29,737 nt of DNA from a virus. Lineage: Duplodnaviria > Heunggongvirae > Uroviricota > Caudoviricetes. Below, in pieces: positions 1 through 29,737 of the stretch. Positions within the stretch are counted from its first letter, which is position 1, and each line of letters begins with the position of its first letter. The notes under the pieces are model-generated. The model searched no databases and was not told where the DNA came from. It was given only the letters and a program-made list of their open reading frames with translations. Location of the stretch: IMG/VR virus record IMGVR_UViG_2541047877_000009. One strand, 5' to 3'. The translations under genes and the position numbers were made by a program.

Positions 1-981
1 TTATAACGTCACTCCGCCTTTTAGTGGATTCAGAGCGACGGCATTTTGCAGATAGTCAGGCGCAAGGTGTGCATAGGCCATCGTCTGCTGAATGCTCGCA
101 TGTCCCAGAATCTGTTGCAGTGCGATTATATTGCCCCCATTCATCATGAAATGGCTTGCGAATGTATGCCGCAGGATGTGGGTTGCCTGATTGGGTGGTA
201 TATCAGGTTTCACTCTGCGTAAAATCCCGCAAAATTTCTCATAATCAACTTTGAATAATTTGGCGCTGGCCTCCTCTTTAACTTTTTTCTCCAGTTCCTC
301 AGAAATCGGCACGGTTCGCTTTTTACCGTTTTTGGTTTTCAGGAAGGTAACCCTGCAATTTGTAATCTGTGCTGGTTTTAGCGTGGCAACTTCCGTCCAT
401 CTTCCTCCAGTGCTCAGACATAAAAGCGCGACAAGTAAGTCATCACCAGCCAAAACATTTAACAGTTTTTCGATTTCTGCTTTTTCCAGGAACGTCATTT
501 CAGGGTTGGCCTCCGCCAGTGGCGGCAGTCCGTGAATTGGGTGTTGCCCGGAAAATTCATCCAATTGAATTAATTTTGTGAACATGCCGGATAATCTGTA
601 CATGTCACGGTTTATCGTTGCGGCACTGATACCATCACGTAGTCGCATGGAACGATAATCCATCAAAGCCCTTTTACTCATCCTGCTCACTGGTATATCA
701 CCTATGCCGCTGATGGTTTTGAGTAGATGATTAAACTCTTTTGTTCCATGCTCGTGGTTTTGCCCGTGATATTTCCACCAGATGTCCAGCAACTCACTCA
801 AAGTCCGGCGGTCTGCTCGCTGGCCTCCCCATTCTTTCTGACTGGCATTGGCGATTGTGTATCGCTCAAATGCTAGTGCTTCAGCTTTTCTTTCGAATTT
901 CCTGCGGATGCGTTTTCCGTCGCGACCGCGAGGTCTAATGTCCACTTCATAGCGACCATCATCGAGCTTCTTAATTGCCAT
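1..981 (-). CDS. int: Tyrosine site-specific integrase (P2 Int-like). ORF track gives 1..1011; the second ATG at 981 is preferred because GGAGGG sits about 7 nt upstream.
   Basis: 336-codon ORF on minus strand; N-terminus MAIKKLDDGRYEVDIRP and C-terminal HxLRHTFASH...Y region typical of P2-family tyrosine recombinases; first gene of the prophage, adjacent to the repressor gene. Confidence 0.9.
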   Translation of the reverse strand: MAIKKLDDGRYEVDIRPRGRDGKRIRRKFERKAEALAFERYTIANASQKEWGGQRADRRTLSELLDIWWKYHGQNHEHGTKEFNHLLKTISGIGDIPVSRMSKRALMDYRSMRLRDGISAATINRDMYRLSGMFTKLIQLDEFSGQHPIHGLPPLAEANPEMTFLEKAEIEKLLNVLAGDDLLVALLCLSTGGRWTEVATLKPAQITNCRVTFLKTKNGKKRTVPISEELEKKVKEEASAKLFKVDYEKFCGILRRVKPDIPPNQATHILRHTFASHFMMNGGNIIALQQILGHASIQQTMAYAHLAPDYLQNAVALNPLKGGVTL

Positions 982-1050
982 AAGAAAGCCCTCCGGCGCT
1001 GTATTCACCATCTTGGTAGCAAATGGTGAAAATGTAATCTTTATATAGAG

Positions 1051-1344
1051 TTAGCCAATCCTTTTCGCGGAGTGGTTGGACTCTGTTGACTCTGGCCCAA
1101 TGTGCGCGAGAGCCGGTGCGATTTGTCCTGCGTCCGGCGCGGTTTTATCTGTCATAAGCCATAGAGCATATTTTTGGAATGTGGGATGCATAGTGATTTT
1201 TAGCAAAGCTGTGCCACCGGGTTCAAAGTTTCCTCCTTCATATTTTTTAAGTGTGCTTAGCGGTAACTCTATGATTTCACAGAATTTTGATTGGCTTAGC
1301 CCTTCAGCCTCACGCAAGGCCTTAATCTTTTCGCTTAATTTCAT
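1051..1344 (-). CDS. C: Immunity repressor, P2 C-like (HTH XRE-type)
   Basis: 97-aa minus-strand ORF, N-terminal HTH (SEKIKALREAEGLSQSKFCEI), C-terminal ...GQIAPALAH... as I recall for P2 C; lies upstream of int on the same strand and divergent from cox. Confidence 0.8.
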   Translation of the reverse strand: MKLSEKIKALREAEGLSQSKFCEIIELPLSTLKKYEGGNFEPGGTALLKITMHPTFQKYALWLMTDKTAPDAGQIAPALAHIGPESTESNHSAKRIG

Positions 1345-1465
1345 TTGACATGGTGCCTATATAGGGACTAAATTCCCTCAAAACTGGAACCTATATAGGT
1401 TCCATTGATTTGAGAATAAACCAGCGTCTAAACGGTTTTGAGTGGTTTAGAAAGAGCTGGATCCT
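1345..1465. promoter_or_regulatory. C/cox lysis-lysogeny switch region (divergent early promoters and operators)
   Basis: 121-bp intergenic region between divergent C and cox. TTGACA at 1345..1350; two copies of the palindromic decamer CCTATATAGG at 1356..1365 and 1390..1399, the second inside a perfect 18-bp palindrome GGAACCTATATAGGTTCC (1386..1403); a further inverted repeat AGGGA-N6-TCCCT at 1363..1378. Confidence 0.5.
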
Positions 1466-1480
1466 ATGAGGGTACCATAT

Positions 1481-1753
1481 ATGGACGCTGAAAATTATGT
1501 GATTCAGTATCCGCTTGATGCGGTTCATGTGGATAAATTTGCTGATTTATTAGGGAAGCCAAAGACAGCCGTCAGTGAAATGGTGAAGGCAAATAAATTA
1601 CCAATTATTGAATTGCGTGATCCTTGCAAACCGAAGGCTCGTGCCGGTGAAAAATGGGTTTTCATTCCTGAGTTTAATCGCGCTGTACGTGAGGCGTTTT
1701 ATAACCGACCGGTTGAACAGCGTGATGCATGGCTTTTGTGGATGGGGTTGTGA
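1481..1753 (+). CDS. cox: Cox-like excisionase / transcriptional switch protein. ORF track start 1466; ATG at 1481 preferred because GAGGG lies 7 nt upstream.
   Basis: About 90 aa; C-terminal ...RDAWLLWMGL resembles the P2 Cox C-terminus as I recall it; first gene of the rightward early operon, opposite C. Confidence 0.75.
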   Translation: MDAENYVIQYPLDAVHVDKFADLLGKPKTAVSEMVKANKLPIIELRDPCKPKARAGEKWVFIPEFNRAVREAFYNRPVEQRDAWLLWMGL

Positions 1754-1755
1754 TT

Positions 1756-1926
1756 ATGAATGAGCCGCGTTGTATTGCTCAGTTATTGCGTAACGAAAGC
1801 CCCAGGGCGATTGACTTCACCATCACCCACGGTAAGGGGCGTAAGGGAATCATTATCCGCACCAAAAAACAGAGTCCGTTAAAGAAGGCTCTGACCTTTC
1901 TGAAAAGCCGGAGGGTCTGGAAATGA
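1756..1926 (+). CDS. Hypothetical early protein (position of P2 orf78)
   Basis: Small ORF whose ATG overlaps the cox stop (TGATTATG), in operon context between cox and B. Start inferred as MNEPRC. Confidence 0.45.
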   Translation: MNEPRCIAQLLRNESPRAIDFTITHGKGRKGIIIRTKKQSPLKKALTFLKSRRVWK

Positions 1927-2423
1927 CAGTGATGACGCTCAATCTCGTCGAAAAACAGCCAGCAGCTATGCGCCGGATAATTGGTAAGCATCTTGCCGTC
2001 CCTCGTTGGCAGGATACATGTGATTATTATAATCAGATGATGGAGCGCGAACGGCTAACAGTTTGCTTTCATGCGCAGTTAAAACAACGTCACGCAACGA
2101 TGCGTTTTGAAGAAATGAACGACGTCGAACGTGAACGGCTGGTTTGTGCAATTGATGAATTGCGTGGGGCATTCTCAAAACGCCGTCAGGTTGGCGCAAG
2201 TGAGTATGCATATATTAGTTTTTTAACAGTCAGTCAGCGTCGTACTTTATTTATGCATGCCGGATTGACTGAAAAAGAATTCAATCAGCCATACTGGCGA
2301 ATTAATGAAGAGTCATGTTACTGGCGTGATGCTTTATTCCGTGCATTACGTGAACTATTCAGCCTGTTTGAGTATGCACCGACAATTCTGACGTCGGTAA
2401 AACCAGAGCAATATCTGCATTAA
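1923..2423 (+). CDS. B: Replication protein B (P2 gpB-like, helicase-loader role)
   Basis: 166-aa ORF, the length I recall for P2 B; GGAGGG SD upstream; position between cox and the orf80-83 cluster. Confidence 0.8.
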   Translation: MTVMTLNLVEKQPAAMRRIIGKHLAVPRWQDTCDYYNQMMERERLTVCFHAQLKQRHATMRFEEMNDVERERLVCAIDELRGAFSKRRQVGASEYAYISFLTVSQRRTLFMHAGLTEKEFNQPYWRINEESCYWRDALFRALRELFSLFEYAPTILTSVKPEQYLH

Positions 2424-2486
2424 GTAATTAACCAGAGTTTTTAACGCACTTAATTGTGCGGGGCTTCTTTTTGCCTGGAGAAAGTC

Positions 2487-2711
2487 ATGCATACAGTTTC
2501 TGAAAATCAGTGCGGTAAATACGCATTACTGCTGCAACAGGCCAGAACCGAAGCACAGGCCGACGCTGCGACGCGTTTTTCTTCTCATCTTGACGCCATG
2601 ATTCGCCACATCACAAAGGCGGAGTTATCCCGTGTGGAGATAGTCGAGCTGCTCAGTCAGGAGTCGGAAAAATTTCACAATATCGGATTGTCTCGCGGGG
2701 AGGTACTTTGA
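2487..2711 (+). CDS. Hypothetical early protein (P2 orf80 position)
   Basis: ORF in the early operon; GGAG SD before ATG at 2487 (ORF track start 2454). Confidence 0.5.
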
Positions 2712-3013
2712 TGTCCTGTTCTCATTCAGTTGTATTACTGAATAACGCCTTAAAAATCGCCGTTATGGAAAATGGTGATTTGTCTCTTATTCAACTTTGT
2801 CTTGATAAAGAAAAACGCGACATAACTGAATCTGTTATCGCGATTTATCAGAATGAATTAAACCTCCTGTCTGATGTGGTCAATTTACTTGTTAAACGCG
2901 CTGTGTTCCACAAGCAAATCTCCTCCGTGGATGAACTGACGAAATTAACGACAGAAATCGCCAGCTATTGCGCTGATGAATTTAAGAAACTGAACGACAA
3001 ATGGAGCTGGTAA
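2711..3013 (+). CDS. Hypothetical early protein (P2 orf81 position)
   Basis: 100-aa ORF, start overlaps upstream stop (TTGATG), operon context. Confidence 0.5.
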   Translation: MSCSHSVVLLNNALKIAVMENGDLSLIQLCLDKEKRDITESVIAIYQNELNLLSDVVNLLVKRAVFHKQISSVDELTKLTTEIASYCADEFKKLNDKWSW

Positions 3014-3237
3014 TGCCGGACAACGTAGATTTTATTCAGGAACAACAGGCTGAATTACTGGAGCGCCAGATTAACGCGGCAAGGGGGAAACATTGCGGTG
3101 TTTCTGCGCTGGTTTGCGAAGAGTGTGACGCGCCAATACCTGCTGCCCGTCGTGCGGCTTATCCGTCAGCCACGCGTTGTGTTTCCTGTCAGTCAGTCTT
3201 TGAAGCAAAAAACAAGCATTACCGGAGAATGGCATGA
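3013..3237 (+). CDS. TraR/DksA-family C4 zinc-finger protein (P2 orf82 position)
   Basis: Two CxxC pairs (CEECDAP ... CVSCQ) in a roughly 74-aa protein; GGAG SD before ATG at 3013. Confidence 0.65.
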   Translation: MPDNVDFIQEQQAELLERQINAARGKHCGVSALVCEECDAPIPAARRAAYPSATRCVSCQSVFEAKNKHYRRMA

Positions 3238-3509
3238 GTATTCGTATCGAAATTGGCGAACGTTATGTCGTTACCAGTGACAGCTTTCAGTTTATTCTCC
3301 ACGAGAAAAAGAGAGCGGAAAGCGGTAAAAACGCCGGTCAGGAATGGCTGGCGGTGGTTGGTTATTACCCGAAATTAAGCCAGCTCGTTTCCGGCCTGAT
3401 GCATCACGATATTCTGACCGGAAGCGCAAAGTCTTTTGCTGATTTAAACGCGCAGGTTGAGCAACTCAGCAAGCGTTGCTCAGAGGCTTTTGGCTCATAT
3501 GGCCGTTAA
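3234..3509 (+). CDS. Hypothetical early protein (P2 orf83 position)
   Basis: 91-aa ORF with GGAGAA SD; overlaps the start of A. Confidence 0.5.
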   Translation: MSIRIEIGERYVVTSDSFQFILHEKKRAESGKNAGQEWLAVVGYYPKLSQLVSGLMHHDILTGSAKSFADLNAQVEQLSKRCSEAFGSYGR

Positions 3510-5784
3510 AGCCTCCGGGCGTTTTGTCCCTCCGTCAGCATTTGCCGCAGGCACCGGTAAGATGTTTACCGGTGCTTATGCATGGAACGCGCCACGCGAG
3601 GCTGTCGGGCGCGAAAGACCTCTTACACGTGATGAGATGCGTCAGGTGCAAGGTGTTTTATCCACGATTAACCGCCTGCCTTACTTTTTGCGCTCGCTGT
3701 TTACTTCACGCTATGACTACATCAGGCGCAATAAAAGCCCGGTGCACGGGTTTTATTTCCTCACATCCACTTTTCAGCGTCGTTTATGGCCGCGCATTGA
3801 GCGTGTGAATCAGCGCCATGAAATGAACACCGACGCGTCGATGCTGTTTCTGGCTGAGCGTGACCACTATGCGCGCCTGCCGGGAATGAATGACAAGGAG
3901 CTGAAAAAGTTTGCCGCCCGTATCTCATCGCAGCTTTTCATGATGTATGAGGAACTCAGCGATGCCTGGGTGGATGCGCATGGAGAAAAAGAATCGCTGT
4001 TTACGGATGAGGCGCAGGCTCACCTCTATGGTTATATTGCTGGCGCTGCACGTGCTTTCAATATTTCCCCTCTCTACTGGAAAAAATACCGTAAAGGGCA
4101 GATGACCACGAGGCAGGCATATTCTGCCATTGCCCGTCTGTTTAACGATGAGTGGTGGACTCATCAGCTTAAAGGCCAGCGTATGCGCTGGCATGAGGCG
4201 TTACTGATTGCTGTCGGGGAGGTCAATAAAGACCGTTCTCCTTATGCCAGTAAACATGCCATTCGTGATGTACGTGCACGCCGCCAGGCAAATCTGGAAT
4301 TTCTTAAATCGTGTGACCTTGAAAACAGGGAAACAGGCGAGCGCATCGACCTTATCAGTAAGGTGATGGGCAGTATTTCTAATCCTGAAATTCGCCGGAT
4401 GGAGCTGATGAACACCATTGCCGGTATTGAGCGTTACGCCGCCGCAGAGGGTGATGTGGGGATGTTTATCACGCTGACCGCGCCGTCAAAGTATCACCCG
4501 ACACGTCAGGTCAGAAAAGGCGAAAGTAAAACCGTCCAGCTAAATCACGGCTGGAACGATGAGGCATTTAATCCAAAGGATGCGCAGCGTTATCTCTGCC
4601 GTATCTGGAGCCTGATGCGCACGGCATTCAAGGATAATGATTTACAGGCCTACGGTTTGCGTGTCGTCGAGCCACACCACGACGGAACGCCGCACTGGCA
4701 TATGATGCTTTTTTGTAATCCACGCCAGCGTAACCAGATTATTGAAATCATGCGTCGCTACGCGCTCAAAGAGGATGGAGACGAAAGAGGAGCCGCGCGA
4801 AACCGTTTTCAGGCAAAACATCTTAACCGGGGCGGTGCTGCGGGGTATATCGCGAAATACATCTCAAAAAACATCGATGGCTATGCACTGGATGGTCAGC
4901 TCGATAACGATACCGGCAGGCCGCTGAAAGATACTGCTGCGGCTGTTACCGCATGGGCGTCAACGTGGCGCATTCCGCAATTTAAAACGGTTGGTCTGCC
5001 GACAATGGGGGCTTACCGTGAACTACGCAAATTGCCTCGCGGCGTCAGCATTGCTGATGAGTTTGACGAGCGCGTCGAGGCTGCACGCGCCGCTGCAGAC
5101 AGTGGTGATTTTGCGCTGTATATCAGCGCGCAGGGTGGGGCAAATGTTCCGCGCGATTGTCAGACTGTCAGGGTCGCCCGTAGCCCGTCGGATGACGTTA
5201 ACGAGTACGAGGAAGAGGTCGAGAGAGTGGTCGGCATTTACGCGCCGCATCTCGGCGCGCGTCATATTCATATCACCAGAACGACGGACTGGCGCATTGT
5301 GCCGAAAGTTCCGGTCGTTGAGCCTTTGACTTTAAAAAGCGGCATCGCCGCGCCTCGGAGTCCTGTCAATAACTGTGGAAAGCTCACCGGTGGTGATACT
5401 TCGTTACCGGCTCCCACACCTCCTGAACACGCCGCAGCAGTGCTAAATCTGGTTGATGACGGTGTTATCGAATGGAATGACCCGGAGGTCGTGAGGACGC
5501 TCAGGGGTGCATTAAAACACGGCCTGAAAACACCAAATCGTCAGCAAAGAAACGGAAGTCCGTTAAAACCACATGAAATAGCACCGTCGGCCAGACTGAC
5601 CCGGTCGGAACGATTGCAAATTACCCGTATCCGCGTTGACCTTGCTCAGAACGGTATCAGGCCGCAGCGATGGGAGCTTGAGGCGCTGGCGCGTGGCGCG
5701 ACCGTAAATTATGACGGGAAAAAATTCACGTATCCGGTCGCTGATGAGTGGCCGGGATTCTCAACAGTAATGGCGCGGACATAA
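3499..5784 (+). CDS. A: Replication initiation endonuclease gpA (rolling-circle HUH nickase). ORF track start 3457; MAVKASGRF at 3499 preferred.
   Basis: About 761-aa ORF; HUH-type motif HWHMMLF and catalytic tyrosine motif YIAKYISK; N-terminus MAVKASGRFVPPSAF as I recall for P2 A. Confidence 0.9.
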   Translation: MAVKASGRFVPPSAFAAGTGKMFTGAYAWNAPREAVGRERPLTRDEMRQVQGVLSTINRLPYFLRSLFTSRYDYIRRNKSPVHGFYFLTSTFQRRLWPRIERVNQRHEMNTDASMLFLAERDHYARLPGMNDKELKKFAARISSQLFMMYEELSDAWVDAHGEKESLFTDEAQAHLYGYIAGAARAFNISPLYWKKYRKGQMTTRQAYSAIARLFNDEWWTHQLKGQRMRWHEALLIAVGEVNKDRSPYASKHAIRDVRARRQANLEFLKSCDLENRETGERIDLISKVMGSISNPEIRRMELMNTIAGIERYAAAEGDVGMFITLTAPSKYHPTRQVRKGESKTVQLNHGWNDEAFNPKDAQRYLCRIWSLMRTAFKDNDLQAYGLRVVEPHHDGTPHWHMMLFCNPRQRNQIIEIMRRYALKEDGDERGAARNRFQAKHLNRGGAAGYIAKYISKNIDGYALDGQLDNDTGRPLKDTAAAVTAWASTWRIPQFKTVGLPTMGAYRELRKLPRGVSIADEFDERVEAARAAADSGDFALYISAQGGANVPRDCQTVRVARSPSDDVNEYEEEVERVVGIYAPHLGARHIHITRTTDWRIVPKVPVVEPLTLKSGIAAPRSPVNNCGKLTGGDTSLPAPTPPEHAAAVLNLVDDGVIEWNDPEVVRTLRGALKHGLKTPNRQQRNGSPLKPHEIAPSARLTRSERLQITRIRVDLAQNGIRPQRWELEALARGATVNYDGKKFTYPVADEWPGFSTVMART

Positions 5785-6236
5785 TGACAAAGATTCACAA
5801 AGTAAAGCTGCACGCAAAATATTTCGACCTTGTGCTGGAAGGAAAGAAACGCGCAGAGTTTCGGAAAAATGACCGTAATTATGAGCGCGGAGACACGTTG
5901 ATTTTGCATGAATGGGGGCAGGGTGTGTATACGGGGCGAAAGGTTGAAGCCCGGATAACAGATGTTACTGACCTGTCAGACTGGCTGGAAGATTATGTCT
6001 TGCTAAGTATTGAGCTGCTTAATACAGGCGCATATGAGATTGTGAACTGGAAAGAACTTAGTGAGCGTGGTCTGGTATTCAGAATTAATCATGAAATTAT
6101 GCATCAGCTCGGCCTTGCTGTTATGTATGAACCAGAGACGGGGATGTCTGGCGGGGCAATGGTTGCCACGGATGGAGCATGGAACTATTCAGATGAACAG
6201 ATTGAGCGTGCAAAGCAAAACGGGTGGCTTGGATAA
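5784..6236 (+). CDS. DUF3850/ASCH-like (PUA-fold) domain protein with an unassigned roughly 70-aa C-terminal extension
   Basis: ATG overlaps the A stop (TAATG). N-terminus MTKIHKVKLHAKYFDLVLEGKKRAEFRKNDRNYERGDTLILHEW fits the DUF3850/ASCH pattern from recall; first gene of the cargo region. Confidence 0.55.
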   Translation: MTKIHKVKLHAKYFDLVLEGKKRAEFRKNDRNYERGDTLILHEWGQGVYTGRKVEARITDVTDLSDWLEDYVLLSIELLNTGAYEIVNWKELSERGLVFRINHEIMHQLGLAVMYEPETGMSGGAMVATDGAWNYSDEQIERAKQNGWLG

Positions 6237-6439
6237 TGCACAGAATACCAGGCGAGATACCGCAACATAACACTAAAAATATCAAGCTGATGGCTATTGT
6301 TCACCGTCTACAGCAGATTATGGTCAACGAAAATCTGACGCCCGACGAGTTGGTCGGGTGTGCCGAAATAGTCCGGGATAATTACGTGCGGTTTAACGAT
6401 ATAGAACAGTCTAAAATTGCACTGCTACCACGTTGTTGA
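6236..6439 (+). CDS. Small hypothetical protein (cargo region)
   Basis: About 67-aa ORF starting MHRIPGE... immediately after the preceding stop; no recognisable motif; could be spurious. Confidence 0.3.
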   Translation: MHRIPGEIPQHNTKNIKLMAIVHRLQQIMVNENLTPDELVGCAEIVRDNYVRFNDIEQSKIALLPRC

Positions 6440-6765
6440 TAGAAAACCCCAGCAGTACTGAAACATGCTTCCAGTGCTGCTGGAGGGAACAACGAACAGC
6501 GAGAGGTGGTAGTTGGCCATCATTTGAGTATCAGCATATGATTGGATTTATAACGGTTGGAAAGATTAATGTTGGTGAACTAATAAATTACAAATATTCA
6601 CAAGAAGATCTTATGTTACTAACATGAGTTTATGTGTAATATAGCTGTACATACCAATATCCGCTGTACCTTTGTTTTTATTTGGTTTGTCAGGTGTCAC
6701 AGGTATGGTTGGCGTATGAGAATGGTTTATTTAAATTAAATATTGATTAAGGTTGAAAGAATGTC

Positions 6766-7662
6766 ATGAATAAAAGTAAAGCAATCTCAAGAATAGAGAG
6801 AGTGTTGAGAAGATTAAAGGATGGGAGTTTCACTGATAGTGATATTGATGTTCTTTTTGTTACGGCCCGTGAGTTGCCGAGTGCGCCCAAGTGTATTTTT
6901 GAAATTGGGAGTTTTGTTGCCCATAATCATCGGAGAGATCAAGGCGAGATAAAGGATATCATGCTGAGGAATCATTTGTTATTAAGTTTAAAATTTGGAC
7001 GCGATAAGCATGCTGTTAAACCAGAGTTAAATGAATACCCGAAATACTTACCTACATTAATCAGACTGCAATTAAGAATGTTCAGTGATGAGTTTTTAAA
7101 GGAGAAGTTAAACTTAAAGGGGGGGCAGGTAATTACAGCGAGGAAGAAGCTTAATAACAAGAAATCGTATATTGTTAATGATGGTGTTTGTAAGTTAACA
7201 CCAGAAATTGGTTCCAATGAAGGGCGAATGATTAATGAAGCTTTGTCGTTACTCAATTGTTCTGACGCAATTAAGTTCGACTCTTTATTTAATGAGCTGA
7301 AAATATTGCTTCGGAAGGAGATTTCAGGGGTGGACTTGATGCCGCTTGATAATAACAGGAGAGCAATAGCAGGCATCTTACTGTGTTTGTTGAATAATAT
7401 TGATTTTTCTCTGATGCCTGAAGTCAAAGCAAAAACAGTCCTTAGTCTTAATGATGCAGATAAATCTGCAAATGTTTATGGTCAATATTATATAACACAT
7501 GAAAAAGAGCCATTCACCGACGTGGCTATCATGAGCCCAGTGTTTCAGTCGGGGTATGATGTTAGTGACCTTTTTGATGAGCATGTGACAAATGAAAATA
7601 TCGTAAATGGGGATGTCGAATTTAGTTTTGATTTGGGGAAAATAGTTGTGTCGAAATCATAG
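6766..7662 (+). CDS. AT-rich hypothetical protein, 298 aa, in the P2 accessory hotspot between A and cos; candidate accessory or anti-phage gene of unknown mechanism
   Basis: Long uninterrupted ORF in sequence that is visibly AT-rich by eye compared with flanking phage genes (not computed); preceded by a 330-bp AT-rich non-coding stretch; occupies the locus where P2 carries tin/old; no Walker A, HUH or other motif found by eye. Confidence 0.75.
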   Translation: MNKSKAISRIERVLRRLKDGSFTDSDIDVLFVTARELPSAPKCIFEIGSFVAHNHRRDQGEIKDIMLRNHLLLSLKFGRDKHAVKPELNEYPKYLPTLIRLQLRMFSDEFLKEKLNLKGGQVITARKKLNNKKSYIVNDGVCKLTPEIGSNEGRMINEALSLLNCSDAIKFDSLFNELKILLRKEISGVDLMPLDNNRRAIAGILLCLLNNIDFSLMPEVKAKTVLSLNDADKSANVYGQYYITHEKEPFTDVAIMSPVFQSGYDVSDLFDEHVTNENIVNGDVEFSFDLGKIVVSKS

Positions 7663-7825
7663 TTTAGACCCAAACGAGCACGTTCCTAATTTCCGTTCAA
7701 TACATGCATTTAGTGCATGATTTTGCATGCGGCAGCGATCGTTTTTTATTGTTTATAATCGCCTGTATTGACGATGTTTTGATGTGTTATTGCAACTGCA
7801 TTAAAAGCGCTCCATGAAGCGGGCG

Positions 7826-7844
7826 GGCGAGGCGGGGAAAGCAC
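7826..7844. other. cos: cos site: 19-nt cohesive-end sequence GGCGAGGCGGGGAAAGCAC
   Basis: Exact match to the P2/P4 cohesive-end sequence as I recall it, located in the expected position between the accessory locus and the 3' end of Q. Confidence 0.6.
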
Positions 7845-7985
7845 TGCGCGCTGGCGGTGGTGCTGATTTTATTTTTTCAGCGTCTGAGCGCGTCGTGATG
7901 GCGTTTAGATTGTTAGCCGGGGCGTTGGTGTGTCTGCGGGCTATTTTGTGCGGTGGTGAGCGTGTGAGGGCGTGATGGCGGGTTG

Positions 7986-8008
7986 TAAAAAAGCCGCCCG
8001 CAGGCGGC
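7986..8008 (-). terminator. Rho-independent terminator downstream of Q (minus strand)
   Basis: On the minus strand: perfect 6-bp GC stem GCCGCC/GGCGGC (7993..7998 / 8003..8008) with 4-nt loop, followed by a U-run (plus-strand TAAAAAA at 7986..7992), immediately after the Q stop at 8014. Confidence 0.55.
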
Positions 8009-8013
8009 GATAT

Positions 8014-9048
8014 TCAGCCGTTGTCAGTGTCCAGTGAGTAGTTTTTAAAGCGGATGACCTCCTGACCGAGCCAGCCGTTTATCTCGCGGATCCTGTCCTG
8101 TAACGGGATAAGCTCATTGCGGACAAAGACCTTTGCCACTTTCTCAATATCACCCAGCGACCCGACGTTCTCCGGCTTGCCGCCCATCAACTGAAAGGGG
8201 ATGCGGTGCGCGTCCAGCAGGTCAGCGGCGCTGGCTTTTTTGATATTAAAAAAATCGTCCTTCGTTGCCACTTCACTGAGCGGGATAATTTTAATGCCGT
8301 CGGCTTTCCCCTGCGGGGCATAGAGAAACAGATTTTTAAAGTTGTTGCGGCCTTTCGACTTGACCATGTTTTTGCGAAGCATTTCGATATCGTTGCGATC
8401 CTGCACGGCATCGGTGACGTACATGATGTATCCGGCATGTGCGCCATTTTCGTAATACTTGCGGCGGAACAGTGTGGCCGATTCATTCAGCCAGGCAGAG
8501 TTAAGGGCGCTGAGATATTCCGGCAGGCCGTACAGCTCCTGATTAATATCGGGCTCCAGCAGGTGAAATACTGAGCCGGGCGTGAAAGGTGTCGGCTCGT
8601 TGAAGGACGGCACCCACCAGTAAACATCCTCCTCCACGCCACGGCGGGTATATTTTGCCGGTGAGGTTTCCAGTCTGATGACCTTACCGGTGGTGCTGTA
8701 ACGCTTTTCCAGAAACGCATTACCGAACACCAGAAAATCCAGCACAAAGCGGCTGAAATCCTGTTGCGAAAGCCACGGATGCGGGATAAATGTCGAGGCC
8801 AGAATATTGCGTTTAACGTAAATCGGTGAGCTGTGATGCACGGCAGCACGCAGGCTTTTCGCCAGACCGGTAAAGCTGACCGGCGGCTCATACCATCTGC
8901 CGTTACTGATGCACTCGACGTAATCCAGAATGTCACGGCGGTCGAGTACCGGCACCGGCTCACCAAAGGTGAATGCCTCCATTTTCGGGGCGCTGGCGGT
9001 CATTGTTTTTGCCGCAGGTTGCGGTGTTTTCCCTTTTTTCTTGCTCAT
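8014..9048 (-). CDS. Q: Portal protein gpQ
   Basis: 344-aa ORF, the length I recall for P2 Q; start overlaps the stop of P; position adjacent to cos. Confidence 0.9.
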   Translation of the reverse strand: MSKKKGKTPQPAAKTMTASAPKMEAFTFGEPVPVLDRRDILDYVECISNGRWYEPPVSFTGLAKSLRAAVHHSSPIYVKRNILASTFIPHPWLSQQDFSRFVLDFLVFGNAFLEKRYSTTGKVIRLETSPAKYTRRGVEEDVYWWVPSFNEPTPFTPGSVFHLLEPDINQELYGLPEYLSALNSAWLNESATLFRRKYYENGAHAGYIMYVTDAVQDRNDIEMLRKNMVKSKGRNNFKNLFLYAPQGKADGIKIIPLSEVATKDDFFNIKKASAADLLDAHRIPFQLMGGKPENVGSLGDIEKVAKVFVRNELIPLQDRIREINGWLGQEVIRFKNYSLDTDNG

Positions 9049-10820
9049 CAGTAAAACTCCAGAATGGTGGATGTCAGCGGGGTGCTGATACCGGCGGTGA
9101 GTGGCTCATTTAACAGGGCGTGCATGGTCGCCCAGGCGAGGTCGGCATGGCTGGCTTCCTCGCTGCGGCTGGCCTCATAGGTGGCGCTGCGTCCGCTGCT
9201 GGTCATGGTCTTGCGGATAGCCATGAACGAGCTGGTGATGTCGGTGGCGCTGACGTCATATTCCAGACAGCCACGGCGGATAACGTCTTTTGCCTTGAGC
9301 ACCATTGCGGTTTTCATTTCCGGCGTGTAGCGGATATCGCGCGCGGCGGGATAGAACGAGCGCACGAGCTGGAACACGCCGACACCGAGGCCGGTGGCAT
9401 CAATTCCGATGTATTCGACGTTGTATTTTTCGGTGAGTTTGCGGATGGATTCCGCCTGAGTGGCAAAGTCCATGCCTTTCCACTGGTGACGCTCAAGTAT
9501 TCTGAATTTGCCACCGGCCACCACCGGCGGTGCCAGCACCACGCATCCGGCGCTGTCGCCACGGTGTGACGGGTCGTAACCAATCCATACCGGTCGGGAG
9601 CCGAACGGATTTGCGGCAAACGGCGCATAGTCTTCCCATTCTTCCAGCGTGTCGACCATGCAGCGTTGCAGCTCCTCGAACGGGAACACCGACGCCTTGT
9701 CGTCAACAAATTCACACATGAACAGGTTTTTAAAATCGTCGGCGCTGTTTTCGCGTTTGAGCTGCTCAATGTCGAACAGCGTGCAGCCGCCTTTCAGCGC
9801 GTCCTCAATGGTGACAATCTGCCGCCACTGGCCGTCCGCACAGAGAAGCCCACCGGCAAGGGCGTTATGACTGACGTCGATTTCCACGCGTTCGGCGGCG
9901 CTGGCGCGTCCCCGGTTGAACAGTTCACCCGACCAGAACGGGTAGGCGTCGTGCGCCAGCGTGGACGGGGTGGAGAAATAGGTCGAGCGCAGGTGACTCT
10001 GTGAGGCCATACCTGATGCCACCTTACGCAGTACCTGAAAATTCGGGATCCAGAAAATCTCGTCGACGTACAGGTCGCCGTTATGGCTCTGCGCGGTGTT
10101 GGAGTTGGTGCCGAGAAAAATCAGTTTTGCGCCGTTATTGCCCAGGACAATCGGGTCACCGGTCAGGTCAACGTCAACCAGACGGGCAAAGGCGATGATG
10201 TATTCACGGAACACATACGCCTGCGTTTTACTGGCCGACAGAAAAATCTGGTTATGACCGGTTTTCAGGGCGCGCAGCAGCGCCTCGCGGGAAAAATAAA
10301 ACGTCGCGCCAATCTGGCGGGATTTCAGGATATCGCGGATGCGGTGCTCAAGCCCGGCGCGATACCAGTGCAACTGGTAGTCGAAAGACTGCTCAAAGAA
10401 AATCTGCTCCAGCTTTTCGATGGCCTCGTCACTGAAAAAATTCTTTTTCGGTTTGCGCCGCCCGCCTTTGTTGCGGTTAGCGACGTTCGGATTAAGGTCT
10501 GCCTCGTTGCCGGTCTGACTGTAACGGTTGACCCGTGCCAGTCGTTCAATCTGGCGTCCCAGCAGGTCAATTTCCTTGAAGTCACCGCCGGTTTTCTGCG
10601 GTTTGATGATGAGCTGGGTCAGCCGCGCTTCCAGACTCATTTCGACACGGCTGATGGGGGCAACGCTGTCCCAGCCGTCGCGCTGTTTCCAGCTCTGCAC
10701 CGTCGGGCGTTTCATCTGCAACATGGCGGCAATCTGCGGCACGGAAAATCCCTGCCAGTACAGCAGCGCCGCCTGACGACGCGGGTCGTGTAAAAGAGTG
10801 GTGTCTGTGGTGATGGTCAT
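9048..10820 (-). CDS. P: Terminase large subunit (ATPase/nuclease) gpP. ORF track start 10850; MTITTD at 10820 preferred (GAGGT SD).
   Basis: 590-aa ORF from the preferred start, the length I recall for P2 P; upstream of Q in the same operon. Confidence 0.9.
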   Translation of the reverse strand: MTITTDTTLLHDPRRQAALLYWQGFSVPQIAAMLQMKRPTVQSWKQRDGWDSVAPISRVEMSLEARLTQLIIKPQKTGGDFKEIDLLGRQIERLARVNRYSQTGNEADLNPNVANRNKGGRRKPKKNFFSDEAIEKLEQIFFEQSFDYQLHWYRAGLEHRIRDILKSRQIGATFYFSREALLRALKTGHNQIFLSASKTQAYVFREYIIAFARLVDVDLTGDPIVLGNNGAKLIFLGTNSNTAQSHNGDLYVDEIFWIPNFQVLRKVASGMASQSHLRSTYFSTPSTLAHDAYPFWSGELFNRGRASAAERVEIDVSHNALAGGLLCADGQWRQIVTIEDALKGGCTLFDIEQLKRENSADDFKNLFMCEFVDDKASVFPFEELQRCMVDTLEEWEDYAPFAANPFGSRPVWIGYDPSHRGDSAGCVVLAPPVVAGGKFRILERHQWKGMDFATQAESIRKLTEKYNVEYIGIDATGLGVGVFQLVRSFYPAARDIRYTPEMKTAMVLKAKDVIRRGCLEYDVSATDITSSFMAIRKTMTSSGRSATYEASRSEEASHADLAWATMHALLNEPLTAGISTPLTSTILEFY

Positions 10821-10993
10821 GAATACCTCGCCGTGATGAATACACGGCAAGGCTACTGAGTCGCGCCCCGCGATTCGCTAAGGTGCTGTTGTGTCAGTGA
10901 TAAGCCATCCGGGACTGATGGCGGAGGATGCGCATCGTCGGGAAACTGATGCCGACATGTGACTCCTCTAATCACTATTCAGGACTCCTGACA
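10821..10993. promoter_or_regulatory. Divergent late promoter region (P-Q leftward, O-N-M-L rightward); Ogr-dependent by analogy
   Basis: Intergenic region between divergent P and O, where P2 has the Ogr-activated late promoters. I could not find a clean TGT-N12-ACA dyad by eye, so this is positional inference only. Confidence 0.35.
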
Positions 10994-11848
10994 ATGGCAA
11001 AAAAAGTCTCAAAATTCTTTCGTATCGGCGTTGAGGGTGACACCTGTGACGGGCGTGTCATCAGTGCGCAGGATATTCAGGAAATGGCCGAAACCTTTGA
11101 CCCGCGTGTCTATGGTTGCCGCATTAACCTGGAACATCTGCGCGGCATCCTGCCTGACGGTATTTTTAAACGTTATGGCGATGTGGCCGAACTGAAGGCC
11201 GAAAAGATTGACGATGATTCGGCGCTGAAAGGCAAATGGGCGCTGTTTGCGAAAATCACCCCGACCGATGACCTTATCGCGATGAACAAGGCCGCGCAGA
11301 AGGTCTATACCTCAATGGAAATTCAGCCGAACTTTGCCAATACAGGCAAATGTTATCTGGTGGGTCTGGCCGTCACCGATGACCCGGCAAGCCTCGGCAC
11401 GGAATACCTGGAATTCTGCCGCACGGCAAAACACAACCCCCTGAACCGCTTCAAATTAAGCCCTGAAAACCTGATTTCAGTGGCAACGCCCGTTGAGCTG
11501 GAATTTGAAGACCTGCCTGAAACCGTGTTCACCGCCCTGACCGAAAAGGTGAAATCCATTTTTGGCCGCAAACAGGCCAGCGATGACGCCCGTCTGAATG
11601 ACGTGCATGAAGCGGTGACCGCTGTCGCTGAGCATGTGCAGGAAAAACTGAGCGCCACTGAGCAGCGCCTTGCTGAGATGGAAACCGCCTTTTCCGCACT
11701 TAAGCAGGATGTGACTGACAGGGCGGATGAAACCAGTCAGGCATTCACCCGCCTGAAAAACAGTCTCGATCACGCCGAAAGTCTGACCCAGCAGCGCCGC
11801 AGCAAAGCCACCGGCGGTGGCGGTGACGCCCTGATGACGAACTGCTGA
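10994..11848 (+). CDS. O: Capsid scaffolding protein gpO. ORF track start 10928; MAKKVSKFF at 10994 preferred.
   Basis: 284 aa from the preferred start, the length I recall for P2 O; immediately upstream of the major capsid gene. Confidence 0.85.
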   Translation: MAKKVSKFFRIGVEGDTCDGRVISAQDIQEMAETFDPRVYGCRINLEHLRGILPDGIFKRYGDVAELKAEKIDDDSALKGKWALFAKITPTDDLIAMNKAAQKVYTSMEIQPNFANTGKCYLVGLAVTDDPASLGTEYLEFCRTAKHNPLNRFKLSPENLISVATPVELEFEDLPETVFTALTEKVKSIFGRKQASDDARLNDVHEAVTAVAEHVQEKLSATEQRLAEMETAFSALKQDVTDRADETSQAFTRLKNSLDHAESLTQQRRSKATGGGGDALMTNC

Positions 11849-11906
11849 CCGGCGTCAGTCAGTCCGGGAAAACCTTCACGATTAACCCTTAATTTCAGGA
11901 AAAACT

Positions 11907-12980
11907 ATGCGCCAGGAAACCCGCTTTAAATTTAATGCCTACCTGTCCCGTGTTGCCGAACTGAACGGCATCGACGCCGGTGATGTGTCGAAAAAATTCA
12001 CCGTTGAACCGTCGGTCACCCAGACCCTGATGAACACCATGCAGGAGTCCTCTGACTTTCTGACCCGCATCAACATTGTGCCGGTCAGCGAAATGAAAGG
12101 GGAAAAAATTGGTATTGGTGTCACCGGCTCCATCGCCAGCACCACCGACACCGCCGGTGGCACCGAGCGTCAGCCGAAGGACTTCTCGAAGCTGGCGTCA
12201 AACAAGTACGAATGCGACCAGATTAACTTCGATTTTTATATCCGCTACAAAACGCTGGACCTGTGGGCGCGTTATCAGGATTTCCAGCTCCGTATCCGTA
12301 ACGCCATTATCAAACGCCAGTCCCTTGATTTCATCATGGCCGGTTTTAACGGCGTGAGGCGTGCCGAAACCTCTGACCGCAGCAGCAATCCGATGCTGCA
12401 GGATGTGGCGGTCGGCTGGCTGCAGAAATACCGCAATGAAGCCCCGGCGCGCGTGATGAGCAAGGTCACTGACGAGGAAGGGCACACCACCTCTGAGGTT
12501 ATCCGCGTGGGTAAGGGCGGTGATTATGCCAGCCTTGACGCACTGGTGATGGATGCGACCAACAACCTGATTGAGCCGTGGTATCAGGAAGACCCTGACC
12601 TTGTGGTGATTGTGGGACGTCAGCTACTGGCGGACAAGTATTTTCCCATCGTCAACAAGGAGCAGGACAACAGCGAAATGCTGGCCGCTGACGTCATCAT
12701 CAGCCAGAAACGCATCGGTAACCTGCCGGCGGTACGCGTCCCGTACTTCCCGGCGGATGCGATGCTCATCACAAAGCTGGAAAACCTGTCCATCTACTAC
12801 ATGGATGACAGCCATCGCCGCGTGATTGAGGAAAACCCGAAACTCGACCGCGTGGAGAACTACGAGTCAATGAACATTGATTACGTGGTGGAAGACTACG
12901 CCGCCGGTTGTCTGGTGGAAAAAATTAAGGTCGGTGATTTTTCCACACCGGCTAAGGCGACCGCAGAGCCGGGAGCGTAA
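11907..12980 (+). CDS. N: Major capsid protein gpN
   Basis: 357-aa ORF, the length I recall for P2 N; AGGAAAA SD; synteny O-N-M. Confidence 0.9.
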   Translation: MRQETRFKFNAYLSRVAELNGIDAGDVSKKFTVEPSVTQTLMNTMQESSDFLTRINIVPVSEMKGEKIGIGVTGSIASTTDTAGGTERQPKDFSKLASNKYECDQINFDFYIRYKTLDLWARYQDFQLRIRNAIIKRQSLDFIMAGFNGVRRAETSDRSSNPMLQDVAVGWLQKYRNEAPARVMSKVTDEEGHTTSEVIRVGKGGDYASLDALVMDATNNLIEPWYQEDPDLVVIVGRQLLADKYFPIVNKEQDNSEMLAADVIISQKRIGNLPAVRVPYFPADAMLITKLENLSIYYMDDSHRRVIEENPKLDRVENYESMNIDYVVEDYAAGCLVEKIKVGDFSTPAKATAEPGA

Positions 12981-12983
12981 CCG

Positions 12984-13727
12984 ATGACGAGTCCCGCACA
13001 GCGCCACATGATGCGGGTCTCGGCAGCGATGACCGCGCAGCGGGACGCCGCCCCGCTGCGACATGCAACTGTCTATGAGCAGATGCTGGTTAAGCTGGCC
13101 GCAGACCAGCGCACACTGAAAGCGATTTATTCAAAAGAGCTGAAGGCCGCAAAAAAACGCGAACTGCTGCCGTTCTGGTTGCCGTGGGTGAACGGCGTGC
13201 TGGAGCAGGGCAAAGGTGCACAGGATGACATTCTGATGACGGTCATGCTGTGGCGTCTGGATACCGGCGATATTGCCGGTGCGCTGGAGATTGCCCGTTA
13301 TGCCCTGAAGTACGGTCTGACCATGCCGGGTAAACACCGCCGTACCCCGCCGTACATGTTCACCGAGGAGGTGGCGCTTGCGGCCATGCGCGCTCACGCT
13401 GCCGGTGAGTCTGTGGATACCCGCCTGCTGACGGACACCCTTGAACTGACCGCCACGGCTGACATGCCTGATGAAGTGCGCGCAAAGCTGCACAAAATCA
13501 CCGGTCTGTTTCTGCGTGACGCCGGTGATGCCGCCGGTGCGCTGGCTCACCTGCAACGTGCGACACAGCTCGACTGTCAGGCAGGCGTCAAAAAAGAGAT
13601 TGAACGACTGGAGCGGGAGCTGAAACCGAAGCCGGAGCCGCAGCCCAAAGCGGCCACCCGCGCCCCGCGTAAGACCCGGAGCGTGACACCGGCAAAACGT
13701 GGACGCCCGAAAAAGAAAGCCAGTTAA
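12984..13727 (+). CDS. M: Terminase small subunit gpM
   Basis: 247-aa ORF with basic C-terminal tail (KRGRPKKKAS); synteny. Confidence 0.85.
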   Translation: MTSPAQRHMMRVSAAMTAQRDAAPLRHATVYEQMLVKLAADQRTLKAIYSKELKAAKKRELLPFWLPWVNGVLEQGKGAQDDILMTVMLWRLDTGDIAGALEIARYALKYGLTMPGKHRRTPPYMFTEEVALAAMRAHAAGESVDTRLLTDTLELTATADMPDEVRAKLHKITGLFLRDAGDAAGALAHLQRATQLDCQAGVKKEIERLERELKPKPEPQPKAATRAPRKTRSVTPAKRGRPKKKAS

Positions 13728-13826
13728 CAACCGAATGCGCCCCGCGCCAGGGCGGCACGCCGGTCAGTGAGGGTGAATCACCTGACACTGTACCGGCGTC
13801 CACCGCCCGACTTTTCAGAGGTAGTC

Positions 13827-14336
13827 ATGATGACGCTGATTATTCCGCGAAAGGAGGCTCCCGTGTCCGGTGAGGGTACGGTGGTCATCCCGCAACCGGC
13901 AGGCGACGAGCCGGTGATTAAAAACACGTTCTTTTTTCCCGATATCGACCCGAAGCGCGTCCGGGAACGTATGCGCCTTGAGCAGACCGTCGCCCCCGCC
14001 CGTCTGCGTGAGGCCATCAAGTCAGGCATGGCGGAGACGAATGCGGAGCTGTACGAGTACCGCGAACAGAAAATTGCCGCCGGTTTTACGCGTCTGGCGG
14101 ACGTCCCGGCGGACGACATCGACGGTGAAAACATCAAAGTTTTTTACTACGAGCGCGCCGTGTGTGCGATGGCGACCGCGTCGCTTTATGAGCGTTATCG
14201 CGGCGTGGATGCCAGTGCGAAAGGCGACAAGAAGGCCGACAGCATTGACAGCACCATTGATGAGCTGTGGCGGGATATGCGCTGGGCGGTGGCGCGTATC
14301 CAGGACAAGCCGCGCTGCATCGTGAGTCAAATCTGA
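13827..14336 (+). CDS. L: Head completion/stabilisation protein gpL. ORF track start 13767; MMTLIIPRK at 13827 preferred (GAGG SD).
   Basis: 169 aa from the preferred start, the length I recall for P2 L. Confidence 0.85.
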   Translation: MMTLIIPRKEAPVSGEGTVVIPQPAGDEPVIKNTFFFPDIDPKRVRERMRLEQTVAPARLREAIKSGMAETNAELYEYREQKIAAGFTRLADVPADDIDGENIKVFYYERAVCAMATASLYERYRGVDASAKGDKKADSIDSTIDELWRDMRWAVARIQDKPRCIVSQI

Positions 14337-14539
14337 TGAAGACCTTTGCGCTACAGGGCGACACGCTCGACGCCATTTGTGTCCGGTATTACGGGCGCAC
14401 TGAGGGCGTGGTTGAGACCGTGCTCGCCGCAAATCTGGGACTGGCTGAACTGGGCGCGGTGCTGCCGCACGGCACCGCCGTCGAACTGCCCGACGTTCAG
14501 ACCGCGCCCGTGGCTGAAACTGTCAATCTGTGGGAGTAA
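14336..14539 (+). CDS. X: Tail protein X (LysM-like)
   Basis: 67-aa product MKTFALQGDTLDAICVRYYG...; start overlaps the L stop (TGATG). The longer 14267 ORF in the track is an upstream extension in another frame. Confidence 0.8.
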   Translation: MKTFALQGDTLDAICVRYYGRTEGVVETVLAANLGLAELGAVLPHGTAVELPDVQTAPVAETVNLWE

Positions 14540-14542
14540 CGC

Positions 14543-14824
14543 ATGACAGCAGAAGAAAAAAGCGTCCTGTCGCTTTTCATGATTGGGGTGCTGATTGTTG
14601 TCGGCAAGGTGCTTGCCGGTGGTGAACCCATCACCCCGCGTCTGTTTATCGGGCGCATGTTGCTCGGTGGTTTTGTCTCAATGGTTGCCGGTGTTGTTCT
14701 GGTGCAGTTTCCTGACCTGTCACTGCCTGCGGTGTGCGGCATCGGCTCCATGCTGGGTATCGCCGGTTATCAGGTGATTGAGATTGCCATTCAGCGCCGC
14801 TTTAAGGGCAGGGGGAAACCGTAA
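14543..14824 (+). CDS. Y: Holin gpY
   Basis: 93-aa hydrophobic protein with predicted transmembrane segments and charged C-terminus; GGGAG SD; precedes the endolysin. Confidence 0.8.
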   Translation: MTAEEKSVLSLFMIGVLIVVGKVLAGGEPITPRLFIGRMLLGGFVSMVAGVVLVQFPDLSLPAVCGIGSMLGIAGYQVIEIAIQRRFKGRGKP

Positions 14825-15321
14825 TGCCGGTAATTAACACGCATCAGAATATCGCCGCCTTTCTCGACATGCTGGCAGTGTCCGAAGGGACGGCGAACCA
14901 TCCGCTGACGAAAAACCGGGGCTATGACGTGATAGTCACCGGACTGGACGGAAAGCCGGAAATTTTCACCGACTACAGTGACCACCCGTTCGCGCATGGC
15001 CGACCGGCGAAGGTGTTTAACCGTCGCGGTGAAAAATCCACGGCCTCCGGTCGCTATCAGCAGCTTTACCTGTTCTGGCCGCATTACCGCAAACAGCTTG
15101 CCCTGCCGGATTTCAGTCCGTTGTCACAGGACAGACTTGCCATTCAGTTGATCCGCGAACGCGGTGCACTGGATGACATCCGGGCGGGACGCATTGAGCG
15201 CGCCATTTCACGCTGTCGCAATATCTGGGCGTCCCTGCCGGGTGCCGGTTACGGTCAGCGCGAGCATTCACTGGAAAAACTGGTCACCGTCTGGCGTACC
15301 GCTGGCGGCGTACCGGCTTAA
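14824..15321 (+). CDS. K: Endolysin gpK (phage lysozyme / muramidase family)
   Basis: 165-aa ORF, the length I recall for P2 K; lysis cassette position. Confidence 0.85.
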   Translation: MPVINTHQNIAAFLDMLAVSEGTANHPLTKNRGYDVIVTGLDGKPEIFTDYSDHPFAHGRPAKVFNRRGEKSTASGRYQQLYLFWPHYRKQLALPDFSPLSQDRLAIQLIRERGALDDIRAGRIERAISRCRNIWASLPGAGYGQREHSLEKLVTVWRTAGGVPA

Positions 15322-15335
15322 ACGGAGTAAACACC

Positions 15336-15761
15336 ATGAAGAAATTATCCCTTTCACTGATGCTGAACATGTCGCTGGCGCTGATGCTGGCACTGTCCCT
15401 GATTTACCCGCAGAGCGTGGCCGTCAGTTTTGTCGCTGCCTGGGCGATTCTGGCGACGGTTATCTGTGTGGTTGCCGGTGGTGTCGGCGTGTATGCCACG
15501 GAGTATGTACTTGAACGCTACGGGCGGGAGCTGCCGCCGGAATCGCTGGCCGTGAAGATTGTCACGTCGCTGTTTTTGCAGCCGGTGACGTGGTGCAGAC
15601 GGGCGGTGGGTCTGGTGGTGATGGTGGCGACGTTTATCTCGCTGGTCGCCGCCGGGTGGATTTTTACCGCGCTGATTTATCTTGTGGCGTCGCTATTTTT
15701 CCGGTTGATGCATACGGCCTGCCGCCAGCGTCTTGAGGGGCGGAAACCATGTCAAGGCTGA
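15336..15761 (+). CDS. lysA: LysA, membrane protein of the lysis cassette (lysis timing)
   Basis: 141-aa strongly hydrophobic multi-span protein following K. Confidence 0.75.
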   Translation: MKKLSLSLMLNMSLALMLALSLIYPQSVAVSFVAAWAILATVICVVAGGVGVYATEYVLERYGRELPPESLAVKIVTSLFLQPVTWCRRAVGLVVMVATFISLVAAGWIFTALIYLVASLFFRLMHTACRQRLEGRKPCQG

Positions 15762-16174
15762 TGACTGTGCTGGTTGTGTTGTTATCGCTGGCGGTGGCCG
15801 GTCTGTTTCTGGTGAAACACAAAAATGCCAGCCTGCGCGCCTCGCTGGACAGGGCGAACAATGTCGCCAGTGGGCAGCAGACGACCATCACCATGCTGAA
15901 AAATCAGCTTCATGTTGCACTCACCAGGGCAGACAAAAACGAGCTGGCGCAGGTGGCTCTGCGTCAGGAACTGGAGAACGCCGCGAAGCGTGAAGCACAG
16001 CGCGAGAAAACCATCACGAGGTTACTTAATGAAAACGAAGATTTTCGCCGCTGGTACGGTGCTGAGCTGCCTGATGCTGTGCGCCGGTTGCACCAGCGCC
16101 CCGCCTGCACTGACGCCAGTGATTGTCCCCAACACCTGCCCGAAAGTGAGTCTTTGCCCGATGCCGGGCAGTGA
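15749..16174 (+). CDS. lysB: LysB, Rz-like inner-membrane spanin
   Basis: 141-aa protein with N-terminal transmembrane segment (LMTVLVVLLSLAVAGLFLV) and coiled-coil-like remainder; GAGGGG SD. Confidence 0.75.
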   Translation: MSRLMTVLVVLLSLAVAGLFLVKHKNASLRASLDRANNVASGQQTTITMLKNQLHVALTRADKNELAQVALRQELENAAKREAQREKTITRLLNENEDFRRWYGAELPDAVRRLHQRPACTDASDCPQHLPESESLPDAGQ

Positions 16175-16319
16175 CCCGCAGACGAACGGCGATTTAAGTG
16201 CCGATATCCGGCAGCTTGAGAACGCGCTGGCACGCTGTGCCAGCCAGGTAAAAATGATTAAACACTGTCAGGACGAAAACGATGCTCAAACCCGACAGCC
16301 TGCGCAGGGCGCTGACTGA
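16029..16319 (+). CDS. lysC: LysC, Rz1-like outer-membrane lipoprotein spanin, starting inside lysB in the +1 frame
   Basis: 96-aa product MKTKIFAAGTVLSCLMLCAGCTSAPP with lipobox LCAGC; GAGG SD; begins within lysB and extends past its stop into R. Confidence 0.7.
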   Translation: MKTKIFAAGTVLSCLMLCAGCTSAPPALTPVIVPNTCPKVSLCPMPGSDPQTNGDLSADIRQLENALARCASQVKMIKHCQDENDAQTRQPAQGAD

Positions 16320-16749
16320 TGCCGTCACGGTGCTGAAAACCAGTCCCGAGATGCTGCGGATATTCGTTGATAACGGGAGTATTGCCTCCACGCTGGCGAC
16401 GTCGTTGTCATTCGAAAAGCGTTACACGCTCAATGTGATTGTGACCGACTTTACCGGTGATTTTGACCTGCTCATCGTGCCGGTGCTGGCGTGGCTGCGG
16501 GAAAATCAGCCCGACATCATGACCACCGACGAAGGCCAGAAAAAAGGTTTCACGTTTTATGCAGACATCAACAATGACAGCAGCTTTGATATCAGCATCA
16601 GCCTGATGCTGACCGAGCGCACGCTGGTCAGCGAGGTTGACGGTGCGCTGCATGTGAAGAATATCCCGGAACCCCCGCCGCCGGAGCCGGTCACCCGCCC
16701 GGTGGAGCTTTATATCAATGGCGAACTGGTGAGCAAGTGGGATGAATGA
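16282..16749 (+). CDS. R: Tail completion protein gpR
   Basis: 155-aa ORF, the length I recall for P2 R; synteny. Confidence 0.85.
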   Translation: MLKPDSLRRALTDAVTVLKTSPEMLRIFVDNGSIASTLATSLSFEKRYTLNVIVTDFTGDFDLLIVPVLAWLRENQPDIMTTDEGQKKGFTFYADINNDSSFDISISLMLTERTLVSEVDGALHVKNIPEPPPPEPVTRPVELYINGELVSKWDE

Positions 16750-17194
16750 GTTTAAGCGTTTTGAAGACCGGCTGACCGGACTGATTGAATCGCTGTCACC
16801 GTCAGGGCGTCGGCGACTGAGCGCCGAACTGGCGAAACGTCTGCGTCAGAGTCAGCAGCGTCGGGTGATGGCACAGAAAGCCCCGGACGGCACACCCTAC
16901 GCGCCACGCCAGCAGCAGAGCGCCAGAAAAAAGACTGGTCGTGTTAAGCGAAAAATGTTTGCGAAACTTATCACCAGTCGTTTTTTGCATATCCGCGCCA
17001 GCCCGGAACAGGCATCAATGGAATTTTACGGCGGGAAGTCGCCGAAAATCGCCAGTGTGCATCAGTTCGGTCTGTCGGAAGAAACCCGGAAAGACGGTAA
17101 GAAAATTGATTATCCGGCGCGTCCTCTGCTTGGCTTTACCGGTGAGGATGTGCAGATGATTGAAGAGATTATCCTGGCTCACCTCGACCGTTAG
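16742..17194 (+). CDS. S: Tail completion protein gpS
   Basis: 150-aa ORF, the length I recall for P2 S; overlaps the R stop. Confidence 0.85.
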   Translation: MNEFKRFEDRLTGLIESLSPSGRRRLSAELAKRLRQSQQRRVMAQKAPDGTPYAPRQQQSARKKTGRVKRKMFAKLITSRFLHIRASPEQASMEFYGGKSPKIASVHQFGLSEETRKDGKKIDYPARPLLGFTGEDVQMIEEIILAHLDR

Positions 17195-17226
17195 TTGTGC
17201 CATCCCCGACACCTCATCGTCACATT

Positions 17227-17248
17227 GCCGCCGGTATGACCCGGCGGC
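17227..17248 (+). terminator. GC-rich hairpin between S and V (possible terminator or attenuator of the O..S operon)
   Basis: Perfect 8-bp stem GCCGCCGG / CCGGCGGC with 6-nt loop TATGAC; no strong downstream T-run, so weak as an intrinsic terminator. Confidence 0.3.
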
Positions 17249-17260
17249 ATCCTTCCCGTT

Positions 17261-17896
17261 ATGAACACTCTCGCAAATATTCAGGAACTCGCGCGCGCAC
17301 TGCGCAACATGATTCGCACCGGCGTTATCGTCGAAACCGACCTTAACGCCGGTCGCTGCCGTGTGCAGACCGGCGGCATGTGCACTGACTGGCTTCAGTG
17401 GCTGACCCATCGCGCCGGACGTTCGCGCACATGGTGGGCACCTTCCGTGGGGGAGCAGGTGCTGATTCTGGCCGTGGGCGGTGAACTTGACACGGCGTTT
17501 GTTCTGCCGGGGATTTATTCCGGCGATAACCCCGCGCCGTCTGCGTCGGCGGATGCCCTGCATATCCGTTTCCCTGACGGGGCGGTGATTGAGTATGAAC
17601 CCGAAACCAGTGCACTCACGGTAAGCGGAATTAAAACGGCCAGCGTGACGGCTTCTGATTCTGTTACTGCCACGGTGCCGGTGGTCATGGTGAAAGCATC
17701 AACCCGCGTCACCCTGGACACACCGGAGGTGGTCTGCACCAACAGGCTGATTACCGGCACGCTGGAAGTGCAGAAGGGCGGGACGATGCGCGGCAACATT
17801 GAACACACCGGCGGTGAACTCTCATCAAACGGTAAGGTACTGCATACCCATAAACACCCCGGCGACAGCGGCGGCACAACCGGGAGCCCTCTATGA
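17261..17896 (+). CDS. V: Baseplate central spike gpV
   Basis: 211-aa ORF, the length I recall for P2 V; starts the V-W-J-I-H-G operon. Confidence 0.85.
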   Translation: MNTLANIQELARALRNMIRTGVIVETDLNAGRCRVQTGGMCTDWLQWLTHRAGRSRTWWAPSVGEQVLILAVGGELDTAFVLPGIYSGDNPAPSASADALHIRFPDGAVIEYEPETSALTVSGIKTASVTASDSVTATVPVVMVKASTRVTLDTPEVVCTNRLITGTLEVQKGGTMRGNIEHTGGELSSNGKVLHTHKHPGDSGGTTGSPL

Positions 17897-18240
17897 CAGC
17901 GCGTTATCTCGGAATGAATCGCAGTGATGGCCTGACTGTCACTGACCTTGAGCATATCAGCCAGAGTATCGGCGATATCCTGCGCACACCGGTCGGCTCA
18001 CGGGTGATGCGTCGTGATTACGGCTCGTTGCTGGCGTCAATGATTGACCAGCCGCAGACCCCGGCGCTTGAGTTGCAGATTAAGGTCGCCTGTTACATGG
18101 CGGTGCTGAAATGGGAACCCCGCGTCACCCTGTCATCCGTCACCACTGAGCGCAGTTTTGACGGGCGAATGACAGTTACGTTAACCGGCCAGCACAACGA
18201 CACCGGCCAGCCACTTTCGTTAGCCATCCCTGTGAGTTGA
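17893..18240 (+). CDS. W: Baseplate protein gpW (T4 gp25-like)
   Basis: 115-aa ORF; GGGAG SD; overlaps the V stop. Confidence 0.85.
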   Translation: MTARYLGMNRSDGLTVTDLEHISQSIGDILRTPVGSRVMRRDYGSLLASMIDQPQTPALELQIKVACYMAVLKWEPRVTLSSVTTERSFDGRMTVTLTGQHNDTGQPLSLAIPVS

Positions 18241-18244
18241 AACC

Positions 18245-19153
18245 ATGCCGATTATCGACCTGAACCAGCTACCTGCACCGGATGTGGTCGAGGAGCTGGA
18301 CTTTGAAACCATTCTTGCCGAACGCAAGGCGACACTGATTTCCCTTTACCCGGAAGACCAGCAGGAGGCGGTCGCCCGTACCCTGACGCTGGAATCCGAG
18401 CCTCTCGTCAAACTGCTGGAGGAAAACGCTTATCGTGAGCTTATCTGGCGTCAGCGTGTGAATGAGGCCGCACGGGCGGTGATGCTGGCCTGTGCCGCGG
18501 GTAATGACCTTGATGTGATTGGTGCCAATTACAACACCACGCGTCTGATTATCACCCCGGCAGATGATTCGACTATCCCGCCGACACCGGCAGTGATGGA
18601 ATCTGACACCGATTATCGTCTGCGTATTCAGCAGGCGTTTGAAGGTTTAAGCGTCGCCGGGTCAGTGGGAGCCTATCAGTATCATGGTCGCAGTGCCGAC
18701 GGGCGTGTCGCGGATATCTCTGTCACCAGTCCGTCTCCGGCCTGTGTCACTATCTCTGTGCTGTCTCGCGAAAATAACGGTATCGCATCCGAAGACCTGC
18801 TGGCGGTGGTGCGCAACGCCCTTAATGGTGAGGACGTCAGGCCGGTGGCCGACCGCGTGACCGTGCAGTCTGCCGCCATCGTTGAATACCAGATAAACGC
18901 CACGCTTTACCTTTACCCTGGTCCTGAAAGCGAACCCATCCGCGCTGCTGCCGTGAAAAAACTGGAAGCGTACATCACGGCACAGCACCGGCTGGGGCGC
19001 GACATCCGTCTGTCTGCCATTTATGCCGCTTTGCATGTGGAAGGCGTGCAGCGTGTCGAGCTGGCCGCACCACTGGCCGACATTGTGCTCAACAGTACGC
19101 AGGCGTCTTTCTGCACCGAATACAGCGTCGTGACCGGAGGCTCGGATGAGTGA
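18245..19153 (+). CDS. J: Baseplate wedge protein gpJ
   Basis: 302-aa ORF, the length I recall for P2 J; synteny. Confidence 0.85.
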   Translation: MPIIDLNQLPAPDVVEELDFETILAERKATLISLYPEDQQEAVARTLTLESEPLVKLLEENAYRELIWRQRVNEAARAVMLACAAGNDLDVIGANYNTTRLIITPADDSTIPPTPAVMESDTDYRLRIQQAFEGLSVAGSVGAYQYHGRSADGRVADISVTSPSPACVTISVLSRENNGIASEDLLAVVRNALNGEDVRPVADRVTVQSAAIVEYQINATLYLYPGPESEPIRAAAVKKLEAYITAQHRLGRDIRLSAIYAALHVEGVQRVELAAPLADIVLNSTQASFCTEYSVVTGGSDE

Positions 19154-19757
19154 TTCGCGCCTGCTGCCGACCGGCTCATCACCGCTTGAAGTTGCCGCCG
19201 CAAAAGCCTGTGCGGAAATTGAAAAAACGCCGGTCAGTATTCGTGAGCTGTGGAACCCGGACACCTGCCCGGCAAATCTGCTGCCGTGGCTGGCGTGGTC
19301 ATTTTCGGTTGACCGCTGGGATGATAAGTGGCCGGAAGCGACAAAACGCGCTGTTATCCGCGATGCGTATTTCATTCACTGCCATAAGGGCACTATAGGC
19401 GCAATCCGGCGTGTGGTGGAGCCGCTCGGCTATCTGATTGAGGTAAGGGAGTGGTGGCAGCTCAACGAGGAGCCGGGGACGTTCCGTATCGTTGTTGGCG
19501 TGCTTGAGCAGGGTATTACCGAAGAAATGTATCAGGAGCTGGAGCGCCTCGTTGCTGATGCAAAACCGGCAAGCCGCCATCTGACGGGACTGGCTATCAG
19601 TTTAAGTACAAACGGCAACATTTTTGCCGGTGCGGGATGCTATCACGGCGACGCCCTGACGGTTTATCCCTACACCCCGGAGGCCATTATTGTCGGAGGG
19701 GATTATTTCCCGGCCTCGGCCATTCATTTAATTGATAACCTGAGAGTAAACGCATGA
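19146..19757 (+). CDS. I: Baseplate protein gpI
   Basis: 203-aa ORF (longer than the about 176 aa I recall for P2 I); GGAGG SD; overlaps the J stop. Confidence 0.8.
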   Translation: MSDSRLLPTGSSPLEVAAAKACAEIEKTPVSIRELWNPDTCPANLLPWLAWSFSVDRWDDKWPEATKRAVIRDAYFIHCHKGTIGAIRRVVEPLGYLIEVREWWQLNEEPGTFRIVVGVLEQGITEEMYQELERLVADAKPASRHLTGLAISLSTNGNIFAGAGCYHGDALTVYPYTPEAIIVGGDYFPASAIHLIDNLRVNA

Positions 19758-21040
19758 CAGTGAAATACTACGCCATTCTGACTAATCAGGGCGCAGCACG
19801 GCTGGCTAACGCGACGATGCTCGGCAGTAAGCTGAATCTGACGCAAATGGCCGTTGGTGATGCGAATGGTGTCTTGCCGACACCAGACCCGGCACAGACA
19901 AAACTGATTAACCAGAAACGCATCGCGCCGCTGAATCTTCTGAGTATTGACCCGAACAACCAGAGCCAGATTATTGCGGAGCAAATCATCCCTGAGAACG
20001 AGGGCGGATTCTGGATCCGTGAGATTGGGCTTTATGATGATGAAGGCGTACTCATTGCGGTGGCGAACTGCCCGGAAACGTACAAACCGCAGTTGCAGGA
20101 AGGCAGTGGTCGTACCCAGACTATCCGCATGATTCTGGTTGTCACGAATACCGAAGCCATCACGCTGAAAATCGACCCGTCGGTGGTACTGGCGACCCGT
20201 AAATACGTGGATGATAAAGTCCTGGAATTAAAGCTGTATGTGGATGACCAGATGAGAAACCACATTGCCGCACAGGATCCTCATACCCAGTATGCACAGA
20301 AACATAATCCGACATTTACCGGAGAACCAAAAGCGCCGACGCCTGCCGCAGGAAATAACACCACGCGGATTGCGACCACTGCGTTTGTACAGGCCGCTAT
20401 TACCGCTCTGATTAACGGTGCCCCTGACACGCTGGACACACTGAAAGAAATTGCCGCAGCTATCAACAATGACCCGAAATTCAGTACCACCATTAACAAT
20501 GCGCTGTCAGGTAAGCAGCCACTGGATGAGACGCTGACTCATTTGAGTGGAAAGGATGTTGCTGGTCTTCTCGCATACCTTGGTTTGGGAGAAGGCTCTG
20601 CATTACCTGTTGGGGTGCCTGTTCCGTGGCCTTCAGCCACTCCGCCAACAGGCTGGCTGAAATGCAACGGTGCGGCTTTTTCTGCTGAAGAATACCCGGA
20701 ACTGGCAAAGGCTTACCCGACAAATAAATTGCCTGATTTACGTGGTGAGTTCATTCGTGGCTGGGATGACGGAAGAGGAATAGATACTAACCGTAGCTTG
20801 CTTTCGTCACAGGGAGATGCCATTCGAAATATAATTGGTGCATTAGTGGATGTCAGGTTTAATACCTACCCTTCTGATTCTGGCGTTTTTACAACCAGCG
20901 TCATCGGAGATGCTTCATCTGATTCAATTAAAGGTGGTTATGCAAAGCAAGTAACATTCGATGCTTCCAGAGTTGTTCCAACTGCAAACGAAAACCGACC
21001 TCGTAACATTGCCTTTAATTATATCGTGAGGGCTGCCTGA
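19754..21040 (+). CDS. H: Tail fibre protein gpH in its current orientation; C-terminal about 150 aa lie inside the invertible segment
   Basis: 428-aa ORF with N-terminus MTVKYYAILTNQGAARLANA... typical of P2-family tail fibres; the crossover site at 20568..20593 falls at codons about 272-280. Confidence 0.85.
   Translation: MTVKYYAILTNQGAARLANATMLGSKLNLTQMAVGDANGVLPTPDPAQTKLINQKRIAPLNLLSIDPNNQSQIIAEQIIPENEGGFWIREIGLYDDEGVLIAVANCPETYKPQLQEGSGRTQTIRMILVVTNTEAITLKIDPSVVLATRKYVDDKVLELKLYVDDQMRNHIAAQDPHTQYAQKHNPTFTGEPKAPTPAAGNNTTRIATTAFVQAAITALINGAPDTLDTLKEIAAAINNDPKFSTTINNALSGKQPLDETLTHLSGKDVAGLLAYLGLGEGSALPVGVPVPWPSATPPTGWLKCNGAAFSAEEYPELAKAYPTNKLPDLRGEFIRGWDDGRGIDTNRSLLSSQGDAIRNIIGALVDVRFNTYPSDSGVFTTSVIGDASSDSIKGGYAKQVTFDASRVVPTANENRPRNIAFNYIVRAA
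20568..20593. repeat. Left 26-bp recombination crossover site (hix/gix-like) inside H
   Basis: TTCTCGCATACC-TT-GGTTTGGGAGAA: imperfect palindrome with half-sites TTCTCnnAwACC around a 2-bp core, the DNA-invertase crossover-site architecture; encodes LLAYLGLGE in the H frame. Confidence 0.7.
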
Positions 21041-21642
21041 TGAATAAAGCCGTATTAAATAACGAACTCATTGCCATAAAAGCGGGAGACATTACCATTT
21101 ATAATTATGATGGTGAAACGCGGGAATATATTTCCACATCAACTGAATATCTTGCGGTTGGCGTCGGTATCCCGGCATGTTCTTGTTTAGATGCACCAGT
21201 TACACATAAAGCTGGTTATGCAATCTGCCGTTCTGCAGATTTTAACTCATGGGAATATGTGCCAGACCATCGCGGTGAAATCATCTATAGCACCGAAACA
21301 GGAGAATCGAAAGAAATCACAGCTCCGGGTGATTACCCTGAAAATACAACCACTATCGCCCCGTTAACGCCATATGATAAATGGGATGGTGAGAAATGGG
21401 TGACGGATACTGAGGCACAGCATAGTGCCGCAGTAGACGCAGCAGAAGCACAGCGCCAGTCACTGATTGATGCAGCAATGGCTTCCATTAGTCTGATTCA
21501 GCTGAAATTACAGGCCGGACGGAAACTGACGCAGGCAGAAACAACCCGACTTAACGCCGTGCTGGATTACATTGACGCGGTGACGGCAACAGATACCAGC
21601 ACAGCGCCGGACGTCATCTGGCCTGAACTGCCGGAGGCGTAG
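21040..21642 (+). CDS. G: Tail fibre assembly chaperone (Tfa, gpG-like), variant 1
   Basis: 200-aa ORF directly after H; C-terminal region AVLDYIDAVTATDTSTAPDVIWPELP mirrors that of the opposing Tfa. Confidence 0.8.
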   Translation: MNKAVLNNELIAIKAGDITIYNYDGETREYISTSTEYLAVGVGIPACSCLDAPVTHKAGYAICRSADFNSWEYVPDHRGEIIYSTETGESKEITAPGDYPENTTTIAPLTPYDKWDGEKWVTDTEAQHSAAVDAAEAQRQSLIDAAMASISLIQLKLQAGRKLTQAETTRLNAVLDYIDAVTATDTSTAPDVIWPELPEA

Positions 21643-22054
21643 GCCATTCAATATCTGGCGCACCGGAAGTATCGACCAGTTCCAGTGCGTCCAGATAATC
21701 CAGCCACAAATTATATTGCGCCAGTTCCCCACCTTTCAGGCGACCAATCGCCGCTTTACCAGGCCATTGCTTACTGTTTATGTATTCGTTGACCTGATTA
21801 ATCAATTGCTGCTTTTCCAGTTCGGCTGCGGCAATTTGTTCCTCATGAGTTGGCGGTGGAATATCAATCCATGCAGGCATTCCGTCGATGACACCTCTGT
21901 ATTTTCCTTCTGGTGCTTCCTTCATAAATTCGGCGGCAACAGTGTCGTCAATTTCGATTCCATCACCGGGCCATTCGCCGGATTCCTGATAAGCGATTTT
22001 AAGCTCCACAGGGAAAAACGCATTTTTATCGGCACTGAAAATATATTTCTGCAT
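21614..22054 (-). CDS. Tail fibre assembly chaperone, variant 2 (expressed after inversion)
   Basis: 146-aa minus-strand ORF with C-terminus LWLDYLDALELVDTSGAPDIEWPTPP paralogous to the plus-strand Tfa; its 3' end overlaps G convergently. Confidence 0.75.
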   Translation of the reverse strand: MQKYIFSADKNAFFPVELKIAYQESGEWPGDGIEIDDTVAAEFMKEAPEGKYRGVIDGMPAWIDIPPPTHEEQIAAAELEKQQLINQVNEYINSKQWPGKAAIGRLKGGELAQYNLWLDYLDALELVDTSGAPDIEWPTPPAVQAR

Positions 22055-22056
22055 TT

Positions 22057-22414
22057 CTACCGTCCTATCGAAATATAACTGAATCTGTATTGCTGTGAGA
22101 TATCACTGGTTGCCACACGCCACGCTGAATTACTGATATGTTCAAAATTTACAGACAAAACCTGCGGGGCAGGATTCGACGGGTCTGACTGAACGGCATC
22201 AGACATAACACTGACTGAAACCATCGGCTGATTAGGGAATGGTATAGGGAAGTGTCCACTGATAAAGCGGGTCGTGTTTCCTGAAAAAGTGCCAAACTGA
22301 ACAATATATCCACCTGGTAGCCTGAACCATCCCGAACCAGAAGCGAATGCTCCCATATCCGGTATCTGATTATCTCCTGTGCCCACATCCCTTTTCGCCG
22401 CTTCTCCTAAACCA
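22057..22414 (-). CDS. Promoterless alternative tail-fibre C-terminal segment (Hc'), fused in frame to the H N-terminus after inversion
   Basis: Minus-strand reading frame is open from the right crossover site (encoding FINVGLGE, matching LLAYLGLGE at the left site) to the stop at 22057; no independent start needed; Gly/Ser-rich tip-like sequence. Confidence 0.7.
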
Positions 22415-22427
22415 ACGTTTATGAAAA
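22402..22427. repeat. Right 26-bp recombination crossover site, inverted relative to the left site
   Basis: TTCTCCTAAACC-AA-CGTTTATGAAAA; its reverse complement ...GTTGGTTTAGGAGAA aligns with ...CTTGGTTTGGGAGAA of the left site in the same reading frame; core TT/AA is in inverted orientation. Confidence 0.7.
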
Positions 22428-22481
22428 TGCAGAAATAACGAGCAAATGGCATCATTCCTGCTTTTGTCAGGGAGAGCTACC

Positions 22482-23075
22482 ATGCTTATTGGCTATGTAC
22501 GCGTGTCAACAAATGACCAGAACACCGATTTGCAACGTAATGCACTGAACTGCGCGGGATGTGAGCGGATTTTTGAGGATAAAATCAGCGGCACGAAGTC
22601 CGACAGGCCGGGACTGAAAAAACTGCTCAGAACATTATCAGCAGGTGACACTCTGGTAGTCTGGAAGCTGGACAGGCTGGGGCATAGTATGCGGCATCTG
22701 GTCATTCTGGTTGAGGAACTGCGCGAACGCGGTGTTAATTTTCGCAGCCTGACGGATGCCATTGATACCAGCACGCCGATGGGGCGTTTTTTCTTTCATG
22801 TGATGGGGGCCCTGGCTGAAATGGAACGAGAACTCATTGTCGAGCGGACTCGGGCCGGGCTGGAAGCGGCCAGAGCCAAAGGTCGTATTGGTGGCAGACG
22901 TCCTAAACTCACCACGAGTGAGTGGGAGCAGGCCGGGCGTTTGCTGGCTGCAGGGGAGTCACGTCAACGCGTGGCACTGATTTTTGATATTGGTCTGTCC
23001 ACGCTCTATAAAAAATTTCCCTCATCAGCGACAAAGAATAAATTGTGTCATCCCTTAGCCAACCGGGACAAATAG
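22482..23075 (+). CDS. Serine DNA invertase (Hin/Gin/Pin/Cin family, resolvase-invertase fold). ORF track start 22446; MLIGYVRVST at 22482 preferred (GGAGAG SD).
   Basis: N-terminal catalytic motif MLIGYVRVSTNDQ with the conserved serine, then resolvase-domain motifs and a C-terminal HTH (GRRPKLT...); about 197 aa; directly beside a crossover site. Confidence 0.9.
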   Translation: MLIGYVRVSTNDQNTDLQRNALNCAGCERIFEDKISGTKSDRPGLKKLLRTLSAGDTLVVWKLDRLGHSMRHLVILVEELRERGVNFRSLTDAIDTSTPMGRFFFHVMGALAEMERELIVERTRAGLEAARAKGRIGGRRPKLTTSEWEQAGRLLAAGESRQRVALIFDIGLSTLYKKFPSSATKNKLCHPLANRDK

Positions 23076-23134
23076 CCTGACATCTCCGGCACAACTGAAA
23101 ATATCACTCACCCATTAACCACGGAGTTAAACGG

Positions 23135-24325
23135 ATGAGTGACTATCATCACGGCGTGCAGGTGCTGGAGATTAACGACGGCACCCGCGTCATTTCCACC
23201 GTATCAACTGCCATTGTCGGCATGGTCTGCACGGCCAGCGATGCGGATGCGGAAACCTTCCCCCTCAATAAACCGGTGCTGATTACCAATGTGCAGAGTG
23301 CAATTGCAAAGGCCGGTAAAAAAGGCACGCTGGCGGCGTCGTTACAGGCCATCGCTGACCAGTCAAAACCGGTCACCGTTGTCGTACGTGTGGAAGACGG
23401 CACCGGCGACGACGAAGAAACGAAACTCGCGCAGACCGTTTCCAATATCATCGGCACCACCGACGAAAACGGTCAGTACACCGGACTGAAAGCCCTGCTG
23501 GCGGCGGAGTCGGTAACCGGTGTTAAACCGCGTATTCTCGGCGTGCCGGGACTGGACACCAAAGAGGTGGCTGTTGCACTGGCATCAGTCTGTCAGAAGC
23601 TGCGCGCTTTCGGGTATATCAGCGCATGGGGCTGTAAAACCATTTCCGAGGTGAAAGCCTACCGCCAGAATTTCAGCCAGCGTGAGCTGATGGTCATCTG
23701 GCCGGATTTCCTCGCATGGGATACGGTCACGAGTACCACCGCCACCGCGTATGCCACCGCCCGTGCGCTGGGACTGCGTGCCAAAATCGACCAGGAGCAG
23801 GGCTGGCATAAAACGCTGTCCAACGTTGGGGTGAACGGTGTTACCGGCATCAGCGCCTCTGTATTCTGGGATTTGCAGGAGTCCGGCACCGATGCTGACC
23901 TGCTTAACGAGTCAGGCGTCACAACGCTGATTCGCCGTGACGGTTTCCGCTTCTGGGGTAACCGTACCTGCTCTGATGACCCGCTGTTCCTCTTTGAAAA
24001 CTACACCCGCACCGCGCAGGTGCTGGCCGACACGATGGCTGAGGCGCACATGTGGGCGGTGGACAAGCCCATCACCGCAACGCTGATTCGCGACATCGTT
24101 GACGGCATCAATGCCAAATTCCGTGAGCTGAAAACAAACGGCTATATCGTGGATGCGACCTGCTGGTTCAGCGAAGAATCCAACGATGCGGAAACCCTCA
24201 AGGCCGGAAAACTGTATATCGACTACGACTATACCCCGGTGCCTCCTCTCGAAAACCTGACCCTGCGCCAGCGTATTACCGATAAATACCTGGCAAATCT
24301 GGTCACCTCGGTTAACAGCAATTAA
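23135..24325 (+). CDS. FI: Contractile tail sheath protein FI
   Basis: 396-aa ORF, the length I recall for P2 FI; GGAG SD; followed by the tail tube gene. Confidence 0.9.
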   Translation: MSDYHHGVQVLEINDGTRVISTVSTAIVGMVCTASDADAETFPLNKPVLITNVQSAIAKAGKKGTLAASLQAIADQSKPVTVVVRVEDGTGDDEETKLAQTVSNIIGTTDENGQYTGLKALLAAESVTGVKPRILGVPGLDTKEVAVALASVCQKLRAFGYISAWGCKTISEVKAYRQNFSQRELMVIWPDFLAWDTVTSTTATAYATARALGLRAKIDQEQGWHKTLSNVGVNGVTGISASVFWDLQESGTDADLLNESGVTTLIRRDGFRFWGNRTCSDDPLFLFENYTRTAQVLADTMAEAHMWAVDKPITATLIRDIVDGINAKFRELKTNGYIVDATCWFSEESNDAETLKAGKLYIDYDYTPVPPLENLTLRQRITDKYLANLVTSVNSN

Positions 24326-24337
24326 GGAGCCTGACCG

Positions 24338-24856
24338 ATGGCAATGCCGCGCAAACTCAAGTTAATGAACGTCTTTCTGAACGGCTACAGCTATCAGGGC
24401 GTTGCAAAGTCCGTCACGCTGCCAAAACTGACCCGTAAGCTCGAAAACTATCGCGGTGCGGGGATGAACGGCAGCGCACCGGTAGACCTCGGCCTTGATG
24501 ACGATGCGCTTTCAATGGAGTGGTCGCTCGGTGGCTTCCCGGATTCGGTTATCTGGGAGCTTTACGCCGCAACCGGTGTGGATGCCGTGCCGATTCGTTT
24601 TGCAGGCTCTTACCAGCGCGACGATACCGGCGAAACGGTGGCCGTCGAAGTGGTCATGCGTGGACGTCAGAAAGAAATCGACACCGGCGAGGGTAAACAG
24701 GGAGAAGACACCGAGTCGAAAATCTCCGTGGTCTGCACCTATTTCCGGCTGACGATGGACGGTAAGGAGCTGGTCGAAATCGACACCATCAACATGATTG
24801 AGAAGGTGAACGGCGTCGACCGGCTGGAGCAACACCGCCGAAATATCGGCCTGTGA
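24338..24856 (+). CDS. FII: Tail tube protein FII
   Basis: 172-aa ORF, the length I recall for P2 FII; AAGGAG SD. Confidence 0.9.
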   Translation: MAMPRKLKLMNVFLNGYSYQGVAKSVTLPKLTRKLENYRGAGMNGSAPVDLGLDDDALSMEWSLGGFPDSVIWELYAATGVDAVPIRFAGSYQRDDTGETVAVEVVMRGRQKEIDTGEGKQGEDTESKISVVCTYFRLTMDGKELVEIDTINMIEKVNGVDRLEQHRRNIGL

Positions 24857-24912
24857 TTTTCATCCGGTCAGCCTGGCTGACCGGTTAACCCTGATTCAGA
24901 AGTGAGAAAACC

Positions 24913-25188
24913 ATGAACAAAGAAAATGTGATTACCCTGGACAATCCGGTCAAGCGTGGTGAGCAGGTTATCGAACAGGTCACGCTGATGAAGCCCAATG
25001 CCGGGACGCTGCGCGGTGTCAGTCTGGCTGCGGTCGCAAACTCCGAAGTCGATGCACTGATTAAGGTGCTGCCGCGCATGACGGCACCGATGCTGACCGA
25101 GCAGGAAGTCGCCGCGCTGGAACTGCCTGACCTTGTGGCGCTGGCCGGTAAGGTGGTCGGTTTTTTGTCGCCGAACTCGGTGCAGTAA
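24913..25188 (+). CDS. E: Tail assembly chaperone gpE (in-frame product)
   Basis: 91-aa ORF directly upstream of the tape-measure gene. Confidence 0.8.
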   Translation: MNKENVITLDNPVKRGEQVIEQVTLMKPNAGTLRGVSLAAVANSEVDALIKVLPRMTAPMLTEQEVAALELPDLVALAGKVVGFLSPNSVQ

Positions 25189-25339
25189 CGTTCCCGAAAA
25201 ATCTCTCGGTCGATGACCTGATGGCGGATGTGGCAGTGATATTTCACTGGCCGCCATCAGAACTGTATCCCATGAGCCTGACCGAACTCATCACATGGCG
25301 CGAAAAGGCGCTCCGGCGAAGCGGAAACACGAATGAGTA
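24913..25339 (+). CDS. E': gpE+E' fusion made by programmed -1 ribosomal frameshift near 25161..25167
   Basis: Slippery run GG TTT TTT G at 25159..25167 near the end of E; the -1 frame is open from there to a TAA at 25337..25339 overlapping the T start, giving a product of about 142 aa. Confidence 0.65.
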
Positions 25340-27780
25340 ACAATGTAAAATTACAGGTATTGCTCAGGGCTGTTGACCAGGCATCCCGCCCGTTTAAATC
25401 CATCCGTACAGCGAGCAAGTCGCTGTCGGGGGATATCCGGGAAACACAAAAATCACTGCGCGAGCTGAACGGTCAGGCATCCCGTATTGAGGGATTTCGC
25501 AAGACCAGTGCACAGCTCGCCGTGACTGGTCATGCACTTGAAAAGGCACGGCAGGAGGCCGAAGCCCTTGCCACACAGTTTAAAAATACCGAACGTCCGA
25601 CCCGTGCTCAGGCGAAAGTGCTGGAATCAGCAAAGCGTGCGGCGGAGGACTTACAGGCGAAATATAACCGCCTGACGGATTCCGTTAAACGCCAGCAGCG
25701 GGAGCTGGCCGCTGTGGGAATTAATACCCGCAATCTTGCACATGATGAGCAGGGACTGAAAAACCGTATCAGTGAAACCACCGCACAGCTTAACCGTCAG
25801 CGCGACGCGCTGGCGCGTGTCAGTGCGCAACAGGCAAAACTTAACGCAGTCAAACAGCGTTATCAGGCCGGAAAGGAACTGGCCGGAAATATGGCCTCAG
25901 TAGGCGCTGCCGGTGTGGGGATTGCGGCGGCGGGAACGATGGCCGGAGTTAAGTTGCTGATGCCCGGTTATGAGTTTGCGCAGAAAAACTCAGAGTTGCA
26001 GGCTGTGCTCGGTGTGGCAAAAGACTCCGCCGAAATGGCTGCACTACGCAAGCAGGCGCGCCAGCTCGGCGACAACACCGCCGCCTCAGCGGATGATGCG
26101 GCCGGTGCGCAGATTATCATTGCGAAAGCGGGTGGAGATGCTGCGGCTATTCAGGCGGCAACGCCGGTCACGCTGAATATGGCACTGGCGAATCAGCGGT
26201 CGATGGAAGAAAACGCGCAACTGTTGCTGGGGACTAAAGCATCTTTTCAACTGTCAAATGATGATGTCAGCCATGTGGGCGATGTGTTGTCGGCAACGAT
26301 GAATAAGTCGGCGGCTGATTTTCAGGGACTTAGTGATGCACTGACTTATCTTGGCCCGGTCGCAAGAACGGCAGGTGTAAGTCTTGAGCAGGCAGCGGCC
26401 ATGACAGGTGTGCTGCATGACAATAACATCAGGGGGTCAATGGCGGGTACGGGTAGCAGTGCCGTTGTCACCCGATTACAGGCACCGACTGGAAAAGCAT
26501 GGGATGCACTCAAAGAGCTTGGCGTTAAAACCTCGGACAAAAAGGGAAATATGCGTCCGTTGTTCACCATTCTGAAAGAGATTCAGGCCAGCTTTGATAA
26601 ACACAAGCTGGGAACGTCTCAGAAGGGGGAATACCTTAAAACCATTTTTGGTGAGGAAGCCCTGAAATCAGCGAACGTTTTACTGGCAGCGGCTGCAAGC
26701 GGAAAGCTGGATAAGCTGACCGCCACGCTGAAAGCCTCGGACGGTAAAACGGAAGAGCTGGTTAAAATCATGCAGGATAACCTCGGCGGTGACTTTAAGG
26801 AGTTTCAGTCCGCTTATGAGGCGGTGGGGACAGACCTGTTTGACCAGCAGGAAGGCGCACTGCGTAAGCTCACGCAGACGGCCACAAAGTATGTGTTAAA
26901 ACTCGACGGCTGGATCCAGAAAAACAAATCACTGGCATCAACCATCGGCCTCATTGTCGGTGGCGCGCTGGCGCTTATTGGCATCATCGGTGCAATTGGT
27001 CTTGTAGCCTGGCCGGTTATCACCGGCATTAATGCCATCATCGCGGCAGCAGGCGCAATGGGGGCAATCTTCACGACGGTTGGCAGTGCTGTTATGACGG
27101 CCATCGGGGCGATTAGCTGGCCGGTTGTGGCCGTGGTGGCCGCCATTGTCGCCGGGGCGTTGCTTATCCGTAAATACTGGGAGCCTGTCAGCGCATTCTT
27201 TGGCGGTGTGGTGGAAGGGCTGAAAGCGGCATTTGCGCCGGTGGGGGAACTGTTCACGCCACTTAAACCGGTTTTTGACTGGCTGGGTGAAAAGTTACAG
27301 GCCGCGTGGCAGTGGTTTAAAAACCTGATTGCCCCGGTCAAAGCCACTCAGGACACCCTGAACCGTTGCCGTGACACGGGGGTCATGTTCGGGCAGGCAC
27401 TGGCTGACGCGCTGATGCTGCCGCTTAATGCGTTCAACAAACTGCGCAGTGGTATTGACTGGGTACTGGAAAAACTCGGTGTTATCAACAAAGAGTCAGA
27501 CACACTTGACCAGACCGCCGCCAGAACTCAAGCCGCCACGTATGGCAGCGGTGGTTATATTCCGGCGACCAGCTCTTATGCAGGCTATCAGGCTTATCAG
27601 CCGGTCACGGCACCGGCTGGCCGCTCTTATGTGGACCAGAGTAAAAACGAATATCACATCAGCCTGACGGGTGGCACTGCGCCGGGGACACAGCTTGACC
27701 GCCAGTTACAGGATGCGCTCGAAAAATACGAGCGGGATAAACGTGCGCGCGCTCGTGCCAGCATGATGCATGACGGTTAA
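25333..27780 (+). CDS. T: Tail tape-measure protein gpT
   Basis: 815-aa ORF, coiled-coil-rich N-terminal half, Gly/Ala-rich hydrophobic segment in the C-terminal half (IGLIVGGALALIGIIGAIG...); position after E/E'. Confidence 0.9.
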   Translation: MSNNVKLQVLLRAVDQASRPFKSIRTASKSLSGDIRETQKSLRELNGQASRIEGFRKTSAQLAVTGHALEKARQEAEALATQFKNTERPTRAQAKVLESAKRAAEDLQAKYNRLTDSVKRQQRELAAVGINTRNLAHDEQGLKNRISETTAQLNRQRDALARVSAQQAKLNAVKQRYQAGKELAGNMASVGAAGVGIAAAGTMAGVKLLMPGYEFAQKNSELQAVLGVAKDSAEMAALRKQARQLGDNTAASADDAAGAQIIIAKAGGDAAAIQAATPVTLNMALANQRSMEENAQLLLGTKASFQLSNDDVSHVGDVLSATMNKSAADFQGLSDALTYLGPVARTAGVSLEQAAAMTGVLHDNNIRGSMAGTGSSAVVTRLQAPTGKAWDALKELGVKTSDKKGNMRPLFTILKEIQASFDKHKLGTSQKGEYLKTIFGEEALKSANVLLAAAASGKLDKLTATLKASDGKTEELVKIMQDNLGGDFKEFQSAYEAVGTDLFDQQEGALRKLTQTATKYVLKLDGWIQKNKSLASTIGLIVGGALALIGIIGAIGLVAWPVITGINAIIAAAGAMGAIFTTVGSAVMTAIGAISWPVVAVVAAIVAGALLIRKYWEPVSAFFGGVVEGLKAAFAPVGELFTPLKPVFDWLGEKLQAAWQWFKNLIAPVKATQDTLNRCRDTGVMFGQALADALMLPLNAFNKLRSGIDWVLEKLGVINKESDTLDQTAARTQAATYGSGGYIPATSSYAGYQAYQPVTAPAGRSYVDQSKNEYHISLTGGTAPGTQLDRQLQDALEKYERDKRARARASMMHDG

Positions 27781-27794
27781 GGAGGTGACGAAAA

Positions 27795-28274
27795 ATGATG
27801 CTCGCGTTAGGTATGTTTGTTTTTATGCGCCAGACGCTGCCACACCAGACCATGCAGCGTGAATCAGATTATCGCTGGCCGTCAAATTCCCGTATCGGTA
27901 AACGGGATGCCTTTCAGTTTCTCGGTGTTGGCGAGGAAAACATCACGCTTGCCGGTGTGCTTTATCCCGAGCTGACCGGTGGAAAGCTGACGATGACTAC
28001 GCTCAGGCTGATGGCAGAGGAAGGCCGGGCGTGGCCGTTGCTGGATGGCACCGGCATGATTTACGGCATGTATGTCATCAGCAGGGTGAGTGAAACAGGG
28101 AGTATTTTCTTTGCAGACGGCACACCCCGAAAAATTGATTTTACGCTGTCGCTCACCCGCGTTGATGAATCACTGGCCGCGCTTTATGGCGATATCGGTA
28201 AACAGGCGGAATCGCTCATCGGTAAGGCCGGCAGTATGGCGACCAGATTCACAGGTATGACGGGGGCGGGATAA
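27795..28274 (+). CDS. U: Tail protein gpU
   Basis: 159-aa ORF; strong AAGGAGG SD. Confidence 0.85.
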   Translation: MMLALGMFVFMRQTLPHQTMQRESDYRWPSNSRIGKRDAFQFLGVGEENITLAGVLYPELTGGKLTMTTLRLMAEEGRAWPLLDGTGMIYGMYVISRVSETGSIFFADGTPRKIDFTLSLTRVDESLAALYGDIGKQAESLIGKAGSMATRFTGMTGAG

Positions 28275-29437
28275 TGCTGGATGCGCTGACATTTGATGCA
28301 GGCAGTACGCTGACGCCGGATTACATGCTGATGCTCGACAGCAGGGATATTACCGGCAATATCAGCGACCGTCTGATGAGCATGACCCTGACGGATAACC
28401 GGGGCTTTGAGGCTGACCAGCTTGATATTGAACTGGACGATGCTGACGGGCAGGTCGGGCTGCCGGTTCGTGGCGCTGTCCTGACGGTGTATATTGGCTG
28501 GAAAGGTTTTGCCCTGGTATGCAAAGGGAAATTTACCGTTGATGAGGTTGAACACCGGGGAGCGCCGGATGTGGTCACCATCCGCGCCCGGAGTGCGGAT
28601 TTTCGCGGGACGCTCAATTCCCGCCGTGAAGGCTCCTGGCATGACACCACGCTCGGTGCGATTGTTGAAGCGATTGCCTCCCGTAACAGGCTGGAAGCCA
28701 GTGTCGCTCCGTCTCTGGCCGGAATTAAAATCCCGCACATCGACCAGTCGCAGGAGTCTGATGCGAAATTCCTGACCCGTCTTGCAGAACGCAACGGCGG
28801 TGAGGTCTCGGTAAAAATGGGAAAACTGTTGTTTCTCAAAGCGGGGCAGGGGGTGACGGCCAGCGGTAAAAAAATCCCGCAGGTCACCATCACCCGCAGC
28901 GACGGTGACCGTCATCATTTTGCGATTGCTGACCGTGGAGCCTATACCGGCGTAACGGCAAAGTGGCTTCACACCAAAGACCCGAAGCCACAAAAGCAGA
29001 AGGTAAAACTGAAACGCAAAAAGAAAGAAAAACACCTGCGCGCACTGGAACACCCGAAAGCGAAACCAGTCACGCAGAAGAAAGCGCCAAAAGTACCGGA
29101 AGCGCGCGAAGGTGAATACATGGCAGGTGAGGCTGACAACGTTTTTGCCCTGACCACGGTATATGCCACGAAATCGCAGGCCATGCGCGCCGCTCAGGCG
29201 AAGTGGGATAAGCTGCAACGGGGCGTTGCGGAGTTCTCCATCAGTCTGGCTACTGGTCGGGCAGATATTTACACGGAAACGCCGGTCAAAGTATCAGGCT
29301 TTAAGCGCGTCATAGACGAGCAGGACTGGACAATCACTAAGGTGACACATTTTCTGAATAATAGCGGCTTCACGACGTCCTTGGAGCTTGAGGTCAGGCT
29401 TTCTGATGTGGAGTACGAAACAGAAGATGATGAGTGA
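28274..29437 (+). CDS. D: Tail/baseplate hub protein gpD (late control gene D)
   Basis: 387-aa ORF, the length I recall for P2 D; overlaps the U stop. Confidence 0.85.
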   Translation: MLDALTFDAGSTLTPDYMLMLDSRDITGNISDRLMSMTLTDNRGFEADQLDIELDDADGQVGLPVRGAVLTVYIGWKGFALVCKGKFTVDEVEHRGAPDVVTIRARSADFRGTLNSRREGSWHDTTLGAIVEAIASRNRLEASVAPSLAGIKIPHIDQSQESDAKFLTRLAERNGGEVSVKMGKLLFLKAGQGVTASGKKIPQVTITRSDGDRHHFAIADRGAYTGVTAKWLHTKDPKPQKQKVKLKRKKKEKHLRALEHPKAKPVTQKKAPKVPEAREGEYMAGEADNVFALTTVYATKSQAMRAAQAKWDKLQRGVAEFSISLATGRADIYTETPVKVSGFKRVIDEQDWTITKVTHFLNNSGFTTSLELEVRLSDVEYETEDDE

Positions 29438-29518
29438 TGTTTTTATTTTATCTGTTTGTTTTATAAGGATAAATTAACTAAAATGGCACCATCAATAAAA
29501 CCGGAAGAGGTGCTCGCG

Positions 29519-29737
29519 ATGTTTCATTGTCCTTTATGCCAGCATGCCGCACATGCGCGTACAAGTCGCTATATCACTGACACGACAAAAGAGCGTTATC
29601 ACCAGTGCCAGAACGTGAATTGCAGCGCCACGTTCATCACTTATGAGTCGGTACAGCGATACATCGTGAAGCCGGGAGAAGTCCACGCCGTAAGACCGCA
29701 CCCGTTGCCGTCAGGGCAGCAAATTATGTGGATGTGA
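29519..29737 (+). CDS. ogr: Ogr, zinc-finger activator of late transcription. ORF track start 29456 is an upstream extension.
   Basis: 72-aa product MFHCPLCQHAAHARTSRYITDTTKERYHQCQNVNCSATF... with a CxxC-N22-CxxxxC zinc-binding arrangement, matching P2 Ogr as I recall it; AT-rich upstream region; last gene before the expected attR. Confidence 0.85.
   Translation: MFHCPLCQHAAHARTSRYITDTTKERYHQCQNVNCSATFITYESVQRYIVKPGEVHAVRPHPLPSGQQIMWM

What the first reader, a model, noticed from the sequence alone, without database searches (positions are those of the whole stretch)
6440..7700. AT-rich 298-aa orphan gene in the P2 tin/old accessory hotspot: candidate undescribed accessory or anti-phage gene
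In P2 the locus between replication gene A and cos carries the non-essential superinfection-exclusion genes tin and old, and in P2-like prophages this position is a known variable hotspot for anti-phage cargo. Here the same position holds a single long ORF (6766..7662) that is visibly more AT-rich than every flanking phage gene, implying separate acquisition. It has its own 330-bp AT-rich upstream region and is followed by non-coding DNA containing cos. I find no recognisable catalytic motif in it (no Walker A, HUH, HEPN-like Rx4-6H, PD-(D/E)xK or TIR signature by eye), and it does not resemble Old or Tin as I recall them. Position, compositional signature and lack of identifiable family make it the strongest candidate in the window for a previously undescribed single-gene system.
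Basis: partly seen in the sequence, partly recalled or inferred. Interest (0 to 1): 0.85.

Follow-up and report, generated by a model that had tools for sequence, protein, structure and literature searches.

The report
Untested cargo gene, P2 defence hotspot
A real, AT-rich 298-aa gene sits in the known anti-phage cargo slot of a P2-like E. coli prophage; its protein family is widespread, matches no known domain or solved fold, and has already been listed (but never tested) as a predicted defence gene, so it is a reasonable but unproven candidate for a new single-gene phage defence.

Summary
ORF 6766..7662 (+, 298 aa) lies between replication gene A and cos (19-mer at 7826-7844) of a P2-like prophage. 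It is the only strongly AT-rich stretch of the window (GC 0.37 versus 0.53-0.58).

It is not an orphan. There are 34 clusters in Enterobacterales and 419 remote representatives across several phyla. They share the signature E-x3-F-V-A-H-N-x2-R-D-x-G and a two-domain architecture predicted with high confidence (pLDDT 91 and 94.5).

It is not undescribed. Rousset et al. 2022 list it as P2-hotspot system #75. DefensePredictor (2026) scores it just above its strict cutoff (log-odds 4.64). Neither study tested it.

A single-gene sensor-effector defence is the best reading (about 0.45). Function and mechanism remain inferred. Expression in the lysogen is unproven.

The parts
6766..7662 (+). Cargo gene: 298-aa protein (exact sequence = WP_021549690.1; family of WP_001043197.1, PHROG 29586), stop codon included
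   Evidence: ORF call. PHROG 29586 matches full length at 702 bits. Exact-sequence look-up. Intact 296-302 aa orthologs in 8 loci, omega about 0.11.
6766..7395 (+). Codes for the N-terminal helical part (residues 1-210). It is basic (residues 1-130, pI 10.0) and is the most conserved part of the family.
   Evidence: AF2 model with pLDDT 90.7. Same element order in a remote member, pLDDT 94.5. Conservation and pI.
6901..6945 (+). Codes for the family signature loop E46-x3-F50-V-A52-H53-N54-x2-R57-D58-x-G60, between helices 3 and 4. It is a candidate active or binding site.
   Evidence: A52, H53, G60 (and R35) are invariant, and E46 and R57 nearly invariant, in 49 sequences down to 15% identity. 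The motif is present in all plasmid, prophage and islet members checked. This is the lowest-pLDDT block of the model (64).
7048..7155 (+). Codes for three short helices (residues 95-130, '...KLNLKGGQVITARKKL...') that weakly resemble an XRE-type helix-turn-helix.
7396..7659 (+). Codes for the C-terminal beta-rich part (residues 211-298). It is acidic (pI 4.3) and is the most variable part of the family.
   Evidence: AF2 strands 213-295. Mean pairwise identity 0.43 versus 0.77 for residues 24-60. dN is 2-3 times that of the N-terminal part.
6632..6765 (+). Cargo-specific AT-rich upstream non-coding DNA. It must hold the ribosome-binding site, and a promoter if the gene has its own.
   Evidence: Backbone homology to P22H4 ends at 6631, and cross-genus homology starts at 6752-6765. 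Only weak promoter-like matches were found, no more than in shuffles. No significant RNA structure.
6440..6631 (+). Junction DNA shared with some other P2-like phages carrying different cargo. The 64-aa ORF at 6433-6627 has no family support.
   Evidence: blastn breakpoints at 6513 (vB_YpM_50) and 6631 (P22H4). No Pfam, PHROG or PADLOC hit for the 64-aa ORF.
6447..6486 (+). Strong hairpin directly after the stop of the upstream small gene. It has no U-tract. It is a backbone element marking the end of the upstream transcription unit.
   Evidence: MFE -24.3 kcal/mol, z -4.8, 0 of 200 shuffles fold as well. An analogous hairpin sequence is seen in the Klebsiella, Cronobacter and Salmonella loci.
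7663..7784 (+). Downstream non-coding DNA up to where homology with other E. coli P2-like phages resumes. It includes a TGCAT-rich element also present near the right end of P2.
   Evidence: Homology resumes at 7785-7797. The element is conserved in family-bearing loci and in P2. Its hairpin is not significant (z -0.46).
7826..7844 (.). cos: the P2 19-nt cohesive-end sequence.
   Evidence: Exact match to the cosR 19-mer annotated in NC_001895.
5784..6439 (+). Upstream neighbours in the variable slot: a DUF3850/ASCH + DUF7415 protein (5784-6236) and a 67-aa protein of PHROG 11386 (6236-6439).
   Evidence: Pfam and PHROG hits. RefSeq annotation of the identical locus. Listed together with the cargo gene as one arrangement in Rousset Table S5A.
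3499..5784 (+). Left anchor of the hotspot: replication endonuclease gene A.
   Evidence: RefSeq annotation mapped onto the window. ORF listing.
8014..9048 (-). Right anchor of the hotspot: portal gene Q.
   Evidence: ORF listing and RefSeq annotation.

Best explanation
The gene is horizontally acquired, stand-alone cargo of the P2 gpA-gpQ hotspot. It most likely acts as a single-protein anti-phage (superinfection-exclusion or abortive-infection type) factor for the lysogen.

Proposed working model (inferred, not shown). The conserved, basic, helical N-terminal part carries the invariant E/H-N/R-D loop and an HTH-like trio of helices. It would be the effector that binds or cuts nucleic acid. 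The fast-evolving, acidic, beta-rich C-terminal part would be the sensor (or autoinhibitory lid) that recognises a component of an infecting phage and releases the effector.

Shown: the location, foreign composition, autonomy, purifying selection, family breadth, two-domain architecture, conservation gradient, and absence from all known families.

Inferred: the defence role, the division of labour between the domains, the nucleic-acid target, and expression in the lysogen.
For: Location. The gene is in the slot that holds tin/old in P2. Rousset et al. 2022 mapped 169 systems in that slot and validated several as defences.

Foreign origin. GC and GC3 are 0.37, against 0.53-0.72 in the backbone.

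Cargo behaviour. The same slot is used in Klebsiella, Salmonella, Cronobacter, Dickeya and an unnamed enterobacterial genome. The gene also occurs in other prophage types next to umuDC and tail or lysis genes, as an opposite-strand insert in a tail module, on a 5.3-kb and an 11-kb plasmid, and in islets. No partner gene is conserved, and no known ncRNA or repeat is present.

Association with defence and mobile-element genes. The gene lies close to DUF4238 on two unrelated contigs: directly adjacent in L040 and about 2.6 kb downstream in L007. Flanking genes elsewhere include integrases, a resolvase, Schlafen/AlbA_2, an HNH/PtuB-like protein, and BrnT/BrnA toxin-antitoxin modules.

Independent machine-learning prediction. 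DefensePredictor gives mean log-odds 4.64 (strict cutoff 4) and the label 'Predicted novel defense gene'.

Base rates from the literature. 45% of 94 predicted units validated. Three of eight extra P2-hotspot systems were active. Six of eight unknown P4 loci were active.

Architecture typical of sensor-effector proteins. The conserved N-part carries an invariant polar loop and the C-part is variable.
Against: No experiment exists. The ML score is only just above the strict threshold (minimum 3.29 across instances).

No catalytic domain is recognisable, so the effector idea rests on a conserved loop and on charge alone.

Neighbourhoods of remote members are mostly housekeeping genes and ORFans. 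Defence genes are a minority, so the defence-island signal is weak.

The gene points the same way as the early operon. It has only weak promoter-like sites, no more than expected by chance. Expression in the lysogen, which a prophage defence needs, is therefore unproven.

P2 hotspots also carry non-defence cargo such as partition systems and toxins. In the 2026 survey only 15% (32% with context) of unknown P2 proteins gave an ML defence signal.
Confidence: 0.45

Rival explanations
1. The gene serves the phage's own lytic development rather than the lysogen, for example as an anti-defence or host-takeover factor. It would be transcribed by read-through from the early operon (cox-B-A-orf91...) after induction or infection.
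For: The gene has the same orientation as the early operon, unlike P2 tin/old, which have their own leftward promoter. No promoter stands out upstream. The hairpin at 6447-6486 lacks a U-tract, so it need not terminate transcription. The C-terminal part is acidic (pI 4.3), as in some DNA-mimic anti-restriction proteins (the comparison is from my own knowledge).
Against: Family members also occur where there is no phage lytic programme: a 5.3-kb plasmid, an 11-kb plasmid and chromosomal islets among housekeeping genes. In one prophage the gene is on the opposite strand within the tail module, which is typical of a moron with its own expression. DefensePredictor scores it as defensive. No sequenced virion genome in INPHARED encodes a member.
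Confidence: 0.2
2. It is a nucleic-acid-binding regulator (HTH-like) that changes host or competitor gene expression, for example a repressor-like exclusion factor or a lysogenic-conversion regulator. It would have no enzymatic effector activity.
Confidence: 0.12
3. It is a selfish stabilisation or toxin-like module that favours retention of the mobile element (prophage or plasmid) rather than protecting against phages.
For: It is the main cargo of a 5.3-kb plasmid, and on an 11-kb plasmid it sits among toxin-antitoxin modules. P2 hotspots often carry plasmid-partition genes.
Against: No conserved small partner gene that could be an antitoxin. No known RNA antitoxin or repeats. A lone toxin with no antidote is not expected to persist intact with omega about 0.1 across genera (the reasoning is inference).
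Confidence: 0.08
4. It is a decaying or non-functional hitch-hiking ORF.
For: AT-rich DNA gives long ORFs less often than GC-rich DNA, so this is not a composition artefact. There is no positive evidence for this rival.
Against: Orthologs are intact at 296-302 aa in eight loci from five genera, with dN 0.175, dS 1.63 and omega 0.11 between E. coli and Klebsiella. There are 419 remote representatives with an invariant motif. Two independent high-confidence structure predictions agree.
Confidence: 0.02

Closest known systems
P2 Old (OLD-family ATPase + TOPRIM nuclease) and P2 Tin
   Same: They occupy the same genomic slot between gene A and cos. They are AT-rich, non-essential lysogenic-conversion cargo that blocks other phages (annotation of NC_001895).
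   Different: No sequence similarity: best BLASTP E is 0.22 (Old) and 0.36 (Tin). No ATPase or TOPRIM domain. Opposite orientation: old-tin is transcribed leftward from a promoter next to cos. One gene instead of two.
Rousset et al. 2022 P2-hotspot catalogue, system #75 (PMC9122126, Table S5B)
   Same: This is the same protein (3 substitutions in the listed representative) in the same arrangement, 'DUF3850/ASCH + hypothetical + hypothetical'.
   Different: The catalogue gives only a sequence and a count (53 occurrences, no Pfam, no signal peptide or TM). The protein was not among the cloned and tested systems: its sequence and motif are absent from Table S2.
DefensePredictor 'uncharacterized clusters' (PMC13092281, Table S10)
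   Same: WP_001043197.1 is listed as a predicted novel defence gene with no HHblits or Foldseek hit. This agrees with my negative searches.
   Different: It is a prediction only. The accession is absent from the tables of tested units. Its score of 4.64 is near the bottom of a list whose top scores exceed 15.
Single-gene hotspot defences such as DUF4238 (validated by Rousset et al. 2022)
   Same: Both are stand-alone genes of about 250-350 aa carried in phage or satellite hotspots and in small islets. Family members lie near DUF4238 on two unrelated contigs.
   Different: No homology: no Pfam DUF4238 or PADLOC hit for any of 49 family members. Adjacency is association, not shared mechanism.
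HEPN-type abortive-infection RNases (Rx4-6H motif)
   Same: Both have a small helical effector with conserved Arg and His near a helix start, often fused to a variable sensor. That is how this protein could work.

Membership tests
P2-like gpA-gpQ hotspot cargo (Rousset et al. 2022) | Located between replication gene A and portal gene Q/cos of a P2-like prophage | tested here: met
   A 3499-5784, gene 6766-7662, cos 7826-7844, Q 8014-9048. Same slot in five other genera.
P2-like gpA-gpQ hotspot cargo (Rousset et al. 2022) | The content of the slot differs between otherwise closely related phages | tested here: met
   79 phage records match the flanks and none matches the gene. Breakpoints at 6004/6513/6631 and 7785-7797. 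P2, P22H4 and vB_YpM_50 carry other genes there.
P2-like gpA-gpQ hotspot cargo (Rousset et al. 2022) | Listed in the published catalogue of hotspot systems | tested here: met
   System #75, 53 occurrences, Table S5B. WP_001043197 appears in Table S5A.
Validated anti-phage defence system | Reduces plaquing of at least one phage when expressed in a sensitive host | not testable with these tools
   No experiment was found. The protein is absent from the tested sets of Rousset 2022 and DefensePredictor. No paper text holds the accession or the PHROG id.
Known defence families (PADLOC-DB v2.0.0) | Significant match to a defence-protein HMM | tested here: not met
   0 hits for the protein. 49 family members scanned gave one marginal Cas13b hit at E 0.0087.
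OLD-family nucleases (P2 Old) | ABC-type ATPase domain plus TOPRIM domain; sequence similarity to Old | tested here: not met
   BLASTP E 0.22. No Pfam domain.
Tin | Sequence similarity to P2 Tin | tested here: not met
   BLASTP E 0.36.
HEPN superfamily | Conserved R-x4-6-H motif in a four-helix bundle; match to HEPN profiles or structures | tested here: not met
XRE-type helix-turn-helix DNA-binding proteins | Five-helix HTH fold with a profile or structure match | tested here: inconclusive
PHROG 29586 | Full-length match to the PHROG profile | tested here: met
   E 1.1e-211, 702 bits, 1-298 of 298. The PHROG has no known function.
DefensePredictor 'predicted defensive' class | Log-odds above the strict cutoff of 4 | tested here: met
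   Read from Table S10: mean 4.64, sd 0.75, min 3.29, max 5.42. I did not recompute it.
Toxin-antitoxin or two-gene systems | A conserved adjacent partner gene or RNA | tested here: not met
   No neighbour family is shared across phyla. The 243-aa upstream gene of 186-like loci is backbone and is absent here. No Rfam family or repeats.

The most novel reading that the evidence does not exclude
The protein is the founding, experimentally untouched member of a widespread family of single-protein immune factors found in Gamma-, Beta- and Alphaproteobacteria, Nitrospirota and Bacteroidota, on prophages, plasmids and islets. Its fold has no relative among solved structures. Its invariant E...AHN..RD.G loop would be a new kind of effector site, switched on by a fast-evolving C-terminal beta domain that senses phage.
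Probability: 0.25. Interest if true: 0.7.

Novelty: new member of a known kind. Interest (0 to 1): 0.45.

Why it matters
About a fifth of P2-like prophages carry no recognisable defence in this hotspot (PMC13586616), and this gene is one concrete example of that unexplained cargo. If it protects against phages, it would add a defence family whose mechanism cannot be guessed from any known domain or solved fold. The family is already spread over several bacterial phyla and several kinds of mobile element.

The work here makes the experiment well defined. It provides the exact module boundaries, five invariant residues to mutate, a clear two-domain hypothesis for swaps, and a panel of natural variants at 42-99% identity. 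If the gene does not protect, it marks a non-defence function that also rides in defence hotspots. That matters for the common practice of calling hotspot cargo defensive by position alone.

Tried and rejected
Family libraries. Pfam, NCBIfam and PADLOC gave nothing for the protein. Pfam and PADLOC also gave nothing for 49 family members.

Phage genomes. tblastn against 50,697 phage genomes found nothing, either with the window protein or with the Acinetobacter prophage member.

Locus retrieval. The search for related loci with the remote-member alignment failed because no stretch was conserved enough. I replaced it with a hand-made degenerate pattern for the signature, which gave 17 true members out of 18 hits.

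Partner gene. I considered the 243/183-aa upstream ORF in the Salmonella, Cronobacter and Klebsiella loci and rejected it. It is 93% identical between backbones whose cargo genes differ (dN 0.36). It is frameshifted in Klebsiella. It is absent from the window, Dickeya and L031/L032.

ncRNA or repeat partner. None found. The 'mir-15' Rfam hit (23.8 bits against a gathering score of 57.3) is just the hairpin.

Post-ORF hairpin as terminator. Not significant (z -0.46), and the element is P2 backbone.

HEPN, Fic and HNH readings of the loop. I considered these by eye and rejected them, because the conserved residue order does not fit and no profile or fold hit supports them.

Literature. No paper text holds the accession or the PHROG id. 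The supplements of the 2026 P2/P4 survey and of the metagenomic-selection study are not held. The H-NS preprint could not be opened.
Full report
**What is there**

The ORF 6766..7662 (+, ATG, 298 aa) exists as described. The window is a P2-like prophage. An identical locus in E. coli 13P477T is annotated, in order, as integrase, C-type repressor, cox, early genes, replication endonuclease A, a DUF3850 protein, a 67-aa protein, this 298-aa hypothetical protein, then portal Q and terminase P on the other strand. The P2 cohesive-end 19-mer lies at 7826-7844. So the gene is the last one before cos, in the slot that holds tin and old in P2.

The gene's GC is 0.368 and its GC3 is 0.368. For comparison, A is 0.533/0.541, Q is 0.530/0.652 and P is 0.576/0.717. 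This is the only place in the 29.7-kb window where an 897-bp window drops below 0.42 GC.

**Module boundaries**

Homology to other E. coli and Yersinia P2-like phages stops at 6004 (P2), 6513 (vB_YpM_50) or 6631 (P22H4). It resumes at 7785-7797. Those phages carry other genes in the slot.

Homology to family-bearing prophages of other genera starts only 0-14 nt before the ATG and runs through cos into Q. The cargo-specific DNA is therefore at most 6632-7784.

It contains a strong hairpin at 6447-6486 directly after the upstream stop codon (-24.3 kcal/mol, z -4.8, no U-tract). A similar hairpin is recognisable in 186-like loci. Promoter-like sites upstream are weak and no more frequent than in shuffled sequence. 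The gene points the same way as the early operon, unlike P2 old-tin, which has its own leftward promoter next to cos. Whether it is expressed in the lysogen is therefore open.

**Not an orphan**

The protein matches PHROG 29586 (unknown function) end to end. Its exact sequence is WP_021549690.1, and the commonest allele was seen on 986 contigs. 25 of 5,426 complete E. coli genomes carry the locus at 99% identity or more.

34 clusters at 42-99% identity occur in Escherichia, Citrobacter, Klebsiella, Salmonella, Cronobacter, Serratia and Dickeya, and all are unnamed.

A profile search of 1.84 billion representatives found 419 relatives at E of 1e-3 or better, and 126 at 1e-10 or better. Most are 290-330 aa.

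Across 49 sequences down to 15% identity, R35, A52, H53 and G60 are invariant, and E46, R57, P92 and L208 are nearly so. This gives the signature E-x3-F-V-A-H-N-x2-R-[DN]-x-G.

A degenerate DNA pattern for that signature found 18 sites in one-genome-per-species GTDB. 17 of them encode full-length members, in Marinobacter, Alteromonas, Vibrio, Pseudomonas, Colwellia, Cellvibrionaceae, Ketobacter, Trinickia, a Rhizobiales genome, three Nitrospirales, Marinifilum and Runella. All remote members are also unnamed and lack any Pfam domain.

**No known relative**

- Pfam, NCBIfam and PADLOC give nothing for the protein.
- Pfam and PADLOC also give nothing for the 49 family members.
- A family profile finds nothing among PDB sequences (best E 0.47).
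- AlphaFold2 gives a confident model (pLDDT 90.7, pTM 0.84): a helical N-part (1-210) and a beta-rich C-part (213-295).
- A member with about 20% identity gives the same order of elements with pLDDT 94.5 and pTM 0.90, so the architecture is a family property.
- Foldseek finds nothing in the PDB or in BFVD. The AlphaFold-database library was not available.
- There is no similarity to Tin or Old.

**How it behaves as a gene**

Eight orthologs from five genera are intact at 296-302 aa. Between E. coli and Klebsiella, dN is 0.175, dS is 1.63 and omega is 0.11.

Conservation falls from the N-terminus to the C-terminus. Residues 24-60 have mean pairwise identity 0.77 in the close family and 0.47 in the wide family. 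Residues 211-265 have 0.43 and 0.19. dN is two to three times higher in the C-part.

Residues 1-130 are basic (pI 10.0) and residues 211-298 are acidic (pI 4.3). There is no transmembrane segment, in agreement with Rousset's table.

**Where it lives**

- In six enterobacterial contexts besides the window, it occupies the A-Q slot of P2- or 186-like prophages.
- In Klebsiella quasipneumoniae and Acinetobacter baumannii, it lies next to SRAP-umuD-umuC and the tail-fibre or lysis genes of other prophages.
- In one metagenomic prophage it is an opposite-strand insert between baseplate genes.
- In Pseudomonas it is a lone islet among housekeeping genes.
- On two unrelated contigs it lies next to, or close to, DUF4238, a defence validated by Rousset et al..
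- It is the main cargo of a 5.3-kb Psychrobacter plasmid.
- On an 11-kb Acinetobacter plasmid it sits among toxin-antitoxin modules.

No neighbour family is shared across phyla. A 243-aa membrane protein upstream in 186-like loci belongs to the backbone and is absent here. No Rfam family or repeat is present.

Flanking genes of remote members include integrases, a resolvase, Schlafen/AlbA_2, an HNH/PtuB-like protein and a Dcm methylase. Most flanking genes, however, are housekeeping genes or ORFans. The picture is autonomous cargo of several kinds of mobile element, with only a modest association with defence genes.

**What is already in the literature**

Rousset et al. 2022 (PMC9122126) analysed 18,150 instances of this hotspot. 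They list WP_001043197 in the arrangement 'DUF3850/ASCH + hypothetical + hypothetical' and as system #75: no Pfam, 53 occurrences, no signal peptide or TM. Neither its sequence nor its motif is among their tested systems.

DefensePredictor (PMC13092281) lists WP_001043197.1 among 'uncharacterized clusters'. The mean log-odds is 4.64 (sd 0.75, min 3.29, max 5.42; strict cutoff 4). It has no HHblits or Foldseek hit, carries the label 'Predicted novel defense gene', and is absent from the tables of tested units.

The 2026 P2/P4 survey (PMC13586616) reports that 19% of P2 lack identifiable defence genes. It tested unknown loci only from P4, and 6 of 8 were active.

No paper text holds the accession or the PHROG id. 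So the gene is catalogued and predicted, but not tested or explained.

**Interpretation**

The best-supported reading is a stand-alone anti-phage factor carried as hotspot cargo (confidence about 0.45). My working model assigns the conserved basic N-part, with its invariant polar loop and HTH-like helices, the role of a nucleic-acid-directed effector. It assigns the variable acidic beta C-part the role of sensor or lid. That division is an inference from conservation, charge and analogy with other single-protein defences. Nothing here shows an activity.

The main rival is a phage-serving function expressed by read-through of the early operon. It draws on the gene's orientation and the lack of a clear promoter. 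It fits poorly with members on plasmids and in islets.

A purely regulatory DNA-binding role and a stabilisation or toxin role are less likely. A dead ORF is excluded by the selection data.

**Verdict**

The hotspot logic is established. The gene is already in two published lists. The family is large.

What remains interesting is that a family this widespread, with a confidently predicted structure, matches nothing known. It also offers a short list of invariant residues that make a mechanism directly testable.

Noticed in passing
window 3499 (ATG of gene A); one search hits H35, H37-H41, H46, H55: In 8 of the 25 complete E. coli genomes that carry this locus, the match starts at record position 2942. 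So base 1 of the chromosome record is exactly the ATG of P2 gene A (window 3499, MAVKASGRFV...). This looks like an artefact of start-fixing software taking the phage replication endonuclease for a chromosomal or plasmid replication gene.
   Followed up: partly
window 6447-6486: A 14-bp-stem hairpin lies directly after the stop of the 67-aa gene (-24.3 kcal/mol, z -4.8, 0 of 200 shuffles as stable). It has no U-tract. A similar hairpin follows the upstream gene in the Klebsiella, Cronobacter and Salmonella 186-like loci. It may end or stabilise the upstream transcript. Its function is unknown.
   Followed up: partly
window 5784-6236: The orf91-like gene is a fusion of DUF3850/ASCH with a C-terminal DUF7415 (151 aa as annotated, against 109 aa for P2 Orf91). 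Homology to P2 breaks at 6004, inside this gene, so its C-terminal half is itself part of the variable region.
   Followed up: no
L034 (E. coli EC9952) 2771-3739; also H37 (strain 23CRST029): An IS903B copy is inserted between the intact cargo gene and cos in two clinical isolates. The ORF is untouched, but the insertion lies in the DNA leading into cos and could affect packaging of that prophage.
   Followed up: partly
L028 (K. quasipneumoniae) 1-5396 and L037 (A. baumannii) 3119-6393: In two unrelated prophages the family gene lies just downstream of the same trio: SRAP, a Peptidase_S24 (UmuD-like) and a Y-family polymerase (UmuC-like). This could be chance co-location in a cargo region, or a hint of a link with the SOS response.
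   Followed up: no
L027 5132-5863, L029 5142-5873, L003 about 7137-7894: A 243-aa protein with an N-terminal membrane anchor and no Pfam domain lies between the DinI/Tum-like gene and the cargo gene in 186-like prophages. It is 93% identical between Cronobacter and Salmonella and frameshifted in Klebsiella. Its function is unknown.
   Followed up: partly
protein P0096 (6,164 aa): A giant repetitive protein matches profile positions 249-287 (the C-terminal strands '...LFDEHVT.E.I..GD.EF...') 35 times. This is probably a motif-level resemblance to adhesin-type beta repeats rather than homology, but it hints that the C-part could be Ig-like.
   Followed up: no
L001 / one search hit H31 (E. coli 13P477T): This genome has two places matching the query, so it may carry two P2-like prophages (or a duplicated segment) with the same cargo.
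   Followed up: no
L042 (A. pittii plasmid pAR3676_5) 1046-2765: On the 11-kb plasmid, a DUF4747 protein and an adjacent hypothetical protein sit beside BrnT/BrnA and the family gene. This small accessory region looks like a cluster of stress or defence modules.
   Followed up: no

Follow-up and report, generated by a model that had tools for sequence, protein, structure and literature searches.

The locus examined here lies in the window, a stretch of 29,737 nucleotides analysed over its full length, and raises three questions: whether the segment between two short inverted repeats, one of them inside the tail-fibre gene H, does invert; what an inversion would do to the fibre; and which recombinase brings it about, given an adjacent invertase gene. 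The locus is very probably a two-state invertible tail-fibre cassette of the Din family (Gin/Cin/Pin/Hin/Fin-type), carried by a P2-like E. coli prophage.

Crossover sites

The sites and the segment between them are:

20568-20593: left 26-bp crossover site, TTCTCGCATACC TT GGTTTGGGAGAA, core at 20580-20581, inside H
22402-22427: right 26-bp crossover site, TTCTCCTAAACC AA CGTTTATGAAAA, core at 22414-22415
20582-22413: invertible segment, 1832 bp between the two cores

When recomputed from the sequence, both sites fall exactly where the sequence-only reading had placed them, and are mutually inverted. They are of the hix/gix/pix type and have the make-up of Din-family crossover sites: two inverted 26-bp imperfect palindromes, with 12-bp half-sites (half-site matches 10/12 and 9/12) around 2-bp cores, TT on the left and AA on the right, which match as reverse complements. 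The left site agrees with the reverse-complemented right site at 20 of 26 positions, and the pair constitutes the longest inverted repeat within 19700-23200.

A search of the whole 29.7 kb with the pattern TTCTCNNAWACCNNGGTWTNNGAGAA, allowing up to 3 mismatches, returned the two crossover sites only, with 0.01 matches expected; two or more matches were found in none of 100 shuffled sequences. By a 20-position consensus the two sites score 19 and 18, against 13 for the best of all other 26-mers in the window. Neither pattern nor consensus scan found a third crossover site in the 29.7-kb window, which excludes a shufflon. The inner part of the left site, TTGGTTTGGGAGAAGG, is identical to the inversion repeat quoted for the P segment of e14 (PMC12529663).

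Tail-fibre genes

The following coding regions lie within the segment or lead into it:

19754-20581, plus strand: constant part of H, codons 1-276, common to both fibre forms (Pfam Phage_tail_fib)
20582-21040, plus strand: variable C-terminus 1 of H, residues 277-428, Collar-type, expressed in the window orientation
21040-21642, plus strand: tail-fibre assembly gene, 200 aa, TfaE-like (Pfam Caudo_TAP)
21614-22054, minus strand: second tail-fibre assembly gene, 146 aa, TfaP-like (Pfam Caudo_TAP), silent in the window orientation
22057-22413, minus strand: variable C-terminus 2, 118 codons and a stop (Pfam Gp53-like_C)

The constant part, whose Phage_tail_fib domain covers H residues 1-150, is 42% identical to the N-terminal region of P2 H. 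C-terminus 1, with a Collar domain at H residues 287-334, is 61% identical to the C-terminus of e14 StfE, and is followed by the TfaE-like gene, 93% identical to e14 TfaE, whose start overlaps the H stop (TGATG). The 146-aa Tfa is 56% identical to e14 TfaP. The Collar and Gp53-like_C domains of the two tips are of unrelated families; both tips match C-terminal ends of PHROG tail-fibre families, C-terminus 1 those of tail collar fibres and C-terminus 2 those described as tail fibre C-termini. In the window orientation, C-terminus 2 is promoterless and has no N-terminus: the open reading frame at 22057-22455 on the minus strand is a cassette truncated at its N-terminus, the first 14 codons of which appear in no product. 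The two Tfa genes contain a short inverted homology, between 21561-21578 and 21687-21704.

The frames at the two sites are in register. On the plus strand the left site reads ctt ctc gca tac ctt ggt ttg gga gaa (LLAYLGLGE), on the minus strand the right site reads ttc ata aac gtt ggt tta gga gaa (FINVGLGE), and each time the core TT supplies the second and third positions of the codon preceding GGT. The sequence-only reading had proposed that inversion fuses an H N-terminus of roughly 277 aa in frame to the second C-terminus. Simulated inversion does yield an open frame, H', of 394 aa, as compared with the 428 aa of H, the two proteins having residues 1-276 and the following GLGE in common. 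The second Tfa, likewise expected to be brought into expressible orientation, is found after H' on the same strand in an inverted locus described below. Three orphan minus-strand ORFs were also thought to be accounted for by the segment; those that it does account for are two real minus-strand genes. The layout is that of Mu-type fibre switches: a constant N-terminus and alternative in-frame C-termini, each with its own Tfa.

Prophage context

To the right of the segment the following features are located:

22482-23075, plus strand: Gin/Pin-family serine DNA invertase, 197 aa (Pfam Resolvase and HTH_7)
23043-23066, plus strand: counterpart of the P2 pF activator-binding site, inside the last invertase codons

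The prophage has the P2 gene order (int, A, Q to S, V W J I H G, FI FII E T U D), as read from the Pfam families of genes called in a contig (L001) that is 100% identical to the window; Integrase, GPA and GPD matches agree with it. At the matching place in P2, G is followed by a terminator, by fun(Z), which is oppositely oriented, by pF and by FI; comparison with P2 thus confirms that the cassette occupies the fun(Z) place between G and FI, as had been suggested. The pF counterpart was located by alignment with P2 17509-17667, where the annotated activator site is at 17555-17583. The DNA from pF to FI is nearly identical to that of P2 and, by this alignment, the activator-site counterpart marks the right-hand junction of the module with the P2 backbone.

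Both orientations of the segment

The finding of a single orientation had been named in advance as the result that would speak for a fixed remnant. Contigs and complete genomes were inspected, and both orientations are present, in support of the switch. The exact invertase protein, WP_021549703.1 of E. coli, is found on 15 contigs, about 10 of them in the window orientation and about 5 inverted, as partly inferred from places listed as similar. Several draft contigs terminate inside the segment. Three loci (L001, L004 and L006) match the window at 100% identity and share its orientation; in three others (L002, L003 and L005) the segment is inverted, with zero mismatches outside the sites and an exact match to the predicted hybrid right site. 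The hybrid form, TTCTCCCAAACCAACGTTTATGAAAA, maps the exchange in the inverted loci to 22409-22415. The segment thus occurs both ways round, and the exchange falls at the core.

Complete genomes agree. In 40 complete genomes of E. coli the predicted left junction of the inverted form, within H', is found unbroken, with identities of up to 99.8%. E. coli E-93 (L007) is inverted and likewise has the exact hybrid site: the fusion is annotated as one CDS for a 394-aa tail protein, and the second Tfa is annotated directly after it, on the same strand. Invertase and Tfa proteins of E-93 are identical to those of E. coli BS74R-D, in which the orientation is opposite. Inversion does happen in these prophages.

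The invertase

The invertase matches Pfam Resolvase (6.8e-51) and HTH_7 (9e-13) and aligns end to end with Mu Gin (PDB 3uj3) over residues 1-182 (E = 1.9e-94); it is 87% identical to PinE and 80% to Gin. With a catalytic N-terminus and a C-terminal HTH, it is a Gin/Pin/Hin-like member of the Din family. The protein starts with MLIGYVRVS; a GGGAGAG stretch upstream is read as a putative ribosome-binding site. A sigma-70-like promoter was searched for between the right site and the invertase start, and none was found there.

Ser9, Arg7, Asp64 and Arg65 are in place, and His106 and Met114 are wild type; M114V makes Gin Fis-independent (PMC3575834), and the corresponding H107Y of Hin is an activated mutant. 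The sequence-only reading had described an adjacent Hin/Gin-family invertase. Its location outside the segment and its catalytic serine stand; the enzyme is not fully canonical, a substitution having been missed:

22683-22685, plus strand: codon CAT for His68, aligned with Gin Arg68 and with Arg71 of gamma-delta/Tn3 resolvase

The catalytic set Ser9, Arg7, Asp64, Arg65, Arg68 (gamma-delta/Tn3 S10, R8, D67, R68, R71) is hence incomplete, position 68 being His. Arginine is found at this position in 119 of 120 homologue representatives and in all 12 of the other cluster members carrying the motif; in close relatives, such as E-93, the codon is CGT. An arginine, which may or may not be the residue at this position, has reportedly been proposed, in one paper, as general acid in serine recombinases.

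In Tn3 resolvase, R71A and R71K leave resolution in vivo undetectable and slow cleavage about 1000-fold (PMC2794168). Because His68 replaces this conserved catalytic Arg, the resident invertase is probably strongly attenuated, and may contribute little to flipping. The His substitution is the one unusual detail of an otherwise textbook switch.

A candidate enhancer was recognized by its sequence pattern:

22503-22567: candidate Fis-dependent recombinational enhancer, 65 bp, in the 5' coding region of the invertase

Between two G-N13-C elements, GTGTCAACAAATGAC and GCGCGGGATGTGAGC, stand the tracts ATTTG and TAATG; the centre of the second Fis-like element is rich in G/C, and a spacing of 49 bp was counted. 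The candidate lies about 95 bp from the centre of the right site, and its position is homologous in pinE and gin. The hin enhancer is 65 bp long, lies about 100 bp from a hix site and contains ATTTA and TAATG between its Fis sites (PMC3798978). By these resemblances, inversion may be dependent on Fis and on the candidate enhancer.

Proposed mechanism and alternative explanations

In the proposed mechanism an invertase dimer would bind each 26-bp site, and the sites would synapse, presumably together with the candidate enhancer, bound by Fis, in the 5' part of the invertase gene. Cleavage of all four strands at the 2-bp core (TT/AA) would be followed by a rotation of one subunit pair by 180 degrees and by rejoining of the ends, so that the 1832 bp between the cores would be flipped. 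In the window orientation, the late V-operon would express H, with its 276-aa constant part and 152-aa Collar-type tip, and the TfaE-like chaperone; in the inverted orientation, the constant part would be joined in frame to the 118-aa gp53-like tip, with the TfaP-like chaperone 2 nt downstream. A population of lysogens would yield virions with two receptor specificities: given the unrelated tips, a change of host range between fibre forms is predicted.

As to the enzyme that performs the exchange, inversion in this lineage may be largely in trans, by related invertases of other prophages; this possible reliance on them is suggested because His68 stands at the conserved catalytic Arg. In the strongest version, the resident enzyme is catalytically dead (R68H) and all flipping is due to Pin-family invertases of other prophages, so that the prophage would depend on a cross-prophage invertase network. 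We consider the evidence for and against this version evenly balanced. His68 occupies the Tn3/gamma-delta R71 position, essential in vivo, and yet zero-SNP copies of the H68 allele occur in both orientations, an indication that something flips the segment. Action in trans has ample precedent: the e14 P segment, whose repeat is contained in the left site, is inverted by PinQ, PinR and PinE alike, the Salmonella H segment by Fin of Fels-2, and the Mu G segment by PinE (PMC12529663). E. coli genomes often hold several homologous loci: matches occur in 2993 of 5426 genomes, at a median of 2 places per genome. On the other hand, Tn3 resolvase R71 mutants are described as "not inert", and His was not among the substitutions assayed (PMC2794168); moreover, the H68 gene is an otherwise intact, full-length ORF in every recovered copy.

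That the His68 enzyme is itself active, despite the loss of the third active-site Arg, appears unlikely. If it were, a natural Din-family recombinase would work with His at this position and would flip the 1.8-kb segment fast enough to generate both orientations among zero-SNP copies; such a natural catalytic variant, possibly slowed or pH-sensitive, would be of interest for the study and engineering of serine recombinases.

A different role for the cassette, where the main benefit goes to the lysogen, one fibre form blocking the adsorption of competing phages, is improbable. It draws on the e14-like nature of the cassette (TfaE 93%, StfE C-terminus 61%): inversion of the e14 P segment produces a StfE2 fusion which blocks T2 adsorption (PMC12529663). 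The StfE-like part is, however, 61% identical only, and the fibre gene, unlike that of e14, is part of a P2-type late operon that is complete, no tail or baseplate gene being absent, which makes a role in the virion the simpler reading. P2 late genes, moreover, are controlled by Ogr and are not expected to be expressed in an uninduced lysogen.

It is highly improbable that the cassette, once invertible, has become a fixed remnant that is locked in a single orientation while its minus-strand part decays. The replacement of the catalytic Arg68 and the single orientation seen in the window would fit such a remnant, but identical prophages with the same H68 allele were recovered in both orientations from independent samples, both cassettes are intact ORFs with full-length domain matches, and both crossover sites are intact. 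Hardly credible, finally, is an origin of the orientation differences in assembler errors or in homologous recombination between inverted homologies: the homology between the Tfa genes and the draft contigs ending within the segment could be taken in its favour, but the breakpoints coincide with the 26-bp sites and not with the Tfa homology, the hybrid site of the inverted loci is exactly that of an exchange within 22409-22415, the inverted form is present in finished circular chromosomes, with fusion genes complete and annotated, and RecA-mediated exchange needs more than an imperfect repeat of 26 bp to be efficient.

Comparison with known systems

The switch described here, a two-state cassette with exchange at 26-bp sites, is not new: invertible tail-fibre loci in P2-like prophages have already been published, and the arrangement is common. 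Sequencing and PCR demonstrated invertible loci in the P2-like prophages of EPEC E2348/69, with coexisting orientations established by experiment, also at a simple two-variant locus (Goldberg et al. 2014, PMC4272514); in Salmonella, the tail-fibre inversion of Fels-2 adjoins fin (PMC7953296). Both PMC4272514 and PMC7953296 refer to Kutsukake et al. 2006. By their published descriptions, these loci resemble the present one in combining a P2-like prophage with a Hin/Pin-homologous invertase beside a segment that switches the tail-fibre C-terminus. One EPEC locus is a three-site shufflon, in contrast to the two sites found here.

Judged by gene order and protein identity, the cassette is e14/Pin-like rather than Mu-like, and the closest known system is the P segment of e14, with PinE, in E. 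coli K-12. The two share the succession of constant part, site, C-terminus 1, Tfa, convergent Tfa', C-terminus 2, site and invertase; identities range from 93% (TfaE) and 87% (PinE) to 61% (StfE C-terminus) and 56% (TfaP), and the segment measures 1797 bp in e14 and 1832 bp here. In contrast, e14 is a defective lambdoid remnant, while the prophage described here is a complete one of P2 type; the gp53-like tip 2 shows no detectable resemblance to StfP; the invertase has 13 additional residues, runs into the P2 pF promoter region and features His68.

The G segment of Mu, with Gin, and the C segment of P1, with Cin, agree with it in presumed mechanism and in organization: a constant Sc followed by Sv or Sv', U and U' chaperones, 26-bp gix sites and an invertase just outside the segment. 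Their enhancer, in the invertase 5' end, would correspond to the candidate described above. The Mu segment is larger (about 3 kb), with much longer variable parts, and its fibre and chaperone cassettes are essentially unrelated to those described here, the only similarity being that of the 146-aa Tfa to U' (30% over 73 aa). Salmonella Hin/hix (flagellar phase variation) shares the enzyme family and the 26-bp sites with a 2-bp core, and its Fis enhancer within the invertase gene, about 100 bp from a site, would be the counterpart of the candidate enhancer; what Hin flips is a promoter rather than coding cassettes, and its locus is on the chromosome, not phage-borne.

Organization of the locus

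The region encodes a tail-fibre gene (H), two tail-fibre assembly chaperones (Tfa; Pfam Caudo_TAP), a further fibre fragment and a serine invertase of the Gin/Pin family, along with a pair of crossover sites of the hix/gix/pix type:

19754-21040, + strand: H, 428 aa, P2-type tail-fibre N-terminal domain and Collar domain
3' of H, + strand: first Tfa gene, 200-aa Caudo_TAP chaperone, its ATG overlapping the H stop
Opposite strand to H (-): second Tfa gene, 146-aa Caudo_TAP
Opposite strand to H (-): fibre fragment, gp53-like C-terminal part
Starting 54 bp past the right site, + strand: invertase, 197 aa, Resolvase and HTH_7 domains
20568-20593: left site, TTCTCGCATACC-TT-GGTTTGGGAGAA, 26 bp
22402-22427: right site, TTCTCCTAAACC-AA-CGTTTATGAAAA, 26 bp

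In an inverted-repeat search, no repeat of the region was longer than the one formed by the two sites, which lie exactly where the sequence-only reading had placed them. Both are imperfect palindromes, centred on their 2-bp cores; when one is reverse-complemented, 20 of the 26 positions are identical. A degenerate motif search of the 29.7-kb window, allowing up to three mismatches, returned these two sites only, 0.01 matches being expected: their occurrence as a pair is far above chance. Scored against a 20-position consensus, the left and right sites reach 19 and 18, respectively. A shufflon, or any third crossover site, is ruled out, the best other 26-mer in the window scoring 13; since only two sites are present, the locus is a simple two-site switch rather than a multi-site shufflon.

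In left and right sites alike, the core TT supplies the second and third bases of a codon directly followed by GGT-TTR-GGA-GAA. Inversion in silico, from core to core, reverses segment 20582-22413 (1832 bp) and joins H residues 1-276 to an alternative tip of 118 residues, generating an open 394-aa form (H'); the gene for the 146-aa chaperone begins 2 nt past the H' stop. The earlier proposal, that inversion would fuse the H N-terminus in frame to a second C-terminus and make the second Tfa expressible, is thus borne out by the simulation. In PHROG, each of the two variable parts matches tail-fibre families at their C-terminal ends. In NCBIfam, no family reaches its cut-off for either H or the invertase. 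A promoter and terminator scan of 20400-23200 gave nothing exceeding shuffled sequences, and detected no promoter for the invertase. Annotation should treat the gp53-like fragment, together with the second Tfa gene, as the silent half of the switch, not as orphans, and the tail-fibre CDS of the prophage as having two legitimate forms.

The two Tfa genes converge, with a 29-bp overlap of their 3' ends (21614-21642). Their products share a conserved C-terminal motif, LDYIDA or LDYLDA followed by APD-WP; it gives rise to a short inverted repeat midway along the segment (21561-21578 / 21687-21704).

Inversion in public sequences

Fifteen public contigs encode an invertase identical to that of the window. 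Three of them (L001, L004, L006) have the orientation of the window and match it at 100% identity; in three others (L002, L003, L005), coming from three different samples, the segment is reversed relative to the invertase side, with zero mismatches outside the sites. The right site of the inverted copies is exactly the predicted hybrid, TTCTCCCAAACC-AA-CGTTTATGAAAA, which maps the exchange to 22409-22415, an interval including the core.

The predicted inverted left junction was also searched, as a 400-bp query, in 5,426 complete E. coli genomes: it is contiguous in 40 of them, with identity up to 99.8%, the junction observed in the window being contiguous in 394. E. coli E-93 features the whole inverted layout, with the 394-aa fusion annotated as a single tail protein, and strain BS74R-D the same layout as the window; invertase and chaperone proteins are identical between the two strains. 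The sequence-only reading had indicated that a single orientation, if the only one ever observed across deep sequencing and accompanied by a disrupted invertase, would point to a fixed remnant. Such a remnant is rejected, as identical prophages carry either orientation, and both are also present in complete genomes; the switch is therefore live in nature.

Three of the contigs, all drafts, begin on the invertase side and end 109-117 bp into the segment: L003 (1-122) and L005 (1-114), both inverted, and L006 (1-110), in the orientation of the window (window 20577-20698 or 22305-22414). L005 and L006 have similarly numbered assembly accessions, and each reaches exactly 109 bp into the segment. 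These ends look like breaks that a mixture of orientations in the sequenced cultures introduced into the assembly graph; the switch would then be a reason for draft assemblies breaking at the tail-fibre locus.

The invertase and its residue 68

An end-to-end alignment with Gin (PDB 3uj3, E = 1.9e-94) shows Ser9, Arg7, Asp64 and Arg65 to be retained in the invertase. Residue 68 (Gin numbering) is His, at the position of Arg68 in Gin and Arg71 in gamma-delta resolvase; the codon is CAT in the window, versus CGT in the close relative E-93. Of 120 homologue cluster representatives, 119 have Arg here, as does every one of the 12 further members of the 90% cluster in which the motif is present. In Tn3 resolvase, R71A and R71K abolish detectable resolution in vivo and slow cleavage about 1000-fold, yet the mutants are described as "not inert" (PMC2794168). 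The only other His68 among the representatives belongs to a Salmonella enterica "DNA-invertase" (P0058), whose sequence is aberrant straight after the motif (LGHSMRFPNAALVEE). To judge from this sequence, the gene is probably damaged or the assembly poor, and P0058 accordingly lends no support to a functional His68.

A sequencing error is ruled out as the origin of His68, the exact protein being present in at least six independent samples and in RefSeq (WP_021549703.1). Zero-SNP copies carrying the allele occur in both orientations, so that at least one inversion must have followed the mutation. Either the His68 enzyme is active enough, or a related invertase, encoded by another prophage, works in trans. 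We would give the latter explanation about an even chance; trans action is well documented, the e14 P segment being flipped by each of PinQ, PinR and PinE, the Salmonella H segment by Fin, and the Mu G segment by PinE (PMC12529663). The R68H allele, WP_021549703.1, is the sole point here deserving bench work: it represents either a natural prophage host-range switch run by the invertase of another prophage, or a functional His variant of a conserved catalytic Arg.

Candidate Fis enhancer

Residues His106 and Met114 of the invertase are wild type. In Gin, M114V is a change giving freedom from Fis (PMC3575834), and the corresponding change in Hin, H107Y, gives an activated mutant; the enzyme of the window is therefore expected to depend on the Fis/enhancer system. 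In hin, the enhancer is 65 bp long and carries a Fis site at each end, with ATTTA and TAATG tracts between them; its distance from a hix site is about 100 bp (PMC3798978). A similar pattern is found within the window:

22503-22567: candidate Fis enhancer, GTGTCAACAAATGAC, spacer with ATTTG and TAATG, GCGCGGGATGTGAGC

This stretch is 95 bp from the centre of the right site and is conserved in pinE and gin; by position and pattern, it is the putative counterpart of the hin enhancer. The first pair returned by a G-N13-C scan, at 22582 and 22632 (47-50 bp apart), was dropped in favour of the hin/gin-homologous 22503-22567, both being candidates.

Relation to known switches

The closest relative of the cassette is the e14 P segment, whose published inversion repeat, TTGGTTTGGGAGAAGG, is identical to the inner half of the left site (PMC12529663).

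Protein identity between the cassette and e14
200-aa chaperone, e14 TfaE: 93%
Invertase, e14 PinE: 87%
Collar-type tip, e14 StfE C-terminus: 61%
146-aa chaperone, e14 TfaP: 56%

Mu Gin is 80% identical to the invertase, whereas the fibre and chaperone cassettes of Mu are essentially unrelated to those of the window; with essentially zero similarity to S, S' or U, they are ruled out as the source of the segment. Among P2-like prophages of EPEC E2348/69, invertible tail-fibre loci phase-vary, one of them being a simple two-variant locus (PMC4272514); Fels-2, with fin, is another published case of an invertible tail-fibre locus (PMC7953296). Many E. coli genomes and phage records carry annotations of nearly the same arrangement. 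The locus is a standard Din-family invertible tail-fibre switch, of a known type that is common among the P2-like prophages of E. coli; the Gin/Cin/Pin/Hin model gains nothing new from it biologically.

P2 backbone and module boundaries

Around the module lies an E. coli prophage of P2 type, featuring int, gene A, the capsid genes, V-W-J-I-H and FI-FII-E-T-U-D. In P2, the interval between G and FI contains a terminator and, on the opposite strand, fun(Z); the module had thus been correctly described as standing in place of Z/fun.

Homology to the P2 backbone restarts in the invertase gene, within its final 11 or so codons (23043-23075), and runs on to 23135; by this homology, 23043-23075 marks the right-hand junction of the imported module. 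The counterpart of the annotated pF activator-binding site of P2 falls inside the invertase ORF, and the stop codon lies in P2-derived sequence. The invertase is 13 aa longer than PinE because its 3' end and stop are P2-derived.

The prophage is a mosaic: the constant part of H (19754-20581) shows just 42% protein identity to P2 H, and the pF-FI DNA (23056-23150) is nearly the same as in P2. A 298-aa ORF (6766-7662, + strand), located after replication gene A and before the capsid genes, has zero matches in Pfam, NCBIfam and PADLOC, and a full-length match to PHROG 29586, of unknown function (1e-211); its position is presumably the tin/old accessory position of P2. A 162-aa ASCH/DUF3850 and DUF7415 protein (5748-6236, + strand), whose gene shares 37 nt with the end of gene A, has related families labelled "RNA-binding protein" in PHROG.
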